Part shown: positions 1-64,000 of the stretch, piece after piece | How the letters are laid out: each line of letters begins with the position of its first letter | How positions within the stretch are numbered: position 1 is the stretch's first letter | Assembly (NCBI RefSeq): GCF_058153355.1 | Contig: NZ_CM177019.1 | Reading direction: 5' to 3' (one strand) | DNA length: 64,000 nucleotides | Notes under the pieces: generated by a model | Databases searched by the model: none | Seen by the model: the letters and a program-made list of their open reading frames with translations, nothing else | Told to the model about the DNA's origin: nothing | Made by a program: the position numbers and the translations under genes

Positions 1-17
1 TCGCTGTTGCATAGTGC

Positions 18-344
18 TTATTTTTGCAACCATTTCCCGTTAATTCCCTGCACATATTCCCCCGGTTTGGCCCGAGCTACAAGCTTTTGTCCGGCAAGCT
101 TCGCGATATCATCTACCGATACATTATTTTGCTTTGCCAGTTGTTGATAACTCACTTTACGTGCGGCATTAATCTCGGTTACTAATTTCTCTGTTTCAGC
201 ATCCGTTTTCAACGCAACCAAATAACCGTTAAATGTTTCACCTACCCGCCCCTGAATTCTGGCCTCGTCCAGTGTTAATGCCACTACATTGCTGCTTACC
301 AGTCCAACAAGAAACGCACAAAGAAGTAATGTTTTCTTCATCAT
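18..344 (-). CDS. ydbL: DUF1318-family periplasmic protein YdbL (108 aa from MKKTLLL)
   Basis: ORF 18..422 contains signal-peptide start MKKTLLLCAFLVGL; matches recalled YdbL; position next to ynbE/ydbH. Confidence 0.75.
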   Translation of the reverse strand: MMKKTLLLCAFLVGLVSSNVVALTLDEARIQGRVGETFNGYLVALKTDAETEKLVTEINAARKVSYQQLAKQNNVSVDDIAKLAGQKLVARAKPGEYVQGINGKWLQK

Positions 345-348
345 CCCC

Positions 349-534
349 TCAGAAAAGATCGCTACGGGTTTTGAGTAAATCCTCGACATCTTTGTCTGCC
401 TTAATGATGATCTCATGCTCAATTTTAACGTTCATATTGATAGTGATCGGTTCCTTAGGTGCAGCGACTTCAATGCGAGGCGTACAGCCAACCAGCATAA
501 AAGATGACGTCAACGCAGCCAGTAAAATTTTCAT
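349..534 (-). CDS. ynbE: small lipoprotein YnbE (61 aa)
   Basis: 61-aa ORF with lipobox-like LVGC; 4-bp overlap with ydbH stop; conserved ydbH-ynbE-ydbL cluster. Confidence 0.75.
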   Translation of the reverse strand: MKILLAALTSSFMLVGCTPRIEVAAPKEPITINMNVKIEHEIIIKADKDVEDLLKTRSDLF

Positions 535-3170
535 TGTTTTTCCTCACACCCTTTTCCTTGCGGACAGCCATTTTCCGGCAGACGCGCGTTCTGCTCCAAC
601 CATGCCTGGAGATTATCGCCAAAGCGTAAACTGCGCCACAGGGTAAAAATATTCTCTTCATGATGGTAATTAAGGTTTACCGTACCACTTTTACCGTCGA
701 CGCGACTGGTACCTGTAATATTGGCCTGCATGGTTAACACACCGAGATTATCTAAATTAATTTTTGTCGATGAACGGTTAATTTCCATATAGCGCAACCA
801 GTTAATTGCAGAACCCGCGGTCATATTGTCTTTCACCACCGCATCTGCGGTGTCTTTATCCAGCCGCAAGGTCATTGGTCCGCTATTTGCCAGCCAGCCG
901 TCTTTAACTATCCATTTTTCATTGTTCAGCCATAAAGGCAATGCCCCACTAAATGCCCCGGACATGGCGAATTGTTTCGGATTGACGGCGCTAACCAGTT
1001 CGCTGGATGAGAGATTATTCAGCCGCAACAGCGCCGGGTCATGTTGCGGCATGCGTAATTGTTTCATCAGCACGTTACCGCCTAACACATCGACGCTAAC
1101 ATCGGTCAACAACAATGGTTCGTCTTCACTCCACGGATAACGCCCTTGCAAATCAGCCGTAATATTTTTCGCTGTCACCAGATTAATCACTTCGGCAATT
1201 CGCAACGTAACGGGGCCGCGAGTCCCCAGATGCCAGGCTCCATCGGCAAAACGGAAAGGCAGGACAAAATCGACACCGTTAACCTGATTATCTGGCATCC
1301 AGGCACTACCGCCTTTCAACACACCGTGCCCTCCCGCGCGGAATCCTTGTTCAGGCGCAGCAGAAAATGCGACCTGGGCATACAGTTCGCCATCGCGTAA
1401 GTTCATCTTCCAGTCGGGTGGCACCAGCGGCTGGAATACGGTCAGTGATTGTTTAGGCCACCAGGCGTTACCGCGCAGACGAATACCGTCCCAGCGACCA
1501 TTTACCCGAACCGGGCCAATCTCACCAGCATGTAAATCGCCTTTAAAGAGGAAATACGTCGGATCGCGTCCATCGACGCTAAATTTTAAGGTTGATGGCG
1601 GTAACACACTGCCGCCAGTGAACAGCGTTTGCCCGGCGTCCAGTGACAGCGCGCCGCTAAAGGAGGGATGCTGTGCGTCACGTACCCAGACGACGGGCTT
1701 GTCGAGAATTAATCGCGGCTTTTCTACCGTCATCGTACCGTATTGTAACTGGTCGAAACCGGTTGAGAGATCGGTCAGCGTAATCGTGCTGTCATGCCAC
1801 TCACCTTTTCCTGCGACATCCCAGGTGGCATTCATCGGTGTAAAACTCCCTTTTCCCCAGTAGCGCCACTGCCAGCGGCCAGCGTCAGGGAGAAAATCAT
1901 TCGCCAGCCCATCCATATGCAGTACGAAATCGCCCAGTTCATTTTCATGCGCCTGCAAAATGGCCTGCAAACGTCCGTCAACACCACGTTGGGTGACTTT
2001 TACACCCGCTAAAGGCCAGCGGATTTCATCAATATCCAGCGAATCGATGACTCTTCCCTTCGAACGTAATAACGCGCCTGGCTCAAAGGCCAGCGTTGGG
2101 TCAGTCAGACTTCCGCTTAGCTGCGCAGGTAAACGGGCATATAAAATGAGGTCCGCCTGTTTCGCTTCACCGGTCAGCTGCAAAGGCAGCTGGCTGTTAT
2201 CCATACTTAATTTTCCTGGGCCAAAATTAAGCACCGCGTTGCCCTTACCCGCTTGCCCCTGGGTCAGCACACTCAGTCGTCCGCTGACCAGAGCGTTCTC
2301 AAGCCCTGCCTGCCAGTTGTCGACTTTGACACCCAGTCGTCCACTCAAAGGAAAACCTGCATACGGCCAGCTCCAGCGACCATCGCTTACGGTCAATTGT
2401 TGGCGAGTAATTTGCCACGGCAGATCGAGCAACGGATCGCCGTTATCCCGTGCCAGCACAATCAATTGCCCGCTATTTTCCTGCCAGTCCAGCTCGGCAT
2501 CCACCAGTGAAGGCTCCTGCGGCAAGTTTAACGTCGCAGTAGCATGACCCCTTACAGGAAGTCCATCCGGCACTAGCGGCATAGTAAATTCCCCCACCAG
2601 TTTAACCGGCGGCTGATTTTCAAACGCAGCGACATCCAGTTCGCTGACTGTAAGTTGTTGCCCTTTCAGCTGGCCTTGAAATTTAACTTTTTCGCCCTGA
2701 TAACGCAGTTGCTGGATATCGGAGTTTAATGCGAGAGAGAGTTTTCCCTGCCATTCCTGCCAGGGAGAAAAAATCAGTTTATCGATATTGATCCAGGTGT
2801 TAGGCAACATGGCCTGCCACTGCGCGAGGGTTTTTGGAGCGGCTGGCGATTGCTCCGTCTGCGGCAATTTCGCCAGACAAGCAGAATCAAGTTCTACCGT
2901 GCCGACGTTCAATAACCAGCGGCTGGGATGAGAAAGGCTGGCGTTGGTGATATGTGCAAGCTGACAATCTCCTACCAGATAACGGAGATCGGGAATGATT
3001 AAACCTTTACGCGTAATGCGTGGGCTTTCATCTAAAGCAATACGTGTGCCGAGCGGTAGCCAGATGCCCGCCAGCGTGGGAACCCACAAGCCGAGCGTCA
3101 TCAGCAGCGTCAACGGCACAAGAATAATCAGTAATAACAGCGCGAGAACGGCTTTATATTTACCCAGCAT
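531..3170 (-). CDS. ydbH: AsmA-family large membrane-anchored protein YdbH (879 aa)
   Basis: 879-aa ORF, N-terminal TM segment; length and context match YdbH. Confidence 0.85.
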   Translation of the reverse strand: MLGKYKAVLALLLLIILVPLTLLMTLGLWVPTLAGIWLPLGTRIALDESPRITRKGLIIPDLRYLVGDCQLAHITNASLSHPSRWLLNVGTVELDSACLAKLPQTEQSPAAPKTLAQWQAMLPNTWINIDKLIFSPWQEWQGKLSLALNSDIQQLRYQGEKVKFQGQLKGQQLTVSELDVAAFENQPPVKLVGEFTMPLVPDGLPVRGHATATLNLPQEPSLVDAELDWQENSGQLIVLARDNGDPLLDLPWQITRQQLTVSDGRWSWPYAGFPLSGRLGVKVDNWQAGLENALVSGRLSVLTQGQAGKGNAVLNFGPGKLSMDNSQLPLQLTGEAKQADLILYARLPAQLSGSLTDPTLAFEPGALLRSKGRVIDSLDIDEIRWPLAGVKVTQRGVDGRLQAILQAHENELGDFVLHMDGLANDFLPDAGRWQWRYWGKGSFTPMNATWDVAGKGEWHDSTITLTDLSTGFDQLQYGTMTVEKPRLILDKPVVWVRDAQHPSFSGALSLDAGQTLFTGGSVLPPSTLKFSVDGRDPTYFLFKGDLHAGEIGPVRVNGRWDGIRLRGNAWWPKQSLTVFQPLVPPDWKMNLRDGELYAQVAFSAAPEQGFRAGGHGVLKGGSAWMPDNQVNGVDFVLPFRFADGAWHLGTRGPVTLRIAEVINLVTAKNITADLQGRYPWSEDEPLLLTDVSVDVLGGNVLMKQLRMPQHDPALLRLNNLSSSELVSAVNPKQFAMSGAFSGALPLWLNNEKWIVKDGWLANSGPMTLRLDKDTADAVVKDNMTAGSAINWLRYMEINRSSTKINLDNLGVLTMQANITGTSRVDGKSGTVNLNYHHEENIFTLWRSLRFGDNLQAWLEQNARLPENGCPQGKGCEEKQ

Positions 3171-3377
3171 GGGTAGTTAATATCCTGATTTAGCGAAAAA
3201 TTAAGCATTCAATACGGGTATTGTGGCATGTTTAACCGTTCAGTTTAAGGTTGCGCCTACACTAAGCATAGTTGTTGATGAATTTTTCAATATCGCCATA
3301 GCTTTCAATTATATTTGAAATTTTGTAAAATATTTTTAGTAGCTTAAATGTGATTCAACATCACTGGAGAAAGTCTT

Positions 3378-4367
3378 ATGAAACTCGCCGTTTATAGCAC
3401 AAAACAGTACGACAAGAAGTACCTGCAACAGGTGAACGAGTCCTTTGGCTTTGAGCTGGAATTTTTTGACTTTCTGCTGACGGAAAAAACCGCTAAAACG
3501 GCCAATGGCTGCGAAGCGGTATGTATTTTCGTAAACGATGACGGCAGCCGCCCGGTGCTGGAAGAACTGAAAAAGCACGGCGTTAAATATATCGCCCTGC
3601 GCTGTGCCGGTTTCAATAACGTCGACCTTGACGCAGCAAAAGAACTGGGGCTGAAAGTAGTCCGTGTTCCAGCCTATGATCCAGAAGCTGTTGCTGAACA
3701 CGCCATCGGTATGATGATGACGCTGAACCGCCGTATCCATCGCGCATATCAGCGTACGCGTGACGCCAACTTCTCTCTGGAAGGTCTGACCGGCTTTACC
3801 ATGTATGGCAAAACGGCAGGCGTTATCGGTACTGGTAAAATCGGTGTGGCGATGCTGCGCATTCTCAAAGGTTTTGGTATGCGTCTGCTGGCGTTCGATC
3901 CGTATCCAAGTGCGGCAGCGCTGGAACTCGGTGTGGAGTATGTCGATCTGCCAACCCTGTTCTCTGAATCAGACGTTATCTCTCTGCACTGCCCGCTGAC
4001 ACCGGAAAACTACCATCTGTTGAACGAAGCCGCCTTCGATCAGATGAAAAAAGGCGTGATGATCGTCAATACCAGTCGCGGTGCATTGATTGATTCTCAG
4101 GCGGCAATTGAAGCGCTGAAAAATCAGAAAATTGGTTCGTTGGGTATGGACGTGTATGAAAACGAACGCGATCTGTTCTTTGAAGATAAATCCAACGACG
4201 TAATCCAGGATGACGTATTCCGTCGTCTGTCTGCCTGCCACAACGTGCTGTTTACCGGGCACCAGGCATTCCTGACAGCAGAAGCTCTGACCAGTATTTC
4301 CCAAACTACCCTGCAAAACTTAAGCAATCTGGAAAAAGGCGAAACCTGCCCGAACGAACTGGTTTAA
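3378..4367 (+). CDS. ldhA: fermentative D-lactate dehydrogenase (329 aa)
   Basis: 2-hydroxyacid dehydrogenase fold with NAD motif GVIGTGKIG; start MKLAVYSTKQYDKKYL. Confidence 0.95.
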   Translation: MKLAVYSTKQYDKKYLQQVNESFGFELEFFDFLLTEKTAKTANGCEAVCIFVNDDGSRPVLEELKKHGVKYIALRCAGFNNVDLDAAKELGLKVVRVPAYDPEAVAEHAIGMMMTLNRRIHRAYQRTRDANFSLEGLTGFTMYGKTAGVIGTGKIGVAMLRILKGFGMRLLAFDPYPSAAALELGVEYVDLPTLFSESDVISLHCPLTPENYHLLNEAAFDQMKKGVMIVNTSRGALIDSQAAIEALKNQKIGSLGMDVYENERDLFFEDKSNDVIQDDVFRRLSACHNVLFTGHQAFLTAEALTSISQTTLQNLSNLEKGETCPNELV

Positions 4368-4374
4368 TCTTGCC

Positions 4375-4402
4375 GCTCCCCTGTACGCCAGGGGAGCTTA
4401 TT
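4375..4402 (+). terminator. hairpin downstream of ldhA
   Basis: gctcccctg-tacgc-caggggagc followed by ttattc. Confidence 0.4.
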
Positions 4403-4477
4403 CAGATAATCCCCAAAGACCTTTCATCCTCTATTCTTAAAATAGTCCTGAGTCAGAAACTGTAATTGAGAACCACA

Positions 4478-4900
4478 ATGAAGAAAGTAGCCGCGTTTGT
4501 TGCGCTAAGCCTGCTGATGGCGGGATGTGTAAGTAATGACAAAATTGCTGTAACCCCAGAACAGCTACAGCATCATCGCTTTGTGCTGGAAAGCGTAAAC
4601 GGTAAGCCCGTGACCAGCGATAAAAACCCGCCAGAAATCAGCTTTGGTGAAAAGATGATGATTTCCGGCAGCATGTGTAACCGCTTTAGCGGTGAAGGCA
4701 AACTGTCTAATGGTGAACTGACAGCCAAAGGGCTGGCAATGACCCGTATGATGTGCGCTAACCCGCAGCTTAATGAACTCGATAACACCATTAGCGAAAT
4801 GCTGAAAGAAGGTGCACAAGTGGATCTGACCGCGAACCAGTTAACGCTGGCGACCGCGAAACAGACATTAACTTATAAGCTGGCGGATTTAATGAATTAA
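4478..4900 (+). CDS. hslJ: heat-shock lipoprotein HslJ (140 aa from MKKVAAF)
   Basis: signal peptide plus lipobox LMAGC; META-domain-like; downstream of ldhA as in K-12. Confidence 0.85.
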   Translation: MKKVAAFVALSLLMAGCVSNDKIAVTPEQLQHHRFVLESVNGKPVTSDKNPPEISFGEKMMISGSMCNRFSGEGKLSNGELTAKGLAMTRMMCANPQLNELDNTISEMLKEGAQVDLTANQLTLATAKQTLTYKLADLMN

Positions 4901-5163
4901 TAGCTGCCACAGCTCCCGGCGGCAAGTGACTGTTCGCTACAGCGTTTGCCGTTGGGTAATGCACACATCCCAATCGCCGTACCATCCAGTTGACGGGCAA
5001 CAGAAAGCGAACCGCCAATCATTGCACAATTTGCTTCTCCACTACTGGACATTGACGCTTTTAAACCGGGCGCTACGTGCGCCGCAGTCGCCTGCTGAAC
5101 AGGTTCACTACTACACGCCGACAATAATAAAGCGGCACACCCTACCCAAAACGCTGCTCGCAT
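4897..5163 (-). CDS. ydbJ: DUF333 small lipoprotein YdbJ (88 aa)
   Basis: 88-aa ORF with signal peptide/lipobox LLLSACSS; convergent with hslJ (stop codons overlap). Confidence 0.7.
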   Translation of the reverse strand: MRAAFWVGCAALLLSACSSEPVQQATAAHVAPGLKASMSSSGEANCAMIGGSLSVARQLDGTAIGMCALPNGKRCSEQSLAAGSCGSY

Positions 5164-5436
5164 CTTTTCTTCCTCTGATCTTCAAGCCAAACGACACCGC
5201 CATAAATAATAGGCAGCACAGAGGGCGGCGTCGAGAGCTGTCCTGCGCGTTGCCCCGCATTTTTACTTTTTTATGGCTATTTTTTTGCCCTCTGTTTGAT
5301 CAAAACATTCATTACGCTGATGTGGGGGACACAAAAGCGAAAATGCAGAAGAAAGCCATTTGCTAAAATTGAAAGATAACTACTGGGCGCGCAGCAATTT
5401 CGTGCGCCCCTCATTTGCGCAATGTAAGGGTGTCAT

Positions 5437-8400
5437 ATGATTACTATTGACGGTAATGGCGCGGTTGCTTCGGTGGCGTTTCGCACCAGTGAAGTTATCG
5501 CCATCTACCCTATTACCCCCAGTTCCACGATGGCAGAACAGGCTGATGCATGGGCCGGAAACGGCTTGAAAAACGTTTGGGGAGACACACCACGCGTGGT
5601 TGAAATGCAGTCGGAAGCGGGTGCTATCGCTACCGTGCATGGTGCTTTGCAAACTGGCGCCCTCTCAACATCGTTTACGTCATCGCAGGGTTTGCTGCTG
5701 ATGATCCCAACGCTGTACAAACTGGCAGGCGAACTGACGCCGTTTGTCCTGCATGTTGCGGCTCGTACCGTTGCCACACATGCACTCTCTATTTTTGGCG
5801 ATCATTCCGACGTCATGGCAGTGCGCCAGACGGGTTGCGCGATGTTGTGTGCAGCAAACGTCCAGGAGGCGCAAGACTTTGCTCTCATTTCGCACATTGC
5901 GACGCTGAAAAGTCGCGTGCCATTTATTCATTTCTTTGATGGTTTCCGCACCTCCCACGAGATCAATAAAATTGTCCCGCTGGCCGATGACACTATTCTT
6001 GAACTGATGCCGCAGGCAGAAATTGATGCTCATCGCGCCCGTGCACTCAACCCGGAACATCCGGTGATCCGCGGTACGTCCGCCAATCCTGACACTTATT
6101 TCCAGTCTCGCGAAGCCACCAACCCATGGTACAACGCAGTCTATGACCATGTTGAACAGGCGATGAATGATTTCGCTGCCGCGACAGGTCGCCAGTATCA
6201 GCCGTTTGAGTATTACGGGCATCCACAAGCGGAACGGGTGATTATCCTGATGGGCTCTGCCATTGACACCTGTGAAGAAGTGGTTGATGAATTGCTAACC
6301 CGTGGCGAAAAAGTCGGCGTGCTGAAAGTTCGCCTGTACCGTCCCTTCTCCGCCAAACACTTACTGCAAGCGTTGCCGGACTCTGTTCGGACAGTGGCGG
6401 TGCTGGATCGCACCAAAGAGCCAGGTGCGCAAGCGGAACCCCTGTACCTGGATGTGATGACCGCACTGGCAGAAGCCTTTAATAATGGCGAGCGTGAAAC
6501 CCTGCCCCGTGTCATTGGTGGGCGCTATGGTCTTTCATCCAAAGAATTTGGCCCGGACTGTGTACTGGCGGTATTTGCCGAGCTCAACGCGGCTAAACCG
6601 AAAGCGCGCTTTACGGTTGGTATTTACGATGATGTGACCAATCTGTCACTGCCGTTGCCGGAAAACACCCTGCCAAACTCGGCGAAACTGGAAGCCTTGT
6701 TTTATGGTCTTGGTAGTGATGGCAGCGTTTCCGCGACCAAAAACAATATCAAGATTATCGGTAATTCCACGCCGTGGTACGCACAGGGCTATTTTGTTTA
6801 CGACTCCAAAAAGGCGGGCGGCCTGACGGTTTCTCACCTTCGCGTGAGCGAACAGCCGATTCGTTCCGCTTATCTCATTTCCCAGGCTGATTTTGTTGGC
6901 TGCCACCAGTTGCAGTTTATCGATAAATATCAGATGGCTGAACGTTTAAAACCTGGCGGCATTTTCCTGCTCAACACGCCGTACAGCGCAGATGAAGTAT
7001 GGTCGCGCTTGCCGCAGGAAGTTCAGGCCGTGTTAAACCAGAAAAAAGCGCGCTTCTATGTGATTAACGCGGCGAAAATCGCCCGTGAATGTGGCCTGGC
7101 GGCCCGTATTAATACCGTCATGCAGATGGCTTTTTTCCATCTGACGCAAATTCTGCCTGGCGATAGCGCCCTGGCCGAATTGCAGGGCGCTATCGCCAAA
7201 AGCTACAGCAGCAAAGGCCAGGATCTGGTGGAACGCAACTGGCAGGCTCTGGCACTGGCGCGTGAATCGGTAGAAGAAGTTCCGCTGCAGCCGGTTAATC
7301 CGCACAGCGCCAATCGACCGCCTGTGGTTTCCGATGCTGCTCCTGATTTCGTGAAAACCGTTACCGCTGCGATGCTCGCCGGACTTGGCGATGCTCTCCC
7401 CGTTTCGGCGCTGCCGCCAGACGGCACCTGGCCGATGGGTACCACCCGCTGGGAAAAACGCAATATTGCCGAAGAGATCCCCATCTGGAAAGAGGAACTC
7501 TGTACCCAATGTAACCACTGCGTTGCCGCTTGCCCACACTCAGCTATTCGCGCCAAAGTGGTGCCGCCTGAAGCAATGGAAAATGCCCCTGCCAGCCTGC
7601 ATTCGCTGGATGTAAAATCGCGTGATATGCGCGGGCAGAAATATGTCTTGCAGGTAGCTCCGGAAGATTGCACCGGCTGTAACCTGTGCGTCGAAGTTTG
7701 CCCGGCGAAAGACCGTCAGGATCCAGAGATTAAAGCCATCAATATGATGTCGCGCCTGGAACATGTCGAGGAAGAGAAAATCAATTACGACTTCTTCCTG
7801 AATTTACCAGAAATCGATCGCAGCAAACTGGAACGTATTGATATTCGTACATCGCAACTGATTACACCGCTGTTTGAATATTCAGGTGCTTGCTCTGGTT
7901 GTGGCGAGACGCCGTATATTAAATTGCTGACTCAGCTCTATGGCGATCGGATGTTGATCGCTAACGCTACGGGTTGTTCTTCAATTTATGGTGGTAACCT
8001 GCCCTCCACACCATATACCACTGATGCCAACGGTCGTGGACCGGCATGGGCGAACTCGCTGTTTGAAGATAACGCCGAATTCGGCCTTGGTTTCCGCCTG
8101 ACGGTCGATCAACACCGTGTCCGCGTGCTGCGTCTGCTGGATCAATTTGCCGATAAAATCCCGGCGGAATTACTGACTGCGTTGAAATCAGACGCCACGC
8201 CAGAGGTTCGTCGTGAACAGGTTGCAGCTTTACGCCAGCAACTCAACGATGTTGCCGAAGCACATGAACTGCTACGTGATGCAGATGCACTGGTGGAAAA
8301 ATCAATCTGGCTGATTGGTGGCGATGGCTGGGCTTACGATATCGGCTTTGGCGGTCTGGATCATGTATTGAGTCTGACGGAAAACGTCAACATTCTGGTG

Positions 8401-8961
8401 CTGGATACGCAATGCTATTCCAACACCGGTGGTCAGGCGTCGAAAGCGACACCGCTGGGTGCAGTAACTAAATTTGGCGAGCACGGCAAACGTAAAGCGC
8501 GTAAAGATCTTGGCGTCAGTATGATGATGTACGGTCATGTTTATGTGGCGCAAATTTCTCTCGGCGCGCAGCTCAACCAGACAGTGAAAGCGATTCAGGA
8601 AGCAGAAGCGTATCCGGGACCATCGCTGATCATCGCTTATAGCCCGTGTGAAGAGCATGGTTACGATCTGGCACTCAGTCACGACCAGATGCGCCAACTC
8701 ACTGCCACCGGCTTCTGGCCGCTATATCGCTTCGATCCACGTCGAGCCGATGAAGGCAAACTACCGCTGGCACTGGATTCACGCCCGCCGTCAGAAGCAC
8801 TGGAAGAAACGTTACTTCACGAGCAGCGTTTCCGTCGTCTGAATTCACAGCAGCCAGAAGTGGCAGAACAGTTATGGAAAGATGCCGTAGCTGATTTGCA
8901 AAAACGCTATGACTTCCTGGCACAAATGGCCGGAAAAGCGGAAAAAAGCAACACCGATTAA
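5437..8961 (+). CDS. ydbK: pyruvate:flavodoxin/ferredoxin oxidoreductase (1174 aa)
   Basis: two 4Fe-4S ferredoxin motifs CTQCNHCVAACP and CTGCNLCVEVCP, TPP-binding GGDGW; length matches YdbK/Pfo. Confidence 0.95.
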   Translation: MITIDGNGAVASVAFRTSEVIAIYPITPSSTMAEQADAWAGNGLKNVWGDTPRVVEMQSEAGAIATVHGALQTGALSTSFTSSQGLLLMIPTLYKLAGELTPFVLHVAARTVATHALSIFGDHSDVMAVRQTGCAMLCAANVQEAQDFALISHIATLKSRVPFIHFFDGFRTSHEINKIVPLADDTILELMPQAEIDAHRARALNPEHPVIRGTSANPDTYFQSREATNPWYNAVYDHVEQAMNDFAAATGRQYQPFEYYGHPQAERVIILMGSAIDTCEEVVDELLTRGEKVGVLKVRLYRPFSAKHLLQALPDSVRTVAVLDRTKEPGAQAEPLYLDVMTALAEAFNNGERETLPRVIGGRYGLSSKEFGPDCVLAVFAELNAAKPKARFTVGIYDDVTNLSLPLPENTLPNSAKLEALFYGLGSDGSVSATKNNIKIIGNSTPWYAQGYFVYDSKKAGGLTVSHLRVSEQPIRSAYLISQADFVGCHQLQFIDKYQMAERLKPGGIFLLNTPYSADEVWSRLPQEVQAVLNQKKARFYVINAAKIARECGLAARINTVMQMAFFHLTQILPGDSALAELQGAIAKSYSSKGQDLVERNWQALALARESVEEVPLQPVNPHSANRPPVVSDAAPDFVKTVTAAMLAGLGDALPVSALPPDGTWPMGTTRWEKRNIAEEIPIWKEELCTQCNHCVAACPHSAIRAKVVPPEAMENAPASLHSLDVKSRDMRGQKYVLQVAPEDCTGCNLCVEVCPAKDRQDPEIKAINMMSRLEHVEEEKINYDFFLNLPEIDRSKLERIDIRTSQLITPLFEYSGACSGCGETPYIKLLTQLYGDRMLIANATGCSSIYGGNLPSTPYTTDANGRGPAWANSLFEDNAEFGLGFRLTVDQHRVRVLRLLDQFADKIPAELLTALKSDATPEVRREQVAALRQQLNDVAEAHELLRDADALVEKSIWLIGGDGWAYDIGFGGLDHVLSLTENVNILVLDTQCYSNTGGQASKATPLGAVTKFGEHGKRKARKDLGVSMMMYGHVYVAQISLGAQLNQTVKAIQEAEAYPGPSLIIAYSPCEEHGYDLALSHDQMRQLTATGFWPLYRFDPRRADEGKLPLALDSRPPSEALEETLLHEQRFRRLNSQQPEVAEQLWKDAVADLQKRYDFLAQMAGKAEKSNTD

Positions 8962-8990
8962 ATGCTCTGGATAAGGATTATCCAATTCTA

Positions 8991-9029
8991 AAAAAAAGCC
9001 CGAACGACTGTTCGGGCTTGTCTTCTTAT
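8991..9029. terminator. bidirectional terminator (ydbK / micC)
   Basis: hairpin aagcccgaacgactgttcgggctt flanked by A8 upstream and T-rich downstream. Confidence 0.7.
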
Positions 9030-9089
9030 ATGTTGGAAAATCAGTGGCAATGCAATGGCCCAACAGAAAATAAAATCTGTGACAATAAA
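8991..9089 (-). ncRNA. micC: MicC sRNA (OmpC-repressing, Hfq-dependent)
   Basis: reverse complement reads GTTATATGCCTTTATTGTCACAGATTTTATTTTCTGTTGGGCCATTGCATTGCCACTGATTTTCCAACATATAAGAAGACAAGCCCGAACAGTCGTTCGGGCTTTTTTTT; matches recalled MicC; between ydbK and ompN as in K-12. Confidence 0.8.
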
Positions 9090-9326
9090 GGCATATAACC
9101 CGCGCAGAATAACGTATAGCAAATTAAAAGTATAATTTTTATTTTGTATGTATTATCTTCGATACATTCACCAGACTTATTATCATTTCAGAGGAATTAT
9201 TTGATTAAGGTTTTACTTAAGGCGTAACAAATGATATTTATCGGCTAACTGAACTTCTCCTTTAGGATGTTTTCATTCCCCGAAATGGGGATAAAAGGCA
9301 AATAAAATAACTAAAGGATTTATTCA

Positions 9327-10460
9327 ATGAAAAGCAAAGTACTGGCACTTTTAATTCCTGCCCTGCTCGCCGCAGGTGCTGCACATGCAGCCGAAGTTTA
9401 TAATAAAGACGGCAACAAATTAGATCTGTATGGCAAAGTTGATGGCCTGCATTATTTTTCTGATAATTCAGCGAAAGATGGCGACCAGAGCTATGCGCGT
9501 CTGGGTTTTAAAGGCGAAACCCAAATTAACGATCAACTTACTGGCTACGGTCAATGGGAATACAATATTCAGGCAAACAACACTGAATCTTCAAAAAACC
9601 AGTCATGGACCCGTCTGGCATTTGCCGGACTGAAATTTGCAGATTACGGTTCTTTCGATTACGGACGTAATTATGGCGTAATGTACGACATCGAAGGCTG
9701 GACCGATATGCTGCCTGAATTTGGCGGTGACTCTTATACCAATGCAGACAACTTTATGACTGGTCGTGCCAATGGCGTCGCGACTTATCGTAACACTGAT
9801 TTCTTCGGTCTGGTAAATGGTCTGAACTTCGCGGTGCAGTATCAAGGTAACAACGAAGGAGCCAGTAATGGTCAGGAAGGCACCAACAACGGACGTGATG
9901 TTCGCCATGAAAACGGTGACGGCTGGGGTCTTTCCACAACATATGATTTAGGCATGGGCTTTAGCGCTGGTGCGGCATACACCTCTTCTGACCGCACCAA
10001 TGACCAGGTTAACCATACTGCGGCTGGTGGTGATAAAGCAGACGCGTGGACTGCTGGGCTAAAATACGATGCTAACAATATTTACCTGGCAACCATGTAT
10101 TCAGAAACGCGTAATATGACCCCGTTTGGCGACAGCGATTATGCTGTTGCAAACAAAACCCAGAACTTTGAAGTCACTGCACAGTACCAGTTTGATTTTG
10201 GTCTGCGTCCGGCAGTCTCTTTCCTGATGTCTAAAGGCCGTGACCTGCACGCTACCGGTGGTGCAGACAACCCGGCAGGTGTTGATGATAAAGATCTTGT
10301 AAAATACGCCGATGTTGGCGCGACTTACTATTTCAATAAAAATATGTCCACTTATGTTGACTATAAAATCAACCTGTTGGATGAAGATGACAGTTTCTAT
10401 GCTGCTAACGGCATCTCTACCGATGATATTGTCGCTTTAGGTCTGGTTTATCAGTTCTAA
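9327..10460 (+). CDS. ompN: outer-membrane porin OmpN (377 aa)
   Basis: general-porin family: signal peptide, [17 protein letters not shown] start of mature protein, C-terminal ...LVYQF. Confidence 0.9.
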
Positions 10461-10468
10461 ATCCTCCT

Positions 10469-10493
10469 GCCCGCTGTTATGGCGGGCTTTTTC
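10469..10493 (+). terminator. rho-independent terminator of ompN
   Basis: gcccgctgttatggcgggc followed by tttttc. Confidence 0.8.
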
Positions 10494-10519
10494 TGCTTAT
10501 TCTTCCTCCTTTGATCTAA

Positions 10520-11035
<516 letters not shown>

Positions 11036-11042
11036 CACTAAC

Positions 11043-11068
11043 GCCCGCACATTGCTGCGGGCTTTTTG
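11043..11068 (+). terminator. rho-independent terminator of uspF
   Basis: gcccgcacattgctgcgggc followed by tttttg. Confidence 0.8.
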
Positions 11069-11123
11069 ATTCATTTCGCAAATGTGCTGACATTTTCCCC
11101 TCTAATCATTACAATTTAAATTT

Positions 11124-11723
11124 ATGAATTATGCATTGATAATCGCTATTATAATATCGTTCCCCTGTGCATTATTATCAGTTTTTCTGGTATTAAAAGA
11201 CTGGGCGCTAATAGGAGATGCAATGAACCACGCAATGTTTCCTGGCATAGTTCTAGCCTGGATTATAGGTATGCCGCTGGGAATTGGTGCATTTATTGTA
11301 GGACTGTCTTGTGCAATTGCAACTGGCTATCTGAAAGATAATAGCATCATAAAGAAAGATACCATTATAGGTATCGTTTTTTCAGGAATTTTTGTCTTGA
11401 CTATCAACAGGCACAAGTCAGCGGATTACAGATATCATTATTACATTACGGTTTACTCTGCATGGTATCGCCTACCATTTTTGCCACATTAAAAGCAGTC
11501 GGAATTATTCTGTCTATATACTATTAATAGCTCCAGGGTCTATTGCTGTCCTCATCACGCATCGCTTTCATAAGACATTACTTATCGCCGTAACGATATC
11601 AATAACAATATCAGGCGTATGGTTATTATATTTTCTCGACAGAGCCCCAGCGCCGACAATCGTCCTCTTATTTGCTGTAGCATTTCTTTTCGCGCTTATA
11701 ATAATCAATTTTCGGAAACAATA
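11124..11723 (+). pseudogene. degraded ABC-3 (ZnuB/MntB-like) permease remnant; frameshifted and internally shortened
   Basis: N-terminal frame gives ...ALIGDAMNHAMFPGIVLAWIIGMPLGIGAFIVGL... (like ZnuB GDTLAHASLLGVAFGLL); a second frame gives the permease C-terminus LIAPGSIAVLITHRFHKTLLIAVTISITISGVWLLYFLDRAPAPTIVLLFAVAFLFALII; total under 200 codons, AT-rich. Confidence 0.5.
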
Positions 11724-12003
11724 ATCTCAACAGTAGAATAAAGAGGCAAATCAATCATTACATATATAAGATGGTGCTAATATTGCACCGCCTTTAAATT
11801 GAACTTTATCCTTTCACCCTTACACAATTTAAGGAATGCAGATGACTATTTTATCAGCACCCAGCCTTTTTCCTGGTAATCGAAAACTTGAAAATCATTA
11901 ACTCTAAGAAATTCTGCCAAATCGTTGAAATTACTTTAAATTAGACTCGAACAAATCAACCCCTGATGGGGCTTTTACTTATCCATTTAATCGGGTATAT
12001 ATC

Positions 12004-12053
12004 GACCTCCATCTGCCCGCCTCAGATTCGTACCTGGTGGAGGTCTTTTTTCG
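12004..12053 (+). terminator. hairpin plus T-run in AT-rich island
   Basis: gacctcca...tggaggtc inverted repeat followed by ttttttcg. Confidence 0.35.
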
Positions 12054-12112
12054 TTACCTCTTTCCCCCTTTAGTTCAGTATAAAATCATCAAACTAATGC
12101 TGTTCACACTAT

Positions 12113-12292
12113 TTACCTCCAGCATTCTATATAAATAATAGAAATAAAAACCCCAATACATAGTGCATTGGCATGACCAAACATCAATGCCATTATACTC
12201 GCCTCTGTTAAATACTCGCTAGTTAATATGATAGGCACGCATGATATAACAATCCATATGCTAATACATAAATACACCAGTATTTTTCTCAT
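12113..12292 (-). CDS. hypothetical 59-aa hydrophobic small protein (candidate only)
   Basis: ATG preceded by AGGGA SD at 6-nt spacing; translation MRKILVYLCISIWIVISCVPIILTSEYLTEASIMALMFGHANALCIGVFISIIYIECWR with two hydrophobic stretches; lies in AT-rich DNA where chance ORFs are common. Confidence 0.2.
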   Translation of the reverse strand: MRKILVYLCISIWIVISCVPIILTSEYLTEASIMALMFGHANALCIGVFISIIYIECWR

Positions 12293-13049
12293 AGTCAGTC
12301 CCTGTGATTAACAATCAAGGCATAGTTAAGCATATTTCACATTCAAACGTAAACATTATTAATAACATTATGTCAATCGAACTGACATCACGATTCAAGC
12401 CCTCTTCAGACTGAAGGCTAGAGCAGCGTAGAACATTTCAAAACAATACACTGAAAAAATACTTGAACAAAAAACTTAATTCTTTTTTATTGTGAACTTT
12501 AGTAATTTTGTCATGCAACTCTTTATTACATTTAGGCCTATCTTATTTCATGGCAACGCAAATACAGGACCATTTCTTGTGCTATGGATAAGTAATAAGC
12601 TAGTTACATCTTATTAAGAGAACCATTTTCACATATCAAAATATCATCACCACCCACAATGAATTAAGTATTTTTCTTATTCTTTAGATTAGATACGTAA
12701 TGAATCCCTAACTCCATTCGGGTGTCATGGCTCTTTCATTTGAAATACATTCATATCCAATGTAATATTTCTATGCGCAAATATAACTACCGACCATACT
12801 CATCATTTATTACAGAGAATTATTTTATTCACCGAAAAGTTTCACAAAATATCCCCTGATAGAAAACTAAAAAACACTGCATAATATCGCTATTCTGGCA
12901 CTTGCGAAAAATTATATTCTGCACCTGTTGTAGCGTTCTATTTCTCCGCCTGGCAACGAATGCACAATGTCCGCCACAGTTTCTGTTCTAATTTCTTCCT
13001 GTGTTACCGCATCCTGTACGGGTAGCGCAACACCAGCATGCTAAGCAAG

Positions 13050-13309
13050 GCTTTCCCATCAGATTTCACTACGACTATTTGGGAGCGAGATGGAATGCAG
13101 CAGTAAAACGTGCTGGTATTCGCCGCCGTAATCCGTACCATACGCGACATACTTTTGCCTGCTGGCTGTTGACGGCAGGAGCGAACCCGGCATTTATAGC
13201 CAGCCAGATGGGGCATGAAACTGCGCAGATGGTGTATGAAATTTACGGTATGTGGATTGATGACATGAACGACGAACAGGTAGCTATGTTGAATGCGCGG
13301 TTATCGTAG
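13050..13309 (+). pseudogene. 5'-truncated tyrosine-recombinase (phage integrase) 3' fragment
   Basis: translation ...RRRNPYHTRHTFACWLLTAGANPAFIASQMGHETAQMVYEIYGMWIDDMNDEQ... carries the integrase C-terminal H-x-x-R/HT box and the catalytic Tyr region; no N-terminal domain; abuts ttcA 5' end where intR lies in K-12. Confidence 0.6.
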
Positions 13310-13360
13310 TTGCAAAGTTTGCCCCCAATTTGCCCCATTTAGTACCAGAGAACTGAAATA

Positions 13361-14296
13361 ATGCAAGAAAATCAAAAGAATACGAAGAAAGAGATATACA
13401 ATCTGAACAAATTACAAAAACGTCTGCGTCGTAACGTGGGCGAAGCCATTGCTGACTTCAATATGATTGAAGAAGGCGATCGCATCATGGTTTGCCTCTC
13501 CGGGGGTAAAGACAGCTATACCATGCTGGAGATTCTGCGCAATTTGCAGCAAAGCGCGCCAATCAATTTTTCGCTGGTGGCTGTTAACCTCGATCAAAAG
13601 CAACCGGGCTTCCCGGAACACGTTCTGCCCGAGTATCTTGAAAAGCTGGGCATTGAGTACAAGATTGTGGAAGAGAACACTTACGGTATCGTGAAAGAGA
13701 AGATTCCGGAGGGCAAAACCACTTGCTCACTGTGTTCTCGTCTTCGTCGCGGAATTCTTTACCGTACCGCAACGGAACTGGGAGCGACGAAGATCGCGCT
13801 GGGTCACCATCGTGACGATATCCTGCAAACGTTGTTCTTAAATATGTTCTACGGCGGCAAGATGAAAGGTATGCCTCCGAAACTGATGAGCGATGATGGC
13901 AAACATATTGTGATTCGTCCGCTGGCCTACTGCCGCGAGAAAGATATTCAGCGCTTTGCCGATGCAAAAGCGTTCCCGATTATTCCTTGCAACCTGTGCG
14001 GTTCACAGCCTAACCTGCAACGTCAGGTGATTGCTGACATGTTGCGTGACTGGGATAAACGTTATCCGGGGCGTATCGAGACGATGTTCAGCGCGATGCA
14101 GAATGTGGTGCCGTCGCATCTGTGCGATACCAACCTGTTCGATTTCAAAGGCATTACCCACGGTTCTGAAGTGGTTAACGGGGGTGATCTGGCGTTTGAT
14201 CGCGAAGAGATCCCTCTACAACCGGCGGGTTGGCAGCCTGAAGAAGATGAAAATCAGTTGGATGAGTTACGACTGAATGTGGTGGAAGTGAAATAA
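13361..14296 (+). CDS. ttcA: tRNA 2-thiocytidine(32) synthetase TtcA (311 aa)
   Basis: PP-loop ATPase motif CLSGGKDS plus CSLCSR/CNLC cysteine pairs. Confidence 0.9.
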
Positions 14297-14400
14297 CCCG
14301 GATAGCGCCCGATGCGCAAGCTTATCGGGCTACTCTTATGGAGGCCGGATAAGACGCGGCCAGCGTCGCATCCGGCAATCCCGAAGAAGATGTTTACTCT
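14297..14400. repeat. REP/BIME-type extragenic palindromes
   Basis: gcccgatgcgcaagcttatcgggc and gccggataagacgcggccagcgtcgcatccggc between convergent ttcA and dbpA. Confidence 0.6.
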
Positions 14401-14424
14401 TGCACCCTGCGATTCAACATTTCA

Positions 14425-15798
14425 TTATTTTAATAACCGCACCCGGCACGTTTTTCCTTTAATTTTACCGCCCTGTAACTGTTTCCATGCTTTATGAGCA
14501 ACAGCCTGACGCACCGCGACATAGACATGCGCCGGATGCACGGCGATTTTGCCAATATCTGCGCCATCAAGCCCGATATCTCCTGTCAGCGCACCTAATA
14601 CATCACCCGGGCGCATTTTGGCTTTTTTCCCGCCATCGATACATAACGTTGCCATTTCTGCTTCCAGCGGCACAATGGAACTATTAACTGGCGGCGTTTG
14701 CCAGTTAAGTTTTATCTGCAACATGTCAGAAATGATATTGGCCCGCTGTGCTTCTTCCGGGGCACAGAAACTGATCGCCAGACCGCTATTTCCTGCACGC
14801 GCTGTACGCCCGATGCGATGTACATGAACTTCAGGGTCCCACGCCAGTTCAAAGTTCACTACCAGCTCAAGCGATTTAATATCAAGACCACGCGCAGCAA
14901 CATCCGTCGCAACCAGCACACGAGCGCTACCGTTAGCAAAACGTACCAGGGTCTGATCGCGGTCACGTTGCTCCAGATCGCCATGTAACGACAATGCACT
15001 TTGCCCTATGTCATTCAGCGCGTCGCAGACAGCCTGACAATCTTTTTTGGTATTGCAAAACACCACGCAAGAGGATGGCTGATGCAAACTTAATAACCGT
15101 TGCAACAGCGGAATTTTGCCTTTGCTGGATGTCTCATAAAATTGTTGTTCAATGGGAGGCAGAGCATCTGTTGAGTCAATTTCAATCGCCAATGGATCGC
15201 GTTGAACTCGTCCGCTGATTGCGGTGATGGCTTCCGGCCAGGTTGCCGAAAACAGAAGCGTCTGTCGAGATGCTGGCGCAAAACGGATAACATCATCAAT
15301 GGCATCGCTAAATCCCATATCCAGCATGCGATCGGCTTCATCCATCACCAGCATATTCAACGCATCCAGTGATACCGTGCCTTTTTGCAGATGGTCCAGC
15401 AAACGCCCCGGGGTTGCCACGATAATATGCGGCGCATGTTGCAACGAATCACGCTGCATACCGAACGGTTGACCACCGCACAAAGTCAAAATTTTGGTAT
15501 TTGGCAGAAAACGCGCCAGCCGACGCAATTCACCTGCCACCTGATCCGCCAGTTCACGCGTAGGGCACAGCACTAAAGCCTGGGTCTGAAATAGCGACGC
15601 ATCAACTTTCTGTAGCAGCCCGAGGCCAAAAGCCGCCGTTTTGCCGCTGCCGGTTTTCGCCTGCACGCGAACATCTTTTCCGGCAAGGATCGCCGGAAGC
15701 GCGGCAGCCTGCACCGGCGTCATAGTTAAATAACCCAACTCATTAAGGTTCGTGAGTTGGGCGGGAGGCAAAACATTCAGGGTAGAAAAAGCGGTCAC
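14425..15798 (-). CDS. dbpA: ATP-dependent RNA helicase DbpA (457 aa, GTG start)
   Basis: DEAD-box motifs AKTGSGKT, VMDEADRM, SAT; C-terminal RNA-binding domain. Confidence 0.9.
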   Translation of the reverse strand: MTAFSTLNVLPPAQLTNLNELGYLTMTPVQAAALPAILAGKDVRVQAKTGSGKTAAFGLGLLQKVDASLFQTQALVLCPTRELADQVAGELRRLARFLPNTKILTLCGGQPFGMQRDSLQHAPHIIVATPGRLLDHLQKGTVSLDALNMLVMDEADRMLDMGFSDAIDDVIRFAPASRQTLLFSATWPEAITAISGRVQRDPLAIEIDSTDALPPIEQQFYETSSKGKIPLLQRLLSLHQPSSCVVFCNTKKDCQAVCDALNDIGQSALSLHGDLEQRDRDQTLVRFANGSARVLVATDVAARGLDIKSLELVVNFELAWDPEVHVHRIGRTARAGNSGLAISFCAPEEAQRANIISDMLQIKLNWQTPPVNSSIVPLEAEMATLCIDGGKKAKMRPGDVLGALTGDIGLDGADIGKIAVHPAHVYVAVRQAVAHKAWKQLQGGKIKGKTCRVRLLK

Positions 15799-15828
15799 AA
15801 TCTGTTCTCGTGGTCATCGACGCAAAAA

Positions 15829-16002
15829 TTAGCAAGCGCGTATCCTCGCAGATCTACGCTCACGATGCGACAATTTAATCGGTTCTTCATCGGGTGGTGG
15901 GTCAGGCATGGGTTGCGGGCGAGGGATTGGATCGGGCACTGGAACAGGATCGCCAGGAATCGGTTCAGGGACAGGAATTTGCAAATAAATGAGTGTCGTC
16001 AT
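15829..16002 (-). CDS. hypothetical proline-rich small protein (57 aa)
   Basis: strong SD GGAGGG 6 nt upstream of ATG; translation MTTLIYLQIPVPEPIPGDPVPVPDPIPRPQPMPDPPPDEEPIKLSHRERRSARIRAC; between FnrS terminator and dbpA start; below the 60-aa ORF track threshold. Confidence 0.4.
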   Translation of the reverse strand: MTTLIYLQIPVPEPIPGDPVPVPDPIPRPQPMPDPPPDEEPIKLSHRERRSARIRAC

Positions 16003-16060
16003 ATTTCCCTCCGGTCATTGGGTGGACTCTTAAAGGGTAGACGCTGATATATAACAGGCA

Positions 16061-16181
16061 AAAAAAAGCCGACTCATCAAAGTCGGCGTCGTACGAATCA
16101 ATTGTGCTATGCAGTAATTCAAAAAAGGAAGTAAGACAATATGGAGCGCAACGCCCATCGCTTGACGTTGCATTCACCTGC
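16061..16181 (-). ncRNA. fnrS: FnrS sRNA (FNR-activated, anaerobic)
   Basis: reverse complement reads GCAGGTGAATGCAACGTCAAGCGATGGGCGTTGCGCTCCATATTGTCTTACTTCCTTTTTTGAATTACTGCATAGCACAATTGATTCGTACGACGCCGACTTTGATGAGTCGGCTTTTTTTT; zntB-dbpA intergenic location as in K-12. Confidence 0.85.
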
Positions 16182-16216
16182 AAGAGAGATATTGCCCTGA
16201 ATGGGTAGAGAGTTTA

Positions 16217-16230
16217 TTGACTTCGCTCAA
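16217..16230 (-). promoter_or_regulatory. FNR binding site upstream of fnrS
   Basis: TTGAGCGAAGTCAA (TTGAT-N4-ATCAA class) centred about 42 bp upstream of the inferred FnrS 5' end. Confidence 0.65.
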
Positions 16231-16276
16231 ACTTTGCGGCGTTTTTGTATACAGACCGCCGGAAAAATTGCTTTTG

Positions 16277-17281
<1,005 letters not shown>

Positions 17282-17513
17282 TTATTTTGTAGTCTAGCCT
17301 TCTGGCCCTGTTACGCAACATCTCATCACCCCATTACCCTGAAATGATTAATAAAATTCTGTCTAAATTGAATACAAAAAGCAAAATGCTTTTCCATATA
17401 CAAACCGTGTGAAGTGTTAAATAGCGTCTATCATTATCAGAATTATCTGATCATATGACGTGGCTTTTTGCGATCGGATAGCAACAAAAATTGATAAAAA
17501 TAACGGGATCTCA

Positions 17514-18746
17514 ATGATTACGCACAACTTCAATACCCTAGACTTACTCACCAGTCCTGTCTGGATCGTTTCGCCCTTTGAGGAACAGTTAATTTATGCC
17601 AACAGCGCGGCACGACTGTTGATGCAAGACCTCACGTTTAGTCAGCTACGAACCGGTCCCTATTCCGTCTCCTCACAAAAAGAACTACCGAAATACCTCT
17701 CCGATCTGCAAAACCAACACGATATTATCGAAATCCTCACCGTTCAACGTAAAGAAGAGGAAACAGCATTAAGCTGTCGGCTTGTTTTGCGAGAGCTGAC
17801 AGAAGCAGAACCGGTGATTATTTTCGAAGGTATCGAAGCGCCGGCAACGCTGGGTTTAAAAGCCAGTCGCTCGGCAAATTATCAGCGCAAAAAACAAGGT
17901 TTTTATGCGCGCTTTTTTCTGACTAACTCTGCACCAATGTTGTTGATTGACCCCTCACGAGATGGCCAAATCGTCGATGCTAACCTCGCCGCGCTCAATT
18001 TCTATGGTTATAACCATGAAACGATGTGCCAGAAACATACCTGGGAAATTAATATGCTCGGGCGTCGCGTCATGCCTATCATGCATGAAATCTCGCATTT
18101 ACCCGGTGGTCATAAGCCTTTGAATTTTGTTCATAAACTGGCGGATGGTTCGACTCGTCATGTGCAGACCTATGCTGGGCCGATTGAAATTTATGGCGAC
18201 AAGCTCATGTTATGTATTGTGCATGATATTACGGAGCAAAAACGGCTGGAGGAGCAGCTGGAACATGCTGCCCACCATGACGCGATGACCGGATTACTGA
18301 ATCGGCGACAGTTTTATCACATTACCGAGCCAGGCCAAATGCAGCACCTCGCCATCGTTCAGGATTACAGCTTATTGCTCATCGACACCGATCGTTTTAA
18401 ACACATTAACGATCTCTATGGGCATTCTAAAGGTGATGAGGTGTTATGCGCCCTTGCCCGCACTCTCGAAAGCTGCGCTCGCAAAGGCGATTTGGTGTTT
18501 CGTTGGGGAGGCGAAGAGTTTGTCTTATTGCTACCAAGAACCCCACTGGATACCGCGCTTTCGCTGGCTGAAACTATCCGCGTAAGCGTGGCAAAAGTGA
18601 GTATTTCGGGCTTACCACGCTTTACCGTCAGCATTGGTGTGGCGCATCACGAAGGAAATGAAAGCATCGATGAACTGTTTAAACGCGTTGATGATGCTTT
18701 GTATCGGGCGAAAAATGATGGACGCAACCGCGTGCTGGCGGCATAA
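17514..18746 (+). CDS. dgcM: diguanylate cyclase DgcM/YdaM (410 aa from MITHNFNTLD)
   Basis: PAS domains followed by GGDEF domain with RWGGEEF active-site motif. Confidence 0.85.
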   Translation: MITHNFNTLDLLTSPVWIVSPFEEQLIYANSAARLLMQDLTFSQLRTGPYSVSSQKELPKYLSDLQNQHDIIEILTVQRKEEETALSCRLVLRELTEAEPVIIFEGIEAPATLGLKASRSANYQRKKQGFYARFFLTNSAPMLLIDPSRDGQIVDANLAALNFYGYNHETMCQKHTWEINMLGRRVMPIMHEISHLPGGHKPLNFVHKLADGSTRHVQTYAGPIEIYGDKLMLCIVHDITEQKRLEEQLEHAAHHDAMTGLLNRRQFYHITEPGQMQHLAIVQDYSLLLIDTDRFKHINDLYGHSKGDEVLCALARTLESCARKGDLVFRWGGEEFVLLLPRTPLDTALSLAETIRVSVAKVSISGLPRFTVSIGVAHHEGNESIDELFKRVDDALYRAKNDGRNRVLAA

Positions 18747-18766
18747 GCCGCGGATGCGTCTCGAGA

Positions 18767-19330
18767 TCAACGACTGCGCTTAGCGTGGCGCTCCCAGTTT
18801 TCTTGCTTTGCCTGCGCCGTTTTACGTAGTGCGACGTAACACGCCCCGCTGCCGCCATGATGCGGTAGCGCGGTACAATATGCCTGGACATCATCAAATT
18901 CGGTCAACCAGCGCGCCACATAGCTGCGGACAATATTGGCATGCGATTTATCTTCCCGCCCTTTACCATGAATAATCAGCACATTACGCAAACCATCCGC
19001 CAGGGCTTGTTGAATGAAACTGAACACCATTTTGCGGCACTCTTCCACCGGCTGGCGCAAAAGATTCAGGCTCGCCTGTTGCGGATATTTACCACTGCGC
19101 AGCTTATCCAGCACCCCATGTTGCAACCCTTCCCGCCGAAACTCCAGCGGCTGGCTTAGCGGGATGATGTCGAGAAATCCGGTGGTGAGGAAATTATCAA
19201 GTTGCAGCGTGTCGATACGCTGCGGCGCACGTTGGTTACGCGTTGGATGCCAGTGGACATCTGTAGCACGTTTCAGCGGCTGGACATCTTCCATGGCGTC
19301 AAGAAACAGCGATTTGTCGTCAAGGTTCAT
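18767..19330 (-). CDS. smrA: Smr-domain DNA endonuclease SmrA/YdaL (187 aa)
   Basis: 187-aa ORF with Smr-domain core ...LIIHGKGREDKSHANIVRSYVARWL...; position matches ydaL. Confidence 0.8.
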   Translation of the reverse strand: MNLDDKSLFLDAMEDVQPLKRATDVHWHPTRNQRAPQRIDTLQLDNFLTTGFLDIIPLSQPLEFRREGLQHGVLDKLRSGKYPQQASLNLLRQPVEECRKMVFSFIQQALADGLRNVLIIHGKGREDKSHANIVRSYVARWLTEFDDVQAYCTALPHHGGSGACYVALRKTAQAKQENWERHAKRSR

Positions 19331-19557
19331 GTTACATCCTCCCGCAATTAAGAGCGCGATATGATAACCAGACCGGGTCGGTCCAACAACGTATTACCCA
19401 AAATTCCAGTAATAAGTTCCAAATATTGCCGATATTTTAAGCAAAATGCTTATGCATGATTATTCATTCACGATATTAATAATGTAACTTATATTTTCGT
19501 GAAATCTGTCACTGAAGAAAATTGGCAACTAAAGGTTAAAACCGTTATAACACAGTC

Positions 19558-19651
19558 ACCGGCGCAGAGGAGACCATGCCGGATTTAAGACGCGGATGCA
19601 CTGCTGTGTGTACTGTAGAGTCTGGCGGATGTCGACAGACTCTATTTTTTT
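19558..19651 (+). ncRNA. mcaS: McaS (IsrA) sRNA
   Basis: ACCGGCGCAGAGGAGACCATGCCGGATTTAAGACGCGGATGCACTGCTGTGTGTACTGTAGAGTCTGGCGGATGTCGACAGACTCTATTTTTTT; matches recalled McaS; abgR-smrA intergenic; intrinsic terminator. Confidence 0.8.
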
Positions 19652-19659
19652 ATGCAGTT

Positions 19660-20568
19660 TTAACTTTGCAGATAGCCGCATTCTCGCCGGAATTGCGTGA
19701 TTAATGACGCGGTCAGCGGTGTCTGGCGACTATCACGCCGCTGAATCAAATAATAGGCCGCTTTCGGTAAAATTTCGCTAACCGGCAACATCACCAGCCC
19801 CTGTCCGTGCAAGGGATCGCAGCCCATTTCTTCAGGTAGTATGCTGAGAAAATCGCTTTTTGCCACCAGACTGATACAGGCTGAAAACGTCTCGCAGACT
19901 ACGCCGACCTGTGGCGTTTGCGCCTGATCGTCAAGCAATTCACTCAACTGTTTGTAGTAGCTGCCGTGTGGCGTCGGCATTGTCCAGCTGTAGTCCAGTA
20001 ACTGTTTGATCGAACGGGCACCAATGGCGGGATGTCCCGGGCGGCAAAAGATCGCGAATTGCTTTTCCAGTAATTTCTCAAAAGTAAATTCGTGGTCGTA
20101 GGGTCCCTGATAATAGGTATTGATGGTGAAATCCAGTTCTCCCTGGCGCAATTCATTAATCATCGACACCAGTTGCCCTTCCATAATGCGTACTTTTACC
20201 TGCGGATGCTGCTGATGAAAACGAGATATGACAGCTGGCATCAGACTGCGGGAAATACTGGCCCCCATGCCGATATTAATTTGCCCTGCCAGTTGCCCTT
20301 GTCGTTGGCGAATATCCTCTTGCGCTGCGCGCAGCTCTTCAAGAATAAGACTGGCGTGCTGATAAAAACTTTCGCCGGCATCAGTTAACGTCACGCCTTT
20401 ACTACGGCGAAAAAAGAGTTGTGCCGCTAACCCTTCTTCCAGCTCCTGAATAGATTTACTCAGTGCCGGTTGCGACATATTCAACATTCGGCTCGCTCCG
20501 CGAATGCTGCCCTGACGAGCCACTTCAACAAAAGCCCGAATTTGATGAATTTTTACCTGAAAAGCCAT
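19660..20568 (-). CDS. abgR: LysR-type transcriptional regulator AbgR (302 aa)
   Basis: N-terminal HTH (QIRAFVEVARQGSIRGASRMLNMSQPALSKSIQELE); divergent from abgA. Confidence 0.85.
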   Translation of the reverse strand: MAFQVKIHQIRAFVEVARQGSIRGASRMLNMSQPALSKSIQELEEGLAAQLFFRRSKGVTLTDAGESFYQHASLILEELRAAQEDIRQRQGQLAGQINIGMGASISRSLMPAVISRFHQQHPQVKVRIMEGQLVSMINELRQGELDFTINTYYQGPYDHEFTFEKLLEKQFAIFCRPGHPAIGARSIKQLLDYSWTMPTPHGSYYKQLSELLDDQAQTPQVGVVCETFSACISLVAKSDFLSILPEEMGCDPLHGQGLVMLPVSEILPKAAYYLIQRRDSRQTPLTASLITQFRRECGYLQS

Positions 20569-20743
20569 GACGCCACCGATAACCGTTATTTATCAGACCA
20601 AAGAAACTGGCATCTACTTTAATGCAGATGATTGTGTCAGGGTAATTTATGAACGGTTAAAACTGTGAAAAATCAGTTAGTGATAAGTAAAAACTATCAC
20701 TACGTGAACCGGGTCACATTTTTTACTGATGACGGGAAAGGTT

Positions 20744-22054
20744 ATGGAGTCTTTGAATCAATTTGTTAATTCGCTTGCCCCAAGATTATCGCACTGGCGA
20801 CGTGATTTTCATCGCTATGCAGAGTCTGGCTGGGTGGAATTCCGCACAGCCACCCTTGTTGCAGAAGAATTGCACCAGCTCGGCTATTCACTGGCGCTGG
20901 GCCGCGAAGTCGTTAATGAAAGTAGTCGGATGGGACTACCTGATGAACTCACTCTACAGCGCGAATTCGAGCGCGCTCTTCAACAAGGTGCGTTAGCACA
21001 ATGGATTGCGGCTTTTGAAGGTGGTTTCACTGGCATCGTCGCCACCCTGGATACCGGTCGCCCCGGTCCGGTGATGGCTTTCCGTGTCGATATGGACGCG
21101 CTGGATCTCAGTGAAGAACGGGATGTCAGCCATCGCCCCTACCGCGACGGTTTTGCGTCATGTAACGCCGGAATGATGCATGCCTGTGGTCATGATGGAC
21201 ATACCGCTATTGGGCTTGGGCTGGCGCACACCCTTAAACAGTTCGAGTCCGGACTTCACGGCGTCATCAAACTGATTTTTCAGCCTGCAGAGGAAGGTAC
21301 GCGTGGCGCGCGGGCGATGGTCGATGCAGGTGTAGTGGATGATGTTGATTATTTTACTGCCGTGCACATTGGCACTGGCGTACCTGCGGGCACCGTGGTG
21401 TGCGGCAGTGATAATTTTATGGCAACAACCAAATTTGACGCGCACTTCACTGGTACCGCCGCTCACGCAGGCGCAAAACCACAAGACGGTCACAATGCCT
21501 TACTGGCGGCAGCACAAGCAACTCTTGCGCTGCATGGAATCGCCCCGCACAGCGAAGGGGCTTCCAGAGTAAACGTGGGCGTTATGCAGGCAGGAAGCGG
21601 TCGTAATGTGGTTCCTGCCTCGGCGTTGCTGAAAGTTGAAACTCGAGGGGTCAGCGACGTCATCAATCAATATGTTTTTGACCGTGCACAACAAGCGATT
21701 CAGGGCGCAGCAGCCATGTATGGTGTCGGCGTTGAAACTCGGCTGATGGGTGCAGCTACCGCCAGTTCTCCTTCGCCGCAATGGGTCGCATGGTTACAAA
21801 GCCAGGCGGCTCAGGTCGCGGGGGTCAATCAGGCCATTGAACGTGTTGAAGCGCCTGCGGGTTCCGAAGATGCCACATTAATGATGGCCCGCGTGCAGCG
21901 ACATCAAGGGCAAGCCTCCTATATGGTGTTTGGCACACAGCTGGCAGCAGGTCATCACAACGAAAAATTCGATTTTGACGAGCAGGTTCTCGCTATTGCC
22001 GTCGAAACGCTGGCGCGCACCGCGCTCAACTTTCCCTGGACGCGAGGTATCTGA
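20744..22054 (+). CDS. abgA: p-aminobenzoyl-glutamate hydrolase subunit A (M20 peptidase, 436 aa from MESLNQF)
   Basis: M20 amidohydrolase metal-binding signature ACGHDGH; stop overlaps abgB start. Confidence 0.85.
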   Translation: MESLNQFVNSLAPRLSHWRRDFHRYAESGWVEFRTATLVAEELHQLGYSLALGREVVNESSRMGLPDELTLQREFERALQQGALAQWIAAFEGGFTGIVATLDTGRPGPVMAFRVDMDALDLSEERDVSHRPYRDGFASCNAGMMHACGHDGHTAIGLGLAHTLKQFESGLHGVIKLIFQPAEEGTRGARAMVDAGVVDDVDYFTAVHIGTGVPAGTVVCGSDNFMATTKFDAHFTGTAAHAGAKPQDGHNALLAAAQATLALHGIAPHSEGASRVNVGVMQAGSGRNVVPASALLKVETRGVSDVINQYVFDRAQQAIQGAAAMYGVGVETRLMGAATASSPSPQWVAWLQSQAAQVAGVNQAIERVEAPAGSEDATLMMARVQRHQGQASYMVFGTQLAAGHHNEKFDFDEQVLAIAVETLARTALNFPWTRGI

Positions 22055-23499
22055 TGCAGGAAATCTATCGTTTTATCGACGATGCGATTGAAGCCGATCG
22101 CCAACGTTATACCGATATTGCCGATCAAATCTGGGATCATCCAGAAACACGTTTTGAAGAGTTCTGGTCAGCGGAGCATCTGGCTTCGGCGCTGGAATCT
22201 GCAGGCTTCACCGTGACTCGCAACGTAGGCAATATCCCAAATGCCTTTATTGCTTCGTTTGGTCAAGGCAAACCGGTTATCGCCTTGCTGGGGGAATATG
22301 ACGCCCTGGCAGGTTTAAGTCAGCAAGCAGGTTGCGCGCAGCCTACATCCACGACGCCCGGTGAAAATGGTCACGGTTGCGGACACAATTTGCTGGGAAC
22401 CGCCGCTTTTGCCGCAGCAATAGCCGTCAAGAAATGGCTGGAACAATATGGGCAAGGCGGCACGGTGCGCTTTTATGGTTGTCCTGGCGAAGAAGGCGGC
22501 TCGGGAAAAACGTTCATGGTCCGCGAGGGGTTATTTGATGATGTGGATGCGGCACTCACCTGGCACCCGGAAGCCTTTGCCGGTATGTTCAATACCCGCA
22601 CGCTGGCAAATATTCAAGCATCATGGCGCTTTAAAGGGATCGCAGCACATGCTGCAAATTCCCCTCATTTGGGACGCAGCGCCCTTGATGCCGTAACGTT
22701 GATGACCACTGGCACCAACTTCCTCAACGAACATATTATTGAAAAAGCGCGCGTACACTATGCCATCACAGAGAGCGGCGGGATCTCGCCCAACGTGGTC
22801 CAGGCGCAGGCAGAAGTGCTTTATCTTATCCGCGCCCCCGAAATGACCGACGTGCAGCATATTTATGATCGGGTAGCCAAAATCGCCGAAGGTGCGGCAT
22901 TGATGACCGAAACCACGGTTGAATGCCGCTTCGACAAAGCCTGTTCCAGTTATCTCCCTAATCGCACCTTAGAAAAGGCCATGTACCAGGCTCTGTCCCA
23001 TTTTGGAACCCCTGAATGGAAATCCGAAGAACTGGCTTTTGCGAAACAAATTCAGGCTACGCTCACCCCCAACGATCGGCAAAACAGTCTGAATAATATC
23101 GCCGCAACCGGTGGAGAAAACGGCAAGGCTTTTGCACTACGTCATCGTGAAACGGTACTGGCGAATGAAGTCGCTCCATATGCCGCCACCGATAACGTGC
23201 TTGCGGCATCAACTGATGTCGGCGACGTCAGTTGGAAACTGCCTGTTGCCCAGTGTTTCAGCCCCTGTTTCGCCGTCGGTACACCGCTACATACGTGGCA
23301 ACTGGTTAGCCAGGGGCGAACGTCTATTGCTCATAAAGGAATGCTGCTGGCGGCGAAAACTATAGCAGCAACCACACTTAATCTCTTCATTGATTCAGGG
23401 CTATTGCAAGAATGCCAACAAGAGCATCAGCAAGTTACGGACACGCAACCGTATCACTGCCCTATCCCGAAAAACGTGACACCGTCACCTTTAAAATAA
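22054..23499 (+). CDS. abgB: p-aminobenzoyl-glutamate hydrolase subunit B (M20 peptidase, 481 aa)
   Basis: M20 family with GHGCGHN motif; translationally coupled to abgA. Confidence 0.85.
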   Translation: MQEIYRFIDDAIEADRQRYTDIADQIWDHPETRFEEFWSAEHLASALESAGFTVTRNVGNIPNAFIASFGQGKPVIALLGEYDALAGLSQQAGCAQPTSTTPGENGHGCGHNLLGTAAFAAAIAVKKWLEQYGQGGTVRFYGCPGEEGGSGKTFMVREGLFDDVDAALTWHPEAFAGMFNTRTLANIQASWRFKGIAAHAANSPHLGRSALDAVTLMTTGTNFLNEHIIEKARVHYAITESGGISPNVVQAQAEVLYLIRAPEMTDVQHIYDRVAKIAEGAALMTETTVECRFDKACSSYLPNRTLEKAMYQALSHFGTPEWKSEELAFAKQIQATLTPNDRQNSLNNIAATGGENGKAFALRHRETVLANEVAPYAATDNVLAASTDVGDVSWKLPVAQCFSPCFAVGTPLHTWQLVSQGRTSIAHKGMLLAAKTIAATTLNLFIDSGLLQECQQEHQQVTDTQPYHCPIPKNVTPSPLK

Positions 23500-23535
23500 C
23501 AACAACAACGCAAACACAACAATCGAGGAATGCCC

Positions 23536-25062
23536 ATGAGTATGTCATCCATACCGTCGTCCTCCCAATCCGGGAAGCTCTATGGCTGGGTCGAAAGAAT
23601 TGGTAACAAGGTTCCCCATCCTTTTTTGCTCTTTATCTATTTGATTATCGTACTCATGGTGACGACGGCAATTTTGTCGGCCTTTGGCGTCAGTGCGAAA
23701 AACCCGACCGATGGTACGCCAGTGGTCGTGAAAAACCTGCTCAGTGTGGAAGGATTACACTGGTTTTTACCCAATGTGATTAAAAACTTTAGCGGTTTTG
23801 CCCCACTAGGCGCGATCCTGGCGCTGGTTTTAGGTGCTGGTCTGGCGGAACGCGTCGGCTTACTGCCAGCGTTAATGGTTAAAATGGCATCGCATGTGAA
23901 TGCCCGCTATGCCAGTTATATGGTGTTGTTTATTGCTTTTTTCAGCCATATATCATCCGATGCGGCGTTAGTTATCATGCCACCGATGGGCGCATTGATT
24001 TTTCTGGCGGTGGGCAGGCATCCAGTGGCAGGTTTACTGGCCGCCATTGCAGGCGTCGGTTGCGGCTTTACGGCTAATTTACTGATTGTCACAACCGACG
24101 TGTTGCTGTCGGGGATCAGCACGGAAGCTGCGGCTGCGTTCAATCCGCAAATGCACGTCAGTGTAATTGATAACTGGTATTTTATGGCCAGCTCCGTAGT
24201 CGTACTGACGGTTGTTGGCGGCCTGATAACCGACAAAATCATTGAGCCACGGTTAGGTCAATGGCAGGGAAACAGCGATGAGAAACTGCAGACATTGACC
24301 GAAAGTCAGCGTTTTGGTTTACGCATAGCAGGTGTCGTATCGCTACTTTTTATTGCTGCGATTGCGCTGATGGTGATCCCGGTAAACGGTATATTGCGCG
24401 ATCCGATTAATCACACCGTGATGCCATCACCCTTTATTAAAGGTATCGTGCCACTGATCATTCTTTTTTTCTTTGTGGTCTCGCTGGCTTATGGCATCGC
24501 TACCCGCACAATTCGACGTCAGGCGGATTTACCGCATTTAATGATTGAACCGATGAAAGAGATGGCGGGATTTATCGTGATGGTTTTTCCCCTCGCCCAG
24601 TTTGTCGCCATGTTTAACTGGAGCAACATGGGGAAATTCATCGCCGTGGGGCTGACCGATATACTGGAAAGTTCAGGGCTTAGCGGCATCCCGGCGTTTG
24701 TCGGTCTGGCGTTGCTTTCCTCTTTCTTATGCATGTTTATCGCCAGCGGTTCCGCAATCTGGTCGATTCTGGCCCCCATTTTCGTACCGATGTTTATGCT
24801 ACTTGGCTTTCACCCGGCATTTGCGCAAATCCTCTTTCGTATTGCCGACTCATCCGTATTGCCTTTAGCGCCGGTATCTCCTTTTGTTCCACTGTTTCTT
24901 GGATTCCTGCAACGTTACAAACCAGACGCGAAACTGGGTACTTACTATTCGTTAGTTTTGCCCTATCCACTTATCTTTTTGGTGGTATGGCTGCTGATGT
25001 TGCTGGCGTGGTATCTTGTTGGTCTGCCGATAGGTCCGGGGATTTACCCTCGTTTGTCTTAA
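23536..25062 (+). CDS. abgT: p-aminobenzoyl-glutamate transporter AbgT (508 aa)
   Basis: polytopic membrane protein; start [18 protein letters not shown]. Confidence 0.85.
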
Positions 25063-25072
25063 GAGAGAACGG

Positions 25073-25588
25073 ATGCTGAGATTACTTGAAGAAAAAATTG
25101 CCACGCCACTAGGTCCACTGTGGGTGATTTGCGATGAGCAATTTCACTTGCGGGCGGTTGAATGGGAAGAGTACAGCGAACGCATGGTGCAGCTGCTGGA
25201 CATTCATTACCGCAAAGAAGGCTATGAACGCATTTCTGCCACCAACCCAGGTGGTTTAAGCGACAAGCTTCGTGAATATTTTGCCGGTAATCTTAGCATT
25301 ATTGATACGCTTCCCACTGCCACGGGGGGGACGCCATTTCAGCGCGAGGTCTGGAAAACATTACGCACAATCCCCTGCGGGCAGGTAATGCATTACGGCC
25401 AACTGGCTGAACAATTGGGCCGCCCCGGCGCGGCGCGTGCCGTAGGTGCGGCAAATGGATCGAATCCCATCAGCATTGTTGTGCCTTGTCATCGGGTCAT
25501 TGGCAGAAACGGTACCATGACCGGATATGCAGGCGGAGTTCAGCGAAAAGAGTGGTTATTACGCCACGAAGGTTATCTTTTGCTGTAA
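25073..25588 (+). CDS. ogt: O6-alkylguanine-DNA alkyltransferase Ogt (171 aa)
   Basis: active-site PCHRV motif ([11 protein letters not shown]). Confidence 0.9.
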
Positions 25589-25749
25589 ACATTAAACAAT
25601 TTGTGCCAGCTTGTTCACACTTTTATGTAAAGTTACCCTTAATAACTTAAGGGTTTTCAAATAGATAGACATATATTTACATCTAATATCGGAATTCTCT
25701 GCTGTTAAGGTTTGCTTAGACTTACTTGCTCCCTAAAAAGATGTTAAAA

Positions 25750-25763
25750 TTGACAAATATCAA
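25750..25763 (+). promoter_or_regulatory. FNR box in fnr promoter (autoregulation site)
   Basis: TTGACAAATATCAA, near-perfect FNR consensus, about 20 bp upstream of the fnr start codon. Confidence 0.7.
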
Positions 25764-25782
25764 TTACGGCTTGAGCAGACCT

Positions 25783-26535
25783 ATGATCCCGGAAAAGCGA
25801 ATTATACGGCGCATTCAGTCTGGCGGTTGTGCTATCCATTGCCAGGATTGCAGCATCAGCCAGCTTTGCATCCCGTTCACACTCAACGAACATGAGCTTG
25901 ATCAGCTTGATAATATCATTGAGCGAAAGAAGCCTATTCAGAAAGGCCAGACGCTGTTTAAGGCTGGTGATGAACTTAAATCGCTTTATGCCATCCGCTC
26001 CGGTACGATTAAAAGTTATACCATTACTGAGCAAGGCGACGAGCAAATCACTGGTTTCCATTTAGCTGGTGACCTGGTGGGATTTGATGCCATCGGCAGC
26101 GCTCATCACCCGAGCTTCGCGCAGGCGCTGGAAACCTCGATGGTATGTGAAATTCCGTTCGAAACGCTGGACGATTTGTCCGGTAAAATGCCGAATCTGC
26201 GTCAGCAGATGATGCGTCTGATGAGCGGTGAAATCAAAGGCGATCAGGACATGATCCTGCTGTTGTCGAAGAAAAATGCCGAGGAGCGTCTGGCTGCATT
26301 CATCTACAACCTGTCCCGTCGTTTTGCCCAACGCGGCTTCTCCCCTCGTGAATTCCGCCTGACGATGACTCGTGGCGATATCGGTAACTATCTGGGCCTG
26401 ACGGTAGAAACCATCAGCCGTCTGCTGGGTCGCTTCCAGAAAAGCGGTATGCTGGCAGTCAAAGGTAAATACATCACCATCGAAAATAACGATGCGCTGG
26501 CCCAGCTTGCTGGTCATACGCGTAACGTTGCCTGA
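25783..26535 (+). CDS. fnr: global anaerobic regulator FNR (250 aa from [10 protein letters not shown])
   Basis: N-terminal Fe-S cysteine cluster [17 protein letters not shown]-family fold, C-terminal HTH ([17 protein letters not shown]). Confidence 0.95.
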
Positions 26536-26686
26536 TTTTTCCGCATAACTCACTATCCTTCTGTCATATCATTAAATTTTTCTGATTTATTGATCTGGCA
26601 GAAGGTTCATCACTGTTTCATTCACCAGATATGGGTTAATCTTTTAATTACAAACTGCGTTGACAGTTGTTGTAAGGAGACCCTGT

Positions 26687-27637
26687 ATGGCTATGTATCA
26701 GAACATGCTCGTTGTTATCGATCCTAACCAGGACGACCAACCAGCATTGCGGCGAGCTGTTTATTTACATCAACGGATTGGTGGCAAAATTAAAGCCTTT
26801 TTGCCGATCTATGACTTCTCATACGAAATGACCACCCTGCTCTCCCCGGACGAACGTACCGCTATGCGTCAGGGCGTCATCAGCCAGCGAACAGCCTGGA
26901 TCCACGAGCAGGCAAAATATTATCTCAATGCTGGCGTTCCCATTGAAATTAAAGTGGTCTGGCATAACCGTCCATTCGAAGCCATCATTCAGGAAGTGAT
27001 CAGCGGCGGACACGATTTGGTGCTAAAAATGGCGCACCAACATGACCGTCTGGAAGCGGTGATTTTTACGCCAACGGACTGGCATCTGTTACGCAAATGC
27101 CCAAGCCCGGTGTGGATGGTGAAAGACCAGCCGTGGCCGGAAGGGGGTAAGGCGCTGGTGGCGGTGAATCTCGCCAGTGAAGAGCCGTACCATAATGCGC
27201 TCAATGAAAAACTGGTTAAAGAGACGATCGAACTGGCGGAACAAGTCAACCATACCGAAGTTCATCTGGTTGGCGCTTATCCGGTAACGCCAATTAATAT
27301 CGCGATTGAACTGCCGGAATTTGACCCGAGCGTTTATAACGATGCCATTCGTGGGCAACATTTGCTGGCAATGAAAGCCCTACGGCAGAAATTCGGCATT
27401 AATGAAAACATGACGCACGTAGAAAAAGGTCTACCAGAAGAGGTGATTCCTGATTTGGCGGAGCACTTACAGGCGGGGATTGTGGTTCTGGGTACGGTCG
27501 GACGCACCGGTATTTCAGCAGCATTCCTCGGCAACACGGCGGAACAGGTGATTGATCATCTTCGCTGCGACCTGCTGGTCATTAAACCTGACCAGTATCA
27601 AACACCCGTTGAACTGGATGACGAAGAAGACGATTAA
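26687..27637 (+). CDS. uspE: tandem-domain universal stress protein UspE (316 aa from MAMYQNML)
   Basis: two Usp domains; acidic C-terminus ...VELDDEEDD. Confidence 0.9.
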
Positions 27638-27658
27638 TGACTCTTCAATAACTGACAA

Positions 27659-27685
27659 GGCCCGATTTATCGGGCCTATTTTTTT
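27659..27685 (+). terminator. rho-independent terminator of uspE
   Basis: ggcccgat-tt-atcgggcc followed by tattttttt. Confidence 0.75.
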
Positions 27686-27687
27686 AA

Positions 27688-27945
27688 TTACTGCTCCTCG
27701 CCGCCAAGGAAATAAATTCCCAACGGGATTGCCAGCAACACAGTAAAGACCAGGCTATAAACAAAAATCATTGATGACTGAATCACATACATTGATGTCG
27801 TCCACTCAGACAGCGGAATATTGTACTGTTCTATCACGCCGCCGATGGTCGCGCGAGTCACAACCGACGCCGCAATAATGAAAACCGCCAACAAACCAAA
27901 GAGAAATTTCTTCCCTTTCGCTGACTTCAGTTTCGCCATAATCAT
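27688..27945 (-). CDS. ynaJ: DUF2534 inner-membrane protein YnaJ (85 aa)
   Basis: 85-aa ORF with two TM helices; convergent with uspE as in K-12. Confidence 0.75.
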   Translation of the reverse strand: MIMAKLKSAKGKKFLFGLLAVFIIAASVVTRATIGGVIEQYNIPLSEWTTSMYVIQSSMIFVYSLVFTVLLAIPLGIYFLGGEEQ

Positions 27946-28042
27946 GATGTAATCCTTGTGCAGACAAATTTCTTGTTACCTAACCGTAACAATACCATGA
28001 CATTTCACCGTTGTCTGCTCTGAAAACCTCACCTCTTAGCTG

Positions 28043-29468
28043 TAATGCCAGTCAGTTAAGCAACTGACTGGCTCTTTTTCGGGGCTGTGGGGTATTTCCA
28101 GGGCCTCTCCTTTACCACTCTCGGGAAGGCCCTTTCCCTTCTTGTCGGTAATTTCACAAGTTGTCCCATACTTGCAAGATCGCGCATCAGCTCCGGTATA
28201 CGTCCCGGTGAAGCGCCCTGCAATGTCATCAGCATTCTCATCACCATTCCGCATGATTCTGAGAAACTCAGTTGATTCGGCCAGTAACCTTTCAGATGTT
28301 CCGCCATTTTAATCATCTGATATCTCACCAGATTATAAGCCAGTAAGACACCCCACAGCTCTTGCTCCACAAGCTCCGGCTTTTTACTTCTCAGCGTCAG
28401 CCTGCTCAGTTGCATCGTCTGTTTTATCTCCCTGTATCCCAGTTCGATTTCCCAGCGATGACTGTACAGATCCGCCATTTCTCCTCCGGGGAAGCGCATG
28501 GCGTCCGTCATCGACGTCAGCAGATGGCAGACTTTTCCTTTGCGCGTCACGGTCAGCAGGCGGGCTGTCACTTCATTTCCCAGTCCCGGCCACTTTTTTC
28601 GTGCCTGCGGGCTGGTTTTCAGCTTCACCAGATGATCGCCTTTACCCAGTTTTCTGATCTCTTCATATTGCGCTCCCTTTCTGAGAGGTATCATCCAGTG
28701 GCGGTGTTCTCCCGCCAGGCTCCAGGCATTTAACAGTCCCAGTGAGTAATAACCTTTATCCATTAACGTCAGAGTGTTATCGCCGGTTTGTTCTATAAGT
28801 TGCTCAGCAAGCTCATTTTCGCTGTTCTTCATCGTGCCGAAGGCTGCAGCCGTCAGCAGATGGCTGGTCAGTTCCATCTGGCAGACCATTTTGACCTGCG
28901 GGTAGAGCGCCGGGTTCCCGGCATGTGTCTGGCGGGGGAAGGCTGCATCGTTCTCTGGTGTATCCGGTGTGCGCCAGAACACACCATCGATGGCCAGCAG
29001 GGTCAGGCCGCACCAGTGCGGATGCGGCGTGGCGTTATGCCAGAGCTGCGCTGTTTTCGTGAACACGCGGCGGACAGCCTCACTTCCCAGGCGCTGGCGG
29101 GCCTGAATAACGGCACTGGGGGCAACGAAGGGGCGATTGCCCGGCAGCATGATGTCCAGGCGATTCACAATCTGGTGAAGAGGTTCTTTACGCTCAAGCG
29201 CCATGCCAACAATACACCAGACCATCATTTCGAGGGGAAGACGGCGCTTGCGTAGCGTTACAGTACCTGATTCGGCAAGGCAACGAGAGATGAGTTCGGG
29301 GTCGAGGTAATCCCCCAGAGAAGTCAGTGGGTTACGCAGAGAATCGTAACGGGATACCAGATCAAGAGCCTGTCCAATGTGCATAAAAAAATCCGGAAAC
29401 AAGTGAGCGTTTCCGGATTCTTACACAGCCACTGGATCGGTCAACTGATCCTTAACTGATCGGCATTA
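28043..29468 (-). mobile_element. IS4 insertion sequence, 1426 bp, intact
   Basis: terminal inverted repeats TAATGCCAGTCAGTTAAG... (28043) and ...CTTAACTGATCGGCATTA (29468); identical 13-bp direct repeats CACCTCTTAGCTG at 28030..28042 and 29469..29481; single transposase ORF. Confidence 0.9.
28056..29384 (-). CDS. insG: IS4 transposase (InsG-like, 442 aa from [10 protein letters not shown])
   Basis: translation matches recalled IS4 transposase ([77 protein letters not shown]...). Confidence 0.9.
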
Positions 29469-29627
29469 CACCTCTTAGCTGGATTTACAATCAACGCATT
29501 GATTAGTTAGCTAATGTTGCTACTTCCTTCCCTGACTATTGATGATCTGAATGAATTGTCGCGGTAAAATAGCCCCGCCAGGGGTTTCCGGCATGACGAC
29601 AATTATCTGGAGGAGCCTGATAAAACA

Positions 29628-30659
29628 ATGATCGCTGAACTGTTTACAAATAATGCGCTTAATCTGGTCATTATTTTCGGTAGCTGCGCAGCATTGATTC
29701 TGATGAGCTTTTGGTTTCGCCGCGGAAATCGTAAAAGAAAAGGATTTTTATTCCATGCGGTGCAATTTTTAATCTACACCATAATTATCAGTGCTGTTGG
29801 TAGCATCATTAATTATGTTATAGAAAACTATAAACTCAAATTTATCACCCCAGGCGTTATCGATTTTATCTGTACGTCCCTGATTGCGGTTATTCTGACG
29901 ATTAAGTTATTTCTGCTGATTAATCAGTTTGAAAAACAGCAGATTAAAAAAGGTCGTGATATCACCAGTGCGCGGATTATGTCGCGTATCATCAAAATCA
30001 CCATTATTGTGGTACTTGTTTTGCTTTATGGCGAACATTTCGGCATGAGCCTTTCTGGCTTGCTGACCTTTGGTGGTATTGGTGGTCTGGCTGTCGGTAT
30101 GGCCGGTAAAGATATTTTGAGTAACTTCTTTTCCGGGATTATGCTCTATTTCGACCGTCCTTTTAGTATTGGCGACTGGATCCGTTCACCGGACAGAAAT
30201 ATCGAAGGTACAGTAGCGGAAATTGGCTGGCGAATTACCAAAATTACGACCTTTGATAATCGTCCGTTATACGTCCCGAACTCGCTGTTTTCGTCTATCA
30301 GCGTAGAAAACCCGGGGCGAATGACCAACCGACGTATTACCACGACAATCGGTTTACGTTATGAGGATGCGGCAAAAGTGGGAGCCATTGTCGAAGCCGT
30401 ACGTGAGATGCTTAAAAATCACCCAGCCATCGACCAGCGACAAACCTTACTGGTTTATTTCAACCAGTTTGCTGACTCGTCATTGAATATTATGGTTTAT
30501 TGCTTTACCAAAACCACAGTATGGGCTGAATGGCTTGCCGCCCAGCAGGATGTTTATTTGAAGATTATCGATATTGTACAGTCACACGGCGCGGATTTCG
30601 CGTTCCCAAGCCAGACGCTGTATATGGATAACATTACACCACCAGACCAGGGTCGTTAA
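29628..30659 (+). CDS. ynaI: MscS-family mechanosensitive channel YnaI (343 aa)
   Basis: N-terminal TM helices followed by MscS beta-domain ([26 protein letters not shown]). Confidence 0.85.
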
Positions 30660-30672
30660 TTCAGACATCACT

Positions 30673-30700
30673 GGCGTTACCCACAAGGGTAACGCCAGTT
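30673..30700. terminator. bidirectional hairpin between convergent ynaI and mppA
   Basis: ctggcgttaccc-acaa-gggtaacgccag. Confidence 0.6.
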
Positions 30701-30704
30701 CACA

Positions 30705-32318
30705 TCAATGTTTCACAATATACATAGTCCGGCTATACGCCACATCTTCCGGGTTATTAATGGGATAACCTTTCAGCCACGGCTTGATTAATCGTCCATT
30801 GGTATATTGATAAATTGGTGCAATCGGTGCTTGCTCCATGAGGATTTTTTCTGCCGCATTGTAATCGGCATTACGCGCTTTAACGGTATTTTCCGTCGAT
30901 GCCTGGGCCAAAACTTTGTCGTAGGCCGGGTTGTTAAAGCGTGAAATGTTGCCTGAATGCGTTGACGTTAATAATGTCAGGAAGGTGGAGGGTTCATTAT
31001 AATCCCCCACCCACGAGGCGCGGATAACATCAAAATTACCTGTATTACGACTATCGATATAGGTTTTCCATTCCTGATTTTGCAATTTAACATCTACGCC
31101 AAGGTTCTTTTTCCACATCGATGCTACAGCAATCGCAATTTTTTGATGGTTTTCTGAAGTGTTATACAAAAGCGTCAGCTTCAGCGGTTTTTGCGGACCA
31201 TAACCAGCGGCGCTCAACAAAGTTTTTGCCTGCGCATTCAGTTCTTCCTGACTCATTTGTTCAAACGGCGAAGGTTCCGGCGTAAATCCCGCGGTAACAT
31301 CTGGTGTAAAATGCCACGCTGGCTTTTCGCCCGTCCCCAACACTTTTTCGGTCATCAGGCGGCGATCTATCGTCATACTTAATGCCAGGCGAACGCGCTG
31401 ATCTGCCGTCGGCCCTTTTTGCGTGTTAAACGCATAATAATAGGTCCCGAGCTGCGGCGGCGTATAAACCTGCCCCGGAATATCCTTCAACAGCTTCTGA
31501 TACATATTTTTCGGGAAGGATTCGGTGATATCAATATCCCCCGCGAGGTAACGCTTAGTGGCTGCGGATTCCTGATTAATTGGCAGGAAGGTCACTTTTT
31601 GCAGTACCGTTTTGGCGTTATCCCAATAATGGGTATTCGGTACCACGACCAGTTTTTCATTGACTACGCGCTCTTTAAGAACATAAGCGCCATTGCCGAT
31701 CAGATTTCCGGGTTTCGTCCACTCTTTACCGCTTTCTACGTTGGCTTTTTGCACCGGGAAGAAGGCAAAGTTAGCGGTTAAATTCACAAACCACGGCAAC
31801 GGTTTATCAAGCTGAATTTTCAAAGTATGGGCATCAACTGCGGTGACGCCAAGCTGGTCAGGCGTAGCTTTACCATCAATAATCGCCTGTGCGTTGTTGA
31901 TTCCCGCCAGCGCGGCAAACCATGCAAATGGCGATAGAGTTTTCGGGTCCACCAGACGCTGCCAGCTGTAGACAAAATCTTGCGCCGTTACCGGTATGCC
32001 ATCCGCCCATTTTGCGTTATCGCGCAGGGTAAAAGTCCAGATACGGTTGTCATTACTTTTCCACTGAGTCGCAACGCCGGGGACAATCTCCCCTTTCTCG
32101 TTCTGATTCACCAGTCCTTCAAACAGATCGCGAATGACCTGAATCTCCGGCAGGCCCACGGCTTTAGCGGGATCCAGCGACGCAGGCTCATCTTTAATGT
32201 GGCGCACCAGCTCCTGCTTCTCTGCCAGTACTGTGCCGCTCGGAACTTCTGCAGCATACGAAAGAGAAATGCTGCTGACCAACAGCGCACAACACGTGAC
32301 TGAAACAGAGTGCTTCAT
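30705..32318 (-). CDS. mppA: periplasmic murein tripeptide-binding protein MppA (537 aa from MKHSVSV)
   Basis: family-5 solute-binding protein (OppA paralogue) with signal peptide. Confidence 0.9.
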   Translation of the reverse strand: MKHSVSVTCCALLVSSISLSYAAEVPSGTVLAEKQELVRHIKDEPASLDPAKAVGLPEIQVIRDLFEGLVNQNEKGEIVPGVATQWKSNDNRIWTFTLRDNAKWADGIPVTAQDFVYSWQRLVDPKTLSPFAWFAALAGINNAQAIIDGKATPDQLGVTAVDAHTLKIQLDKPLPWFVNLTANFAFFPVQKANVESGKEWTKPGNLIGNGAYVLKERVVNEKLVVVPNTHYWDNAKTVLQKVTFLPINQESAATKRYLAGDIDITESFPKNMYQKLLKDIPGQVYTPPQLGTYYYAFNTQKGPTADQRVRLALSMTIDRRLMTEKVLGTGEKPAWHFTPDVTAGFTPEPSPFEQMSQEELNAQAKTLLSAAGYGPQKPLKLTLLYNTSENHQKIAIAVASMWKKNLGVDVKLQNQEWKTYIDSRNTGNFDVIRASWVGDYNEPSTFLTLLTSTHSGNISRFNNPAYDKVLAQASTENTVKARNADYNAAEKILMEQAPIAPIYQYTNGRLIKPWLKGYPINNPEDVAYSRTMYIVKH

Positions 32319-32374
32319 AAGTTTCCCTCTAACCGACATTAAAATTGATGCGTAATTATTTGTTTCGCCTTAAA

Positions 32375-32411
32375 GAAATGCAAACAACTTCCATCAAAAA
32401 AGTGACAAAGG
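32375..32411 (+). repeat. copy A of a ~35-bp repeated intergenic element (mppA upstream)
   Basis: GAAATGCAAACAACTTCCATCAAAAAAGTGACAAAGG; near-identical copy at 36371..36408. Confidence 0.6.
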
Positions 32412-32654
32412 AAGCATCAAATGTTTTAAGTATCAATATATCAAATCAGATTTAGTGTAAATAATAGTCTCCAAAATGCGGTAAAGCACATAGAACTCCG
32501 AACACTACGTTCGGGCTTCGCACGTTCAAACCCGTTTTCGGTATCATAATCAGCATCTGTCGCCATTGTACGAAGAATAAAAAATAACCAAAACGTTGAA
32601 AGGAACTGAGAATACGTTAAGAGAAGAATTAAATTAATGTATCAGCAAGTAGTG

Positions 32655-33554
32655 CTAAACAGCACCTTTATACTTCAGCCTATCTATAAATAATGAGAAT
32701 GCCGAGCCAGCATGTCGACGGTGTGGATAGTACAGGTGATAACCGGGTAAATCTGGTGTGAATTTATCCAAAACACGTATCAGTTTTTTTTCTTTAATAG
32801 CCCGCTCAACCTGATCATAAGGTAGATACGCCAATCCATGCCCATCAATTGCAGCATCAATGATCAGGTCTATCGTATTCAGTAAAAGCTGACCTTCCAT
32901 GCGAACACGAACTTCACGTCCACCGCGTATTAATCTCCAGCGATTTGCTGTACCCGATGTGGGAAGATACAAATTAATTGCCTGATGATCTATTAATTGT
33001 GACACTGACGTTGGAGCACTTCGACGAGAAAAATAATCCGGTGAGCCAACAATAGCCATTGGTATATCTGGCCCGATTCGAATGGCGATCATATCTTTAT
33101 CCATCTCCCCACCCAGACGGACGCCTGCATCAAAACGTTCAGAAACGACATCGGTCAAACCATAATCAATGGTAAGCTGGATATCAATTTCAGGATGCGA
33201 TTTCAGGAATGTGCGCATAGCTGGTAACAATATCGTTTTTGCTGCATGTTCTACAGTAGTAATACGTATTGTCCCGGATGGGCGGTTCTGCAGATCGCTC
33301 AGGGATGTCAGGGCAGAATCTATGTCATGCAACATAGGGCCAAGAACAGACAAAAGATGCTCGCCCGCTTCAGTGGGTACAACGCTGCGCGTGGTTCGCG
33401 TCAGAAGCCGCAATCCCAATCGTTCTTCTATACGGCGCACTATCTGGCTTAAAGCTGACTGCGCCATGCTCAGGCGGGCTGCTGCGCGAGTGAAGCTACG
33501 CTCCTCTGCAACGACGACAAACGCCATCAGATCAGCGATTTCTTCACGCTTCAT
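32655..33554 (-). CDS. pgrR: LysR-type regulator PgrR/YcjZ (299 aa)
   Basis: N-terminal LysR HTH (LMAFVVVAEERSFTRAAARLSMAQSALSQIVRRIEE); divergent from ycjY. Confidence 0.8.
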   Translation of the reverse strand: MKREEIADLMAFVVVAEERSFTRAAARLSMAQSALSQIVRRIEERLGLRLLTRTTRSVVPTEAGEHLLSVLGPMLHDIDSALTSLSDLQNRPSGTIRITTVEHAAKTILLPAMRTFLKSHPEIDIQLTIDYGLTDVVSERFDAGVRLGGEMDKDMIAIRIGPDIPMAIVGSPDYFSRRSAPTSVSQLIDHQAINLYLPTSGTANRWRLIRGGREVRVRMEGQLLLNTIDLIIDAAIDGHGLAYLPYDQVERAIKEKKLIRVLDKFTPDLPGYHLYYPHRRHAGSAFSLFIDRLKYKGAV

Positions 33555-33578
33555 TCAGTATCTCCATACAATCTATTA

Positions 33579-33621
33579 ATCATTTAAATGATAGGTCTAA
33601 TCATAATTTAGGGTCTAATCA
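33579..33621. promoter_or_regulatory. putative LysR-type operator in pgrR-ycjY divergent region
   Basis: perfect palindrome ATCATTTAAATGAT (T-N11-A type) followed by direct repeats GGTCTAATCA x2. Confidence 0.35.
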
Positions 33622-33679
33622 ACTTAATGATCAATATCTATAGTGATATCACCAACCGTCAAAACGAACCGACAACTCC

Positions 33680-34612
33680 ATGAGGAACGGAATGATGAAT
33701 AATAAAGTCAGCTTCACTAACAGCAATAATCCAACCATCTCTTTGTCTGCAGTGATCTATTTCCCTCCAAAATTTGATGAAACCCGTCAGTATCCGGCAA
33801 TTGTGGTATCTCACCCAGGTGGGGGCGTTAAAGAGCAAACGGCCGGAACCTATGCCGAAAAACTGGCGGAAAAGGGATTTGTCACTATTGCTTATGACGC
33901 ATCTTATCAAGGTGAAAGCGGCGGCGAGCCGCGTCAGTTAGAAAACCCATACATTCGTACTGAAGACGTCAGTGCCGTGATTGATTACCTGACAACGCTT
34001 TCTTATGTCGACAATACCCGAATTGGTGCGATGGGAATTTGTGCCGGTGCAGGATATACAGCCAATGCTGCAATTCAGGATCGCCGCATCAAGGCCATCG
34101 CTACCGTTAGTGCGGTCAATATTGGTTCGATGTTCCGTAATGGTTGGGAAAACAATGTGAAATCTATTGATGCCCTACCATACGTTGACGCGGGTTCAAA
34201 CGCCCGAACCAGCGATATTAGCAGCGGAGAATACGCCACTATGCCACTGGCACCAATGAAGGAGTCCGATGCGCCGAACGAAGAACTGCGTCAGGCCTGG
34301 GAGTATTACCACACCCCTCGCGCGCAGTATCCAACAGCACCGGGTTACGCTACTTTGCGCAGCCTTAACCAGATTATTACCTATGATGCTTACCATATGG
34401 CGGAAGTGTACCTGACTCAGCCGATACAGATTGTGGCGGGCAGCCAGGCAGGGAGCAAATGGATGAGTGACGACCTGTACGATCGAGCATCAAGCCAGGA
34501 TAAACGCTATCACATTGTTGAAGGCGCAAACCATATGGATCTTTATGACGGCAAAGTCTATGTGGCTGAATCAATTTCAGTATTAGCTCCGTTCTTTGAG
34601 GAAACTCTGTAA
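33680..34612 (+). CDS. ycjY: alpha/beta-hydrolase family protein YcjY (310 aa as ORF)
   Basis: hydrolase-fold protein; context matches ycjY; true start may be the internal MMNNK. Confidence 0.75.
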   Translation: MRNGMMNNKVSFTNSNNPTISLSAVIYFPPKFDETRQYPAIVVSHPGGGVKEQTAGTYAEKLAEKGFVTIAYDASYQGESGGEPRQLENPYIRTEDVSAVIDYLTTLSYVDNTRIGAMGICAGAGYTANAAIQDRRIKAIATVSAVNIGSMFRNGWENNVKSIDALPYVDAGSNARTSDISSGEYATMPLAPMKESDAPNEELRQAWEYYHTPRAQYPTAPGYATLRSLNQIITYDAYHMAEVYLTQPIQIVAGSQAGSKWMSDDLYDRASSQDKRYHIVEGANHMDLYDGKVYVAESISVLAPFFEETL

Positions 34613-35551
34613 TGAAACATATTCAAATCCGTAATAGTGATATGGCCTGGCATATTGCTGCCAATATTCAGTTTCCACCAAATTTTGATGAGTCAAAACA
34701 GTATCCGGCGATTATCAGCGTCCATCCTTTTGGCAGTTGTAAGGAGCAGACGTCTGGCAATATCTATGGCAAGGCATTGGCTGAAAAAGGCTATGTCGTT
34801 CTCGCTTATGACGCCAGTTTCCAGGGAGAATCTGGTGGGGAGCCTCGTTGGATAGAAGATCCGACACAGCGCGTAGAGGATATTAGCCGTGTTATCGATT
34901 ATGCAGTAACTCTGCCATATGTTGATGCTGAACGCATTGGCGTGCTGGGTGTGTGTGTGGGGGGGGGGGGGTGGCTATGCCATTAATGCCGCGCTGACAG
35001 AAAAACGAATTAAAGCTGTAGTGAGTATTACGGGTGTTAATATCGGGCGTCTTTTTCGGGAAGGTTTCAGCAATTACGATCCGATTGGCGCATTGAATGC
35101 AATGGCGTCGCAACGAACCAAAGAGGCTCGTGGTGGAGAATTACAGATCAACGAATTACTTCCCGCCAGCCTGGATGCAGCAAAAGCCCATGGACTGACC
35201 GAACGCGATGTTTATGAAGCAACTGACTACTATAAAACACCACGCGGGCAACAACCGGGAGGTGCGACAAAAATGTTGTTCTCACATGCACAGAAAACGC
35301 TGGCCTGGGATGCCTTCGCATTTACTGAAGTGTTACTGACTCAGCCGGTGATGGTAGTAGTTGGTGAAAAAGTCGGTGCCTTCGGTGCTTATCGTGATGG
35401 ACTGGAAGTCTATGGCCGGGCGATGGTTTCGCAGGATCGTCAGTTAGTTTCGTTACCCGATTTCTCACATTATGAACTGTATGACAAACCGGAAGCAGTT
35501 CAGGAGGCGCTGGAAAAAGTTATTCCTTTTTTCAACACCCATCTGGGATAA
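34612..35551 (+). pseudogene. ycjY-paralogous alpha/beta hydrolase, frameshifted at a (GT)4-G12 tract
   Basis: ORFs 34612..34986 and 34919..35551 are collinear with YcjY residue-by-residue (DAERIGVLGVCVGGG | YAINAALTEKRIKAVVSITGVNIG... versus YcjY DNTRIGAMGICAGAGYTANAAIQDRRIKAIATVSAVNIG); reading frame switches inside gtgtgtgtg + 12 G (34951..34971). Confidence 0.7.
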
Positions 35552-35556
35552 GTTTC

Positions 35557-36207
35557 ATGAGAAATATTATGAAAAAAGTACTCATTCTTGGTGCTGGCGG
35601 TCAGATAGCCCGCCATGTGATTAATCAACTGGCAGATAAACAAACCATTAAACAAACTTTATTTGCTCGTCAGCCAGCAAAAATACACAAACCCTATCCA
35701 ACTAATAGCCAGATTATTATGGGGGATGTACTGAATCATGCAGCACTGAAGCAGGCCATGCAGGGACAGGATATTGTGTATGCCAACCTTACGGGGGAAG
35801 ATTTAGATATTCAGGCAAATTCAGTGATCGCTGCGATGAAAGCCTGTGATGTTAAACGTCTGATCTTTGTTCTTTCCCTCGGCATTTATGATGAAGTTCC
35901 AGGAAAATTTGGCGAATGGAATAATGCAGTTATTGGTGAGCCCCTAAAACCATTCCGCAGGGCTGCGGATGCAATTGAGGCTTCTGGACTGGAATATACA
36001 ATTCTTCGCCCTGCCTGGCTGACTGATGAAGATATTATTGATTATGAGCTTACCTCACGCAATGAACCATTCAAAGGTACGATCGTATCACGTAAGAGTG
36101 TCGCAGCATTAATCACAGATATCATCGATAAACCTGAGAAACACATTGGTGAGAATATAGGCATCAATCAACCCGGGACTGATGGTGATAAGCCCTTCTT
36201 CATGTAA
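35557..36207 (+). CDS. NAD(P)H-binding NmrA/SDR-like protein (216 aa)
   Basis: N-terminal Rossmann motif VLILGAGGQIARHV; I recall only a fragment (ymjC) at this position in K-12. Confidence 0.7.
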   Translation: MRNIMKKVLILGAGGQIARHVINQLADKQTIKQTLFARQPAKIHKPYPTNSQIIMGDVLNHAALKQAMQGQDIVYANLTGEDLDIQANSVIAAMKACDVKRLIFVLSLGIYDEVPGKFGEWNNAVIGEPLKPFRRAADAIEASGLEYTILRPAWLTDEDIIDYELTSRNEPFKGTIVSRKSVAALITDIIDKPEKHIGENIGINQPGTDGDKPFFM

Positions 36208-36370
36208 ATCAATTATATAGCTACCATCGTACTGTACTATGTGCAGTACGATTTATTAAACTTATTAAGGTGAACTGATCAATCAGATGCGATTAACATG
36301 TGTAGAACCAGTAAGAATAAAATACGCCATGTATATAACATTACGACAATTCTAATATCTGCACATCAAT

Positions 36371-36408
36371 GAAAATACAAACAACTTCCGGCAAAAAAGT
36401 GATACAAG
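36371..36408 (+). repeat. copy B of the ~35-bp repeated intergenic element (mpaA upstream)
   Basis: GAAAATACAAACAACTTCCGGCAAAAAAGTGATACAAG; about 90% identical to 32375..32411. Confidence 0.6.
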
Positions 36409-36497
36409 ATCGATAACATAGCGTTGAAGAAAAGGATTTGATAATCCGCAAAATTTGCACAACACTGCCTGTAATACTTCCTGAACCAGAGACGATT

Positions 36498-37226
36498 ATG
36501 ACCGTAACCCGCCCACGCGCCGAACGCGGCGCATTTCCGCCCGGAACAGAACATTACGGACGTTCATTATTGGGCGCGCCGTTAATCTGGTTTCCGGCCC
36601 CTGCAGCCAGTCGCGAAAGTGGTTTGATTCTGGCTGGCACTCACGGTGATGAAAACTCTTCGGTCGTCACGCTCTCCTGTGCTCTGCGGACTTTGACACC
36701 GTCTTTGCGCCGCCATCATGTAGTGCTGTGTGTGAATCCTGACGGCTGCCAGTTAGGGTTACGGGCCAATGCTAATGGTGTGGATTTAAACAGAAACTTT
36801 CCGGCGGCGAACTGGAAGGAGGGTGAAACGGTTTATCGCTGGAACAGCGCGGCTGAAGAACGTGATGTCGTATTACTGACAGGTGACAAACCTGGCTCCG
36901 AACCTGAAACCCAGGCGCTGTGCCAGCTTATACACCGCATTCAACCTGCCTGGGTGGTCTCATTCCACGATCCACTGGCCTGTATTGAAGATCCCAGACA
37001 CAGCGAATTAGGCGAATGGCTGGCCCAGGCGTTTGGATTGCCTCTGGTAACCAGCGTCGGTTATGAAACTCCTGGCTCTTTCGGCAGTTGGTGTGCGGAT
37101 CTCAACCTGCATTGCATCACCGCAGAGTTTCCACCTATCTCCTCCGACGAAGCCAGCGAAAAATACCTCTTTGCGATGGCTAACTTGCTGCGCTGGCATC
37201 CTAAAGATGCAATGCGCCCGTCGTGA
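36498..37226 (+). CDS. mpaA: murein peptide amidase A (gamma-D-Glu-Dap amidase, 242 aa from MTVTRPRAERG)
   Basis: zinc-carboxypeptidase-like motif GTHGDENSS; 3' end overlaps convergent ycjG by 26 bp. Confidence 0.85.
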   Translation: MTVTRPRAERGAFPPGTEHYGRSLLGAPLIWFPAPAASRESGLILAGTHGDENSSVVTLSCALRTLTPSLRRHHVVLCVNPDGCQLGLRANANGVDLNRNFPAANWKEGETVYRWNSAAEERDVVLLTGDKPGSEPETQALCQLIHRIQPAWVVSFHDPLACIEDPRHSELGEWLAQAFGLPLVTSVGYETPGSFGSWCADLNLHCITAEFPPISSDEASEKYLFAMANLLRWHPKDAMRPS

Positions 37227-38166
37227 ATTGAAGCGCTGGTTCCACATCTACCGCCAGCCAGGTCGGTCCGTCAAGATCAGCAAAACTGACCTGCGGCACC
37301 AGCGGTAAAGCGGCGCTAATGGCACGAGAGGTACACAACATGCAGCCCAGCATCAGACTGAAACCTTGTGCACGCGCTTCGGTCGCCAGCGCCAGCGCTT
37401 CCGTCAGGCCACCCGTTTTATCGAGCTTAATGTTAACCATCTCATAGCGCCCTTTCAGCGCCTTCAGATTGCTACGAGTATGACAACTTTCATCTGCACA
37501 AATCGGTAACGGATGAATAAAATTCTCCAGTGCCGCATCGTCCTGCGCAGGAAGCGGTTGTTCAAGCATCGCAACGCCTAAATCCGCCAATAGCTGGCAA
37601 CGCGCCGCCAACCCTTCTGCACGCCAGGATTCATTTGCATCAACGATTAGCGTCGCATCGGGTACAGCCGTGCGAATTGCTACCATCCGCTCACTGATAA
37701 GATGGTTATCCAGCTTCACTTTCAGTAATTTCGCGCCTGCCTGCCAGAGTGTTGATGCACTATTGGCCATCTGATCAGGCGTACCGATGACTACCGTCTG
37801 GGCAGTGGTGACTGTCTCGGGAAGCGTTATGCCGATCAAATCAGCCAGCGATTGCTGCTGTTTTCGCGCCGCCAGATCCCACAATGCACAATCCAGCGCA
37901 TTACGTGCTGCGCCGGCAGGGAGAATTTTTTGCAACTCCTCCCGTGTCAGCCCTTTCTCTAATTGCGGCACGACGCTCATAATTTGCGCCATTACCGAGG
38001 CATCACTTTCTCCATAACGCGGATACGGCGTGCATTCACCGGTGCCTTTAATACCTTCTTCTTCCAGTTCAACCACCACCACGCGCGCTTCACTACGACT
38101 TCCCCGAGCAATCACAAACGGGGTATGTAAGGGCCAGGCTTCCTCAAATACCTTAACGATTCTCAT
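37201..38166 (-). CDS. ycjG: L-Ala-D/L-Glu epimerase YcjG (321 aa from MRIVKVFEEA)
   Basis: enolase-superfamily (MR/MLE) fold. Confidence 0.85.
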   Translation of the reverse strand: MRIVKVFEEAWPLHTPFVIARGSRSEARVVVVELEEEGIKGTGECTPYPRYGESDASVMAQIMSVVPQLEKGLTREELQKILPAGAARNALDCALWDLAARKQQQSLADLIGITLPETVTTAQTVVIGTPDQMANSASTLWQAGAKLLKVKLDNHLISERMVAIRTAVPDATLIVDANESWRAEGLAARCQLLADLGVAMLEQPLPAQDDAALENFIHPLPICADESCHTRSNLKALKGRYEMVNIKLDKTGGLTEALALATEARAQGFSLMLGCMLCTSRAISAALPLVPQVSFADLDGPTWLAVDVEPALQFTTGALHL

Positions 38167-38284
38167 CTTTACTCCTTGTTGTCGCGGTGGTCTGCGGATT
38201 AAGCGCAAATAGCGTTTGCTGTGTTATTGACAGTTAGCATAAACTAGGTGTGACGTTAACTATATGTAAACAGGAAAGATAATC

Positions 38285-38788
38285 ATGTCACAAACCGTTC
38301 ATTTCCAGGGCAACCCGGTTACAGTAGCCAATTCCATCCCGCTGGCGGGTAGCAAAGCGCAGACTTTTACTCTCGTGGCAAAAGATCTGTCTGACGTCAC
38401 CCTCGGTCAGTTTGCGGGTAAACGCAAAGTGCTGAACATTTTCCCGAGTATTGATACCGGTGTTTGCGCCGCATCAGTACGTAAGTTTAACCAACTGGCA
38501 ACTGAGATCGACAACACCGTTGTGCTGTGTATCTCTGCCGATCTGCCGTTCGCCCAGTCTCGTTTCTGCGGCGCAGAAGGTCTGAACAACGTTATCACCC
38601 TCTCCACTTTCCGTAACGCTGAATTCCTGCAAGCCTACGGTGTGGCAATTGCTGATGGCCCACTGAAAGGTCTGGCAGCGCGTGCCGTTGTGGTTATCGA
38701 TGAAAATGACAATGTGATTTTCAGCCAGCTGGTTGATGAAATCACCACCGAGCCGGATTACGAAGCAGCTCTTGCTGTACTGCGCTAA
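38285..38788 (+). CDS. tpx: thiol peroxidase Tpx (167 aa)
   Basis: atypical 2-Cys peroxiredoxin with peroxidatic Cys in [10 protein letters not shown]. Confidence 0.95.
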
Positions 38789-38795
38789 ACAACTG

Positions 38796-38835
38796 TGCCG
38801 TTCACTGAATCACCACCGGTGAACGGCAGTTTTTG
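38796..38835 (+). terminator. rho-independent terminator of tpx
   Basis: tgccgttcac-(13 nt loop)-gtgaacggca followed by gttttt. Confidence 0.7.
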
Positions 38836-38929
38836 ATCTACCAATCCCACTATTTTCCAGAGTTCCTGCCACTATTCCCCCTAACCGTTGTGCATTAAGA
38901 TTGTTCTTTGCCATTATTAGCCCAGCGGA

Positions 38930-40984
38930 GTGATGACTATTATGGATGATAAACAAATTACGGTCTGGCTTAAACACAATTGCTGTTCAACGGACATTCC
39001 TGCCATTGCCGAGGCACTAACGAACCATGCAGAATGGCTTTTAGAGCTAGCGCCAGATCCTATTGAACAAGGTAGTTCATGTTTACCGCCGACAGCTGCA
39101 GCCGGTATTTTTCTTGGCGCAGCGGCGATGGTTCACTGCGGCGAGGCTAGTGGTGCAGAAACCTGGCTCGAAGCAGCCATTACTGATTACCATTTCTTTA
39201 ATCCAAATGGATATAGTTCATGGAGAGGCAGTACGCCTGTTTTTACAGCATTATCGCGTTACCCGGCATTAAGAATGGTGTTATTTAACGCCGCTTGCGC
39301 AATGGAAGACTGGAATAAAGCATCCGCTGTTCTTGAATCGCTTTTCCATGCCGGCGATGTCCCGGAAGATAACCCTGTCGCCCCAAATTTTACCCCTTAT
39401 GCGCTGAAAGCGTTTATCGCGGATTACCACCCGTTAGGGCCTGCTTATTATGATGAAACCTGGTTGCTGGCAAAACAAGCGTGGTTAATTAATGCGGGCG
39501 TTCTGGATGAGCGAACCTGTAATACCTGGAAGCAATATACCCGCCACTTGCGCCATTTGATCCACAATACACAGTTTGCCGATGCGCTCTCTTTTGTACG
39601 CAGTAAAAAAGAACCGTTAAATCATATCCATACCTACTCAGACTTTTATCTGTATGCGATTGGTTTATTTTCTTATACTAGTCAGCTAAATGAAGCGCTG
39701 ACCTGGATAAAACAGTTAATCCACAACAATGATGGTCATTTCTGTGATCTTTTCGTTTCAACTGGCAAAGAGCGCCGAATAAAGCCTGAACTTAGTACCT
39801 TGCTGAATAATCTCTTGCACAGCGCAGAGTTTCAGGCGTTGCAGGATAAATATCTCACCGTCGGACATGATGTTGTGTATTCTGGTCCCTTCATGTCACT
39901 TTATGAAAAGGTTCTTGGCGGTAAGTCCCGAAAGCGCTGCGCGATTAGTCGAAAATTAATCTCGCCCGGCGAAGCGGTTTATGAATATCGTCAGCTGGAT
40001 AGTGTGGAATATATTGCAGCAAAAGCGGCCTTTCAGACATCTGAGCTAAATAATATCGCCCACCGGCATCATAATGATAGTTATCAGTGGCATGAATTTG
40101 CTGCCCAATGGCCTCGTCGGGGTTCACTTTCTCACCCAGATATTGCCCGTTATTTGTTTGAGCGCCAGGAAGGAAAATGCTTTGATGCCGCAGAGTTTAT
40201 ACAACTGATTGCGGAACCGTTTGTCTTTCCGATGCGTTTCATATGGGTTGCCGGGTTGTCCTTTGAATTACATCAGTATCCGGATGCCTATTTCGTAAAT
40301 GACAATATGGCGGGTGAATTTGTTAATCTCTGCTGGATGGCTATGAAATGCGGACATGCTGGAGACATTTTCAAACAACTGGCCCACGAGCCGCATGACG
40401 TTGCTGACCCTATTTACGCCATGCTCGCCACGTTTGACCGCGCTGATTGCCGTAGCGCCGCCGCCGCGCACTTTGGACAACCGGAACTACCGGAAATAAT
40501 GGCACTGGCTTTCAGTTCGAGGTTATCGCTGGACAGCGTCCTTACCATCGCTGAGTTTGGTAAAAATCAGCCGCGATTTTCACATGCGCTAGCAACGGCC
40601 CTCCTGCGTTACAACCTGCACATCTACTCAAACTATATGCCGCAGGTTAACTGGTTCCTTCAGGGGCTGGAACACTATGCTTTGGCAAAAGGCGGTCAAC
40701 TTTTAAATTTCTTTGTGCATATTCCAGAACAAATTCCCGTTCTGGCGACCATGCTGGAACATGGCGTATTAGTGCGTGGGATCGGTGAAGGTGCCTACGA
40801 TGGTTATGATAATTCAGCAAATTCATTTCATCATGCCGCCGTGATGCACTGCCTCACGCACGCGCCGGAAAAAGTCCGCTACTGGATGGAAACACCCTGG
40901 ATTCAGAACTATTTAGTGAATGCGCCGCTGCGTCAAACGGCGCGCCATGTGGAAGCCTGGCATAAAAAGTTTGGCATCAAATGA
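38930..40984 (+). CDS. uncharacterised 684-aa soluble protein (no recognisable domain)
   Basis: single long ORF with GGAG SD before the second ATG; no Walker A, HTH, DDE or TM signature; Cys/His/Trp/Tyr-rich; lies between tpx and tyrR. Confidence 0.7.
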   Translation: MMTIMDDKQITVWLKHNCCSTDIPAIAEALTNHAEWLLELAPDPIEQGSSCLPPTAAAGIFLGAAAMVHCGEASGAETWLEAAITDYHFFNPNGYSSWRGSTPVFTALSRYPALRMVLFNAACAMEDWNKASAVLESLFHAGDVPEDNPVAPNFTPYALKAFIADYHPLGPAYYDETWLLAKQAWLINAGVLDERTCNTWKQYTRHLRHLIHNTQFADALSFVRSKKEPLNHIHTYSDFYLYAIGLFSYTSQLNEALTWIKQLIHNNDGHFCDLFVSTGKERRIKPELSTLLNNLLHSAEFQALQDKYLTVGHDVVYSGPFMSLYEKVLGGKSRKRCAISRKLISPGEAVYEYRQLDSVEYIAAKAAFQTSELNNIAHRHHNDSYQWHEFAAQWPRRGSLSHPDIARYLFERQEGKCFDAAEFIQLIAEPFVFPMRFIWVAGLSFELHQYPDAYFVNDNMAGEFVNLCWMAMKCGHAGDIFKQLAHEPHDVADPIYAMLATFDRADCRSAAAAHFGQPELPEIMALAFSSRLSLDSVLTIAEFGKNQPRFSHALATALLRYNLHIYSNYMPQVNWFLQGLEHYALAKGGQLLNFFVHIPEQIPVLATMLEHGVLVRGIGEGAYDGYDNSANSFHHAAVMHCLTHAPEKVRYWMETPWIQNYLVNAPLRQTARHVEAWHKKFGIK

Positions 40985-40992
40985 ACGTTGCC

Positions 40993-41013
40993 GCTGCGCC
41001 TGAACGGCGCAGC
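40993..41013. terminator. hairpin between the 684-aa ORF and tyrR stop (no T-run)
   Basis: gctgcgcc-tgaac-ggcgcagc. Confidence 0.3.
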
Positions 41014-41021
41014 CAGCACAA

Positions 41022-42563
41022 TCACTCTTCGCTTTTCTTCTGGTTTAAGCCATATTCCCGCAACTTATTGGCAATCGCGGTATGCGAAACGCCGAGACGT
41101 TTTGCCAGTTTGCGCGTGCTGGGATAATTGCGATAAAGCTGAGTTAATACCGAGCGTTCAAAACGGCTGGTAATTTCGTCCAGCGAACCTTCCATCGCAT
41201 CTTCGCCCACGGCTACCGTTGCGGCGTCATAATCCGGCAACAAAATATCCTGAGGACGCAGCTCATAGCCGTCCAGTTGTGTCAGTGCGCGATAGATAGC
41301 GTTCTTTAACTGCCGCACATTTCCCGGCCACGCATAACGCGTAAGTACAGTATTCAGGTCAGCGGCCAGTTTCGGACGCGGCACGCCCTGCTCGTCGGCA
41401 AAGCGAGCGACGAACAGTTCAGTTAACGGCATGATGTCCTGCGGACAGTCACGTAACGGCGGCAGATTGAGCGTCAACACGTTCAGACGATAATAGAGAT
41501 CTTCACGGAACACGCCTTTTTGCACCAGTTCGACCAAATTCTTCTGCGTAGCGCAAATAACCCTTACATCGACATGCACTTCATGATCTTCACCAACTCG
41601 ACGGAAAGTACCATCATTAAGGAAACGCAGTAATTTCGCCTGCATCCTTGGCGACATCTCGCCTATCTCATCTAACAGCACCGAACCACCGTTCGCCTGC
41701 TCAAAGAACCCTTTTTTACCTTCCGGAGCATGACCAAACAGTTCACTCTCGACCGCATCTTCCGGTATAGACGCGCAGTTCAGCGCCAGGTAAGGTTTGC
41801 CCGCTCGTGGGCTTGCCTGATGGCAGGCGTAGGCAAAGAGATCTTTACCTGTACCGGTGTCACCCGTAATCAGCAACGGCGCGCTTAGCATCGCCAGTTT
41901 CTGCGCCTGTTCGACAACATGCTTCATTTTCGGGCTGACGGCGACAATTTGACTGAAGGCACTGACGTCCTGTGCAGCGACATTCTGCAACTGACGGCCC
42001 ATACGAATCGTCGAGCGCAACATCACCACCGCACCGGTCAGAACGTGTTGATCATTTTCATCCTGAAGATAAACAGGCGTAATCTCCATCAGGAAATTCT
42101 GCCCATTAATAACGACATGCTCGTTATGCGAGTCTTGCGGTTCGCTTTCCAGCCAGCGTAAAAAATTAAAGCCGTTAATTAATTGCGCGGCGGTATGGTT
42201 GCGCAGGCGATCCAATTTTTGCCCAAAAAGCTGACAGCTCGCCGGGTTCGCCATATCCACTTTGCTTTTCATATCAACAGAAAGCACAGGTTCAGGCAAC
42301 GCCTCCAGTAACGCGCTCAACGCCAGATGCTCACGTTCGGAAGGCATCCACGGGACAGTACGCACATCGGTAACACCTGCAATACGGCGTATTTCGGCCA
42401 TCAGACTGCTGAAGCTCTCAAACTCCAGTTCAGCAAAATTGAGGTAGATTCGCCCAATGGGGTCAATCTCAATACCGCGTAAATCAATGCCTCTCAGCAC
42501 CAGTAAATCGAGTAATTCGCGGGTCAGACCAAGTCGGTCTTCACAAAAGACTTCCAGACGCAT
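41022..42563 (-). CDS. tyrR: tyrosine repressor TyrR (513 aa from MRLEVFCEDRLG)
   Basis: ACT/PAS N-terminus, AAA+ domain with GDTGTGKD, C-terminal HTH; lacks the GAFTGA loop, as expected for TyrR. Confidence 0.95.
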   Translation of the reverse strand: MRLEVFCEDRLGLTRELLDLLVLRGIDLRGIEIDPIGRIYLNFAELEFESFSSLMAEIRRIAGVTDVRTVPWMPSEREHLALSALLEALPEPVLSVDMKSKVDMANPASCQLFGQKLDRLRNHTAAQLINGFNFLRWLESEPQDSHNEHVVINGQNFLMEITPVYLQDENDQHVLTGAVVMLRSTIRMGRQLQNVAAQDVSAFSQIVAVSPKMKHVVEQAQKLAMLSAPLLITGDTGTGKDLFAYACHQASPRAGKPYLALNCASIPEDAVESELFGHAPEGKKGFFEQANGGSVLLDEIGEMSPRMQAKLLRFLNDGTFRRVGEDHEVHVDVRVICATQKNLVELVQKGVFREDLYYRLNVLTLNLPPLRDCPQDIMPLTELFVARFADEQGVPRPKLAADLNTVLTRYAWPGNVRQLKNAIYRALTQLDGYELRPQDILLPDYDAATVAVGEDAMEGSLDEITSRFERSVLTQLYRNYPSTRKLAKRLGVSHTAIANKLREYGLNQKKSEE

Positions 42564-42710
42564 GGGAACCTTCACCTGAAAAAAGAACAATTAATATGAT
42601 GATATGACACTATTTGGATAGCAGGAAGGTTTCTGTCAACAATCATTGACACAAAGACGGAAAAACGGGCACTTCGGCGTAAAGATATCCGGTCAGCACC
42701 CGATATTGCA

Positions 42711-43772
42711 TTATTTTTCGCTGGGCGTTTTGCCTTTTTGCAGCGTCTCTTTCACCTGACCGATAAGCTGACGACGGAAATCCCCGAGGCGAGGTTTGTC
42801 ATCGTCAATCCACGGCAGCGGGCGGCAAAGCTCCATAGCTTTAATCCCCAGTCGCGCCGTCAGAAGTCCAGCACCAATCCCCTGAGCTGCGCGGGTAGAC
42901 AAACGCGCAGCGAGATCTTGCGACATCCAGTCCATCCCCACTTCGCGCACCAGTTCGCTGGCTCCGGCGAAAGCGATATTCAGCAATACCAGCTTAAACA
43001 GGCGCAAACGGCTGTAATATCCCAGTTCAATGCCATACAGCGTGGCGATGCGATTGATCAAACGCAGATTGCGCCAGGCGATAAATGCCATATCCACCAG
43101 CGCCAGCGGGCTAACGGCGATCATTAACGTTGATTCCGCCGCTGAGCGACTGATTTCGCGCCGCGCCTGAGCATCTAAAACCGGCTGGACCAGATGAGCA
43201 TACAGGCTGACCACTTCACGATCGTTCTGCGTTTCATGGATTGACGCATACCAGCGTTGCAGCGCCGGATGGGACTGATCAATACCCGCCTGCTGCGCCA
43301 GTTTTTCACAAAATGCGCGGCCTTTGCCCGTGCCGTGGCTGTGCAATAAATCACGCGCTTCGTCGCGTTCATGGGCGCGCTGTCGCAAGCGCCATAAGCG
43401 CCGCCACTCTGTTACCACAGAACCTACGCCAGCGCCGATAATCAATGCCCCAGCGGCACATCCACCCAGCGCTACCCAATCCTGAGTTTGCCAGGCATTC
43501 ATCGTCCACTGCACGCCCTGTCCGACAACGCTTGCACCAAACAGAGCCAACCCGCCCATCACCATTTTGCGCCACAGGCTGCGTTTCGGACGTAACGCCG
43601 CGTCCATCACCGCTTCAACTTGCCCCTCTTCTTCCTGCGCTTCGTCGAGCGTGGCCGGGGCAAAATTTTGCGCCTGATTTTCGTCAAAGGTCTGCTGCGC
43701 CCTGAATTTTGGATTCTGATCGACCTCCAGTGGACCGTCGAAATCAATACGTGGTTTTAACGGTTCGGTCAT
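42711..43772 (-). CDS. ycjF: UPF0283 membrane protein YcjF (353 aa)
   Basis: 353-aa ORF with TM helices; 4-bp overlap with ycjX stop. Confidence 0.8.
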
Positions 43773-45166
43773 CGCAATTTATCTCCTATTAAAAATTCCA
43801 GCGCAGCATCAAGGCGAATATGCGGCAACGGTTTGTCGACATCCATCACCTGCGGGCGAAACGCCTCAAACTGGAAGCCTTGCTTATCCCAGAACGCCTG
43901 GCCAGGCAAACGTGCGGGAACTTCGCCAGGATACACAGTGAGCGGTGCGCCATCGCTGAGTCGATTACCGCGCAGCGCCGGGATTTTCTCACCGTTAACA
44001 TCAATAATGCCGCTGGTGGTCGCCTGAACTGACGCCAGCCCCAGGCAGTCCATGCTGATCCCTTCGAACGCCGCATTTTGCCAGGCATCCTGAATCAGTT
44101 GTTGCAGTAATGAAACCATATTGGCGTGCTGATCGATGGTCACATGATCCGCTTTAGTGGCAGCAAACAATAGCTTATCGATAACCGGCGAAAACAAGCG
44201 CCGGAACAAGGTACGCTGCCCGTAGTGGAAGCTTTGCATCAGCTGCGTCAGCGCCAGACGCATATCATTGAATGCTTGTGGTCCACTGTTGAGAGGTTGC
44301 AGGCAATCCACCAGCACAATCTGCCGATCAAAGCGCAGAAAATGATTTTTATAGAACCCCTTCACCACTTTCTCGCAGTAATAATTAAACCGTTCGCGCA
44401 GCATTCCGGCATTGGTGTGCTTGTCGGCCTGTGCAAGTTTTGATTCGCCCCAGGCATCGACATCTGGCCACGGGAAGAATTGCAGCGCGGGCGCACCTGC
44501 CATATCGCCCGGCAAGACAAAACGCCCAGGCTGAATAAAGTGCAGCCCCTGCTGTTTGCAGTGGTGGAGATAATCGGTCCATGCGGCAGCAATGTCTGCA
44601 AGACGGTTTTCGTCGGCAGGTGCTAGTGGGTCCAGCCCTTCGCACATCATTCGCCATTTTGCCGACCATTCGCCGCGCTGACCATTGAGTAAGCCTGTCA
44701 TCTGGCGCGACCAGCTTAAATAGTCCTGCGCCAACATCGGCAAGTCGAGTAACCATTCGCCAGGATAATCCACTATCTCCAGATACAACGTGGAAGTGTC
44801 TTTGAAGTGACGCAACAGCGAATCGTTCGATTTATAGCGTAGCGCCAGGCGAATCTCACTGACGCCGCGTGTTGGGGTCGGCCAGGCGGGAGGATCGCCA
44901 TATAACTGCGCCAGCCCTTCATCGTAGGTGAAGCGCGGAATGCCAAAGTCACGCTGGGGAATGCGTTTTACGCCCAGCAGGCGCTCTTCACGCACCGCAC
45001 TTAATAGCGGCAAGCGTGCTCCGGCATGAATATTGAGCAACTGATTGACCATCGCAGTGATAAACGCGGTTTTGCCGCTGCGGCTAAGTCCGGTTACAGC
45101 GAGGCGCAGATGTCTGTCGACACCCCGATTCACCAGCGCATTAAGTTCATTTTTAAGTCGCTTCAT
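43769..45166 (-). CDS. ycjX: P-loop NTPase YcjX (465 aa from [10 protein letters not shown])
   Basis: Walker A GLSRSGKT. Confidence 0.8.
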
Positions 45167-45310
45167 TGCTGTCCTGTGGACCAGAAAAAAATCATTCGTA
45201 AGGATATGAATGTGGGGGCCATGCCCTTGATTATCAACTGCCCGTGTTGTCATCTTGAGGCGAACTCCATAAGATGTGCAGCATTCACGTTCGGACGGAG
45301 TTCCTGACCT

Positions 45311-46309
45311 ATGTCCCCTACTATTTATGATATTGCCAGGGTTGCCGGCGTATCAAAATCCACCGTATCACGCGTGCTGAATAAGCAAACCAATATCTCC
45401 CCGGAAGCGCGCGAAAAAGTGTTACGGGCCATTGAAGAATTACAGTATCAGCCAAATAAACTGGCCCGCGCGCTGACCTCTTCGGGCTTTGATGCCATTA
45501 TGGTGATTTCTACCCGCTCGACCAAAACTACGGCGGGTAACCCGTTTTTCTCCGAAGTTTTGCATGCCATTACCGCCAAAGCGGAAGATGAGGGTTTCGA
45601 CGTGATATTGCAGACGTCGCACAACCCAGCTGAAGACTTACAAAAATGTGAAAGCAAAATTAAGCAGAAAATGATTAAAGGCATTATTATGCTAAGTTCG
45701 CCAGCAGATGAGTCTTTTTTCGCCCAACTCGATAAATACGATATTCCGGTGGTAGTAATTGGCAAAGTTGAAGGTGAATATGCCCATGTTTATTCTGTCG
45801 ATACCGATAATTTTGGCGACAGTATTGCGCTGACCGATGCGCTAATTGAAAGTGGACATAAAAATATTGCCTGCCTACATGCTCCGCTTGATGTCCATGT
45901 TTCGGTTGACCGCGTTAATGGTTATAAGCAAAGTCTGGAAGATCATAATATTGCAGTGCGCAATGAGTGGATCGTTGACGGTGGTTATACCCATGAGACA
46001 GCACTACAAGCCGCGCGGGAATTATTAAGCCAGTCACCGTTGCCTGAGGCAGTGTTTGCTACTGACAGCCTGAAATTAATGAGCATTTATCGTGCGGCGG
46101 CAGAGAAAAACATTGCTATTCCGCAGCAGTTAGCGGTGGTGGGTTATAGTAATGAAACGCTGTCGTTTATATTAACGCCTGCACCGGGCGGCATCGATGT
46201 TCCGACGCAGGAGTTAGGTCAACAAAGCTGCGAGTTATTATTCCGCTTAATTGCCGGAAAACCGTCACCACAAAATATTACCGTTGCCACGCATATGTCG
46301 TTGAAATAA
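45311..46309 (+). CDS. ycjW: LacI-family transcriptional regulator YcjW (332 aa)
   Basis: N-terminal LacI HTH ([21 protein letters not shown]) plus periplasmic-binding-like domain. Confidence 0.85.
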
Positions 46310-46419
46310 ATGCCAGCTACGTTGCCTGAATGCCGGATGCGATGCTGGCGCATCTTATCCGGCCTACATTTATAAACCGGATAAAGTACTCGCGCCGCAT
46401 CCGGCAATTTAGCACATTA
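46310..46419. repeat. REP/BIME extragenic palindromes
   Basis: gccggatgcgatgctggcgcatcttatccggcc and ggataaagtactcgcgccgcatccggc. Confidence 0.6.
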
Positions 46420-47325
46420 TCAGAACGCGTAATTCACACCGACACCTGCATAATGGAATTTATCGCTATCGCCTTCGTCGTGATCCTGCCACTCAAACGC
46501 GTATTCCAGCGAAACGGAAAGACCATTCTGGAAATCATAACCGTAAAACAAACCAAGACGGTTAAAATCATGGCCCTCACGTTCGATATCATCCTGCCAG
46601 TCCCAGTTACTCCAGCGATCCAACCCAATGCGCGTATACGGTGTCACCGAGTGGTTGCCGAGCGTCAGCGGTAAATAGGCGCGAATTTCTTGCGTGGAGA
46701 ATTCACCGTTATTGCGGCTGTCGTCCATATTGAAGCCGCGCTCGAGATAATAGTTCACTCGCAAGGCAACCGTTTCGTTGAAGGTATATTGCAGACCCGT
46801 TTCCGTTTCGACACGGGTATCAGCATAACCGGTTGTATTCAGATCGTTGGCAAATTTATACATCGACAGCCAACCGTTGAAACGTAAATCGTCAGTCAGT
46901 TTCACGTCCCAGTCTGGCGCGATTTTCCAGCGCTGCATATTTGCCGTGTCTTTACCCGGTTCATCAACGTAGTGATAACCATAGTTACGGAAACCACCGG
47001 TCAGGCCGAAACTGAAATCATCGCTTTCGAGAAACTGATAATGCACTTCCAGTTCCGGGCGATCAAACCAGGTTCCACGTTTACCCGCGCTATAATCTAC
47101 TGGCCCTTCCTGATAATAAGCCAGCGATATTCTCCACGGCCCGTTGGCAGCATTAAAATAGACGGAAGGCTCCGCCAGCCCGTCCATATCTTCGCCATAA
47201 CCCTCAACGTTTTCTATTTCGTACATCGCGCCGATATTAAAGTGCCAGTCGTTTTTTTCCTCAGCCTGTGCGCAGGCCATTCCCGCACACATCACCAGTG
47301 CGGTACAGGGTAATAACTTTTTCAT
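46420..47325 (-). CDS. ompG: monomeric outer-membrane porin OmpG (301 aa)
   Basis: signal peptide ...MACAQA; beta-barrel ending in aromatic residue (YAF). Confidence 0.9.
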   Translation of the reverse strand: MKKLLPCTALVMCAGMACAQAEEKNDWHFNIGAMYEIENVEGYGEDMDGLAEPSVYFNAANGPWRISLAYYQEGPVDYSAGKRGTWFDRPELEVHYQFLESDDFSFGLTGGFRNYGYHYVDEPGKDTANMQRWKIAPDWDVKLTDDLRFNGWLSMYKFANDLNTTGYADTRVETETGLQYTFNETVALRVNYYLERGFNMDDSRNNGEFSTQEIRAYLPLTLGNHSVTPYTRIGLDRWSNWDWQDDIEREGHDFNRLGLFYGYDFQNGLSVSLEYAFEWQDHDEGDSDKFHYAGVGVNYAF

Positions 47326-47369
47326 TATTGTTCCTTGTATTATCCTGGGGGAATGCCTTCCCCCTGTAT

Positions 47370-48452
47370 TTAGCGAATTGCTATTTCCGTTTCTGCATCA
47401 AAGAAATGACATTTGGTCATATCGAAATGAATAGTGACGTTTTCTCCTGCATGATAATCATTTAACGCACCGGCACGGACCACCAGCTCGTGCCCCCCAA
47501 CCGTGGTGTAGAGCATAAATTCCGCACCGGTTAATTCCGCCACGCTAATTTTGGCGGAAATGTTATTTTCCTCTTGCGCATCCGGATGAATATCTTCCGG
47601 GCGTATTCCCATCACGATGGGCTTATGCAAACTTTCCTGCGTTTTTAGAACCGCTAATTTATCTTCGGGAATGGTTAATTTAAGCGTTTCCGTAACGAAT
47701 TTATCACCATCGATCGTGCCGCGAATAAAATTCATTGCTGGTGACCCAATAAATCCGGCAACAAACATATTCGCCGGTTGGTTATAGACCGTTTTCGGCG
47801 CACCGACCTGCTGAACAATCCCATCCTTCATAATGACAATCCGCGTCGCCATGGTCATCGCTTCGGTCTGATCGTGGGTCACGTAGATCATGGTGGTGTT
47901 CAGTTTCTGATGCAGCTTGCTGATTTCCGCGCGCATTTGTACGCGCAGCTTGGCATCCAGGTTAGAGAGCGGTTCATCCATCAAAAACACGCCCGCTTCG
48001 CGCACAATCGCCCGTCCGAGCGCCACACGCTGGCGTTGCCCGCCGGAAAGCGCACCCGGCTTGCGTTTCAGGTACTCACGCAGGCCAAGGATTTGCGCCG
48101 CCCAGTTAACCCGCTCATCAATCACCTCTTTGGCGATTTTTTGCATCTTCAGGCCAAACGCCATGTTGTCGTAGACCGTCATATGCGGATACAGCGCGTA
48201 GTTCTGGAAAACCATCGCGATATTGCGCGCTTTGGCCGGAACGTCGTTCATTCGTTTGCCGTCGATCAACAGATCGCCGCCGCTGATCTCCTCAAGCCCG
48301 GCAATCATACGCAGGGTGGTCGATTTACCGCAGCCCGACGGACCGACAAACACGATGAACTCTTTATCGGCAATCTCCAGGTTGAAGTCCTTCACCACAT
48401 GCACCTGGTTATCGTAGATCTTTTGAATATGTTGTAACGAAAGCTGTGCCAT
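47370..48452 (-). CDS. ycjV: ABC-transporter ATPase YcjV (MalK/UgpC-like, 360 aa, full length)
   Basis: Walker A GPSGCGKST, signature LSGGQRQRV, Walker B FLMDEP, C-terminal MalK-like regulatory domain. Confidence 0.85.
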   Translation of the reverse strand: MAQLSLQHIQKIYDNQVHVVKDFNLEIADKEFIVFVGPSGCGKSTTLRMIAGLEEISGGDLLIDGKRMNDVPAKARNIAMVFQNYALYPHMTVYDNMAFGLKMQKIAKEVIDERVNWAAQILGLREYLKRKPGALSGGQRQRVALGRAIVREAGVFLMDEPLSNLDAKLRVQMRAEISKLHQKLNTTMIYVTHDQTEAMTMATRIVIMKDGIVQQVGAPKTVYNQPANMFVAGFIGSPAMNFIRGTIDGDKFVTETLKLTIPEDKLAVLKTQESLHKPIVMGIRPEDIHPDAQEENNISAKISVAELTGAEFMLYTTVGGHELVVRAGALNDYHAGENVTIHFDMTKCHFFDAETEIAIR

Positions 48453-48465
48453 GTTGATTCCTTTG

Positions 48466-49125
48466 CTATACGTTTTGCCAGAAGGCCGATAACCGCGGCC
48501 AGGTCAGAGATTCCGTTGAGGGCAGCAACAGTTGCGCCCCGGTTAAGCTCGTGCCGATCCCCACCGAGCGCATACCGCTGGCGTTAATGGCGTCAATACC
48601 CGCCTGCGCATCTTCAATGCCGATACATGCCTGCGGCGGCACGCCCAGCCCGGCACAGGCGGCGAGAAAGATTTCCGGATCCGGTTTCGAGTGTTTAAGT
48701 TGGGAAGCGTCCGCGCAGAAGGTGAAAAACTCGCGCAGTTCCAGCGCCGCTAAAATTGTTGGGGCATTCAGAGAGACGGAGGCCAGCCCTACCGGGATGC
48801 CTTGCGCCCGAAGATCTGCCAGCAAAGGCCGAATTCCCGGCAGAACAGCGTTAACCGTCAGTTCGCGCAGTGAGTGGACGTAGAGCAGATTTTTGCGATA
48901 CGCCAGTTGCGCCCGCTCCTGTGGGTTAAAGTCGCCCTCTTTGCCCCCGTGTTGCAGAATGCGTCGCAGGGACTCATCGCGGCTGATCCCTTTTAACGTC
49001 TCGTTAAATTGCGCATCGATGCTGATGCCGATTTCGGCGGCAATCTGCTGCCATGCCTGGAAGTGCAGATGTGCGGTGTCGGTGATCACGCCATCCAGAT
49101 CGAAAATTACCCCTTGTAGTTTCAT
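48466..49125 (-). CDS. ycjU: beta-phosphoglucomutase (HAD family, 219 aa)
   Basis: HAD motif [11 protein letters not shown]. Confidence 0.85.
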
Positions 49126-51389
49126 TCATCCTCCTGATGCGTGGTAGCGGTCCCATTGAAGGGCAAAATAAAATCACCCAAACAGAAAACAGATTCCTCA
49201 GCCACGGATATAAGCTGACCGTTCAAACGCATTGAAACGGGCGCAGAAGTTCGAATCGCAATACGCTGCGCGTCGAGAGTGACCTGTAATTCGCAGCCCT
49301 GCCAGAACAGAGGGAAAGATAACTGTTGCCACTGCTCAGGTAACGCTGGGTTCAGATGTAATTCGCCGTCGCGCACGCTGACTCCGGCAAAACCCTGAAT
49401 CGCCCCCAGCCAGATAGCGCCAGTTGCGGCGGCATGGATACCGTCATCGCAGCTATGCGGATCAGCACCAAGATCGATTTCACTCCCCTCGCGCCAGAAC
49501 GGGTAACTCTGCGCAAGCAAGCCACAACGCGCGGCAACAATGCCGTGGATCGCTTTACTCAATGACGAGTCGTGAATGGTGCGCGGTTCATAAAATTGCA
49601 GATTGGCGAGACAAGAGGCCGCTGAAAATTGTTCTGGTAGCATGTAATTGAGCATCACCACATCGGCCTGCTTGAGGATCTGCATCTCGTTCACTTCTGC
49701 GCGTGAATAATCCAGCAGAATGGTTTGTTTGCCTGCTGCCGCTTTGTATTTCGCCAGATCTATCGCCGGTTTCGCCATAAACGAATCATCCTGCGGCAAA
49801 ACGCCGTCGGGCTGAATTTCTGGCATCCACAGCTCTTTGAGGAACATGTCGGCACGATGAATAAACGCATCGTCGCTACAGCCAAACTGGCGAGCAATAT
49901 TCAGTGCCTGTTGGACGTTGTAGCAGGCCATATAACTTGTGTATGCGTTATTGTTAACGTGTTCGGTATATTCGTCTGGCCCAATAACATCATGAATTTC
50001 CAGACGATCGTTAACCCTTACCGCGCGGCTAATCCAGAACTTTGCGGTCTCCAGCAGTAGCGCCATGCCTTCGTGAGCAATGAAGCTTTCATCCCCCGTT
50101 ACCTGCCAGTATTGAATAACCGCCCAGGCGATATCGGCAACCAGATGATGTTCTGCCTGCGCTGAGGCCACTTTTTGCCGCAGCCCGGTACGAATGTTAA
50201 TGGCGGCAAATTCCGGCGTTTCTTCTTCGCCGCTACGTGCGCTCTCCCACGGAAACAGCGCGCCCTGCCAGCCATTGCGTCGCGCTTTCTCCTGCGCGCC
50301 AGGCAAGTTGTGCCAGCGATAGCGCAGTAAACTTCGGGCAATCGTCGGTTCGCTAAACAGATGGAACGGCAGCAGGAACACTTCCGTATCCCAGAAAACG
50401 TGGCCTTTGTAGCCTTCGCCGGTTAAGCCTTTCGCCGCAATGCTGCTACGCTCGTCGTGGGCGGGCGTCATAATACGTAAATGATAAAGCGCATAGTCTA
50501 ACGCCCGCTGATCGTGCGCATCGCAACTGTTTACCGTGACACGACGTTTCTGCCACCATTGCTGCCAGTTTTCTGTGGATGCTGCAAGAAGTTGGTCATA
50601 ACTCTGCTGCGCGCACATTTCGAGCTGGCGAAGCGACGCACTGCCCCACTCGTCTAAAGCAGCTTGTCGGTCGTCCCGCCAGGCAATCCACACCCGCTTT
50701 TGCAAGGTCAGTGTCTCACCTGTGCGAAGTTGCGCGCTGGTATGTTGCAGCAAACGGCGCTCTTTTGCGGTATAGCACTGCTGAACGTCACCACTCGCCT
50801 GACAGTGACAACTGATTGCCACATCACTGCGCCCATCCTGGGTGGTGTAGATCCCCTGCATCAGGTGCTGACCGAACACCCGCACCTGGGTTTCGTCAAG
50901 ATGCTGGCGACCGTGGTTGGTTTGCGTGGCGTTAATGCCTGTTGAGATCAGCACTGATGCCTCGGCGTCCAGCGGGGTAATACTGATTTCCAGCGCGATC
51001 AACGGCAGTTGATCTGTCGAAACAAAGCGACGACTTGCAAGGGTGAACCCTGCGCCGTCGCTGGTGCGCCAGATAACACTGCGGCGTAATTCTCCACTGG
51101 CAAAGTCAAGCTCACGCTGCCACGCTTCGCGGGATAACGAAAAAATCTCGCCGTTTAGGGTAATTTCCATTCCCACCACGTCTGGCAGATTCACCAGTTC
51201 GTTGATTTCACCTTTCCCGGCTCGATGATAAAGCCCTGCCAGATACATGCCGCGCGTCTGCCGCGTGTAATCTTCTTCATGGCTGGCACGAAGCCCAAGA
51301 TAGCCGTTTCCCTGCGCCATTAATGAGGCATATTTATTCAGGGTATGCTGGCTGAAATGGGGTTCCGTTAATGTTACTGGCCTGGTCAT
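49122..51389 (-). CDS. ycjT: GH65 disaccharide (kojibiose-type) phosphorylase YcjT (755 aa)
   Basis: GH65-family length and composition; 4-bp overlaps with both neighbours. Confidence 0.8.
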
Positions 51390-52441
51390 AATTCCACACG
51401 CGTCCCTGTTTCTGCGGATTGATACAGCGCCGCCACCAGTTGCTGGATGATGTACCCTTGCTCGGCGTCGGCAATCATCACTGGCTTGCCCTGTACGTGA
51501 TTGATAAAGGCTTCCATGCTGCGCAAATGACGGTTGTCGTCGGCCAGTTCCCGTTGCATCAACGTCATTAATTCACCGTTGTTGTCGGTATAGATATGCG
51601 CCGGAAATAGCGTGGCTCCCGCTTTATCGCCGCAAAAGCTGACGTTCATAATCGACTGTTCGCGGATGTTGAGTGCAAATGATGTCTCCAGCCAAAGAAT
51701 GCCGCCGTTATGAAATTCAATGGTGCCAAACAGCGAATCTTCGACGCTGTAGGTTGCCGGGTCCCACTCGCCAAATTGACCACAGCTCTTTTGCGGGCCG
51801 ATCTTTTGAAAGCTATGCGCATTCACGCTTTTCACCGCCGGAAAGCCCAGCACATACATCGCGGCATCCAGCATATGAATGCCGATGTCGATCAGCGGGC
51901 CACCGCCCTGCAGTTCTTTATTGGTAAAGACACCCCAACCGGGAACGCCGCAGCGACGCAGGGCGCGAGCGGTCGTCACGTAAATCTCACCCAAAACGCC
52001 GTTGGTCACCTGTTCACGCAGTTGTTGCGTATCAAGGGCAAAACGATGGTGAAAGTCGTAGGCCAGCACCTTGCCCTGTTTGCGCGCGGTATCGCACATT
52101 TCCCGCGCCTGTTCTGGCGTCATGGCGGGCGGTTTCTCGCACATCACATGGCAGCCTGCCTCCAGCGCCATCAGGGTATGCTCGTAATGAAAACGGTTAG
52201 GTGAACAGACGCTTATCACGTCAGGTTTTACCGCCAGCAGCATGGCCTGCGGATCGTCCCACACGGATGCGTTCCCGTATTTCTCTGCCAGCGCCTGCGC
52301 CTGGGAAAGGCGGCTGTCACAGACAGCCACCAGTTCCAGATCGTTGCGGGTGCAGTAGTACGAAGCATGAACCTTATCCGCCACCTGGCCCGCGCCTATT
52401 ATCGCGACCCGCAGCGGAGAGCTTGTCATTGCACTTTTCAC
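51386..52441 (-). CDS. ycjS: Gfo/Idh/MocA-family NAD-dependent oxidoreductase YcjS (351 aa)
   Basis: Rossmann N-terminus RVAIIGAGQVADKVH. Confidence 0.8.
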   Translation of the reverse strand: MKSAMTSSPLRVAIIGAGQVADKVHASYYCTRNDLELVAVCDSRLSQAQALAEKYGNASVWDDPQAMLLAVKPDVISVCSPNRFHYEHTLMALEAGCHVMCEKPPAMTPEQAREMCDTARKQGKVLAYDFHHRFALDTQQLREQVTNGVLGEIYVTTARALRRCGVPGWGVFTNKELQGGGPLIDIGIHMLDAAMYVLGFPAVKSVNAHSFQKIGPQKSCGQFGEWDPATYSVEDSLFGTIEFHNGGILWLETSFALNIREQSIMNVSFCGDKAGATLFPAHIYTDNNGELMTLMQRELADDNRHLRSMEAFINHVQGKPVMIADAEQGYIIQQLVAALYQSAETGTRVEL

Positions 52442-52450
52442 AAAGACCTC

Positions 52451-53239
52451 TTAGCAGGTGCGCAACCAGGCCAAAGAATCACGGTACGCCTGAGCAGGAT
52501 CTTCTGCCCGGATACGCCCTTCATACACCACATAGCCCTGATAGTTATCGGCGCGCAACTGTTCAAACAGCGCGTGGAAATCGAGGGTGCCGCTGCCCGG
52601 CTGATAGCGATGATTATCGGCAATATGCACATGACCAAGCAGGTCACGGTTGTCATGCAGCGCCTGCGCCAGGTTATCCTCTTCGATGTTCATGTGATAG
52701 AAATCGCCGATAATCTGCACATGTTTAAGGTTGTTTTCGACGATGTAACGACGAGCATCGGCGAGCGTGTTGATCATGTGGTCCTGATAGCGGTTTAGCG
52801 GTTCGAGATACACCACCGTTCCGGTACGCGCGGCCACCTTTTCCAGGAAACGCAGGGAATCGCTCACCATTTGACGATCGCCGTCCAGGCTGCGCGGTGA
52901 GGTCATCGGCGGTAAGCGGAAGGTAAACATGCCCCACGCAGCCGGAACGACAATACCTTTGCCGCCCACTTCCGCCAGCGCCTCAAGAATGCGCTCGATC
53001 TGCTTTAAACCATTAAGACGACGTTCTTCGATAAAGTCGCCAATCCAGCCGTCATAGCCGCCGCAGGCAGTGGTCACCGGTAAACCGGTTTCTTTGATCG
53101 CTGCTTTGACTTCTTCGATATTGTTAACCAGCAGTTTGCCGTCAATCTCAAAACCATCAAAACCCATCTCTTTGATATAACGAAATTTCTCCAGAATATT
53201 TTCCGGGAAAAAGGCCTGATTCTGTGTACCGATTTTCAT
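52451..53239 (-). CDS. ycjR: xylose-isomerase-like TIM-barrel sugar epimerase YcjR (262 aa)
   Basis: AP-endonuclease-2/sugar-isomerase fold. Confidence 0.8.
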   Translation of the reverse strand: MKIGTQNQAFFPENILEKFRYIKEMGFDGFEIDGKLLVNNIEEVKAAIKETGLPVTTACGGYDGWIGDFIEERRLNGLKQIERILEALAEVGGKGIVVPAAWGMFTFRLPPMTSPRSLDGDRQMVSDSLRFLEKVAARTGTVVYLEPLNRYQDHMINTLADARRYIVENNLKHVQIIGDFYHMNIEEDNLAQALHDNRDLLGHVHIADNHRYQPGSGTLDFHALFEQLRADNYQGYVVYEGRIRAEDPAQAYRDSLAWLRTC

Positions 53240-53255
53240 TTTTCCGTTCTTAGAA

Positions 53256-54308
53256 TTAAAAAGTTACGCCCATTTTGATGCTCTGTTCCGGATGCTGGTC
53301 GACATACTGCATGTAGCTTTCCGGGCTGTTAGCAAAGGTCACCACCGGGTCGATTAAATCTTCACAATTGAGATAACCGTTCATCAGCAGTTCCCAGCAG
53401 GTTTCTTCAATACGCTTGCGACTCCAGCGCGGATAATCCGGGTTCGGTTCACTGCACGCACGAGAGAAGACAATTTTGGCGTTGTTGAAATGCGCTTCGC
53501 GTCCGAGGTTAAAACCTTCAGCAAACGGTTTGGCAAACGCAACATAGGAGATGGTGCCGCCATAAGCCAGGCCGCGCAGTGCCGATTGCAGCGCGTCGGC
53601 GTAGCCGCTGGTTTCGATAATCACATCGGCACCCTGCTTGCCGGTCAGCGTTTTAATCTCTTTGCCTACATCCGTGCCAATGGGGTTAAGGCAGAAATCC
53701 GCGCCGTGGCGACGGGCAATATCACAGCGATGAGCGATAGGATCGACACCAATCACCACCGACGCGCCAGCGCGTTTTGCCAGTTGAATGGCAATTTGAC
53801 CAATCGCGCCAAGCCCTACCACCACCACAAAATCGCCCACGCGCACGTTGGCATCGCGCACGCCGCTCATGGCAAACTGCGCCGGGTCGTAACAGACGGC
53901 GTTTTTCCACGAGCTACCTTGCGGCATTTTGCGCAGTTTGTAGTTATTCACCGCGTTAATGATGACCGTTTCGGAAAGCGGGCCGTAGCCGCATACGCTG
54001 TCGCCCACCGCGTAGTCGGTAACCTCGCTGCCGCACTCGATAATGTCGCCAACCACCATGTTGCCAAGCTGGAACTTGCCAAACTCAATGCCGCGCGGCG
54101 CATCTGCCGGACGCGGGGTGAACATCTGCCATTCGCCATTAAAGTCTTCATTAATAAACGGGCTGGCGGCGCGGAAATCGACCACTTCCGTCCCGTGTTT
54201 CGGCGCGCCGAACCGCACGCGGATCTTCACTTCATTGGCTGAAATCGCCCTGTCTTCATACTCCACCAACGCGGCAACGCGCGGTGCTGTGGCTACTAAC
54301 TTTTTCAT
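53256..54308 (-). CDS. ycjQ: Zn-dependent medium-chain dehydrogenase YcjQ (350 aa)
   Basis: MDR family with cofactor motif VVGLGAIGQIA. Confidence 0.8.
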   Translation of the reverse strand: MKKLVATAPRVAALVEYEDRAISANEVKIRVRFGAPKHGTEVVDFRAASPFINEDFNGEWQMFTPRPADAPRGIEFGKFQLGNMVVGDIIECGSEVTDYAVGDSVCGYGPLSETVIINAVNNYKLRKMPQGSSWKNAVCYDPAQFAMSGVRDANVRVGDFVVVVGLGAIGQIAIQLAKRAGASVVIGVDPIAHRCDIARRHGADFCLNPIGTDVGKEIKTLTGKQGADVIIETSGYADALQSALRGLAYGGTISYVAFAKPFAEGFNLGREAHFNNAKIVFSRACSEPNPDYPRWSRKRIEETCWELLMNGYLNCEDLIDPVVTFANSPESYMQYVDQHPEQSIKMGVTF

Positions 54309-54338
54309 GTAAAACTCCTTGTCAAGAAACTGGCCGCT

Positions 54339-55181
54339 TTAGCCCTTCACGCCACCGGCGGTCAAACCACTCTTAATAAAACGTTCCGAAAGTGCATACA
54401 TAATCACCACCGGCAATGCGGTCACCAGCGAGGCCGCCATCATTCGGCCCCAGATGTAATCAGGGGTACTGAACAGCGCGTTCAGGCCTACCGGTAAAGT
54501 GAAATTGCTGGCGCTGGAGAGGAAAATCGAGGCAAACAGATAGTCGTTCCATGCCACCATAAAGCAGTAGACGAACACGGATATCAGCCCGGACATCGCC
54601 AGCGGTACCGTGATGCGGAAGATGATTTGCAACCGGTTGAGGCCATCCATCATCGCCGCTTCTTCGATTTCATCGGGGATGGTGTCGAAGTAGCTTTTCA
54701 GCATAAACACGGCGGTAGGCAGGGTTTGCGTCACCATGGTGATGATCAGCGCCATCTCGGTGTCGTAAATGCCAAGCGCAGTGATGATTTTGAACAGCGG
54801 CACCACCAGCAAAATGCCGGAGAACATGTACACCGTGTAGAAGCTGGCGTTGATGGTCATTCGCCCTTTAAAGCGCAGGCGGGAAAGCGCGTAAGCCCCG
54901 AGAATGCCGAGAAATACTGCTATCACGGATGAAACTACCGACACCACCAGGCTGTTACGGAAATAATCGACAAACGGGAAAATCACCGGGTTAAAAATGT
55001 CGACGTAATGCTCCAGCGTCCACTGCTGTGGCAGCAGCGTAGGATGCAGCGAGATCGCCTCTTTCGCGCTTTTGAACGAGGTCATCAGCATCACAAAAAA
55101 GGGAAACAGCGTGATGATGAGAAACAGCGCCAGCCCGCAGTAAAAACCGATGCGACTGAGTGTGCGTTTATTTGTTGCCAT
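54339..55181 (-). CDS. ycjP: sugar ABC-transporter permease YcjP (280 aa)
   Basis: MalG-like permease; overlaps ycjO. Confidence 0.8.
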   Translation of the reverse strand: MATNKRTLSRIGFYCGLALFLIITLFPFFVMLMTSFKSAKEAISLHPTLLPQQWTLEHYVDIFNPVIFPFVDYFRNSLVVSVVSSVIAVFLGILGAYALSRLRFKGRMTINASFYTVYMFSGILLVVPLFKIITALGIYDTEMALIITMVTQTLPTAVFMLKSYFDTIPDEIEEAAMMDGLNRLQIIFRITVPLAMSGLISVFVYCFMVAWNDYLFASIFLSSASNFTLPVGLNALFSTPDYIWGRMMAASLVTALPVVIMYALSERFIKSGLTAGGVKG

Positions 55182-56049
55182 TGAGGTTCACCCGTTTTCT
55201 GGTCAGCAGAATGACAGCGAAAATAATGATGAAGAGCACCACTGAGATCGCCGCCGCTTTCCCTAAGTCATTAAAGGCAAAGGCGGTTTTGTAGAGATAG
55301 ACGCCGAGAATATCGACCTTGGTCGTCAGCAAATAAACGTCAGCGAACATGTAGAACATCCAGATGGTACGCAGAGTCACCACCGTCGCCAGGACCGGCA
55401 TAATCGCGGGCAGCGTGACGATGCGAAACCGTTGCCAGGCATTCGCGCCGTCCATCTCTGCCGCTTCGTACAACGATTTATCAATGGTCTGCAAAATCGC
55501 CAGAAACGAGATAAAGGCATACGGGAAGTAGCGCCAGATGGCGAACAGCACCACCAGCACAAAACTACTGCCCGGGTTATCGAACCACAGCGGCGCCTGC
55601 TCATAGAGATGCAGAAGATCGACGCCGAGGTAGTTCACAATGCCGTAGCCGTTGTTGAACATGTATTTCCAGGCGAACACCAGCGAAATGGATGGCGTTA
55701 CGTAGGAGAGGATCACCAACGAACGCGCGGTCTTGCGCAGGCGAAACTCGCGGTTGAAAAACATCGCCACTGCCAGCCCGAGCACGGTGCTGCCCGCCAC
55801 CACCAGCGCGGTATACCAGACCGTCATCCACAGCGAGTGCCAGAAGCCGGGATCGGAGAGAATACGCACATAGTTGCTCACCCCAACAAACGTTGCCTCG
55901 ATGTTGGGATTGAGCGGCAGACGTAAAAAACTGATTTCGATATTCGACACCATTGGCCACGCCACCAGACCGCCCAGCAGTAATAAGCTGGGCGCGAGAA
56001 GCAGCAGCGCAAAGGGCATATCGGAACGACCTGAAAAAAGCCTGTTCAT
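55168..56049 (-). CDS. ycjO: sugar ABC-transporter permease YcjO (293 aa)
   Basis: MalF-like permease. Confidence 0.8.
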   Translation of the reverse strand: MNRLFSGRSDMPFALLLLAPSLLLLGGLVAWPMVSNIEISFLRLPLNPNIEATFVGVSNYVRILSDPGFWHSLWMTVWYTALVVAGSTVLGLAVAMFFNREFRLRKTARSLVILSYVTPSISLVFAWKYMFNNGYGIVNYLGVDLLHLYEQAPLWFDNPGSSFVLVVLFAIWRYFPYAFISFLAILQTIDKSLYEAAEMDGANAWQRFRIVTLPAIMPVLATVVTLRTIWMFYMFADVYLLTTKVDILGVYLYKTAFAFNDLGKAAAISVVLFIIIFAVILLTRKRVNLNGNK

Positions 56050-56069
56050 TGCGGATTCCTGTCCTGGGA

Positions 56070-57362
56070 TTAGTGCTGTTCGATCAGTTCATCCAGCTTT
56101 TTCTGGCTCGCTTGCAGCGTGGTTGAGAGATCGGCTTTCCCCACGGTGACGTTATGCACCATTGAACTCACCACACCAGAGCCCGTGACATCGCCCATGC
56201 GGGTAAAGTTTTTGTCCCCTACCGCACCAAAAACCTGAATGTTTGGCAGTTCGCTAATCAACTGATTCGGCAAGTCTCCCAGCGCCTTAATCACATCGTT
56301 ATCTTTCCAGGTGGCAGTCGTCACAACCGCTTTGTTCACCGGCAGCGCCGCGCCTGGTGACATCATCACCCAGTCGGCAATGTTGTCTGCCTGCTCCATA
56401 AAGGTGACAAATTTTTCCGCCGCTTCCGTCTCTTCGCTGTTTTGCCCGGCGGTAATGGTCAGCGAGGTCAACATGCCGTAGACCGCCGAGTTTTTCTCGG
56501 TTGGCACCACGAAACCGACATTTTTCGGGTCACCTTCTTTAATCACAGCCGGAAGGATATAGGTGGAGTAAATCGCCATCGGCGCGGTGCCGTTCATAAA
56601 GGCGTCTTTCACTTCCATAATGTCGTTAGAACCCGGCATGGTGTTGGCAGCAAGGTCGCGGTAATAGGTCAGCGCCTGCATCATCTCCGGCGTATCAAGA
56701 GTGATTTTGCCTTCGGCGTTAAAAACGTTGGCCTGATTGGATAACGCAAACTGAGAGAACGATTGTTCCGTCAGTACGCTTTCTGCCGTCGGCAGTGCAA
56801 TACCGTATTTTTTATTCGCCGGATCGTTCAGTTTCTGTGCGACATCCAGCAACTGTTGCCAGTTTTTCGGCTCATCCAGCCCGGCTTTTGCCAGCACATC
56901 TTTGCGATACCAGATACCGCCAATCCATGCGCTGACAGGAACACCGGTCCAGGCGCTACCATCTTCGGTGCGCACAATCCGCAGAACGCCGTCATAAAAC
57001 GCGCCTTCACCGACATTACTGATGACCGTAGCAACCGCTTTGCGATCGATAAGCTGTTCTTTGTCCATCACTTTCGCGTAGTCATGGCTGGTTTCGATCA
57101 CTTCCGGCAGCGAGCCGCTACGGGAAAGGGTGATGACTTTGGTGTTATAGGCATCTTCTTCCACCGGCACTTGTTTAACAGTGATGCCTGGGTTTTCTTT
57201 TTCAAAACGCGCAATTAACTGACTTATAACCGCCTGGCGTTCCTGTTCCACCGAAGAATGCATAAACTCGATGGAGACATTCGTTTTATTTTCTTCTTTA
57301 CAACCTGAAATCAGGGCGCAGGAAACCAGTGCTGATAACAGCACGATTTTAGATTTAATCAT
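56070..57362 (-). CDS. ycjN: sugar ABC-transporter periplasmic binding lipoprotein YcjN (430 aa)
   Basis: signal peptide plus lipobox LISGCK; family-1 solute-binding protein. Confidence 0.8.
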   Translation of the reverse strand: MIKSKIVLLSALVSCALISGCKEENKTNVSIEFMHSSVEQERQAVISQLIARFEKENPGITVKQVPVEEDAYNTKVITLSRSGSLPEVIETSHDYAKVMDKEQLIDRKAVATVISNVGEGAFYDGVLRIVRTEDGSAWTGVPVSAWIGGIWYRKDVLAKAGLDEPKNWQQLLDVAQKLNDPANKKYGIALPTAESVLTEQSFSQFALSNQANVFNAEGKITLDTPEMMQALTYYRDLAANTMPGSNDIMEVKDAFMNGTAPMAIYSTYILPAVIKEGDPKNVGFVVPTEKNSAVYGMLTSLTITAGQNSEETEAAEKFVTFMEQADNIADWVMMSPGAALPVNKAVVTTATWKDNDVIKALGDLPNQLISELPNIQVFGAVGDKNFTRMGDVTGSGVVSSMVHNVTVGKADLSTTLQASQKKLDELIEQH

Positions 57363-57375
57363 GAGATGTTCCTTT

Positions 57376-59055
57376 TTATTTAATCCACATAACCTGCCAG
57401 GGGCGCAGCGTTATTTCATTACCCACTATATCAACTTCACTAATCAGATCCCGACCGTGCAGGTCAGTAATATTTATATGCTGAATATTTTCACTGACAT
57501 TAAACAAGCCCGTCAGACAATTACCATCCGCGTTGCTTCTTTGAATACGCATTACGGATGAATTAACCGTATCGATGGTAAAATCATTATCTGGATGAAA
57601 CTCGTTATGACTGCGACGAATTTTAATTAGTCGCGACAATTCATGATATACCGCGTGCCTTAACGTCGCTTTATTGTTCAGTTCGGTCGTGATCTCTTCG
57701 CTGGTGTATTTTTTACGGTTAATCGCACGGTTATATCCCAGTTTTTCGACACCTGCGTAATCATTACGCGAGCCCAGAATACTTTGAATATATATCGCGG
57801 GCACACCGGGGAAAATTAACAAAATCGCATGGGCAAGGATAAACCTGGCGCAACGTTCTTCATCGCTACTCTCGCGGCGGCTTAACGCATCCATATAAGT
57901 GACATTCATTTCATACGGGCTACGCGTACCGTCGGGATTATTTTTCCAGTTAACTAATGCCCCTTCCTGCTGTAATGCCTCGACCAGCGCTAATATTTCG
58001 CTTTCGGGTAGCAAGCCACGCAGTGGGTTAAGCCCGATGCCATCGTGAGAGGCGAGGAAGTTAAACCAGGTGGTGTTGCTGGAAGGTAGTGTCAGGTTTT
58101 GCGCCCACGCACAAAGCGCCTCAACGTTCTGTTTTTGCACCGCATGCAGCACCAGCGGCGGCAGCGAGAACTGGTACACCATATGCGCTTCGTCATCACC
58201 GTTGCCAAAGTAAGCAATGTTGTCTTTGTGCGGAACATTGGTCTCGGTAATGATCACTGTACCTGGTGCTACGTCATCAATAATCGACCGTAACAGCTTG
58301 ATAATCAGATGTGTTTTTTCCAGATGGATGCAGCTTGTTCCCGGCTCTTTCCACATAAAGCCAACGGCATCCAGGCGGACATACTCAGCACCTTTCTCAA
58401 GGTAACACAGTAAAACATCCACCATCGCCAGTAACACTTCAGGGCTACGGTAATTCAGGTCAATTTGATCGTCGCTAAAGGTGGTCCATAAATGGCGCGT
58501 TGAATGATCGCGCATCTGGAATGGCGTTAATAACGGTAACGCACGCGGGCGAGTGACGGCGCTGAGATCGGTTTGCGGGTCAACGGCAATAAAAAAATCT
58601 TCAAAGCCTGGCTGCTGCTGTAAATAGTTTTTAAACCATTCACTTTTTGCCGACATATGGTTGCAGACAAAATCAAACATTAAATGACTGCATTCACCGA
58701 GTTGCTGAATATCCTGCCACTCCCCCGCTTCACTGGCGACCTGATGATAATCAATTACCGAAAAGCCATCATCAGATGACCATGGATAAAACGGCAACAA
58801 ATGAACATGTGAAAAAATGCTTTGCAGCCAGTGATGGTAAAACTGATTAAATGTGGGTAGTGGTTTTAAATCATTACTGTGAAATTGATCGGCATAGGTA
58901 ATTAACACGACATCACTTTCATCCCAGTGTTTTTTACGTCGTTGTGTAATTAATCTTTTCGCACTCTCAAGACGCGTTACAAGTTTCTGTAAATGAGTCG
59001 CGGTAAATGTTCCACCGTAGATTTCGTCCAGGTAATCCGTAATTTTCTGTTTCAT
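57376..59055 (-). CDS. ycjM: GH13 sucrose-phosphorylase-like glycoside phosphorylase YcjM (559 aa from MKQKITDY)
   Basis: GH13_18-like sequence; first gene of ycjM-V operon. Confidence 0.8.
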   Translation of the reverse strand: MKQKITDYLDEIYGGTFTATHLQKLVTRLESAKRLITQRRKKHWDESDVVLITYADQFHSNDLKPLPTFNQFYHHWLQSIFSHVHLLPFYPWSSDDGFSVIDYHQVASEAGEWQDIQQLGECSHLMFDFVCNHMSAKSEWFKNYLQQQPGFEDFFIAVDPQTDLSAVTRPRALPLLTPFQMRDHSTRHLWTTFSDDQIDLNYRSPEVLLAMVDVLLCYLEKGAEYVRLDAVGFMWKEPGTSCIHLEKTHLIIKLLRSIIDDVAPGTVIITETNVPHKDNIAYFGNGDDEAHMVYQFSLPPLVLHAVQKQNVEALCAWAQNLTLPSSNTTWFNFLASHDGIGLNPLRGLLPESEILALVEALQQEGALVNWKNNPDGTRSPYEMNVTYMDALSRRESSDEERCARFILAHAILLIFPGVPAIYIQSILGSRNDYAGVEKLGYNRAINRKKYTSEEITTELNNKATLRHAVYHELSRLIKIRRSHNEFHPDNDFTIDTVNSSVMRIQRSNADGNCLTGLFNVSENIQHINITDLHGRDLISEVDIVGNEITLRPWQVMWIK

Positions 59056-59221
59056 GTTGCCTTTCCGTGGTAGCGGTCCCATGAAACGAGAGACTACTCC
59101 GCAGAAAATAAACTGTCAATTGAGCACAAGGGTTTTAGTCACGCAGGAAATCATTTTTTACCAGGGAAAAAGCGTATTTGTGAGCTGACGCAAATAATCT
59201 ATGGGGATGTAAATAAGGTGT

Positions 59222-59251
59222 GACAGAAAAAGTAAACGGCGCATAAGCGCC
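59222..59251 (-). terminator. rho-independent terminator of the psp operon
   Basis: minus strand reads GGCGCTTATGCGCC then GTTTACTTTTTCTG. Confidence 0.7.
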
Positions 59252-59268
59252 GCTTAGGGTGGATTCTT

Positions 59269-59583
59269 TTAACCTTTGACCTTCGGCATTGCGATGTCTT
59301 TCAGGCCGCCAGCGTTCTCAACGTGGGTATATCCCATCTCGCTAAGGATCTCTTTTGCCTGCCCTGACTGGCGTCCGGCATTGCAATACACTTTCACGGT
59401 GTCGTTTTTATCCGGAACGGCGGTGGCAATGCGCTCTTTCACTTCCTTCAGGGGAATATTGATGGCTCCCTGAACGTGCTCTTGCTGATACTGCTCTGGA
59501 ACACGAACATCGATCCAGTGTTCAGCGGCGAAAACGGGCAGTGAAAACACCAGTGTCAGAGCAAGTAAGCCTTTTTTAAACAT
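59269..59583 (-). CDS. pspE: periplasmic rhodanese PspE (104 aa)
   Basis: signal peptide; rhodanese active-site Cys in YCNAGRQS. Confidence 0.9.
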   Translation of the reverse strand: MFKKGLLALTLVFSLPVFAAEHWIDVRVPEQYQQEHVQGAINIPLKEVKERIATAVPDKNDTVKVYCNAGRQSGQAKEILSEMGYTHVENAGGLKDIAMPKVKG

Positions 59584-59657
59584 GTAAGCGTCCTTCTATG
59601 GATGAAAATTGCCATCCATAATACGCCTTAGCTTGAACAATTTTTGCGAAACTCCCC

Positions 59658-59879
59658 TCACCTTTTATAACGCTGCGCCAGTTTATTGGCAGCCCGACTT
59701 AACAGCGGTTCCAGCGCCACGGCCAACAACATTTTCAGCGGTCGGCGAGCAACTGATTTTATCGCCCAGCCAGCCACACCCGCCGGGCCATAGCGCAGTG
59801 CAGTAAGAAGTACCAGCTTGCCTGCTAATTTGAAACCAGGCTTCATCTTTTGCCCGGCATGTTGCCAGCGAGTATTCAT
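59658..59879 (-). CDS. pspD: phage-shock protein D (73 aa from MNTRWQ)
   Basis: position and length in pspABCDE. Confidence 0.75.
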
Positions 59880-59887
59880 ATCTTTCC

Positions 59888-60247
59888 TCACAGTTGACGG
59901 AAACGACTACGTAACGTGAAAGTATCGGAAGTGACATAACGTTCCATCTCGCGTAAACGCGTTTCACTTGCCGCCAGTTCACGGTCGACATCATCCAGCA
60001 ATTCGCTGCTGGAAGGTAGCTGCTCACCAAAGGCCATGTTGTCCGGCATTGGATCAAGCGCAAATGACAAAATGATGTAAGCAACCAGGGTAAACAGCGC
60101 CAGGCCGAAGAAAATCGACAGCACCACCAGGATACGTACCAGTTTTACCGGTACATCAAAATAGTTGGCAATCCCGGCGCAGACGCCGCGTACCATGCCC
60201 TGCTGTGGAATACGCCATAATTTTTTATTGAGATTAATACCCGCCAT
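59888..60247 (-). CDS. pspC: phage-shock protein C (119 aa)
   Basis: PspC domain with single TM helix; overlaps pspB stop. Confidence 0.85.
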
Positions 60248-60471
60248 TAGCGATCCCTCCAGTTCGGATGTTCTGCATCAAGAATGGATTCCAGTGCCTG
60301 AATACGTTCGCGCATCCGTTTTGCTTCATCAGCCAGTTGCGCTAATCGTTGCTGCTCACTTTGCGACAATTCACCGCGACCGGAACGATTGCTGTAATGC
60401 AGCCATAACCAGATCGGTAAAACAAACAGCACAAAAATGGTTAACGGAATAGCCAGAAATAGCGCGCTCAT
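60247..60471 (-). CDS. pspB: phage-shock protein B (74 aa)
   Basis: single-TM protein MSALFLAIPLTIFVLFVLPIWLWL. Confidence 0.85.
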   Translation of the reverse strand: MSALFLAIPLTIFVLFVLPIWLWLHYSNRSGRGELSQSEQQRLAQLADEAKRMRERIQALESILDAEHPNWRDR

Positions 60472-60524
60472 AAGTACTCCTTAGACGATGAGCGGCGGCG
60501 CGTTCAGACGCCGCCTGGATGTTA

Positions 60525-61265
<741 letters not shown>

Positions 61266-61359
61266 TTATCTTTTTGATTTATAAAGATCTGATTGAAGAA
61301 TCAACAGCAACATGCCAGGATGAGTTAGCGAATTACACTAACAAGTGGCGAATTTCATC

Positions 61360-62337
61360 ATGGCAGAATACAAAGATAATTTACTCGGTGAGGCGAACAG
61401 CTTTCTCGAAGTGCTGGAACAGGTTTCGCATCTCGCACCGCTGGACAAACCGGTGCTCATCATCGGCGAGCGCGGCACAGGTAAAGAGCTGATTGCCAGC
61501 CGTCTGCATTATCTCTCCTCCCGTTGGCAGGGGCCGTTTATTTCCCTTAACTGCGCGGCGTTAAATGAAAATCTGCTGGATTCCGAACTGTTTGGTCACG
61601 AAGCGGGCGCGTTTACCGGTGCGCAAAAACGTCATCCAGGGAGATTTGAACGTGCCGACGGTGGTACGCTATTTCTTGATGAACTCGCTACGGCACCGAT
61701 GATGGTACAGGAGAAATTATTGCGCGTGATTGAGTACGGTGAACTGGAGCGCGTTGGCGGCAGCCAGCCATTGCAGGTGAATGTGCGGTTGGTATGCGCG
61801 ACGAATGCCGATCTCCCGGCGATGGTCAATGAAGGTACTTTTCGCGCTGACCTGCTCGACCGGCTGGCTTTCGATGTAGTGCAACTGCCGCCCCTGCGCG
61901 AGCGCGAAAGCGACATTATGCTGATGGCAGAACACTTTGCCATTCAGATGTGTCGGGAAATCAAGCTGCCTCTGTTCCCGGGTTTTACGGAGCGCGCCAG
62001 AGAAACATTGCTGAATTATCGCTGGCCGGGAAATATTCGTGAATTGAAAAACGTGGTGGAACGTTCGGTGTATCGCCACGGCACCAGCGATTATCCGCTT
62101 GATGACATCATTATTGATCCTTTTAAACGGCGTCCGCCTGAAGACGCTATCGCCGTTTCAGAAACCACCTCGCTTCCAACGCTGCCGCTGGATTTACGTG
62201 AGTTTCAGATGCAGCAGGAAAAAGAGTTGCTGCAACTCAGTTTGCAACAAGGGAAATATAACCAGAAGCGCGCGGCTGAATTACTGGGGTTAACCTATCA
62301 TCAGTTCCGCGCGTTGTTGAAAAAGCACCAGATTTAG
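61360..62337 (+). CDS. pspF: sigma54 enhancer-binding activator PspF (325 aa from MAEYKDNLLG)
   Basis: AAA+ with Walker A GERGTGKE and sigma54-contact GAFTGA loop; C-terminal HTH; no receiver domain. Confidence 0.95.
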   Translation: MAEYKDNLLGEANSFLEVLEQVSHLAPLDKPVLIIGERGTGKELIASRLHYLSSRWQGPFISLNCAALNENLLDSELFGHEAGAFTGAQKRHPGRFERADGGTLFLDELATAPMMVQEKLLRVIEYGELERVGGSQPLQVNVRLVCATNADLPAMVNEGTFRADLLDRLAFDVVQLPPLRERESDIMLMAEHFAIQMCREIKLPLFPGFTERARETLLNYRWPGNIRELKNVVERSVYRHGTSDYPLDDIIIDPFKRRPPEDAIAVSETTSLPTLPLDLREFQMQQEKELLQLSLQQGKYNQKRAAELLGLTYHQFRALLKKHQI

Positions 62338-62456
62338 CGAAGTTGGGCAATACAACTTGCCGGATGCGGCGTGAACGCCTTATCCGGCATACATAATCAA
62401 TACGTCGTTTGCAGGCCTGATAAGCGCAGCGCATCAGACATTATTGCGTTGGGCTA
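62338..62456. repeat. REP/BIME extragenic palindromes
   Basis: gccggatgcggcgtgaacgccttatccggc and gcctgataagcgcagcgcatcaggc between convergent pspF and puuE. Confidence 0.65.
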
Positions 62457-63722
62457 TTAATCGCTCAGCGCATCCTGCAATATTTTCATTGCCGCATCGA
62501 ATTGCGCATCCGGGATGGTCAGCGGATACAGGAAGCGAATCACGTTGCCGTATGCGCCACAGGTCAGCAGGAGCAGCCCCTGCGCCAGCGCGCGTTGCTG
62601 GATTTTCTGTGCAATCGCCGCTGACGGCTCGTCCGTTTGCGGATCGTTAAACTCTGCCGCAATCATCGACCCCAGACCACGTACCGCCGCGATGGCCGGA
62701 ACGCTTTCTTTGGCATCAATCAACGTATTTGTCAGACGCTGGCCCAGTTGATTAGCGCGTTCGCAAAGGGATTCTTTGTCAATAATGTTGAGCACCGCGT
62801 GCGCGGCAGCCACCGCCAGCGGGTTCCCGGCGTAGGTACCACCAAGCCCGCCCGGCGCGGGCGCGTCCATAATATTCGCGTTACCGACCACGCCCGAAAG
62901 CGGCATCCCGCCCGCGAGGCTTTTCGCCATCGTCATTAAGTCCGGCTTATCGGCGTAGTGATCCATGGCAAACAGTTTACCGGTACGCGCAAAGCCGCTT
63001 TGCACTTCATCGGCAATCATCACAATACCGTGCTCGTCGCACAGGCGGCGAATGGCGGCAACCAGCTCTTTTGGCGCAACGTTGAAACCGCCTTCGCCCT
63101 GCACCGGTTCGAAAATAATCGCCGCCACCTGCTTCGCTTCAATGTCCGATTTAAACAAGCGTTCGATGGCATCGAGGGAGTCCTGCGTTGAAACGCCATG
63201 TAAATCTGACGGATAAGGTACGTGATACACCGAACCGGGGAACGGGCCGAAGCCGATTTTGTACGGCGCGACCTTTCCGGTCAGCGCCATGGTCATATAT
63301 GTACGACCGTGGAAGCCGCCGCTAAACGCAATCACGCCAGGGCGTCCGGTATGGGCGCGGGCGATTTTCACCGCGTTCTCCACCGCTTCCGCACCGGTGG
63401 TGAAGAACGCAGTTTTAGCCTGCCCGCTCACCGGGGCAAGGGCGTTGATTTTCTCCGCCAGGGTGACGTAGCTTTCATACGGCACAATCTGATACGCCGT
63501 GTGGGTAAACTGTTGCAATTGCTGCTCCACCGCCGCGACCAGATCAGGGTGGCGATGCCCGGTATTCAGCACCGCAATGCCTGCGGCGAAATCGATATAT
63601 TCGTTGCCCTCTACATCCTTCAGCGTGGCGTTTTCTGCCGACTGGGCGAAGAAGTTACACATCACGCCAACCCCGCGTGGGGTAGCAGAAAGACGACGCT
63701 GATGGAATTCATTGTTGCTCAT
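62457..63722 (-). CDS. puuE: 4-aminobutyrate aminotransferase PuuE (421 aa)
   Basis: class-III PLP aminotransferase; start MSNNEFHQRRLSATPRGVG. Confidence 0.9.
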   Translation of the reverse strand: MSNNEFHQRRLSATPRGVGVMCNFFAQSAENATLKDVEGNEYIDFAAGIAVLNTGHRHPDLVAAVEQQLQQFTHTAYQIVPYESYVTLAEKINALAPVSGQAKTAFFTTGAEAVENAVKIARAHTGRPGVIAFSGGFHGRTYMTMALTGKVAPYKIGFGPFPGSVYHVPYPSDLHGVSTQDSLDAIERLFKSDIEAKQVAAIIFEPVQGEGGFNVAPKELVAAIRRLCDEHGIVMIADEVQSGFARTGKLFAMDHYADKPDLMTMAKSLAGGMPLSGVVGNANIMDAPAPGGLGGTYAGNPLAVAAAHAVLNIIDKESLCERANQLGQRLTNTLIDAKESVPAIAAVRGLGSMIAAEFNDPQTDEPSAAIAQKIQQRALAQGLLLLTCGAYGNVIRFLYPLTIPDAQFDAAMKILQDALSD

Positions 63723-63759
63723 GTTTCACACCTTTTGACTCTTCACTGTTAATCGGAAA

Positions 63760-64000
63760 TTAAACGCCCAGACGATCGCGCAGGCTGTAATAAGCCGCGC
63801 CCATCGCGGTAAATGGCACGCGCAGCGTGCGCCCGCCGGGGAACGGGTAATGCGGCAGATTGGCGAAGGCGTCGAAGCGTTCGGCGTCACCGCGCAGCAG
63901 TTCAGCAATCAAACGCCCGGCAAGATGGGTACAGGTGACGCCGTGGCCGCTGTAACCCTGCATGTAATAGATGTTGGTATCAAGGCGACCGAACTGCGGC
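63760..64000 (-). CDS. puuB: gamma-glutamylputrescine oxidase PuuB, C-terminal part (5' end beyond window)
   Basis: FAD-amine-oxidase C-terminus ...GYSGHGVTCTHLAGRLIAELLRGDAERFDAFANLPHYPFPGG; ORF continues to window edge. Confidence 0.75.
   Translation of the reverse strand, partial: PQFGRLDTNIYYMQGYSGHGVTCTHLAGRLIAELLRGDAERFDAFANLPHYPFPGGRTLRVPFTAMGAAYYSLRDRLGV

Follow-up and report, generated by a model that had tools for sequence, protein, structure and literature searches.

What occupied the space between uspF and ttcA in this genome, and why has part of it remained? The window analysed here (64,000 nucleotides of contig NZ_CM177019.1, assembly GCF_058153355.1) has a gap from the end of uspF at 11035 to the start of ttcA at 13361, bounds with which the RefSeq annotation of an identical arrangement agrees. 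A first-pass annotation, made from the sequence alone, had described this gap as about 2.3 kb of AT-rich DNA without an intact gene. Composition and annotation both confirm this: G+C content is 37.7% across the gap (11036-13360) and 34.6% in its core (11108-12852), compared to 49.7% for the whole window, and RefSeq gives three pseudogenes only. The features picked out in that annotation are real and lie at or very near the places it gave them (Table 1). A chance pattern is excluded, since 1043 of 5426 complete E. coli genomes (about 19%) have the same arrangement, 98.3-99.3% identical; among them are LF82, CFT073, and ST131. Among the same 5426 genomes, an intR-ttcA junction is found in about a third, and a short site with 176 bp between uspF and ttcA in ~45%. 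The scar is fixed in one lineage; scar-bearing LF82, CFT073, ST131, ST1193, and O18 presumably all belong to phylogroup B2. As detailed below, the gap is very probably what is left of a grounded, almost fully deleted lambdoid prophage of the Rac family.

Table 1. Features of the uspF-ttcA gap and its flanks, in window coordinates.
Feature	Position	Strand	Basis
uspF, chromosomal left flank	10601-11035	+	RefSeq annotation of identical locus; 99% identity to K-12
uspF intrinsic terminator (hairpin, then T-run)	11043-11062	+	Terminator scan; same in K-12 and empty site
Left part of probable older int-derived ttcA promoter block, AAATGTGCTGACATTTTCCCCTCTAATC; -35 CTGACA at 11087-11092	11080-11107	+	Identity to empty site and K-12 up to 11107
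sitD-like ABC-3 permease pseudogene	11108-11723	+	tblastx, blastn, frame check, PGAP, Pfam PF00950
Orphan AT-rich DNA, 33.3% G+C; hok remnant the sole homologue	11724-12852		Homology searches and composition
hok/gef-family toxin gene remnant with in-frame stop	11993-12060	-	Nucleotide matches and translation
DUF977 phage gene fragment	12853-12959	-	74.5% over 110 bp to TUM11353 full Rac, E = 5e-12
DUF1627 phage gene fragment	12951-13072	-	83-85.6% to Rac-like prophage DUF1627; PGAP pseudogene call
Last 232 bp of intR (76 codons and stop)	13078-13309	+	Homology to K-12 and TUM11353 Rac
Predicted ttcA promoter in int fragment: -35 CTGGTA 13113-13118, 17-nt spacer, -10 TACCAT 13136-13141, start A 13149	13102-13149	+	K-12 start site mapped onto homologous block
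Phage attP-arm spacer (51 bp), now ttcA 5' UTR	13310-13360	+	int homology to K-12/TUM11353 continues through
ttcA; at the 5' end, codons 1-12 or more (about 13361-13396) phage-supplied	13361-14296	+	Junction alignment

The earlier reading that an integrase fragment abuts ttcA holds, and the fragment derives from intR; its proposed start at 13050 does not, as true homology begins at 13078. The open reading frame at 13001-13309 ends in ...NPYHTRHTFACWLL...EIYGMWIDD..., and the fragment is 98.7% identical in amino acid sequence to IntR residues 336-411. At the nucleotide level, positions 13078-13360 are 97.5% identical to K-12 and 99.6% identical to the intact 51-kb Rac prophage of TUM11353. Compared with these Rac-carrying genomes, homology runs unbroken from the int fragment into the attR arm and ttcA, and 13078-14400 aligns without a gap to the K-12 intR 3' end and ttcA (96.9%). 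Alignment to K-12 finds no counterpart for 11116-13077. Since the AT-rich DNA is absent from K-12 and from ~4380 of the 5426 genomes, it is not core DNA. Together, the intR fragment, the attR arm, and the foreign AT-rich DNA support the initial proposal that an integrative element once occupied the ttcA attachment site and was nearly all lost.

The att core, AAGAAAGAGATATACAATCTGAACAA, is located at 13385-13410, within ttcA. Codons 1-12 are of the phage type, and the crossover can be placed only to within the core. A search for att core repeats, suggested by the first-pass annotation, returned this single copy; no second core (attL/ttcC) was detected with three or fewer mismatches anywhere in the 64 kb. 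That annotation had also left undecided whether the TtcA N-terminus is phage-supplied or ancestral. Compared with Rac-positive and Rac-free sequences, it is the same as in prophage-bearing TUM11353 and in L012, a genome assembled from a metagenome; the empty-site version, MSQNQEISKKEQY, is different. By this comparison the N-terminus is phage-supplied, in an allele other than that of K-12 (KNT...EIY in the scar, QIT...EQY in K-12 Rac). The loss took attL/ttcC and about 150 bp of chromosome. With attL/ttcC gone and one att core left, the remnant cannot excise and is locked in place; with no integrase either, it is grounded.

At the other end of the gap, alignment with the empty site and K-12 shows that chromosomal homology stops at 11107, upstream of the position of ttcC in K-12; the left junction of the scar is not at an att site. 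Immediately to its right is the permease remnant. This had been described as surviving in two out-of-frame pieces at 11124-11723. The pieces are indeed out of frame, but they occupy three reading frames: the first 8 codons are gone and there is an internal deletion of ~169 bp. In LF82, FDAARGOS_1372, and CFT073, PGAP lists 11124-11723 as 'metal ABC transporter permease', frameshifted. The remnant aligns with SitD codons 9-103 of Escherichia phage 4A7 at 71.6% amino acid identity over 95 residues (tblastx) and 67-69% nucleotide identity (blastn), and sitD of phages and plasmids matches at 68% of nucleotides. Its read-through product (P0001) carries Pfam PF00950, with SitD as the best database matches. 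No closer intact relative of the remnant was found, P0001 itself being the read-through product of this scar in other strains. The remnant is a pseudogene of the SitD subfamily; neither a full-length SitD (~285-residue frame) nor the sitABC partners are present at the locus, where uspF occupies the position of sitC.

To the right of the permease remnant, the hok remnant was the only match to the orphan DNA in 50,697 phage records, 72,556 plasmids, and 5426 E. coli genomes, leaving ~1.07 kb of the AT-rich core with no homologue in these searches. A 59-aa open reading frame inside the orphan DNA (12113-12292, minus strand) is unsupported. A PHROGs search of the small open reading frames in the gap gave no significant match (best E no lower than 0.06), and no Rfam family reached its gathering score in the gap. 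Over 56 bp, the hok remnant shares 78.6% identity with the Hok/Gef gene in the Rac-like prophage L004; it is also 82% identical to hokD/Hok-Gef genes in thousands of genomes, and its translation, ...VTKKDLHQVRI*GGQMEVDIY, matches Hok ...VTRKDLCEVQIRIGQTEVAVF. An intact hok frame of ~50 codons with mok/sok was not found here, the homology being limited to ~56-68 bp (78-82%) with an in-frame stop and no Rfam match. The three minus-strand fragments, hok', DUF977', and DUF1627', have the same order and strands as in Rac-like prophages (L004, TUM11353). In Rac-type prophages the DUF1627 gene lies just after the replication genes; the fragment in the window is 83% identical to that of the full TUM11353 Rac.

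These data leave room for a different origin of the left part, in which only the right ~500 bp (DUF977', DUF1627', and int') is prophage and the AT-rich 1.75 kb came in by horizontal transfer as an unrelated islet, taking the place of the attL end. Such an islet would fit the low G+C content of the core relative to the recognisable phage fragments (44-50%), the single 56-bp hok match in all the genomes, phages, and plasmids searched, and a left junction away from att. However, the sitD remnant is placed and oriented relative to att exactly as sitD is in lambdoid phages, the nin region of lambdoid phages typically has hok genes and the remnant lies in Rac-like order, and Rac itself carries AT-rich transporter cargo, trkG. 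We therefore consider a separate islet rather unlikely and, from position and orientation alone, infer that the sitD remnant and the orphan DNA come from the same prophage. Divergence is uneven across the scar: sitD' is only ~70% identical to any known sitD, while DUF977' and DUF1627' are 75-85% identical to extant Rac and the int end is nearly unchanged. The contrast between the DUF fragments and the int end reflects either a mosaic parent phage or later renewal of the right end by recombination.

Assuming a single Rac-family prophage, the history of the locus was probably as follows. In the ancestor of a large E. coli lineage, a Rac-type phage would have integrated into the first codons of ttcA by IntR-mediated site-specific recombination. 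As with Rac in K-12, the host's own promoter and initial ttcA codons (ttcC) would have ended up at the opposite end of the prophage upon integration, replaced at ttcA by the phage-supplied copy. Several later deletions would then have removed more than 95% of the prophage. Lost in one of these would be attL/ttcC, together with the -10 element of the former promoter and three genes at the start of a cargo operon of the sit type. In prophage order, the survivors would be sitD', ~1.1 kb of orphan DNA with hok', DUF977', DUF1627', the final 232 bp of the integrase gene, the attR arm (51 bp), and a hybrid ttcA. The right-hand 283 bp may survive because they hold the ttcA promoter and 5' UTR, the first TtcA codons also being from the phage.

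The scar shares with Rac of K-12, and with the Rac-like CP-933R and Sp10, the ttcA attachment site and the same integrase end beside ttcA (PMC4632033). Rac also has a phage-supplied TtcA N-terminus and promoter and the same order of the fragments. Unlike these prophages of 23-51 kb, the scar retains ~2.3 kb, has lost attL/ttcC, xisR, and most of intR and so cannot be excised, and carries a sit-like cargo that is absent from K-12 Rac. A cargo of this kind is known from lambdoid phages that integrate at icd (Escherichia phage 4A7 and the Lambda_ev series), which carry sitABCD, encoding an ABC-3 Mn/Fe transporter, between att and the tail-fibre genes. In phage 4A7, sitABCD is directly beside attP with sitD innermost, and its orientation relative to int is that seen in the scar. 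The scar differs from these phages in its integrase and att site, and its sitD is diverged, decayed, and without sitABC. 'Grounded' prophages have likewise lost an att site and the recombinase and undergone deletional decay while a part useful to the host was kept (Ramisetty and Sudhakari 2019, PMC6379469). Compared to other grounded prophages, the scar lies at the extreme of decay, with no gene left intact, and the part kept appears to be the promoter and 5' end of a host gene, not a phage gene.

The proposed sigma-70 promoter comes from the mapped transcription start of K-12 ttcA, at 1412160 on the minus strand (SMRT-Cappable-seq; PMC6131387). This is the only ttcA start site of K-12 in those data, in which ttcA is transcribed monocistronically in M9 as well as in rich medium (PMC6131387). 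Mapped onto the homologous block, the start lies within intR, 8 nt after TACCAT, and the window has a single substitution relative to K-12 in this block (G to A at -3). The block of 48 nt has an identity of 0.92 across 10 sequences, compared to 0.57-0.66 for its flanks; among six pseudogenised relics the values are 0.90 for the block and 0.57 elsewhere in the int 3' end. In decayed relics from at least 16 Enterobacterales species representatives the block is conserved while the flanks cannot be aligned, and in decayed relics of other genera it is still ~90% identical. Independent scars in the window, E. albertii, Enterobacter, Brenneria, and Kluyvera have all kept the int 3' block; that of E. 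albertii is a distinct 2-kb scar. The IntR-related loci found among viral contigs were only Rac copies at 99-100% identity, which made them useless for a test of synonymous-site conservation.

Could the int 3' fragment instead be neutral debris, with ttcA transcribed from the 51-bp spacer or from a promoter further upstream? The -35 hexamer is weak (3/6 to consensus), CTGGTA/TACCAT together match consensus at only 7/12 positions and were not listed by the promoter scan of the region, and the start site was mapped in K-12, which has no scar. Even so, the sole reported K-12 start site falls in the block, and the block persists both in the decayed relics, where its surroundings do not, and in every one of the independent scars. 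Neutral debris is therefore a very unlikely explanation. The K-12 start site and the conserved block suggest that the retained int fragment holds the ttcA promoter and that it would serve in the same way in the scar strain, and selection on this promoter is the inferred reason for retention of the fragment.

A promoter in the integrase 3' stub would be a concrete reason for the stub to survive decay of the prophage. In e14, at the 3' end of icd, and with integrases that use tRNA genes, the phage likewise brings a duplicate of whichever end of the target gene it displaces; function of the host gene is preserved, and the altered sequence persists permanently after the prophage decays, as at ttcA. 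In contrast to such systems, it is the 5' end that is replaced at ttcA, so that the promoter would also be phage-supplied, within the coding sequence of the integrase. The scar is in itself ordinary and nothing new in kind, and a promoter inside an integrase gene is moderately interesting. It suggests a general rule that can be tested, namely that phages integrating at the 5' ends of genes permanently rewrite the regulation of those genes.

The scar also bears on published observations. CFT073 was reported as an unexplained exception, with a Rac-type TtcA but no prophage in ttcA (Liu et al. 2015; PMC4632033). The scar is the missing prophage of CFT073, which resolves this anomaly. The same study found that TtcA N-terminal variants differ in their effect under carbenicillin (PMC4632033). 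The lineage with the scar, which includes clinically important strains (ST131, CFT073, and LF82), would be permanently locked into the phage-supplied TtcA N-terminus and promoter.

The left junction may point to an earlier round of the same process. The "empty" sites of E. coli and Citrobacter bear what appears to be an older copy of the int-derived block. When the empty-site block was aligned with int box II, it scored 42, compared to 16.7 +/- 1.9 for shuffled sequences, and its translation is KCADIFPSNPYHTRHSF. In the window, this older block is severed between its -35 and -10 elements at 11107, and the resulting fusion, CTGACA-17-TACAAT, is the top promoter-like site of the region (10/12). 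We considered whether the left junction coincides with the start of the older relic and rejected this, as the relic begins ~28 bp further left, at 11080, and the junction lies inside it.

Deletion between the AATC motifs at 11104-11107 and 13130-13133 of the scar would give a sequence like the empty site, and one could thus suppose that the scar came first at this locus and that a deletion in it produced the short site of other E. coli. The Citrobacter evidence led us to reject this scenario, which is extremely improbable. The relic at the empty site matches the int block at only 76% identity and has derived changes (KCADIFP) in common with Citrobacter, where uspF is directly beside ttcA and the TtcA N-terminus has the MSQNQ(E/D)IS sequence of the empty site; moreover, the scar is limited to about a fifth of E. 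coli genomes.

With the short site as the older state, the version of TtcA and its promoter that had seemed "ancestral" is probably phage-derived too, judging by its resemblance to int. Each integration would displace the resident promoter and N-terminus, and decay of the prophage may safely delete the displaced copy and not the phage-supplied one. It would follow that phages of the Rac family renew the ttcA promoter and the first dozen or so codons repeatedly. Quite possibly, though we stop short of calling it probable, a fragment of an IntR-family integrase gene, corresponding to the box II codons KRAGIRRRNPYHTRHTF, has been exapted as the ttcA promoter in essentially all Enterobacterales and, it appears, in Vibrionaceae. 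If so, the "empty" site and its "ancient" TtcA N-terminus would be an older phage-supplied version, and the scar in the window would show the process midway.

A candidate Vibrio-type integrase was sought in viral contigs with the 14-mer AATCCGTATCATAC and discarded: none of the 120 loci has an IntR-like gene at the match, and the matches are due to chance. Distant IntR homologues share the motif R-x-x-Y-[QH]-x-R-H-T-[FY]-A and lie beside other genes wherever the neighbour can be identified. Because the motif occurs in homologues next to other genes, the host block must descend from int and not the reverse. Three of these homologues (P0121, P0122, and P0134) are on metagenome contigs of 2-3 kb, and none of their int genes is followed by a recognisable ttcA 5' end. 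It should also be noted that the int gene of P0122 is followed by a sequence that, by eye, resembles a TPP riboswitch, and that of P0134 by a different open reading frame.

The AT-rich DNA between uspF and ttcA is a heavily decayed, non-excisable prophage remnant of an ordinary kind, and its pseudogenes are already flagged in RefSeq. The G+C content is 37.7% in the gap and 34.6% in the gap core (11108-12852), compared with 49.7% for the whole window. RefSeq annotates three pseudogenes and nothing else here, in an arrangement identical in strains LF82, FDAARGOS_1372 and CFT073. The first-pass annotation had described AT-rich DNA with no intact gene, a broken permease and an integrase fragment, and all of these features are present; only the start of the integrase fragment, placed at 13050, has to be moved, to the point where int homology begins (13078). 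What this analysis adds is the origin of the TtcA N-terminus, an ordered map of the remnant and an explanation for the CFT073 anomaly, together with evidence for a ttcA promoter within the integrase stub and for an earlier version of this arrangement in "empty" sites (short uspF-ttcA spacers without prophage). The last two form a testable evolutionary idea of moderate novelty.

Features of the uspF-ttcA region in the window
Feature	Position	Strand	Remarks
nifJ/ydbK	5437-8961
ompN	9327-10460
uspF	10601-11035
uspF-ttcA gap	between 11035 and 13361		2325 bp
Older block, left part	11080-11107
sitD'	11108-11723		protein match to SitD of phage 4A7; RefSeq: frameshifted metal ABC transporter permease, 11124-11723
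hok'	11993-12060	minus	hok/gef remnant, in-frame stop
DUF977'	12853-12959	minus	74.5% identity to Rac-type prophage gene
DUF1627'	12951-13072	minus	83-85.6% identity to Rac-type prophage gene; RefSeq: DUF1627 fragment, 12950-13065
intR 3' end	13078-13309		RefSeq: tyrosine recombinase C-terminal fragment, 13079-13309
48-nt block	13102-13149		one substitution; K-12 locus L003 4161-4210, minus strand (NC_000913.3 1412160-1412209)
Putative -35 element	13113-13118
Putative -10 element	13136-13141
Predicted start	13149
ttcA	13361-14296		dbpA next, on opposite strand
att core	13385-13410		sole core

The suggestion that an integrative element once occupied ttcA and was mostly lost is supported. The identifiable pieces all match a Rac-type prophage in order and strand, and the simplest reading is a single prophage cut down by at least three large deletions. 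In a blastn comparison with MG1655, window 10401-11115 aligned to uspF and 80 bp beyond it (99%), and 13078-14400 aligned, free of gaps, to the final 232 bp of intR, a 51-bp spacer and ttcA (96.9%); nothing in K-12 corresponds to window 11116-13077. Alignment to MG1655 and to the Rac-bearing strain TUM11353 identifies the integrase fragment as the 3' end of intR.

The frameshifted permease is a relic of a sitD-like gene. Its protein identity to codons 9-103 of SitD from lambdoid phage 4A7 is 71.6%, and its nucleotide identity to the sitD genes of phages and plasmids is ~68%; the first 8 codons are missing, ~169 bp have been deleted internally and the remainder is spread over three reading frames. 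No closer intact relative was found among 5.8 billion proteins, and the best protein match is a read-through of this scar in other strains. Phage 4A7 has the order int, attP, sitA, sitB, sitC, sitD and then tail-fibre genes on the opposite strand, so in prophage form sitABCD adjoins attL with sitD innermost; sitD' lies beside uspF in the position and orientation expected of a 4A7-type prophage. At the other end, the DUF1627 gene of Rac-type prophages directly follows the replication genes. For ~1.07 kb of the AT-rich core, phage, plasmid and E. coli collections gave no match, nor did PHROGs. In this orphan DNA, a weak hit to Salmonella sRNA STnc420 (12445-12495; 26 bits, gathering score 70, E = 0.046) probably arose by chance in low-complexity sequence. 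The full-length Rac of TUM11353 (L090 32900-37100) carries a cargo block, absent from K-12 Rac, between nin-like genes and DUF977, with genes for a TehB family protein, a SIR2-family deacylase, an NTP pyrophosphatase, an amidohydrolase and a TetR regulator.

We aligned the window with the two ends of K-12 Rac and with strain SCEC020023, whose site is unoccupied (uspF-176 bp-ttcA), and this alignment settled whether the TtcA N-terminus is phage-supplied or ancestral, which had been left undecided. The unoccupied site and K-12 ttcC, the displaced host ttcA 5' end, encode MSQNQEISKKEQYNLNK, and K-12 ttcA, supplied by Rac, encodes MQENQQITKKEQYNLNK; the window's N-terminus is set apart from both. 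Its allele is identical to that of TUM11353, which bears a full 51-kb Rac and whose genome matches window 13078-13360 at 99.6% identity. Judged by this identity, the window's N-terminus is phage-supplied, from an attP allele different from that of K-12. A search for att cores found no second copy within the 64-kb window. Left chromosomal homology stops at 11107, the blastn reach to 11115 reflecting partial matches. As this end lies upstream of the position of ttcC in K-12, attL has been deleted along with ~150 bp of chromosome.

Of 5426 complete E. coli genomes, 1049 carry the AT-rich core; at least 80% of it is covered in 1044, with 98.3-99.3% identity among the full-length matches listed. 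We estimated site states by sampling the ranking at even intervals and counting extra matching places: ~19% of complete genomes carry the scar, ~1/3 are prophage-occupied (an intR-ttcA junction with uspF elsewhere in the genome) and ~45% have the short "empty" site. Carriers include LF82, CFT073, one O25b:H4-ST131, one ST1193 and one O18 strain, all of which we take to be phylogroup B2. Divergence of the scar is at the level of core genes, which fits vertical inheritance. The core is contiguous with ttcA in 1043 of the 1044 genomes, and none of the 42 scar-bearing genomes listed has a second intR-ttcA junction; roughly 40% of genomes without the scar have a prophage at ttcA. The scarred site seems never to have been re-occupied. 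Rac excision alters four N-terminal residues of TtcA and the carbenicillin phenotype, and CFT073 was an exception in that study, having a Rac-type TtcA and ttcA without prophage (Liu et al. 2015, PMC4632033). The exception is explained by the scar that CFT073 carries.

Why the integrase 3' end persists is suggested by ttcA neighbourhoods fetched from 80 species representatives. In most Enterobacterales of this set an IntR-like C-terminal relic lies directly 5' of ttcA. The relic is intact in three loci, reduced to 60-90 codons with stops in E. albertii, Enterobacter, Brenneria, Kluyvera and others, and down to ~17 codons (KRAGIRRRNPYHTRHT) in Pseudocitrobacter, Superficieibacter, Pectobacterium, Mangrovibacter, Pantoea and others. 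Common to all is a 48-nt block, AAAACGTGCTGGYATTCGYCGCCGTAATCCGTACCATACRCGSCATAC, with a mean pairwise identity of 0.92. Among six pseudogenised relics the block is 0.90 identical, compared to 0.57 for the remaining int 3' end and 0.42 for the sequence upstream. The block reads as a σ70 promoter: CTGGYA, 17 nt, TACCAT and a G+C-rich discriminator. In MG1655, ttcA has a single monocistronic transcript, which begins at 1412160 (reverse strand) and was detected in both M9 and rich medium (SMRT-Cappable-seq; Yan et al. 2018, PMC6131387, Supplementary Data 2). This start falls within the intR coding sequence, at the A of GCGGCATAC, 8 nt past TACCAT (1412173-1412168). Thus, in K-12 the DNA that corresponds to the kept int fragment is the promoter and 5' UTR of ttcA, and we infer the same for the window strain, which would account for independent scars always keeping this piece. 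Between ttcA and dbpA, a REP-like palindrome (14343-14381) gives weak naRNA4 matches on both strands (29 and 25 bits; gathering score, 59.5).

Escherichia albertii NBRC 107761 (L011 1100-3145) carries a different AT-rich insert, ~2.0 kb at 36% G+C, running from uspF to the decayed 3' end of an int gene. On the left it breaks within a few bases of the window scar, and the insert then holds a degenerate ttcC, a match to the Rac attL arm, a tfaR fragment and a 159-aa ORF without assigned function. The two scars are separate and their AT-rich DNA is unrelated; both keep the int 3' end. This parallel supports a general pattern: decay deletes the copy that integration displaced, and the promoter and N-terminus supplied by the phage survive.

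The "empty" site itself probably does not represent the ancestral state. Within the 176-bp spacer of unoccupied E. coli lies AAATGTGCTGACATTTTCCCCTCTAATCCGTACCATACACGCCACAGTTTT (L005 1681-1731), which aligns to the int block with a score of 42, compared to 16.7 ± 1.9 for 500 shuffles, and translates as KCADIFPSNPYHTRHSF. Two Citrobacter loci (L016 and L039, ~3865-3915) have the same derived block, the uspF-ttcA order and an MSQNQ(E/D)IS N-terminus; in both genera the -35 has changed to CTGACA, an improvement. An int-derived block common to E. coli and Citrobacter makes it probable that the "ancient" TtcA version was phage-supplied too. The motif R-x-x-Y-[QH]-x-R-H-T-[FY]-A recurs in distant IntR homologues (37-54% identical; P0121, P0122, P0134 and others), and where the flank is readable none of their genes is followed by a ttcA 5' end. 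Because the block encodes this catalytic motif, found throughout the family, the host blocks would descend from int and not the other way round. Of 78 species representatives, 34 have a related -10 and discriminator motif, CGTAYMATRYGCSC, within 250 nt 5' of ttcA, compared with 2 of 379 control windows, and regions upstream of ttcA in Vibrionaceae translate as SGI...NPYHTR(H/L)TFA.

The window keeps the left part of the older block, cut between -35 and -10. The deletion junction (11087-11115) joins its CTGACA to a new TACAAT at 17-nt spacing, the best promoter-like site of the region, directed into the dead sitD'. In K-12 (L003 26959-27150) the older block still lies 5' of ttcC, directed into Rac on the strand of ynaM, ynaE and pinR, which it might drive. 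In a metagenome contig (L293, ~1650-1700) the gene for P0134, 37% identical to IntR, has CTGGCA-17-TACCAT-ACACGCC in the same codons and another gene downstream; an outward-reading promoter may be more general across the IntR family. After position 3016 of a second metagenome contig (L292), the sequence following the P0122 gene resembles, by eye, a TPP (thi-box) riboswitch, which would suggest a further integration site at the 5' end of a gene.

What the first reader, a model, noticed from the sequence alone, without database searches (positions are those of the whole stretch)
12113..12292. Candidate 59-aa hydrophobic small protein inside the AT-rich scar
A minus-strand ORF with an AGGGA SD encodes MRKILVYLCISIWIVISCVPIILTSEYLTEASIMALMFGHANALCIGVFISIIYIECWR, with two predicted membrane-spanning stretches. 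Small hydrophobic peptides in prophage remnants are sometimes type I toxins or lysis/immunity factors. It could equally be a chance ORF in AT-rich DNA.
Basis: inference. Interest (0 to 1): 0.25.

Follow-up and report, generated by a model that had tools for sequence, protein, structure and literature searches.

The report
Unannotated prophage small membrane protein gene
The 59-codon ORF is a real, conserved but uncharacterised small membrane-protein gene from lambda-like E. coli prophages, which normally sits just upstream of the hok/sok toxin module; here it survives intact in a decayed prophage scar where hok has been deleted.

Summary
The ORF is at 12113-12292 (-), as described. Its length proves nothing: 74% of composition-matched random sequences contain an ORF of at least 59 aa. 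Comparison shows it is a gene. A second allele, 41-44% identical in protein and 60% in DNA, occurs in temperate E. coli phages and prophages. That allele has the same 59 codons, start and stop, no indels, and a GGAGG ribosome-binding site. dN/dS is about 0.2 (Fisher p = 8e-5), and all five other frames are closed in at least one of the two alleles. In 72 of 80 viral loci an intact hok/sok starts 257-259 nt downstream. In the window a deletion of about 280 nt removed the hok promoter, sok, the mok start and Hok codons 1-23, leaving a dead hok fragment. The protein is a predicted helical hairpin (pLDDT 80) with a conserved lipobox-like SC motif and a GxxxAxxxG motif. It has no Pfam, PHROGs, NCBIfam, PADLOC or PDB relative, and no relative among 1.84 billion representative proteins. 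It is confined to Escherichia/Shigella. RefSeq annotated nothing under the match in any of the 65 records listed; the matches cover 1,042 (scar-type) and 1,585 (phage-type) of 5,426 genomes. Function is unknown, and expression of the window copy is unproven. Modest interest.

The parts
12113..12292 (-). ORF59 coding sequence (59 aa, ATG to TAA): predicted two-helix membrane hairpin or small prolipoprotein
   Evidence: for the sequence. for the 41%-identical full-length phage homolog with dN/dS about 0.2. for the AF2 helical hairpin. for the lipobox rule met at Cys18 and the G39xxxA43xxxG47 motif.
12299..12303 (-). Shine-Dalgarno-like AGGGA, 6 nt upstream of the ATG (GGAGG at the equivalent place in the phage allele)
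12293..12420 (-). Upstream leader of about 130 nt, homologous to the phage cassette's 5' part; in phages the mosaic breakpoint lies at about -130
   Evidence: for the alignment and for the breakpoint. No consensus sigma-70 promoter was found here.
12059..12112 (-). Post-stop segment. The first ~45 nt are homologous to the phage ORF-hok spacer; the junction of the ~280-nt deletion follows
11976..12058 (-). hok (hokD-type) pseudogene remnant covering Hok codons ~24-51. It has an in-frame TGA at 12022-12024 and a 4-nt deletion. Promoter, 5'UTR, sok, mok start and N-terminus are missing
   Evidence: (84% identity to hokD). Rfam finds sok in the phage but not in the window.
11958..11973 (-). Terminator-like GC hairpin with a T-rich tail after the hok remnant; a possible 3' end for any ORF59 transcript
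12846..12959 (-). Fragment of the phage LygF/DUF977 gene, which lies upstream of the ORF59 homolog in phages (synteny marker)
12950..13066 (-). DUF1627 (ydaW-like) pseudogene fragment
13079..13309 (+). C-terminal fragment of a Rac-type tyrosine integrase next to ttcA (prophage attachment end)
   Evidence: PMC4632033.
11124..11723 (+). Frameshifted sitD-like metal ABC permease pseudogene at the other end of the scar, abutting uspF

Best explanation
ORF59 is a bona fide protein-coding gene of an orphan family found only in lambdoid (Rac/Qin-like) prophages of Escherichia/Shigella. SHOWN: The family has two deep alleles, the scar-type in the window and the phage-type beginning MKNALQ. In phages the gene lies in the early-right region, after the replication genes and LygF/DUF977 and before rusA and Q. 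It forms a cassette of about 800 nt: about 130 nt of leader, the 59-codon gene, a 258-nt spacer, then hok/sok. The window holds a decayed prophage at the ttcA (Rac) attachment site, where every other gene is truncated or frameshifted. A deletion of about 280 nt removed the hok promoter, sok, the mok start and the Hok N-terminus, while ORF59 and its SD remain intact. INFERRED: The product inserts into the inner membrane as an N-in/C-in helical hairpin. Helix 1 either stays as a TM segment or acts as a lipoprotein signal peptide cleaved before the invariant Cys18. Helix 2 carries a conserved G39xxxA43xxxG47 packing face, which suggests self-association or binding to a host membrane protein. In the phage it would be transcribed with the delayed-early pR operon and act at the membrane as an accessory factor; I guess exclusion or membrane perturbation, in line with its hok/sok neighbour. 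The window copy has lost that promoter context, so it is most likely a weakly expressed or silent relic that has simply not yet been hit by mutation.
For: Full-length tblastn match, residues 1-59, 41% identity, E = 5e-11, in three phages. Ungapped 180-nt alignment with identical start and stop positions and a GGAGG SD in the phage. 72 nucleotide differences; pS 0.71 against pN 0.33; all other five frames have stops in at least one allele; Fisher p = 8e-5. 158 IMG/VR stretches encode a relative; all 80 loci kept match the full length with the ORF intact, and 72 of the 80 have a hok start 257-259 nt downstream on the same strand. The ORF is the least diverse segment of the cassette, pi 0.006 against 0.013-0.048, with a mosaic breakpoint at about -130. 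Synteny with LygF/DUF977 upstream. hok remnant and deletion; sok is found in the phage but not in the window. AF2 hairpin, pLDDT 80. Lipobox rule met in both alleles, against 6-7% of shuffles, and a conserved small-xxx-small motif. 10 of 10 scar copies are intact, with 2/180 variable sites against 62/1697 in the rest of the scar. Scar-type in 1,042 and phage-type in 1,585 of 5,426 genomes.
Against: There is no experimental evidence of transcription or translation anywhere, and the peptide is absent from the searchable literature. Only two deep alleles exist, so the purifying-selection estimate rests on essentially one pairwise comparison. All 6 polymorphic sites within the phage clade, and both within the scar clade, are nonsynonymous; that looks like relaxed rather than strong recent constraint, although the changes are conservative and mostly at positions that also vary between alleles. 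No promoter is recognisable upstream in either allele, though the same scan also misses the known hok and sok promoters. The SD in the window is weaker than in the phage. The int pseudogene fragment shows similarly low diversity (1.3%), so the low diversity of ORF59 in the scar is weak evidence. The function is pure inference from architecture and neighbourhood.
Confidence: 0.8

Rival explanations
1. Chance ORF: the reading frame is an accident of AT-rich decaying DNA and encodes nothing.
For: ORFs of at least 59 aa arise in 74% of composition-matched random sequences. PGAP does not call it. No family hit in any library. Recent polymorphisms are all nonsynonymous.
Against: A homolog differing at 40% of nucleotides keeps exactly 59 codons, the start, the stop and the hydrophobic pattern with no indel. 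dN/dS is about 0.2, p = 8e-5. The ORF is intact in all 80 viral loci and all 10 scar copies examined, and it is the lowest-diversity segment of its cassette.
Confidence: 0.04
2. ORF59 is itself a type I toxin: a hydrophobic killer peptide kept silent by a cis-antisense RNA.
For: It is a small, very hydrophobic prophage peptide (GRAVY 1.4) lying next to a type I locus. Two promoter-like sites on the antisense strand lie inside the ORF, at 12112-12139 and 12168-12196. In the window's minimum-free-energy fold the SD is paired.
Against: No promoter-like site on either strand of the phage allele. The leader folds are not conserved and have modest z-scores. Rfam finds no sRNA here. The phage allele has a strong, exposed GGAGG SD. 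The protein has two helices, whereas most type I toxins have one. There is no Hok_Gef, Ldr, Ibs or other toxin hit. An unguarded toxin would be unlikely to stay intact in more than 1,000 genomes after its neighbourhood decayed.
Confidence: 0.07
3. Small prolipoprotein variant. Residues 1-17 are a lipoprotein signal peptide cut by LspA. The mature 42-aa product is lipid-modified at Cys18 and anchored by the single C-terminal helix. It would be comparable in size to phage lipoproteins such as Rz1, Cor and Llp.
For: Both alleles meet the PROSITE lipid-attachment rule: K/R in the first 7 residues, an uncharged 14-residue h-region, and [VF][IVA]SC with Cys18. Only 6-7% of TM1 shuffles do so. S17, C18 and P20 are invariant between alleles that are 41% identical.
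Against: The stretch after Cys18 (VPIIL/MPIIF) stays hydrophobic, and AF2 models one continuous helix 2-24. Position -3 is F in the phage allele, which is unusual for a lipobox. The pattern is known to give false positives in TM helices. There is no similarity to Rz1, Cor, Llp or Bor families.
Confidence: 0.3
4. Domesticated gene. The scar copy is kept by selection in its E. coli lineage for a host-beneficial role such as phage exclusion or stress tolerance, which explains why it alone survived the decay of the prophage.
For: It is the only intact ORF of the island. 10 of 10 copies are intact, and diversity is 1.1% against 3.7% for the rest of the scar, Poisson P about 0.04. Common protein variants (V6M, S11N, A31V, I50V) avoid positions invariant between alleles. 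Disrupted versions are rare, 1-11 contigs against more than 1,200.
Against: A 180-nt target is expected to survive about 1-2% neutral divergence. Both polymorphisms among the 10 copies are nonsynonymous. The integrase pseudogene fragment has equally low diversity. No promoter is evident. The DNA is AT-rich, a type of sequence that is typically silenced.
Confidence: 0.15
5. Functional partner of hok/sok: a third component of the cassette that modulates Hok activity or release.
For: Fixed 257-259-nt spacing in 72 of 80 loci. Both deep alleles are attached to hok. The cassette is bounded by shared mosaic breakpoints, with a single terminator after hok.
Against: hokD occurs without any ORF59 homolog, for example directly after queH in L003, and classical hok/sok loci need no such protein (established knowledge). 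ORF59 persists without hok in 1,042 genomes. The linkage may simply reflect the low diversity of one cassette lineage, with only 7 ORF alleles among 80 loci.
Confidence: 0.08

Closest known systems
Hok/Gef type I toxins (hokD/relF of Qin-like prophages) with sok antisense RNA
   Same: Small hydrophobic prophage-encoded membrane peptide. Physically adjacent: an intact hokD/sok follows the homolog in phages, and a hok remnant follows ORF59 in the window.
   Different: No sequence similarity and no Pfam Hok_Gef hit. Two helices rather than one. No mok-like overlapping frame, no sok-like RNA and no fold-back leader. It is a separate upstream gene.
GhoT/OrtT small two-helix membrane toxins (57 aa)
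   Same: Nearly the same length and the same predicted two-TM hairpin architecture. E. coli inner membrane.
   Different: No detectable homology: the Pfam and NCBIfam scans gave no hit to these families. No GhoS-like partner gene. Toxicity is untested.
Small phage membrane or lipoprotein accessory factors: superinfection exclusion (T4 Imm, HK97 gp15, Cor, Llp) and Rz1-type lipoproteins
   Same: Tiny phage-encoded envelope proteins carried as dispensable accessory genes. A lipobox-like motif and a 59-60-aa precursor size resemble Rz1, Cor and Llp.
   Different: No sequence or profile similarity. The mature part is a hydrophobic helix rather than a soluble periplasmic domain. It lies in the nin/early-right region, not in the lysis or tail-moron positions. 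No exclusion phenotype has been tested.
Class II holins and pinholins (e.g. phage 21 S21, two TMDs with a glycine zipper)
   Same: Two TM helices and a G/A/S-xxx-G/A/S zipper in helix 2.
   Different: Not in a lysis cassette. No dual-start motif, no charged C-terminal tail and no holin family hit.

Membership tests
Hok/Gef type I toxin family | Sequence match to the Hok_Gef family (about 50 aa, single N-terminal TM, conserved C-terminal periplasmic segment) | tested here: not met
   Pfam and NCBIfam scans of both alleles gave no Hok hit at E <= 1. The neighbouring remnant at 11976-12058 does match hokD.
Hok/Gef type I toxin family | Cis-encoded antisense RNA (sok) and an overlapping mok frame controlling translation | tested here: not met
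   Rfam RF01794 is found 90 nt downstream of the phage homolog's stop, not over it, and is absent from the window. No conserved antisense promoter.
Type I toxins in general | Toxicity on expression; membrane depolarisation | not testable with these tools
   Needs an inducible-expression experiment.
GhoT/OrtT toxins | Match to the GhoT/OrtT family profile | tested here: not met
   No Pfam or NCBIfam hit at E <= 1. Only the architecture is shared.
Bacterial lipoproteins (Lgt/LspA substrates) | N-terminal basic residue, hydrophobic h-region, and lipobox [LVI][ASTVI][GAS]C with Cys at positions 15-35 (PROSITE PS00013-type rule) | tested here: met
   All four allele variants tested match with Cys18; 6-7% of TM1 shuffles match. 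The phage allele has F at -3, which the PROSITE rule allows but is atypical.
Bacterial lipoproteins (Lgt/LspA substrates) | Actual lipid modification and signal-peptidase II cleavage | not testable with these tools
   Needs globomycin or palmitate labelling, or mass spectrometry.
Holins / pinholins | Holin family profile match and location in a lysis cassette next to an endolysin | tested here: not met
   No Pfam or PHROGs holin hit. The neighbours are replication, nin-region and hok genes.
Known anti-phage defence system components | Match to a PADLOC model | tested here: not met
   0 families for both alleles.
Protein-coding gene (generic) | Reading frame preserved with an excess of synonymous change between diverged homologs | tested here: met
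   pS 0.71 against pN 0.33, no indels, other frames closed; p = 8e-5.
Protein-coding gene (generic) | Evidence of translation | not testable with these tools
   No Ribo-seq or proteomic data are accessible. The peptide strings are absent from the searchable literature.

The most novel reading that the evidence does not exclude
ORF59 and its phage allele define an unrecognised small inner-membrane (lipo)protein that works together with, or as an alternative to, the hok/sok killer module of lambdoid prophages, for example as a membrane-level exclusion or abortive-infection factor. It has been retained by selection in a large E. coli lineage after hok itself was lost. If so, up to about half of sequenced E. 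coli genomes carry an active gene that RefSeq left unannotated in every record I listed.
Probability: 0.12. Interest if true: 0.55.

Novelty: new member of a known kind. Interest (0 to 1): 0.3.

Why it matters
- **Annotation gap.** RefSeq (PGAP) annotated nothing under the match in any of the 65 records listed, and three phage records call an ORF on the wrong strand. The matches span 1,042 and 1,585 of 5,426 complete E. coli genomes, so a conserved gene may be missed on a large scale.
- **Link to hok/sok.** The gene is the constant upstream neighbour of a hokD/sok cassette. It is therefore a cheap and specific candidate for groups studying prophage-encoded membrane toxins, exclusion factors or small lipoproteins.
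- **This window.** The practical result is a clean reconstruction of the scar. It is a Rac-site prophage reduced to sitD, hok, DUF977, DUF1627 and integrase fragments plus one intact small gene.
- **Limits.** Nothing here challenges current concepts, and the function is unknown.

Tried and rejected
- **ORF length as evidence.** Rejected, because simulations give such ORFs 74% of the time.
- **Family assignment.** Pfam, PHROGs, NCBIfam, PADLOC and PDB sequence searches gave only sub-threshold compositional hits: DUF4212 at E 0.14, TIGR03647 at 0.053 and phrog_6298 at 0.067, each for one allele only.
- **Fold search.** Foldseek against BFVD gave nothing below E = 2, and a helical hairpin is too generic to be informative.
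- **Distant relatives.** An exhaustive HMM search of 1.84 billion representatives found only the two alleles and their fragments; the two long multi-stretch hits (P0051, P0054) were judged hydrophobic noise and were not examined further. A six-frame scan of 100,044 species genomes gave one hit, which is a misbinned E. coli prophage contig. Translated searches of plasmids and phages found no third allele.
- **Regulatory RNA.** Rfam gave only sub-threshold hits in the window (STnc420, 26 bits against a gathering score of 70). Leader folds are not conserved between alleles.
- **Promoters.** None was found upstream of either allele. The scan also fails to see the known hok and sok promoters, so this negative result is weak.
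- **Antisense ORF.** The 83-85-aa antisense ORF annotated in phage records ('hornerin') is rejected as the real gene, because its frame has two stops in the window.
- **Literature.** Searches for the peptide strings and for hokD-adjacent small proteins found nothing relevant.
- **Population signal.** Within-clade polymorphism is too sparse to decide whether there is current selection: 6 and 2 sites, all nonsynonymous.

Full report
**Observation**

AGGGA lies at 12299-12303, 6 nt before the ATG. The surrounding DNA is 32-37% GC, against about 50% in the flanks.

Length alone carries no weight. First-order Markov simulations of the scar give at least one ORF of 59 aa or more in 74% of trials, and in 53% with ATG starts only.

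**Setting**

The window is E. coli. The gene order is ompN, uspF, the AT-rich gap, an integrase C-terminal fragment, ttcA and dbpA. ttcA is the attachment site of the Rac prophage (PMC4632033).

RefSeq annotates only three things in the gap:
- a frameshifted sitD-like metal ABC permease;
- a DUF1627 fragment;
- the integrase fragment.

Nothing is annotated over ORF59 in any of the 35 records listed. The same scar is present in about 1,042 of 5,426 complete E. coli genomes at 98-100% identity, including ExPEC strains such as 536.

**A hok remnant next door**

Window 12003-12058 matches hokD at 84% identity. On the minus strand it reads ...VTKKDLHQVRI*GGQMEVD..., compared with HokD ...VTRKDLCEVRIRTGQTEVA.... 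It carries an in-frame TGA at 12022-12024 and a 4-nt deletion. Homology to hok starts only at about Hok codon 24. The type I toxin at this locus is therefore a dead hok fragment, not ORF59.

**ORF59 is a conserved gene**

- *Phage homolog.* A translated search of phage genomes found a full-length match (residues 1-59, 41% identity, E = 5e-11) in the temperate E. coli phages vB_EcoS-640R1, 813R8 and PhiR42_1.
- *Alignment.* The DNA alignment across the ORF has no gaps, the start and stop positions are identical, and the phage copy has a GGAGG SD.
- *Selection.* The two copies differ at 72 of 180 nucleotides. pS is 0.71 and pN is 0.33, so dN/dS is about 0.2 (Fisher p = 8e-5). Only this frame is open in both; each of the other five has stops in at least one allele and shows no synonymous excess.
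- *Antisense ORF.* The depositors of two phage records called an antisense 83-aa ORF here and labelled it 'hornerin'. That frame has two stops in the window, so it is probably a mis-call.
- *Synteny.* The phage gene order is cro, cII, O, LygF/DUF977, several small ORFs, the ORF59 homolog, mok/hok, rem, ydfU, rusA and Q. The window keeps a LygF fragment (12846-12959), then ORF59, then the hok remnant, all on the same strand.

**The cassette**

A peptide-pattern scan of IMG/VR gave 158 confirmed stretches. All 80 loci kept match residues 1-59 with the ORF intact. In 72 of them a hok start lies 257-259 nt downstream on the same strand. Rfam places the hok/sok regulatory region (RF01794, 112 bits) 90 nt after the homolog's stop. 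The window has no such match.

Among collinear haplotypes the ORF is the least diverse segment. Its pi is 0.006, against 0.013-0.014 in adjacent non-coding DNA and 0.016-0.048 across hok. A mosaic breakpoint lies about 130 nt upstream of the ORF. So leader, ORF and hok/sok travel as one unit of about 800 nt, with a single terminator after hok.

In the window a deletion of about 280 nt removed the hok promoter, 5'UTR, sok, the mok start and Hok codons 1-23.

hokD can also occur with no ORF59 homolog upstream, for example directly after queH in L003. The two genes are therefore linked but not obligatorily coupled.

**Breadth**

The phage-type allele is present in 1,585 of 5,426 complete E. coli genomes, and nothing is annotated under the match in any of the 30 records listed. 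Some GenBank submissions carry both alleles as 'hypothetical protein', including records from Shigella flexneri and S. dysenteriae.

I found no relative outside these two alleles:
- An exhaustive HMMER profile search of 1.84 billion representative proteins found only the two alleles and their fragments.
- A six-frame scan of 100,044 species genomes found one hit, a 'Collinsella' MAG contig. It is 92-96% identical to phage 640R1 and has 44.5% GC, so it is misbinned E. coli prophage DNA.
- Translated searches of plasmids and phages found no third allele.
- Pfam, PHROGs, NCBIfam, PADLOC and PDB gave nothing significant.
- The peptide strings do not appear in the searchable literature.

This is an orphan family confined to Escherichia/Shigella prophages.

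**The protein**

AlphaFold2 predicts a helical hairpin, helices 2-24 and 30-58, with mean pLDDT 80. Foldseek finds nothing specific.

The residues invariant between the alleles are M1, L5, L8, W13, S17, C18, P20, I21, I22, T24, L36, F38, G39, N42, A43, L44, G47, V48, F49, E56, W58 and R59.

Two features stand out:
- *Lipobox.* Both alleles satisfy the PROSITE lipoprotein lipid-attachment rule with Cys18. Only 6-7% of composition-matched shuffles of helix 1 do.
- *Packing motif.* Helix 2 carries a conserved G39xxxA43xxxG47 small-xxx-small face.

In ORF59 the charges (N-terminus +2, loop -2) favour an N-in/C-in topology.

**Is the window copy functional?**

This is unresolved.
- *For constraint.* All 10 scar copies examined are intact. 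The ORF has 2 variable sites in 180, against 62 in 1,697 for the rest of the scar (Poisson P about 0.04). Common protein variants avoid the invariant positions.
- *Against constraint.* Both of those polymorphisms, and all six within the phage clade, are nonsynonymous. The integrase pseudogene fragment is equally invariant. No promoter is recognisable upstream. The phage early-right transcription context has been lost. A 180-nt ORF is expected to survive 1-2% neutral divergence.

I judge a silent or weakly expressed relic more likely than a domesticated gene.

**Mechanism: what is shown and what is inferred**

- *Shown.* ORF59 is a gene under past purifying selection. It encodes a predicted two-helix hydrophobic protein. 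It belongs to a hok/sok-linked cassette of lambdoid prophages. hok has been deleted in the window.
- *Inferred.* The protein inserts into the inner membrane. It may be processed as a lipoprotein at Cys18 (about 0.3). It may self-associate or bind a partner through helix 2. In phages it is probably expressed with the delayed-early operon. An accessory membrane role such as exclusion or membrane perturbation is a guess.
- *Disfavoured.* The type I toxin reading for ORF59 itself. It has no toxin-family similarity, no conserved antisense promoter or structured leader, a strong open SD in the phage allele, and it persists unguarded in more than 1,000 genomes.

**Verdict**

ORF59 is a new member of a known kind, the small prophage-encoded membrane accessory proteins. 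It matters mainly as a widely missed annotation and as the conserved neighbour of hokD/sok. Interest is 0.3.

Noticed in passing
window 11976-12058 (-): hokD-type type I toxin pseudogene remnant (Hok codons ~24-51, in-frame TGA at 12022-12024, 4-nt deletion). It lacks its promoter, sok, mok and N-terminus because of a deletion of about 280 nt.
   Followed up: yes
window 11124-11723 (+): Frameshifted sitD-like metal ABC transporter permease pseudogene directly after uspF. It suggests the decayed island once carried a sitABCD-type iron/manganese uptake operon. Intact versions of the island were not traced.
   Followed up: partly
window 12846-13309: A stack of prophage gene fragments next to ttcA: LygF/DUF977 (12846-12959, -), DUF1627/ydaW (~12950-13066, -) and a Rac-type integrase C-terminus (13079-13309, +). 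PMC4632033 lists CFT073 as an unexplained exception, with a rac-type TtcA N-terminus but no rac-like prophage in ttcA. A scar like this one could explain that; I did not check CFT073.
   Followed up: partly
L004:3407-3658 (-) and L005:3407-3658 (-); phage records ON470612.1, ON470619.1, PV340562.1: The depositors annotated an antisense 83-aa ORF ('hornerin' or hypothetical) over the ORF59 homolog. That frame has two stops in the window allele, so it is probably a mis-call on the wrong strand.
   Followed up: yes
L087 (JAIJJM010000167.1, 'Collinsella sp.' MAG): This 5.5-kb contig is 92-96% identical to E. coli phage 640R1 and has 44.5% GC. It is almost certainly a misbinned E. coli prophage contig in an actinobacterial MAG.
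   Followed up: yes
H133, NZ_CP069920.1 (Klebsiella oxytoca, 9.5-kb 'plasmid') 8758-8934: This is the only record outside Escherichia/Shigella that carries the phage-type allele (44% identity to ORF59, full length). I did not determine whether it reflects real transfer, a phage fragment or contamination.
   Followed up: no
window 12380-12420 (-) and L004:3377-3440 (+): A hairpin lies at the 5' edge of the cassette, near the mosaic breakpoint. In the window it is AGCCUUCAGUCUGAAGAGGGCU; in the phage it is a longer AU-rich stem. The sequences differ, and the predicted folds are not clearly equivalent. It could be a terminator or boundary element of the upstream gene.
   Followed up: partly
window 12445-12495 (+): Sub-threshold Rfam hit to the Salmonella sRNA STnc420 (26 bits against a gathering score of 70, E = 0.03). 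Probably chance in AT-rich DNA.
   Followed up: no
window 10529-11035 (+): The mechanical ORF for uspF starts at a GTG 72 nt upstream of the RefSeq-annotated start (window ~10601). This is only an ORF-listing artefact.
   Followed up: no

Follow-up and report, generated by a model that had tools for sequence, protein, structure and literature searches.

Between the small RNA FnrS and the helicase gene dbpA stands an open reading frame (ORF) for a proline-rich peptide, and this locus raises the question of whether the ORF is a regulatory leader peptide for dbpA or a genuine small protein, both of which had been proposed from the sequence. We addressed this question in a 64,000-nt stretch of DNA (the window) and in related loci. 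We hold with good, though not complete, confidence that the ORF is ynaL, a genuine, translated and independently expressed small-protein gene of the zntB–fnrS neighbourhood, with a core that is selected and a tail that is the dbpA promoter, and that it is not the leader peptide of the main dbpA mRNA. The features of the locus, from FnrS to dbpA, are:

16064..16181, minus strand: FnrS sRNA (Rfam RF01796, 134.8 bits)
16068..16087, minus strand: intrinsic terminator hairpin of FnrS, followed by a T-run (terminator scan)
16034..16061, minus strand: putative ynaL promoter, predicted (conserved spacing, Erwinia counterpart)
16056..16061, minus strand: putative ynaL −35, TTGCCT, with a 16-nt spacer to the −10
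16034..16039, minus strand: putative ynaL −10, TACCCT, with the transcription start site (TSS) expected near 16027
16007..16012, minus strand: ynaL Shine-Dalgarno (SD), GGAGGG (sequence reading)
15829..16002, minus strand: ynaL CDS, 57 codons plus TAA (ORF list, RefSeq, Pfam, K-12)
15955..16002, minus strand: variable N-terminal segment of ynaL, codons 1–16 (dN/dS, alignment)
15868..15954, minus strand: acidic Pro-rich core of ynaL, G17..S45, GDPVPVPDPIPRPQPMPDPPPDEEPIKLS (codon entropy, dN/dS)
15889..15903, minus strand: polyproline motif DPPPD, codons 34–38 (sequence reading)
15832..15867, minus strand: C-terminal tail of ynaL, codons 46–57, HRERRSARIRAC (low dN and low dS)
15833..15873, minus strand: dbpA promoter inside the 3′ end of ynaL (K-12 TSS, conservation)
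15868..15873, minus strand: dbpA −35-like hexamer, TTGTCG
15849..15850, minus strand: TG of the dbpA extended −10
15842..15847, minus strand: dbpA −10, GAGGAT
15834..15841, minus strand: 8-nt GC-rich discriminator of the dbpA promoter
15833, minus strand: G equivalent to the dbpA TSS, in the Cys57 codon (TGC) of ynaL (K-12 TSS mapping)
15805..15809, minus strand: dbpA SD-like GAGAA (CGAGA block conserved in the alignment)
14425..15798, minus strand: dbpA CDS, GTG start, 457 aa

The ORF between fnrS and dbpA is the known gene ynaL

The ORF has 57 codons and runs on the minus strand from an ATG (16002..16000) to a TAA (15831..15829), and the coordinates 15829..16002 and the exact translation given by the original prediction both match the window. 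The GGAGGG sequence, described as a well-placed SD, sits 4 nt before the ATG. The placing of FnrS upstream on the same strand, with a terminator in between, was borne out by the Rfam match (16064..16181) and the terminator (16068..16087), and the gap of 30 nt from the end of the TAA at 15829 to the dbpA GTG at 15798 was also correct; this spacer is 29 nt in K-12, the window having one extra T. ORF length alone is not above chance, as the same 2.8-kb stretch holds 50 ORFs of at least 20 aa. We take the ORF as real because it is conserved (ATG, SD and open frame, with a coding signature), not because of its length.

The ORF had been called unannotated, which does not hold. It is ynaL in RefSeq, in the K-12 annotation and in Pfam, all three of which have carried the gene since about 2018. 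In K-12 MG1655, ynaL (b4743 / YP_009518775.1) occupies 1409308..1409481, between fnrS and dbpA, and the window product is identical to K-12 YnaL at all 57 aa. The Pfam family PF23677 ("Protein YnaL-like") matches residues 1–57 of 57 with 136.9 bits (E = 2.1e-40), compared with a gathering score of 27 bits, and the NCBI product name is "proline-rich small protein YnaL". The position is also that of the family: the ORF lies on the same strand as, and directly 3′ of, the fnrS terminator, likewise in 68 related loci. Megablast of the region gave matches in 5,392 of 5,426 complete E. coli genomes, and ynaL is annotated, as "(proline-rich small) protein YnaL", in all 30 records sampled along the megablast ranking. 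Judged by its sequence, the window is from a somewhat divergent E. coli lineage; its positions 15700..16300 share 99.7% identity with E. coli 2020CK-00188, whereas for nearly all of the remaining complete E. coli genomes the figure is only ∼97–98%.

The suggestion of a genuine small protein agrees with published experiments. VanOrsdel et al. (2018; PMC6001520) detected the SPA-tagged product of the identical 57-aa sequence, expressed from the chromosome, by immunoblot in LB cultures. Ribosome occupancy had been proposed as a check, and the same paper reports K-12 ynaL as an earlier, then unidentified, positive in a tetracycline ribosome-profiling screen. Our literature search returned no paper assigning YnaL a function, and ynaL is mentioned in neither the Weaver preprint nor the Salmonella small-protein census.

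The core of YnaL is conserved as protein and its tail as DNA

Eighty loci were fetched with DbpA as the query, so that sampling was independent of ynaL, and Erwiniaceae loci were added. A Pro-rich ORF lies immediately 5′ of dbpA in 68 of the 80 loci, and all 68 ORFs have an ATG and a GGAGG-type SD, with the frame kept across indels. The small ORF (sORF) lies 49–65 nt 3′ of the FnrS terminator in every locus examined, in both Enterobacteriaceae and Erwiniaceae. The tests proposed earlier, conservation of the frame and a synonymous-versus-nonsynonymous comparison, thus both came out in favour of a coding gene (frame in 68/80 dbpA loci; core dN/dS 0.07).

Constraint differs along the ORF. The N-terminal zone (about codons 1–19) differs in length between genera and has a dN/dS of 0.52, by which measure the N-terminus is weakly constrained and nearly free to vary. 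Across the 29-codon core, entropy at codon positions 1, 2 and 3 was 0.24, 0.17 and 1.12, all four Pro codons are used, and synonymous variation also occurs at D, R, Q, E, I and V. The core dN/dS was 0.074 (dS 0.93), compared with 0.045 for the first 60 codons of dbpA, with dN biased downward because the core was located by its amino-acid pattern, which fits 68 of the 69 Pro-rich ORFs. On these codon statistics the core (DPxPxPDPIPRPQPMPDPPPDEEPIK) is under protein-level purifying selection comparable to that on dbpA.

In the tail (the last 11–12 codons), dN was 0.165 and dS 0.212, a five-fold depression of dS. Low dN together with low dS points to constraint on the DNA itself. The tail sequence is also retained 3′ of early stop codons in 12 lineages, in which a stop within the variable stretch makes the ORF end ...SHR or ...SR. 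By these comparisons the tail is conserved as DNA and not as protein. The "PIKLS" codons, however, are not purely promoter-derived: in locus L086, ...EEVPYKLSRV is retained with synonymous changes, and no dbpA promoter core follows it. The codons that serve the promoter alone are those past ...SHR.

YnaL also varies in length, in frame, among relatives of E. coli (locus L005 and proteins P0001, P0088, P0112, P0053 and P0101): there is a 46-aa form in strain E69, a 68-aa form with an 11-residue duplication (DPVPVPDPIPR), and there are 46-aa and 42-aa deletions. YnaL of Salmonella and Citrobacter carries duplications. These variants are consistent with slippage among the repeats that encode DPxPxP. 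As to an origin of ynaL by internal tandem repetition, the sequence showed no more than a faint periodicity of 18 nt (72% identity) and a single 9-nt repeat. Rare clusters are frameshifted or read through (P0002, P0003, P0007, P0041, P0058, P0106 and P0110).

The dbpA promoter lies in the 3′ end of ynaL

The K-12 dbpA TSS was mapped by Kim et al. (2012; PMC3415461, supplementary file 2) to 1407501 (v2; 1409477 in v3), with 126 reads and a 34-nt 5′ UTR, by TEX-enriched 5′-RACE sequencing of mid-exponential M9-glucose cultures. Its −50..+1 string, ACCGATTAAATTGTCGCATCGTGAGCGTAGATCTGCGAGGATACGCGCCTG, corresponds to the element at 15833..15873 of the window, and one discriminator base differs (ACGCGCTT in the window, ACGCGCCT in K-12). 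The TSS is about 8–9 nt 3′ of the −10 hexamer in TG-C-GAGGAT, as fits a mapped 5′ end of a sigma-70 promoter. The conservation has the same form, with fixed hexamers and discriminator and a variable spacer: from CCGATTAAA to the dbpA start, the alignment reads TTGTCGC, a 9-nt variable stretch and AGATCTG(C)GAGGATACGCGCC, at ≥90% per column. Cedecea, Dryocola, Siccibacter and Atlantibacter have ATGACC-17-TAGAAT/TAGACT/TAGCAT at the homologous position, and these outgroup dbpA promoters have TG before the −10 and a GC-rich discriminator after it. In five Kluyvera-group loci the promoter element is base-perfect (21/21 bases) and fnrS and dbpA are kept, with the Pro-rich ORF absent (L071, L073, L074, L076 and L080, at about 2380–2500 in each). 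The element is single-copy, with no second copy in the window or in E. coli genomes.

The tail of ynaL is therefore conserved over its last ∼11 codons only as DNA, because it is the dbpA promoter. Since the TSS is in the last sense codon of ynaL, the main dbpA mRNA does not contain ynaL. Other roles for the element were rejected. A mimic of 23S hairpin 92 for DbpA autoregulation is out, as the element is upstream of the TSS and so absent from dbpA mRNA; a sigma-54 promoter would have the GG-N10-GC spacing that is present, but there is no TGGCAC; a MerR-type long-spacer operator lacks a conserved dyad; and the outgroup sequences speak against an antisense promoter, being much closer to a promoter in the forward direction.

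The dbpA promoter is TG-extended but has a poor −10 (GAGGAT), and its −35-like hexamer is at 20-nt spacing. By analogy, this geometry is like that of rRNA P1 promoters and hints that the gene of this ribosome-assembly helicase may be controlled by growth rate or ppGpp. The near-invariance of the promoter across genera exceeds what a simple sigma-70 promoter needs. In the dbpA leader (15799..15832, and the homologous region of L009–L070), the first 15–25 nt form a small hairpin followed by a T-run in several genera (GACTGTGAGTC-GTTT, GCTGATCTCAGC-CCTTTT and CATCTGACTGCAAAGATG); the sequences differ and the hairpin potential recurs. This hairpin could be a 5′-end stabiliser or an attenuator.

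A similar layout is found nearby. The 15-aa sORF ynaN (K-12 b4773; 17274..17321, minus strand) lies just upstream of zntB, and in the row before fnrS in PMC3415461 the −50..+1 string, TGGGGTGATGAGATGTTGCGTAACAGGGCCAGAAGGCTAGACTACAAAATA, puts a TSS inside the last codons of ynaN. As with ynaL and dbpA, the promoter of the next gene is inside the 3′ end of the sORF.

YnaL-like sORFs accompany fnrS in loci where dbpA is elsewhere

A profile search of 1.84 billion representative proteins returned only 34 hits, essentially all of them small ORFs. The divergent forms come from Phytobacter, Scandinavium, Mixta and Erwinia; they share ...SDPVPTDPVPxPDPIPxPQPxPDPP and end ...DPDPRPIxDPPPH(R/M). Gene orders around the sORF in these and related genera are:

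Phytobacter, Mixta, 'Enterobacter sp. BIGb0383' and Scandinavium: zntB – fnrS – sORF – ttcA (convergent)
Erwinia: zntB – fnrS – sORF – ttcA – dbpA
Dryocola: fnrS – sORF – ttcA (convergent) – ... – dbpA

In seven other loci the sORF is followed by ttcA instead of dbpA, and the constant neighbour is therefore fnrS and not dbpA. In Erwinia locus L088 the sORF has a scan-positive promoter, an SD and an intrinsic terminator right after the stop codon, and with its own promoter and terminator it is therefore a monocistronic gene. With transcription directions, the orders compared are ynaL–ttcA(+)–dbpA(+) in Erwinia (L088, L089), ynaL–ttcA(−)–...–dbpA(+) in Dryocola (L075) and ynaL–dbpA(+)–ttcA(−) in the E. 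coli group. From these rearranged orders, it follows that dbpA and its promoter were fused to the 3′ end of ynaL only in core Enterobacteriaceae. In a neighbour-joining tree of the single gene product DbpA, Kluyvera is nested inside the ynaL-positive clade, and the absence of ynaL from Kluyvera is probably, if tentatively, a secondary loss.

A putative ynaL promoter abuts the FnrS terminator

Between the FnrS terminator and the SD of ynaL, the window has TTGCCT-16-TACCCT. All but one of 65 loci have a spacer of exactly 16 nt, though its sequence varies, the TTG of the putative −35 is kept in 64 of 65, and the −10 variants (TACCCT, TACGCT, TACCTT and TATGCT) are all T-A-x-x-x-T. At the homologous position in both Erwinia loci (L088 and L089), the promoter scan finds TTGCCA-17-TATGCT, and with the ORF lost, the Kluyvera loci have a spacer shortened to 10 nt. 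On this pattern of conservation, ynaL probably has its own promoter at 16034..16061. The putative −10 matches the consensus at three of six positions, and the promoter scan of the window reported no promoter at threshold for this site. The Kim et al. (2012) dataset, from which minor upstream TSSs were filtered out, lists no TSS between fnrS and dbpA, and the TSS supplements of Adams 2021, Cappable-seq, SMRT-Cappable-seq and ROSE contain nothing for the ynaL locus. An anti-SD pairing of TACCCT with GGAGGGTA was rejected, as Klebsiella and Superficieibacter change one side without compensation and keep T-A-x-x-x-T.

We infer that a weak sigma-70 promoter of its own drives ynaL, possibly with a contribution from read-through of the FnrS terminator. 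The transcript would run through the dbpA promoter into dbpA, and such a ynaL–dbpA co-transcript may coexist with a shorter, dominant dbpA mRNA. VanOrsdel et al. (PMC6001520) also considered that ynaL might share an operon with dbpA.

The product is predicted to be an extended acidic peptide

An AF2 model built on a 48-sequence alignment is an extended chain, with no helix or strand beyond residues 5–8. Its pLDDT exceeds 90 for roughly residues 21–40, which at a pTM of 0.22 is weak structural evidence for the Pro-rich segment. The model fits a polyproline-II rod rather than a fold, and YnaL has no relatives in the PDB. We propose that YnaL would be an acidic peptide of extended polyproline-II type and would work in trans, its most probable role being that of a ligand or spacer for another protein. 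The acidic PxP core would be the functional part, and the tail a by-product of reading into the dbpA promoter. The low dN/dS is compatible with a trans-acting peptide and with a nascent-chain (cis) function alike.

A proline-rich tract also raises the question of EF-P. The run D34-P-P-P-D38 contains the strong-class polyproline motifs DPP, PPP and PPD, and DPPPD belongs to the strongest class of EF-P-dependent XPPX motifs. Of the 68 loci, 65 retain the codon for P36, 67 that for P37 and 64 that for D38, and divergent homologs also keep DPPP, near their C-terminus. The three-proline run is absent in four of the 68 loci (PSP in three and PPQ in one), with PPP changed to PSP in E. albertii and C. 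youngae. By analogy with such motifs, it is plausible that YnaL synthesis is EF-P-dependent because of DPPPD.

Alternative readings of the locus

The remaining form of the leader-peptide idea is that, on co-transcripts, the translation or transcription of dbpA is modulated by ribosomes that stall at DPPPD or that terminate 30 nt ahead of the weak RBS of dbpA; if this were true, a PTC-assembly helicase would be coupled to polyproline-synthesis capacity. DPPPD is largely conserved and its DPPP is kept in divergent homologs, co-transcripts are likely with only a weak 5-bp hairpin between ynaL and dbpA, and dbpA has a weak SD (GAGAA) and a GTG start. As a regulatory leader of dbpA, however, the ORF fails in location, in alternative structures and in co-occurrence with the regulated gene. 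The mapped TSS is inside the last sense codon of ynaL, 3′ of the last full codon, leaving a 34-nt leader without this ORF. The one terminator or alternative structure between sORF and dbpA is a hairpin of 5 bp with an 8-nt loop (15832..15849), made of invariant promoter bases, and ynaL mRNA is no more structured than shuffled sequence (MFE z = +0.99). Kluyvera has fnrS, the promoter and dbpA and no ORF, sORFs follow fnrS with ttcA next in Phytobacter, Mixta, Dryocola, Scandinavium and Erwinia, and dbpA is not adjacent in seven loci. The stop codon of the ORF lies anywhere from 14 to 63 nt before the start of dbpA, and PSP replaces PPP in E. albertii and C. youngae. We consider this reading very unlikely, and a leader peptide survives only as a minor possibility for longer co-transcripts. 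A second cis-acting reading makes the RNA itself the point: C-rich, G-poor, unstructured RNA would load Rho unless translated, so that ynaL translation sets how much upstream transcription (from fnrS, zntB or the ynaL promoter) reaches dbpA, with the peptide secondary. In 100 nt of sense RNA from the core, C makes up 42% and G 18%, and the region folds less stably than shuffles (the same z of +0.99), but C-richness follows automatically from Pro codons. Non-Pro residues (D, R, Q, M, E, I and K) are also conserved with synonymous variation, which the model does not need, and conservation of the sORF extends to loci in which a convergent gene comes next or in which the sORF has its own terminator; we consider a Rho shield highly improbable.

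That the ORF is translated but functionless, its conservation coming from overlapping DNA or RNA elements or an antisense gene, is extremely improbable. The tail is indeed conserved as DNA only, and a 96-aa ORF lies antisense at 15757..16047 (plus strand), but third codon positions of the core vary freely and first and second positions do not (dN/dS 0.07), and the frame is kept across indels in 68 loci. The antisense ORF is itself not conserved, because its first codon positions coincide with the variable wobble positions of ynaL; it owes its existence to the Pro codons, as CCN gives NGG on the other strand, with few stops. If most expression of ynaL came from transcripts that read through the FnrS terminator, and so was controlled by FNR in anaerobiosis, the sRNA and the small protein would be parts of one response. 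The sORF follows the FnrS terminator at 49–65 nt in every locus examined and the Kim et al. (2012) dataset lists no separate ynaL TSS, but aerobic LB cultures did yield YnaL-SPA, the FnrS terminator, with an 8-bp stem and eight T's, is a strong one, the interval from terminator to SD contains a promoter-like signature of fixed spacing, and synteny alone is no proof of co-regulation; we regard this reading as unlikely. A broader proposal is similarly doubtful, namely that ynaL and fnrS form an ancient two-output module (Erwiniaceae to Escherichia), later wired to dbpA in the E. coli lineage by promoter fusion, in which the peptide works with the FNR-controlled sRNA in the aerobic/anaerobic switch or is an EF-P-gated reporter of polyproline-synthesis capacity.

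As an independently expressed small-protein gene, ynaL stands out among enterobacterial genes for uncharacterised small proteins as one of the better conserved: dN/dS in its core, at 0.07, is as low as in its helicase neighbour. Some cautions follow for work on YnaL. Its C-terminal tail is promoter DNA and should not be read as a protein motif; tagging or deletion at the 3′ end of ynaL disrupts the dbpA promoter, so effects on dbpA need to be controlled for; and the leader-peptide idea is a poor starting hypothesis.

Comparison with known systems

In Salmonella, the leaders of mgtCBR and mgtA contain the short ORFs MgtP and MgtL, which have consecutive Pro codons and a translation speed sensitive to proline or EF-P. 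These ORFs are part of the 5′ leader of the mRNA that they regulate, and they work by way of alternative stem-loops. Like them, ynaL is a short ORF with consecutive Pro codons upstream of a gene. In contrast, it is upstream of the main dbpA TSS, lacks such structures, has three times their length, conserves a long pattern of non-Pro residues and is also present where dbpA does not follow. With SecM and TnaC, which are upstream of a functionally related gene, ynaL shares small size and amino acids conserved over about 17–30 residues. It differs in that dbpA has its own promoter inside ynaL and in that the YnaL C-terminus is variable or dispensable; the conserved region of YnaL is acidic and polyproline-II-like, whereas SecM and TnaC have a tunnel-interacting motif with a defined arrest codon.

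Among other proline-rich peptides, oncocin, Bac7 and apidaecin are also short and extended, but they are cationic (Arg/Pro) and, once imported, bind in the exit tunnel of the ribosome, whereas the YnaL core is strongly acidic; profile and PDB searches gave no sequence similarity of YnaL to proline-rich antimicrobial peptides. Homology to the Pro-rich spacer of TonB (PF16031 TonB_N; NF008084) was rejected as compositional bias only (20.8 bits against a cut-off of 315, and 11 bits against 33), and unlike TonB, YnaL has neither a membrane anchor nor a C-terminal domain. What YnaL shares with the TonB spacer is the alternation of X-Pro with acidic residues, for which an extended, rigid rod is expected.

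Follow-up and report, generated by a model that had tools for sequence, protein, structure and literature searches.

The ynaJ-ynaI locus and its insertion

We analyzed a stretch of 64,000 nucleotides from contig NZ_CM177019.1 (NCBI RefSeq assembly GCF_058153355.1), hereafter the window, in which an insertion sequence (IS) lies between two divergent genes. On one side is ynaJ (27688..27945, minus strand, ATG at 27945), encoding a protein of 85 aa that matches DUF2534 (E 4.5e-41); on the other is ynaI (29628..30659, plus strand, ATG at 29628), encoding an MscS-family low-conductance mechanosensitive channel of 343 aa. The latter protein has the MscS-type TM2/3, beta and C-terminal domains (PF21088, PF00924, PF21082). 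The orthologues of both genes in Escherichia coli R32_14_1F are 100% identical and carry the RefSeq names ynaJ and ynaI; the pair is flanked there by uspE and fnr on one side and by mppA on the opposite one. A preliminary description of this DNA, made from the sequence alone, had named the right neighbour as the channel YnaI, and both the domains and the orthologue agree with that name. Characterisation of the YnaI channel has made use of K-12 derivatives, Frag1 among them (PMC3508906). Between the element and the two start codons lie 97 bp on the ynaJ side and 159 bp on the ynaI side, matching the initial estimates of about 100 and about 160 bp, and the ynaJ-ynaI spacer itself measures 243 bp with 42% GC.

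The element occupies positions 28043-29468 and is a complete IS4 of 1426 bp in minus-strand orientation, with its transposase pointing leftwards to ynaJ, the gene with which it is co-oriented. The transposase gene, of the insG type (29384..28056, minus strand), is an uninterrupted ORF of 442 aa from its ATG, without internal stop. Length, ends and translation all agree with the intact element first described, and the disruption of the transposase ORF that the same description had named as a point to check was not found. An alternative start, a TTG at 29402 located six codons upstream, would give a protein of 448 aa and appears both in the mechanical list of open reading frames and in the PGAP annotation of identical copies; the K-12 annotation of the IS4 transposase begins at the ATG. 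The element ends in imperfect terminal inverted repeats of 18 bp, TAATGCCAGTCAGTTAAG at the transposase 3' end (28043..28060) and TAATGCCGATCAGTTAAG at its 5' end (29451..29468), which match at 16 of 18 positions and are the same as those of the K-12 copy.

The translated protein matches the Pfam families Nterm_IS4 (PF13006, 3e-33) and DDE_Tnp_1 (PF01609, 8.7e-32), and scores 304.5 bits against the NCBIfam model transpos_IS4_1 (NF033592; cutoff 115). Its catalytic residues are D133, D209 and E314, separated by spacers of 75 and 104 residues, the two aspartates having been placed by their motif context (LLAIDG and TLMDKG). A Y(2)R(3)E(6)K motif starts at residue 307 (Y307-R310-E314-K321). The hallmarks of the IS4 family are a D(60-110)D(100-150)E triad and the Y(2)R(3)E(6)K motif (PMC2266710). 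The window element, with a single ORF, an N-terminal domain, a DDE_Tnp_1 domain and both spacings, therefore belongs to this family, and the copy appears, from its sequence, to be functional, for which the identity of its protein to that of the widespread allele and the low-rate movement of IS4 in K-12 lines give indirect support.

Both junctions carry the same 13-mer, CACCTCTTAGCTG, at 28030..28042 on the left and, as an exact repeat, at 29469..29481 on the right, so the perfect 13-bp direct repeats of the preliminary description are real. The chance of a 13-bp match between two fixed positions is about 4^-13. An example of the IS4 junction sequence at this locus is AAACCTCACCTCTTAGCTGTAATGCCAGTCAGTT.

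Relationship to other IS4 copies

We searched for the element in a collection of 5426 complete E. coli genomes. The best 25 matches were all 99.9% identical to the window copy, one base off, and none among them was a 100% match. Twelve copies were then compared base by base, namely eleven fetched from these best 25 matches and the K-12 copy. In 10 of the 11 fetched copies the sole difference was IS position 338 (28380 in the window); in the remaining one, the copy of strain SCU-387, which occupies the K-12 site, it was position 530. The base at 28380, read on the minus strand, is synonymous (K335 is encoded by AAG, not AAA) and separates the window copy from 11 of the 12 compared. The commonest E. 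coli allele of IS4 and the window copy are thus one synonymous base apart. The IS4 of K-12 MG1655 (4502090-4503515) is of equal length and aligns with 1423 of 1426 bases identical; two of the three differing bases change residues adjoining the YREK motif, and there it is K-12 that is the odd one. The element is thus IS4 itself, intact: an already-known element in a new but unremarkable place.

The empty site and the rarity of the insertion

To reconstruct the uninterrupted locus we joined both flanks through a single copy of the 13-mer, obtaining a 397-bp query that we searched against the 5426 genomes. The locus was present in 5422 of them and uninterrupted in 5056 of these 5422 (93%). The best match to the empty site came from R32_14_1F (goat), with 100% identity over both flanks. 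A second query, of 2972 bp, covered the occupied locus; in empty genomes its flanks span 1533 bp, that is, 2972 - 1426 - 13. By direct inspection, CACCTCTTAGCTG occurs once, in the same context, in both R32_14_1F and K-12. The expectation that the empty site would hold one copy of the 13-mer was thus borne out, the 1533-bp span fitting as well.

IS4 was found in the ynaJ-ynaI spacer, in either orientation, in none of the 5426 complete E. coli genomes at a coverage of the occupied locus of at least 80%. An exact search for the 34-mer of the left junction did not find it among the contigs of a one-genome-per-species collection or of JGI metagenomes. The element as such is common, being carried by 2686 of the 5426 genomes with a median of one copy and a maximum of 24, which is consistent with the reported carriage of 50-69% (PMC7373316). 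It moves at a low rate: of 758 new insertions recorded in mutation-accumulation lines of K-12, 8 were of IS4 (PMC5009759). A context of 25 kb around the IS shares only 97-98% identity with the matches ranked highest on the product of coverage and identity, indicating that the source genome is without a close relative in the collection; individual blocks of the window are 97.7% to 99.5% identical to R32_14_1F.

As far as can be seen among the genomes compared, the insertion is private to the lineage of the window. Given the perfect duplication, the absence from all compared genomes and the single synonymous base, it is plausible that the insertion is recent. Its junction is a unique lineage marker, of little value beyond strain typing. 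IS4 has expanded in Shigella and enteroinvasive E. coli (PMC7373316), and we considered whether the source could be of that kind; however, a comparison with R32_14_1F over 54.6 kb of the window showed one IS only, unlike a Shigella-like IS density.

Target-site preference of IS4

From the eleven further IS4 copies and the K-12 copy we reconstructed ten distinct sites, from which a target rule was derived. The target duplications were 11-14 bp long, with one apparent case of 14, and, counted from the centre of the duplication, every site had an A-tract near positions -10 to -12 and a T-tract near +10 to +12. The inner gap from A-tract to T-tract was 15-20 bp, most often 18. IS4 target duplications range from 11 to 13 bp in the literature on this element from 1979-81. 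A target consensus AAA-N20-TTT was reportedly given by Mayaux et al. in 1984, and the A and T arms of the ten sites agree with it. They likewise agree with the remark that the left and right target arms show striking specificity (PMC2266710), and in the family at large the duplication measures about one helical turn (De Palmenaer et al., PMC2266710).

The window site has the same design: AAAA-cct-[CACCTCTTAGCTG]-ga-TTT, with an inner gap of 18. The A-tract (AAAA, 28023..28026) lies 3 bp to the left of the duplication, at about -10 to -13 as in nine other targets, and the T-tract (TTT, 29484..29486) lies 2 bp to its right. The 243-bp spacer contains a single AAA-N17-21-TTT, and IS4 is centred in that very site, from which we infer that the location was set by the target preference of IS4 and not by a hotspot. 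The motif is loose, with 135 starts across the 64-kb window, so it accounts for the position within the spacer and not for the choice of the spacer. The uspE/ynaJ terminator (27658-27677), 350 bp away, was considered as a more typical IS4 target and rejected as such, since it is without the left A-tract.

Several of the targets in the feaB-tynA, tdk-adhE, raiA-bamD, ycaL-aroA and yihL-typA spacers look, by eye, like inverted repeats that would form terminator-like hairpins, with an A-run, a GC stem-loop and a T-run. The ynaJ-ynaI target showed no stable fold (-2.2 kcal/mol, z 0.27), and the site of the K-12 resident copy has no obvious inverted repeat by eye. Since the window site has the arms and yet is unfolded, and since the K-12 resident site is without an obvious inverted repeat, the comparison suggests that IS4 may recognise the A and T arms rather than a hairpin. 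The ynaJ-ynaI site is in this sense an extra data point for the IS4 target rule.

Candidate transcription signals in and around the element

A terminator scan reported a plus-strand hairpin at 28047..28072, consisting of an 11-bp stem followed by TCTTTTTC (-21.1 kcal/mol, z -3.7). Sharing sequence with both the inverted repeat and the stop codon of the transposase, it would act in a terminator-like manner on transcription entering IS4 from the ynaJ side. On the minus strand this hairpin has no U-run, so that some read-through from the transposase gene to ynaJ is conceivable. At the opposite end, directly 5' of the transposase ATG, a strong minus-strand hairpin (29422..29387) is followed by U7 (-22 kcal/mol, z -5.25, with 0 of 200 shuffles as stable), and resembles a terminator for transcripts that come in from the ynaI side. 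Inside the same IS end lies a candidate transposase promoter (29444..29417, minus strand), identified by consensus match only: TTGACC-16-AAGAAT, with a TG before the -10. The -10 hexamer coincides with the first six bases of the 5' arm of the hairpin, so transcripts from the element's own promoter would lack the arm and outside transcripts would form the terminator. Protection against outside transcription is known for other IS elements.

In the flanks, a sigma-70 scan found no promoter above threshold, and the region held two sites against a shuffle mean of 2.7; promoter-like sites being no commoner than in shuffles, our statements on promoters are weak ones. Inspection by eye picked out a candidate extended -10 promoter in the 97 bp upstream of ynaJ, one that scored too low for the scan to report. 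On the ynaI side, 159 bp are kept in the window, compared with 121 bp beside the IS5 of K-12. An Rfam scan of 27400-29900 (E <= 1) did not find any RNA family, and hence no known sRNA or leader is disrupted. The preliminary description had proposed that IS4 could insulate or re-drive either promoter, a proposal that we regard as speculation. If the insertion did alter the expression of ynaI or ynaJ, it would offer a natural experiment, if a small one, on two genes that are poorly understood.

IS5 in the same spacer of K-12

In MG1655, IS5F is located at 1396044-1397238, between ynaI and ynaJ, in agreement with the preliminary description, which placed an IS5 at this locus in K-12; it is listed as the ynaI/ynaJ copy of K-12 (PMC11677980). 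Read in the orientation of the window, the K-12 sequence runs from a single IS4 13-mer through 25 bp to TTAG, IS5 and TTAG again. The tetranucleotide that IS5 duplicates there is intact in the window (TTAG, 29507..29510), 25 bp from the IS4 duplication. The target rule of IS5 is YTAR (PMC5009759).

Within the 397-bp site, 366 of the 5422 genomes are interrupted. The K-12-type IS5 arrangement accounts for 351 of them and IS4 for none, which leaves at most about 15 (0.3%) for anything else, and among the interrupted matches listed the K-12-type break alone was seen. Two IS5-bearing examples that we examined, ER1709 and J53, are K-12 derivatives, and there are strains with 100%-identical flanks without IS5 in the spacer. 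On these two of the 351 genomes, we take the IS5 insertion to have happened once, within the lineage of K-12. Frag1-like K-12 derivatives presumably carry the same IS5 in the ynaI-ynaJ spacer.

The suggestion that the locus is a recurrent insertion target is therefore true in a weak sense: IS5 and IS4 did insert 25 bp apart, but each followed its own target rule and 93% of genomes are uninterrupted. Because the elements are unrelated, have their own rules and meet a spacer that is mostly intact, two such insertions do not make a hotspot. That K-12 tolerates IS5 at a nearly identical place argues that the spacer is permissive to insertion.

Origin and likely significance of the insertion

Very probably, a complete and apparently functional IS4 transposed here by its own target preference and is now a neutral or nearly neutral passenger. 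The identity and intactness of the element, its target duplication, the empty site, the rarity of the allele and the fit to the target rule were all observed. The neutrality of the insertion is an assumption, most likely a correct one, and the route of transposition is drawn from what is known of the chemistry of DDE transposases in the IS4 family. In the lineage of the source strain, a complete IS4 would have entered the 243-bp ynaJ-ynaI spacer, the insertion point being chosen through an A-tract and a T-tract placed symmetrically some 10-12 bp about the centre. The DDE transposase would have made staggered cuts 13 bp apart, whose repair would have produced the 13-bp duplication. The two genes would thereby have been pushed 1.44 kb apart with the upstream regions of 97 bp and 159 bp left untouched, and the inward-facing terminator-like hairpins at both ends of IS4 would block outside transcription from crossing the element.

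An alternative is that the insertion is an adaptive regulatory mutation, retained because IS4 insulates ynaJ or ynaI from shared upstream regulatory sites or drives ynaJ by read-through. The element does lie in the control region of two divergent genes, whose start codons are 97 bp and 159 bp away, the transposase and ynaJ are co-oriented, the missing minus-strand U-run makes read-through conceivable, and a second, independent IS entered 25 bp away in K-12. However, an insertion present in 0 of 5426 other genomes gives no sign of spread or recurrence, the spacer is intact in 93% of them, and the target rule of IS4 fully accounts for the position. Moreover, the candidate (sub-threshold) extended -10 promoter is retained upstream of ynaJ, and the 159 bp left beside ynaI exceed the 121 bp that K-12 keeps beside IS5. 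The spacer could also be a hotspot for IS elements in general, such as a region of transposon capture that is AT-rich and bound by H-NS, with IS4 and IS5 as two samples of a high local rate of insertion. One study reportedly described H-NS-bound regions as transposon capture sites, which we counted in favour of this explanation, as we did the AT-rich composition (42% GC) and the presence of two different IS within 25 bp in independent lineages. Yet once the K-12-type IS5 is set aside, at most about 15 genomes (0.3%) are left for every other kind of interruption, and with more than 5400 genomes searched, a spacer hit twice is unremarkable given the non-coding bias of insertion. IS insertions generally favour non-coding DNA (PMC5009759). 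Considering that the allele is unique and the spacer elsewhere empty, we judge these two explanations improbable, and equally so.

One could further propose that insertions in the ynaJ-ynaI control region, IS5 in K-12 and IS4 here, have been repeatedly selected, and that the IS4 transcript reads into ynaJ. If this were true, uncoupling or re-driving ynaJ or ynaI would be advantageous under some condition; we give it slightly less credence than either explanation above. Finally, the assembly could have misplaced IS4 at a locus that is uninterrupted in the source strain. Assemblies often go wrong at IS elements, and the allele is absent from all other public sequence searched; but a misjoin would not yield an exact 13-bp duplication of a sequence that is single copy in empty genomes, nor would it centre IS4 on the one fitting target of the spacer, and the synonymous base at 28380 distinguishes the window copy from 11 of the 12 compared. 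The exact duplication and the centring on the one fitting site make misassembly very unlikely, the least credible of all the explanations considered. The preferred reading thus remains that of a passenger placed by the target preference of IS4.

Comparison with known insertions

The resident IS4 of K-12 (insG, b4278) resembles the window copy in its layout, with 13 bp between the stop codon and one end and 84 bp between the ATG and the other, and in its target, since both have a duplication of about one helical turn and A-tract and T-tract arms. It differs in its location, the yjgZ-nanX spacer, in the length of the duplication, 12 bp there and 13 bp in the window, and in its protein, which has G304 and R326 where the window copy and WP_000483766.1 have A304 and L326.

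The IS5F of K-12 shares with the window insertion the 243-bp ynaI-ynaJ spacer, an intact IS and a perfect target duplication. In contrast, it belongs to the unrelated IS5 family, is 1195 bp long and is flanked by a 4-bp duplication, TTAG.

Closer in sequence are the copies of the common E. coli allele (WP_000483766.1), whose transposase protein is identical to that of the window copy. These occupy, among others, the feaB-tynA, tdk-adhE, raiA-bamD, ycaL-aroA and yihL-typA spacers, with duplications of 11-14 bp and A/T arms. Their sites are mostly intergenic, one of ten lying inside ygeA. Unlike these sites, which are convergent or tandem in arrangement, the window IS4 is located between divergent genes.

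Ancestry of the sequence around the insertion

We compared 25 kb of the window (16001-41000) with complete E. coli genomes. When the matches were ordered by the product of coverage and identity, those at the top were only 97.3-97.8% identical to this stretch. The 1533 bp of ynaJ-ynaI flanking sequence were 100% identical to one goat isolate (R32_14_1F, the comparison genome with the best match to the empty insertion site), and the blocks neighbouring these flanks were 98.6-99.5% identical to the same isolate. The interval 16001-41000 is a recombination mosaic, derived from a lineage that the 5426 complete genomes do not include. The 397-bp chromosomal ynaJ-ynaI site, reconstructed from the flanks and a single copy of the 13-mer, matched 5775 places, six of them on records labelled as plasmids.

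Two blocks of the window were missing from R32_14_1F. The larger (~4 kb, 32406-36372), in the mppA-mpaA interval, is also present in K-12. It encodes a LysR-type regulator and an alpha/beta hydrolase that resemble pgrR and ycjY, respectively, together with an NAD(P)-binding protein. A second hydrolase paralogue in this block is split into two ORFs that overlap (34612-34986 and 34919-35551) and has the appearance of a pseudogene that arose by frameshift. The smaller block (2.26 kb, 11108-13367), in the uspF-ttcA interval, had no counterpart in R32_14_1F when the two sequences were compared. Within it, an ABC-3 metal permease is represented by its first ~94 residues (11124-11492; PF00950), and a phage-type integrase by a C-terminal fragment (13001-13309; PF00589) whose end lies ~50 bp ahead of the ttcA start. 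This block appears to be the degraded terminus of an element integrated at the ttcA site, which is the location of Rac in K-12.

Target duplications of other IS4 copies

The genome of SCU-172 had IS4 at 18 places. Its kup-side copy (locus L012, 1501-2926) lacked a target duplication and adjoins a truncated GntR-type gene, which suggests that DNA was rearranged or deleted between copies of IS4. At the copy between raiA and bamD (locus L009), the duplication is apparently 14 bp long and its two repeats differ at one position, consistent with an older insertion.

Start codon and alleles of the IS4 transposase

PGAP starts the IS4 transposase at a TTG codon, giving a protein of 448 aa (window 29384-29402; 1514-2860 in L004-L015, the loci of the other IS4 copies compared). 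This TTG lies within a stem-loop upstream of the transposase ATG. The K-12 annotation begins at the ATG and gives 442 aa. The transposase of the IS4 copy of K-12 MG1655 (IS4 at locus L003, 4091-5516), a strain in which IS4 activity is low, was also set apart by two residues, A304G and L326R (window 28408 and 28474), which flank the YREK motif, Y(2)R(3)E(6)K, that starts at residue 307. At both residues the window allele agrees with 11 other genomes examined, whereas K-12 differs.

Follow-up and report, generated by a model that had tools for sequence, protein, structure and literature searches.

The two near-identical elements upstream of mppA and mpaA descend from one segment, and their similarity is an insertion scar, not a regulon motif. 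We consider it likely that they are the duplicated core of an attachment site, generated when a lambda-like element integrated into the divergent promoter region that mppA and mpaA ancestrally shared. The left and right copies are probably the attR-like and attL-like junctions, respectively, of a lambdoid element that has decayed. In the window (the whole 64-kb stretch of DNA that was analyzed), the relevant features are as follows:

30705..32318, − strand: mppA coding sequence, 537 aa
32376..32412, no strand assigned: left copy, probable attR-like junction; the mppA-side half is ancestral spacer and the island-side half is phage-arm-like
32413..36372, no strand assigned: inserted island of 3.96 kb between the copies; 74 of 77 related species and 174 E. 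coli genomes lack it
36373..36409, no strand assigned: right copy, probable attL-like junction
36498..37226, + strand: mpaA coding sequence, 242 aa

One spacer segment duplicated around an island

A repeat search identified the elements as one two-copy family of direct repeats (37 nt, 84% identity, spacing of 3997 nt), and both sequences quoted in the first-pass annotation are present at the coordinates given there, with 31 of 37 positions identical in an ungapped alignment. Even with up to 3 mismatches allowed, the window has exactly two matches to the core pattern CAAACAACTTCCNNCAAAAAAGTGA, against 0.00 occurrences expected from 100 shuffles, which rules out a chance match. Similarity between the copies stops at the element edges. 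A genome-wide copy check, proposed in the annotation, found a median of 2 and a maximum of 4 places per genome across 5426 complete E. coli genomes, nearly all of which have no copies beyond these two. Given these counts, the two copies in the window, and no Rfam match, a dispersed repeat (REP, ERIC, or MITE) is ruled out. A known RNA family or leader is ruled out by an Rfam scan of 30000–39000, which returned nothing but one chance-level match inside pgrR. Both copies are carried on the + strand, 58–94 nt upstream of the mppA ATG (32318, −) and 89–125 nt upstream of the mpaA ATG (36498, +), and they face the two genes in opposite senses solely because the genes are divergent. Opposite orientation had been offered as an argument for a protein-binding site, and it carries no weight for direct repeats that flank an insertion.

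In 74 of 77 Enterobacteriaceae species-representative genomes, mppA and mpaA are adjacent and divergent, and separated by a single-copy spacer of ∼182 bp. The same compact arrangement is present in 174 of the 5426 complete E. coli genomes. The compact spacer is spread over more than 15 genera, with block order and spacing conserved and no trace of an island. Conservation of the element in orthologous spacers, on which the earlier reading depended, is therefore borne out, as a single copy between adjacent mppA and mpaA in relatives without pgrR. The left flank in the window matches ancestral spacer positions 1–94; compared with the empty spacer of ST648, it is equal at 1–74 and 77–87, with the match decaying from there to position 94. 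Apart from two single-base differences (positions 62 and 182), the right flank is the same as the ST648 spacer over 58–181. Because the left flank matches 1–94 and the right flank 58–181, spacer positions 58–94 were duplicated around a 3.96-kb insertion. The flanks of the empty ST648 spacer are identical to those of island-bearing E. coli. Direct repeats surrounding a segment absent from relatives, with one copy at the empty site, are what duplication of an attachment site leaves.

Differences between the copies are also structured. The right copy is ancestral spacer 58–94 except for one lineage-specific G>A (AAAATACAAAC), and the left copy holds the predicted mppA −35 hexamer together with a lambda-like core, CAACTTCCATCAAAAAAGTGA. 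In each copy, departures from the ancestral sequence are confined to the island-facing half, the pattern expected of B-O-P and P'-O-B hybrid sites.

That the two-copy state is ancestral, with single-copy spacers produced by repeated deletion between the repeats, is extremely improbable. The empty ST648 spacer is the exact product expected from recombination between the copies, so secondary excision could account for part of the 174 empty E. coli sites. However, compact spacers without a trace of the island prevail in the related species and genera, the cargo genes bear signs of horizontal transfer, and uninterrupted identity between the diagnostic differences of the copies spans only 12–17 nt.

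Island content and the lambda-like arm

The island contains the following features, the first of which begins within the left copy:

32411..32490, − strand: remnant like the P arm of phage lambda attP, matching lambda J02459 27637–27716, −15 to −94 from the core center
32483..32557, − strand: queH (epoxyqueuosine reductase) pseudogene, an internal fragment abutting the P-arm remnant, from RefSeq annotation of the orthologous O157:H7 stretch; translation DADYDTENGFERAKPERSVRSSMCF
32655..33554, − strand: pgrR, LysR-type regulator, island cargo
33680..34612, + strand: ycjY, alpha/beta hydrolase, island cargo
34612..35551, + strand: second alpha/beta hydrolase, frameshifted at a (GT)n-G13 tract near 34951–34975
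35557..36207, + strand: SDR/NmrA-type oxidoreductase, ymjC in K-12 and truncated there
36226..36252, + strand: probable terminator of the SDR gene, a 12-bp hairpin with a U-rich tail (−17.2 kcal/mol, z −3.0)

The cargo shows signs, in its sequence, of being foreign and horizontally acquired. Homologues of YcjY in Rhizobium, Sphingobium, Burkholderia, and Pluralibacter, alpha- and beta-proteobacteria among them, are 81–85% identical. The four-gene cassette is also carried on a Rhizobium plasmid, beside an IS21 and three tyrosine recombinases. Because its other chromosomal and plasmid contexts (Pluralibacter, a nuo-adjacent metagenome contig, and the Rhizobium plasmid) are varied and are not phages, the cargo may have entered separately. 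Neither queH nor the repeat was present in any of these other cassette contexts. A plasmid search with the island ends returned only E. coli chromosomal-type records and lambda control DNA.

Transposon target-site duplications are short, 2–14 bp, and to our knowledge all known transposition target duplications are far shorter than 30–37 bp. The open reading frames and annotation of the island include no transposase, and its ends have no significant terminal inverted repeats, as 10% of shuffles score as well. Length, ends, and gene content together rule out a transposon target-site duplication. Open reading frames and annotation likewise include no integrase, excisionase, or other phage genes inside the island. 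The integrase gene expected inside such an element beside one junction is thus missing, and we presume that it was deleted.

The left junction preserves an arm-like sequence beside the core. Over 80 nt, 61 positions (76%) are identical to the lambda P arm in an ungapped alignment, with a score of 65 compared with 19.5 ± 3.0 for shuffles (maximum 34; z ∼15). In a 2.3-Gb phage database, the BLAST E value was 3e-7 and lambda-type attP regions were the sole matches. The remnant begins at the repeat edge, as it does in lambda, and is colinear with the lambda-like core (CAACTT...AAAAAAG). The core-type Int site consensus in lambda is CAACTTNNT, and the repeat has a C'-like site, CAACTTCCG, that fits it. 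Ungapped, the repeat matches the lambda core at 13 of 21 positions; the C-like half is weaker, at 6–7 of 9, with a register uncertain by 1 nt. Simple duplication followed by random divergence is superseded as a description, given that the island-facing half of the left copy continues into DNA like the lambda P arm. At the right end (36208–36372), no P' arm or phage match was detectable. With up to 2 mismatches allowed, no Int arm-type sites (C/AAGTCACTAT) were found at either island end; the preserved arm stops just short of P2, which accounts for the absence of such sites from it. Neither INPHARED nor three pattern searches of IMG/VR yielded a living phage or a provirus that carries this attP or has these flanks as its boundaries; a fourth IMG/VR pattern, for the P arm, recovered lambda-type phages and L098, the satellite-bearing E. 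coli locus described below. The 5244 E. coli genomes that carry the island are exactly those with the P-arm remnant, and no empty-site genome has it; the remnant is therefore as old as the island wherever it is visible. As a counterpoint to integration, the lambda-like arm could stem from a later phage that used the left copy.

Other elements use the same site. In E. coli RM10410, the left copy is interrupted by an 11-kb phage satellite that carries a tyrosine integrase; its crossover is inside CATCAAAAAAG, and its junctions share CATC(A/C)AA..AAG. This natural insertion, in one strain, bears on the core as a substrate for a tyrosine recombinase. Salmonella has a cdt islet at the mppA/mpaA site, and mEpimmI phages insert at the start of mppA (PMC11893012). 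The edge of the repeat is also the exact endpoint of a K-12-type deletion. Recombination may still take place at the site, as suggested by the satellite, the possible precise excisions among the 174 empty-site strains, and the location of the K-12-type deletion.

We also weighed insertion without an integrase, in which illegitimate recombination or repair of a staggered break duplicated ∼37 bp and the lambda-like arm is later, unrelated phage debris. An island without a recombinase gene, a P' arm, or arm-type sites is consistent with this alternative, as are the non-phage contexts of the cassette elsewhere and reuse of the site by the satellite, the islet, and the mEpimmI phages. But it requires two events where one suffices, for a repeat of 30–37 bp that far exceeds known transposition target duplications, in an island without terminal inverted repeats. 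It must also contend with an arm remnant that is shared by all island-bearing genomes and by none with an empty site. We regard it as unlikely.

Under integration by a lambda-like element, an integrase would have recombined an attP that shared ∼30–37 bp with the ancestral spacer. Later deletion of the phage genome, with int, xis, and the P' arm among the losses, would have left ∼80 nt of the P arm, the queH fragment, and the horizontally acquired cargo of pgrR, two hydrolases, and the SDR gene.

Promoters and the co-regulation hypothesis

Two promoters, predicted from consensus matches and conservation, lie on either side of the island:

32355..32383, − strand: predicted sigma-70 promoter of mppA, with −35 TTGCAT (32383..32378), a 17-nt spacer, and −10 AATAAT (32360..32355)
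36438..36468, + strand: putative core-promoter module of mpaA, with block D as −35 TTGATA (36438–36443), a 17-nt spacer, and −10 AACACT (36461–36466) within invariant block E

Footprinting of orthologous spacers, another suggestion of the first-pass annotation, revealed blocks conserved across 66 species. Blocks B and A correspond to the predicted mppA −35 and −10, respectively; the two hexamers hardly vary, and A–B spacing is identical in 61 of 61 species. The hexamers returned for mppA by the promoter scan (TTGCAT/TTTGCA and AATAAT) coincide with these blocks at their fixed spacing, and an A/T-rich block C is at a constant distance from the −35 hexamer. The left part of the element is the invariant block that gives the predicted mppA −35, and its right part is the second conserved block. 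For mpaA, D–E spacing is constant in 60 of 61 species, and the scan did not call the promoter because its −10 matches at only 3 of 6 positions.

Both genes appear to have kept native upstream DNA because the duplicated core covers the center of the control region. In the mppA promoter, the −35 TTGCAT and the A/T block upstream of it would come from the left copy. Relative to the conserved, putative core promoter of mpaA, the right copy is ∼64–100 nt upstream (about −64 to −100), and its island-facing half would be a decaying relic.

The first-pass annotation proposed that a shared cis-element suggests co-regulation of mppA and mpaA, with PgrR as a candidate binder. The element does have the character of regulatory DNA, since it holds the predicted mppA −35 block and a second conserved block. 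The notion of a shared operator maintained at two promoters fails, as one ancestral segment was duplicated by insertion. Relatives without pgrR carry the same sequence once, and the copies are alike by duplication, so co-regulation does not follow from their resemblance. The blocks are conserved in genera lacking pgrR and so predate it. By genomic SELEX, PgrR was located at the spacer between ycjY and ycjZ (pgrR), and no site was listed upstream of mppA or mpaA (PMC5934670). A PgrR operator is rejected because the sequence is older than pgrR and the published SELEX site is elsewhere. A CRP site, CGTGAACCGGGTCACA, is listed under ycjZ/mppA in an ETEC ChIP table; that sequence is at position 20703 of the window, 11 kb away, and was rejected as a candidate.

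More broadly, selection could preserve both copies for the same factor, PgrR or an older regulator, that co-regulates mppA and mpaA. The element covers two blocks conserved across 66 species and a protein may well bind the ancestral single copy, block C is fixed relative to the mppA −35, CAAACAACTTCC and CAAAAAAGTGA are kept in both copies, and residual binding of an ancestral factor may persist at both. Nevertheless, duplication at insertion fully explains the similarity, and the age of the blocks and the SELEX sites count against PgrR as the factor. Changes in each copy are confined to its island-facing half, and in this lineage they extend to the −35-like hexamer of the right copy; this confinement speaks against the whole 37-mer being under selection at both genes. 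A PgrR box or other regulon motif is further at odds with two copies per genome, related by duplication, and no additional regulon members. Selection on a shared operator is quite improbable.

Known systems and the K-12 operon

In lambda integration (attP × attB yielding attL and attR, with Int, IHF, and Xis), common-core direct repeats flank the insert and a single hybrid copy marks the empty site, as they do at mppA/mpaA. The core here, with a CAACTTNNT-like site and an A-run, is comparable to the lambda C'/C region, and the adjacent 80 nt correspond to the part of the P arm between the core and Int arm site P2. Unlike lambda, the common core is ∼30–37 bp rather than 15 bp, the presumed overlap is CGGCAAA rather than GTATAAA, and the target is the mppA/mpaA spacer rather than gal-bio. 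Here, in addition, int, xis, the P' arm, and arm-type sites are gone, and INPHARED and IMG/VR yielded no living phage of this specificity. Cryptic lambdoid prophages (e14, Rac, DLP12, and Qin) are similarly decayed and fixed in most of the species, with att repeats and cargo used by the host. As far as is known, such remnants in E. coli keep recognizable phage genes, often int, whereas here only an arm fragment is left, accompanied by a metabolic cassette and the regulator that belongs to it. A literature search found no paper that calls the mppA/mpaA locus a prophage remnant.

Phage 21 and e14 at icd, as well as integrases that target tRNA genes, duplicate a core that restores native sequence on both sides. 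Likewise, the predicted −10, −35, and upstream block of mppA are intact, and the ∼125 nt preceding mpaA are still its native sequence; here, however, the restored part is the center of a bidirectional promoter region, whereas in those systems it is the 3' end of a tRNA or protein-coding gene. LysR-type operators (T-N11-A boxes) resemble the elements in that both are short, conserved, and located upstream of genes linked in function, close to a gene for a LysR-type regulator. They differ in that the copies here descend from one segment and predate the regulator, whose published site is elsewhere (PMC5934670).

Repeats upstream of functionally linked neighbors can thus be insertion scars that are mistakable for regulon signals. 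Blocks A–E point to a conserved mppA/mpaA control region across Enterobacteriaceae, and the insertions at the locus to a local hot spot of element integration. In E. coli, the pgrR-ycjY-ymjDC segment, missing from ∼3% of strains and nearly all related genera, is recast as the remains of an integrated element with foreign cargo inside an ancient bidirectional promoter. Possibly, though we hold this as doubtful, the center of the control region is a dedicated attB for an undiscovered branch of lambda-type integrases and pgrR is cargo of that phage. If so, a regulator that in K-12 is regarded as native to peptidoglycan recycling would have arrived with the phage, and its control of mpaA there would be accidental, the outcome of prophage decay and of a later deletion that took away the SDR terminator and joined mpaA to the transcript of ycjY. 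The K-12-type deletion does remove the hairpin 3' of the SDR gene. By this analysis, the textbook K-12 operon ycjY-ymjD-ymjC-mpaA appears to have arisen by deletion and to be limited to some lineages, which bears on how far results on PgrR generalize.

The duplicated segment of the mppA–mpaA spacer

Both sequences that the first-pass annotation described as near-identical elements upstream of mppA and mpaA were recovered in the window at their reported positions. They form a two-copy family of direct repeats (31 of 37 positions identical; spacing of 3997 nt), and the likeness between copies ends at the edges of the element. The relevant features are as follows.

ATG at 32318, − strand: mppA
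32376–32412, + strand: left copy of the element, direct repeat
32483–32557: queH pseudogene fragment, abutting the P-arm remnant
32655–33554, − strand: pgrR
+ strand: ycjY
between ycjY and the SDR gene: second alpha/beta hydrolase, frameshifted
+ strand: SDR gene
36373–36409, + strand: right copy of the element, direct repeat
ATG at 36498, + strand: mpaA

Across 5426 complete E. coli genomes, the element has a median of 2 and a maximum of 4 copies per genome, which rules out a dispersed repeat. A degenerate core pattern allowing up to three mismatches occurs at only 2 sites in the 64 kb and at none in 100 shuffles; together with the per-genome count, this rules out a chance match.

A megablast of the region revealed structural classes within E. 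coli, in one of which the mppA and mpaA sides are joined directly. Variants of the island comprise a full, a B2-type, a K-12-type, an SCU-124-type, and an empty form. With the direct mppA–mpaA junction as the query, 174 of 5426 genomes, including ST648 strains, proved to have divergent mppA and mpaA as neighbors and only one copy of the element. A scan for MpaA in species-representative genomes yielded 80 loci, and both genes could be placed in 77. They are neighbors in 74 of these, separated by 138–316 nt (mostly 182–190 nt), in species spanning Escherichia albertii, E. whittamii, Citrobacter, Enterobacter, Klebsiella, Kluyvera, and others. The three exceptions are one Escherichia lineage (locus L005) with the same island and two Salmonella subspecies whose insert differs. 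At the level of the family, the empty state is ancestral.

The window was aligned against the 182-nt spacer of ST648. Its left flank is identical to spacer positions 1–74 and 77–87, with homology fading by position 94, and its right flank corresponds to positions 58–181 with one mismatch. Because the left flank extends to approximately position 94 and the right flank starts at 58, each flank has its own copy of positions 58–94, with a 3.96-kb insertion (32413–36372) between them. The repeat is almost certainly a duplication made by an insertion.

The left junction and phage attachment sites

In BLAST searches against phage genomes, the left end of the island matches lambda-type phages only, at the attP region. 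Window positions 32411–32490 and lambda 27716–27637, which is the P arm at −15 to −94 from the core center, are identical at 61 of 80 ungapped positions (E = 3e-7; alignment score of 65 vs 19.5 ± 3.0 in 1000 shuffles). If small gaps are allowed, the alignment runs on through the repeat, where CAACTTCC(AT/GG)CAAAAAAGTGA is aligned to the lambda core region CAACTTAGTATAAAAAAGCTG, with 13 of 21 positions matching ungapped. The core-type consensus of Int is CAACTTNNT, and CAACTTCCG in the repeat fits it. Judged from these alignments, the left junction reads as bacterial flank, core, and P arm, the order of attR in reverse. This layout would account for the departure of the island-facing half of the left copy (GTGACAaaggaagc) from the ancestral GTGATAcaagatcg, for each copy differing from the empty site solely in its island-facing half, and for the resemblance of the empty site to a hybrid of the two copies.

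The P-arm remnant stops where the queH fragment starts and is present in exactly 5244 E. coli genomes, the number with a match (5418) minus the 174 with an empty site. Its alleles (window 32408–32492) fall into two classes approximately 7% apart, with 3275 genomes at ≥99% identity and 1947 at 90–95%. Our impression is that this split exceeds typical E. coli divergence; it would fit neutral decay or ancient recombination among lineages.

An 11-kb phage satellite sits in the left copy in the complete genome of E. coli RM10410 (locus L104, 6280–17500 in locus coordinates) and in an IMG/VR contig (L098). It encodes a tyrosine integrase, an HTH regulator, BRO-N, an Icd-like protein, a primase, SSB, and a ClpP-capsid fusion. 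With a slash marking each junction, its boundaries are CAACTTCCATCAAAG/aagaag... and ...ccctaCATCCAAAAAG/TGACAAAGG, placing the exchange within the counterpart of the lambda overlap region. The satellite provides independent evidence, at the level of sequence, that an integrase targets the putative core. In other strains, the same satellite adjoins a phage terminase gene, and only CCAAAAAGTG is common at the junction.

The island itself has no inverted repeats at its ends and no mobility gene, and it retains no int, xis, or other phage gene. The right end (36208–36372) has neither a phage match nor a P′ arm, no arm-type Int sites remain at either end of the island, and searches of sequenced phages and predicted proviruses, including IMG/VR, found neither this attP nor these flanks. 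Since int and xis, the P′ arm, arm-type sites, and a living carrier are all missing, we regard an integrase origin of the duplication as probable rather than near certain. Likewise, the feature as a whole likely adds one more case to a known category, the duplicated att site that brackets an integrated element in an advanced state of decay. Our literature search found no paper describing it.

Promoter content, PgrR, and the K-12-type deletion

An alignment of mppA–mpaA spacers from 66 species revealed five conserved blocks, A to E. On the minus strand, blocks A (GTAATTATTTGTTTC) and B (GAAATGCAAA) contain a −10 hexamer AATAAT and a −35 hexamer TTGCAT separated by 17 nt, and a promoter scan picked out these two hexamers both in the window and in one empty-site genome. 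Block C (AAA[A/G][T/G]TGAT) lies at a fixed distance from B, as do blocks D (ATTTGAT[T/A]A) and E (TTTTGCACAACACTGCC) from each other; length variation is confined to the C–D linker. On consensus and conservation, A-B-C would constitute the promoter module of mppA and D-E that of mpaA, with −35 TTGATA and −10 AACACT.

The repeat equals blocks B and C, so the left copy, which runs from roughly −28 to −64, holds the predicted −35 hexamer of mppA. Relative to the predicted mpaA module, the right copy occupies about −64 to −100, and mpaA in the window most likely uses the ancestral D-E promoter. The idea of a shared cis-element co-regulating the two genes therefore holds in part: the element is conserved promoter DNA, its blocks B and C being kept in orthologous spacers, but the resemblance between copies was caused by duplication at insertion. 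The link to PgrR does not hold, as its published genomic SELEX site is in the ycjY/ycjZ spacer and its regulon (ycjY-ymjDC-mpaA, ycjG, and ycjXF-tyrR) includes no site upstream of mppA or mpaA (PMC5934670).

The TTTTGCACAACACTGCC sequence upstream of mpaA (window 36453–36468) is almost invariant across Enterobacteriaceae in the 66 species and has a fixed spacing from ATTTGATTA. Because this conservation is stronger than a weak −10 would need, TTTTGCACAACACTGCC may be bound by some regulator. A CRP-type sequence, CGTGAACCGGGTCACA, is at 20703–20718, 11 kb from mppA, and is entered under ycjZ/mppA in an ETEC ChIP-seq table; either the table or our interpretation may have shifted the gene assignment.

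Downstream of the SDR gene, the full-length island has a strong hairpin with a U-rich tail (36226–36252; −17.2 kcal/mol, z of −3.0). In the K-12-type allele, a deletion that starts within the SDR gene and stops at the left edge of the right copy has removed this hairpin as well. Loss of the hairpin would join mpaA to ycjY, and the ycjY–mpaA operon of K-12 is thus probably a result of this deletion. The right end of the deletion is 0–2 nt from the left edge of the right copy, at ccaactaat/AAAATGCAAAC (window 36371–36373; 2921–2922 in locus L083), and the junction is identical in Escherichia sp. E1V33 (L005, 6875–6876).

Island genes and other insertions

Homologues of YcjY that are 81–85% identical occur in Rhizobium, Mesorhizobium, Sphingobium, Burkholderia, and Pluralibacter. 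Rhizobium plasmid CP004016 (locus L088, 1561–10948) has the same order of LysR regulator, hydrolase, hydrolase, and NmrA/SDR gene, flanked by IS21 (istA/istB) and three consecutive tyrosine recombinase genes, a setting that is a possible vehicle for the wide spread of the cassette. Parts of the cassette are found elsewhere in unrelated chromosomal contexts, and nucleotide similarity to these cassettes is approximately 70% and confined to genes. The distant homologues and varied contexts indicate that the cassette is horizontally mobile. It may have ridden in the phage beside the P arm or entered the remnant later. The second hydrolase is frameshifted by a (GT)n run followed by G13 (34951–34975); in O157:H7 FRIK804, the tract is shorter (G9) and the gene is likewise annotated as frameshifted. 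Hypermutability of this homopolymer or a repeated sequencing error may lie behind the tract.

Insertions appear to have struck the mppA–mpaA spacer repeatedly, which would make it a hot spot. In Salmonella enterica subsp. arizonae/diarizonae (L021, 4449–6677; L024), it contains a three-gene islet which, from reading its translated ORFs, we take to resemble cytolethal distending toxin cdtA/B/C. Blocks A and B are lost and D and E kept in these loci, block C is recognizable in L024 only, and no flanking duplication surrounds the islet in either. In E. coli MFDS1019527 (L001, 1624–3069), a prophage with an adjacent tyrosine integrase breaks mppA approximately 66 nt into the coding sequence; this is probably the mEpimmI site, published as lying in the mppA initiation region and used by a type III integrase (PMC11893012).

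Between tpx and tyrR, a 684-aa ORF (38930–40984, + strand) gave no hits in Pfam, even at E ≤ 10, or in PADLOC. Of 5426 complete E. coli genomes, only 30 carry it, annotated as hypothetical. It resembles a rare orphan of the accessory genome that was inserted into a stretch of core genes.
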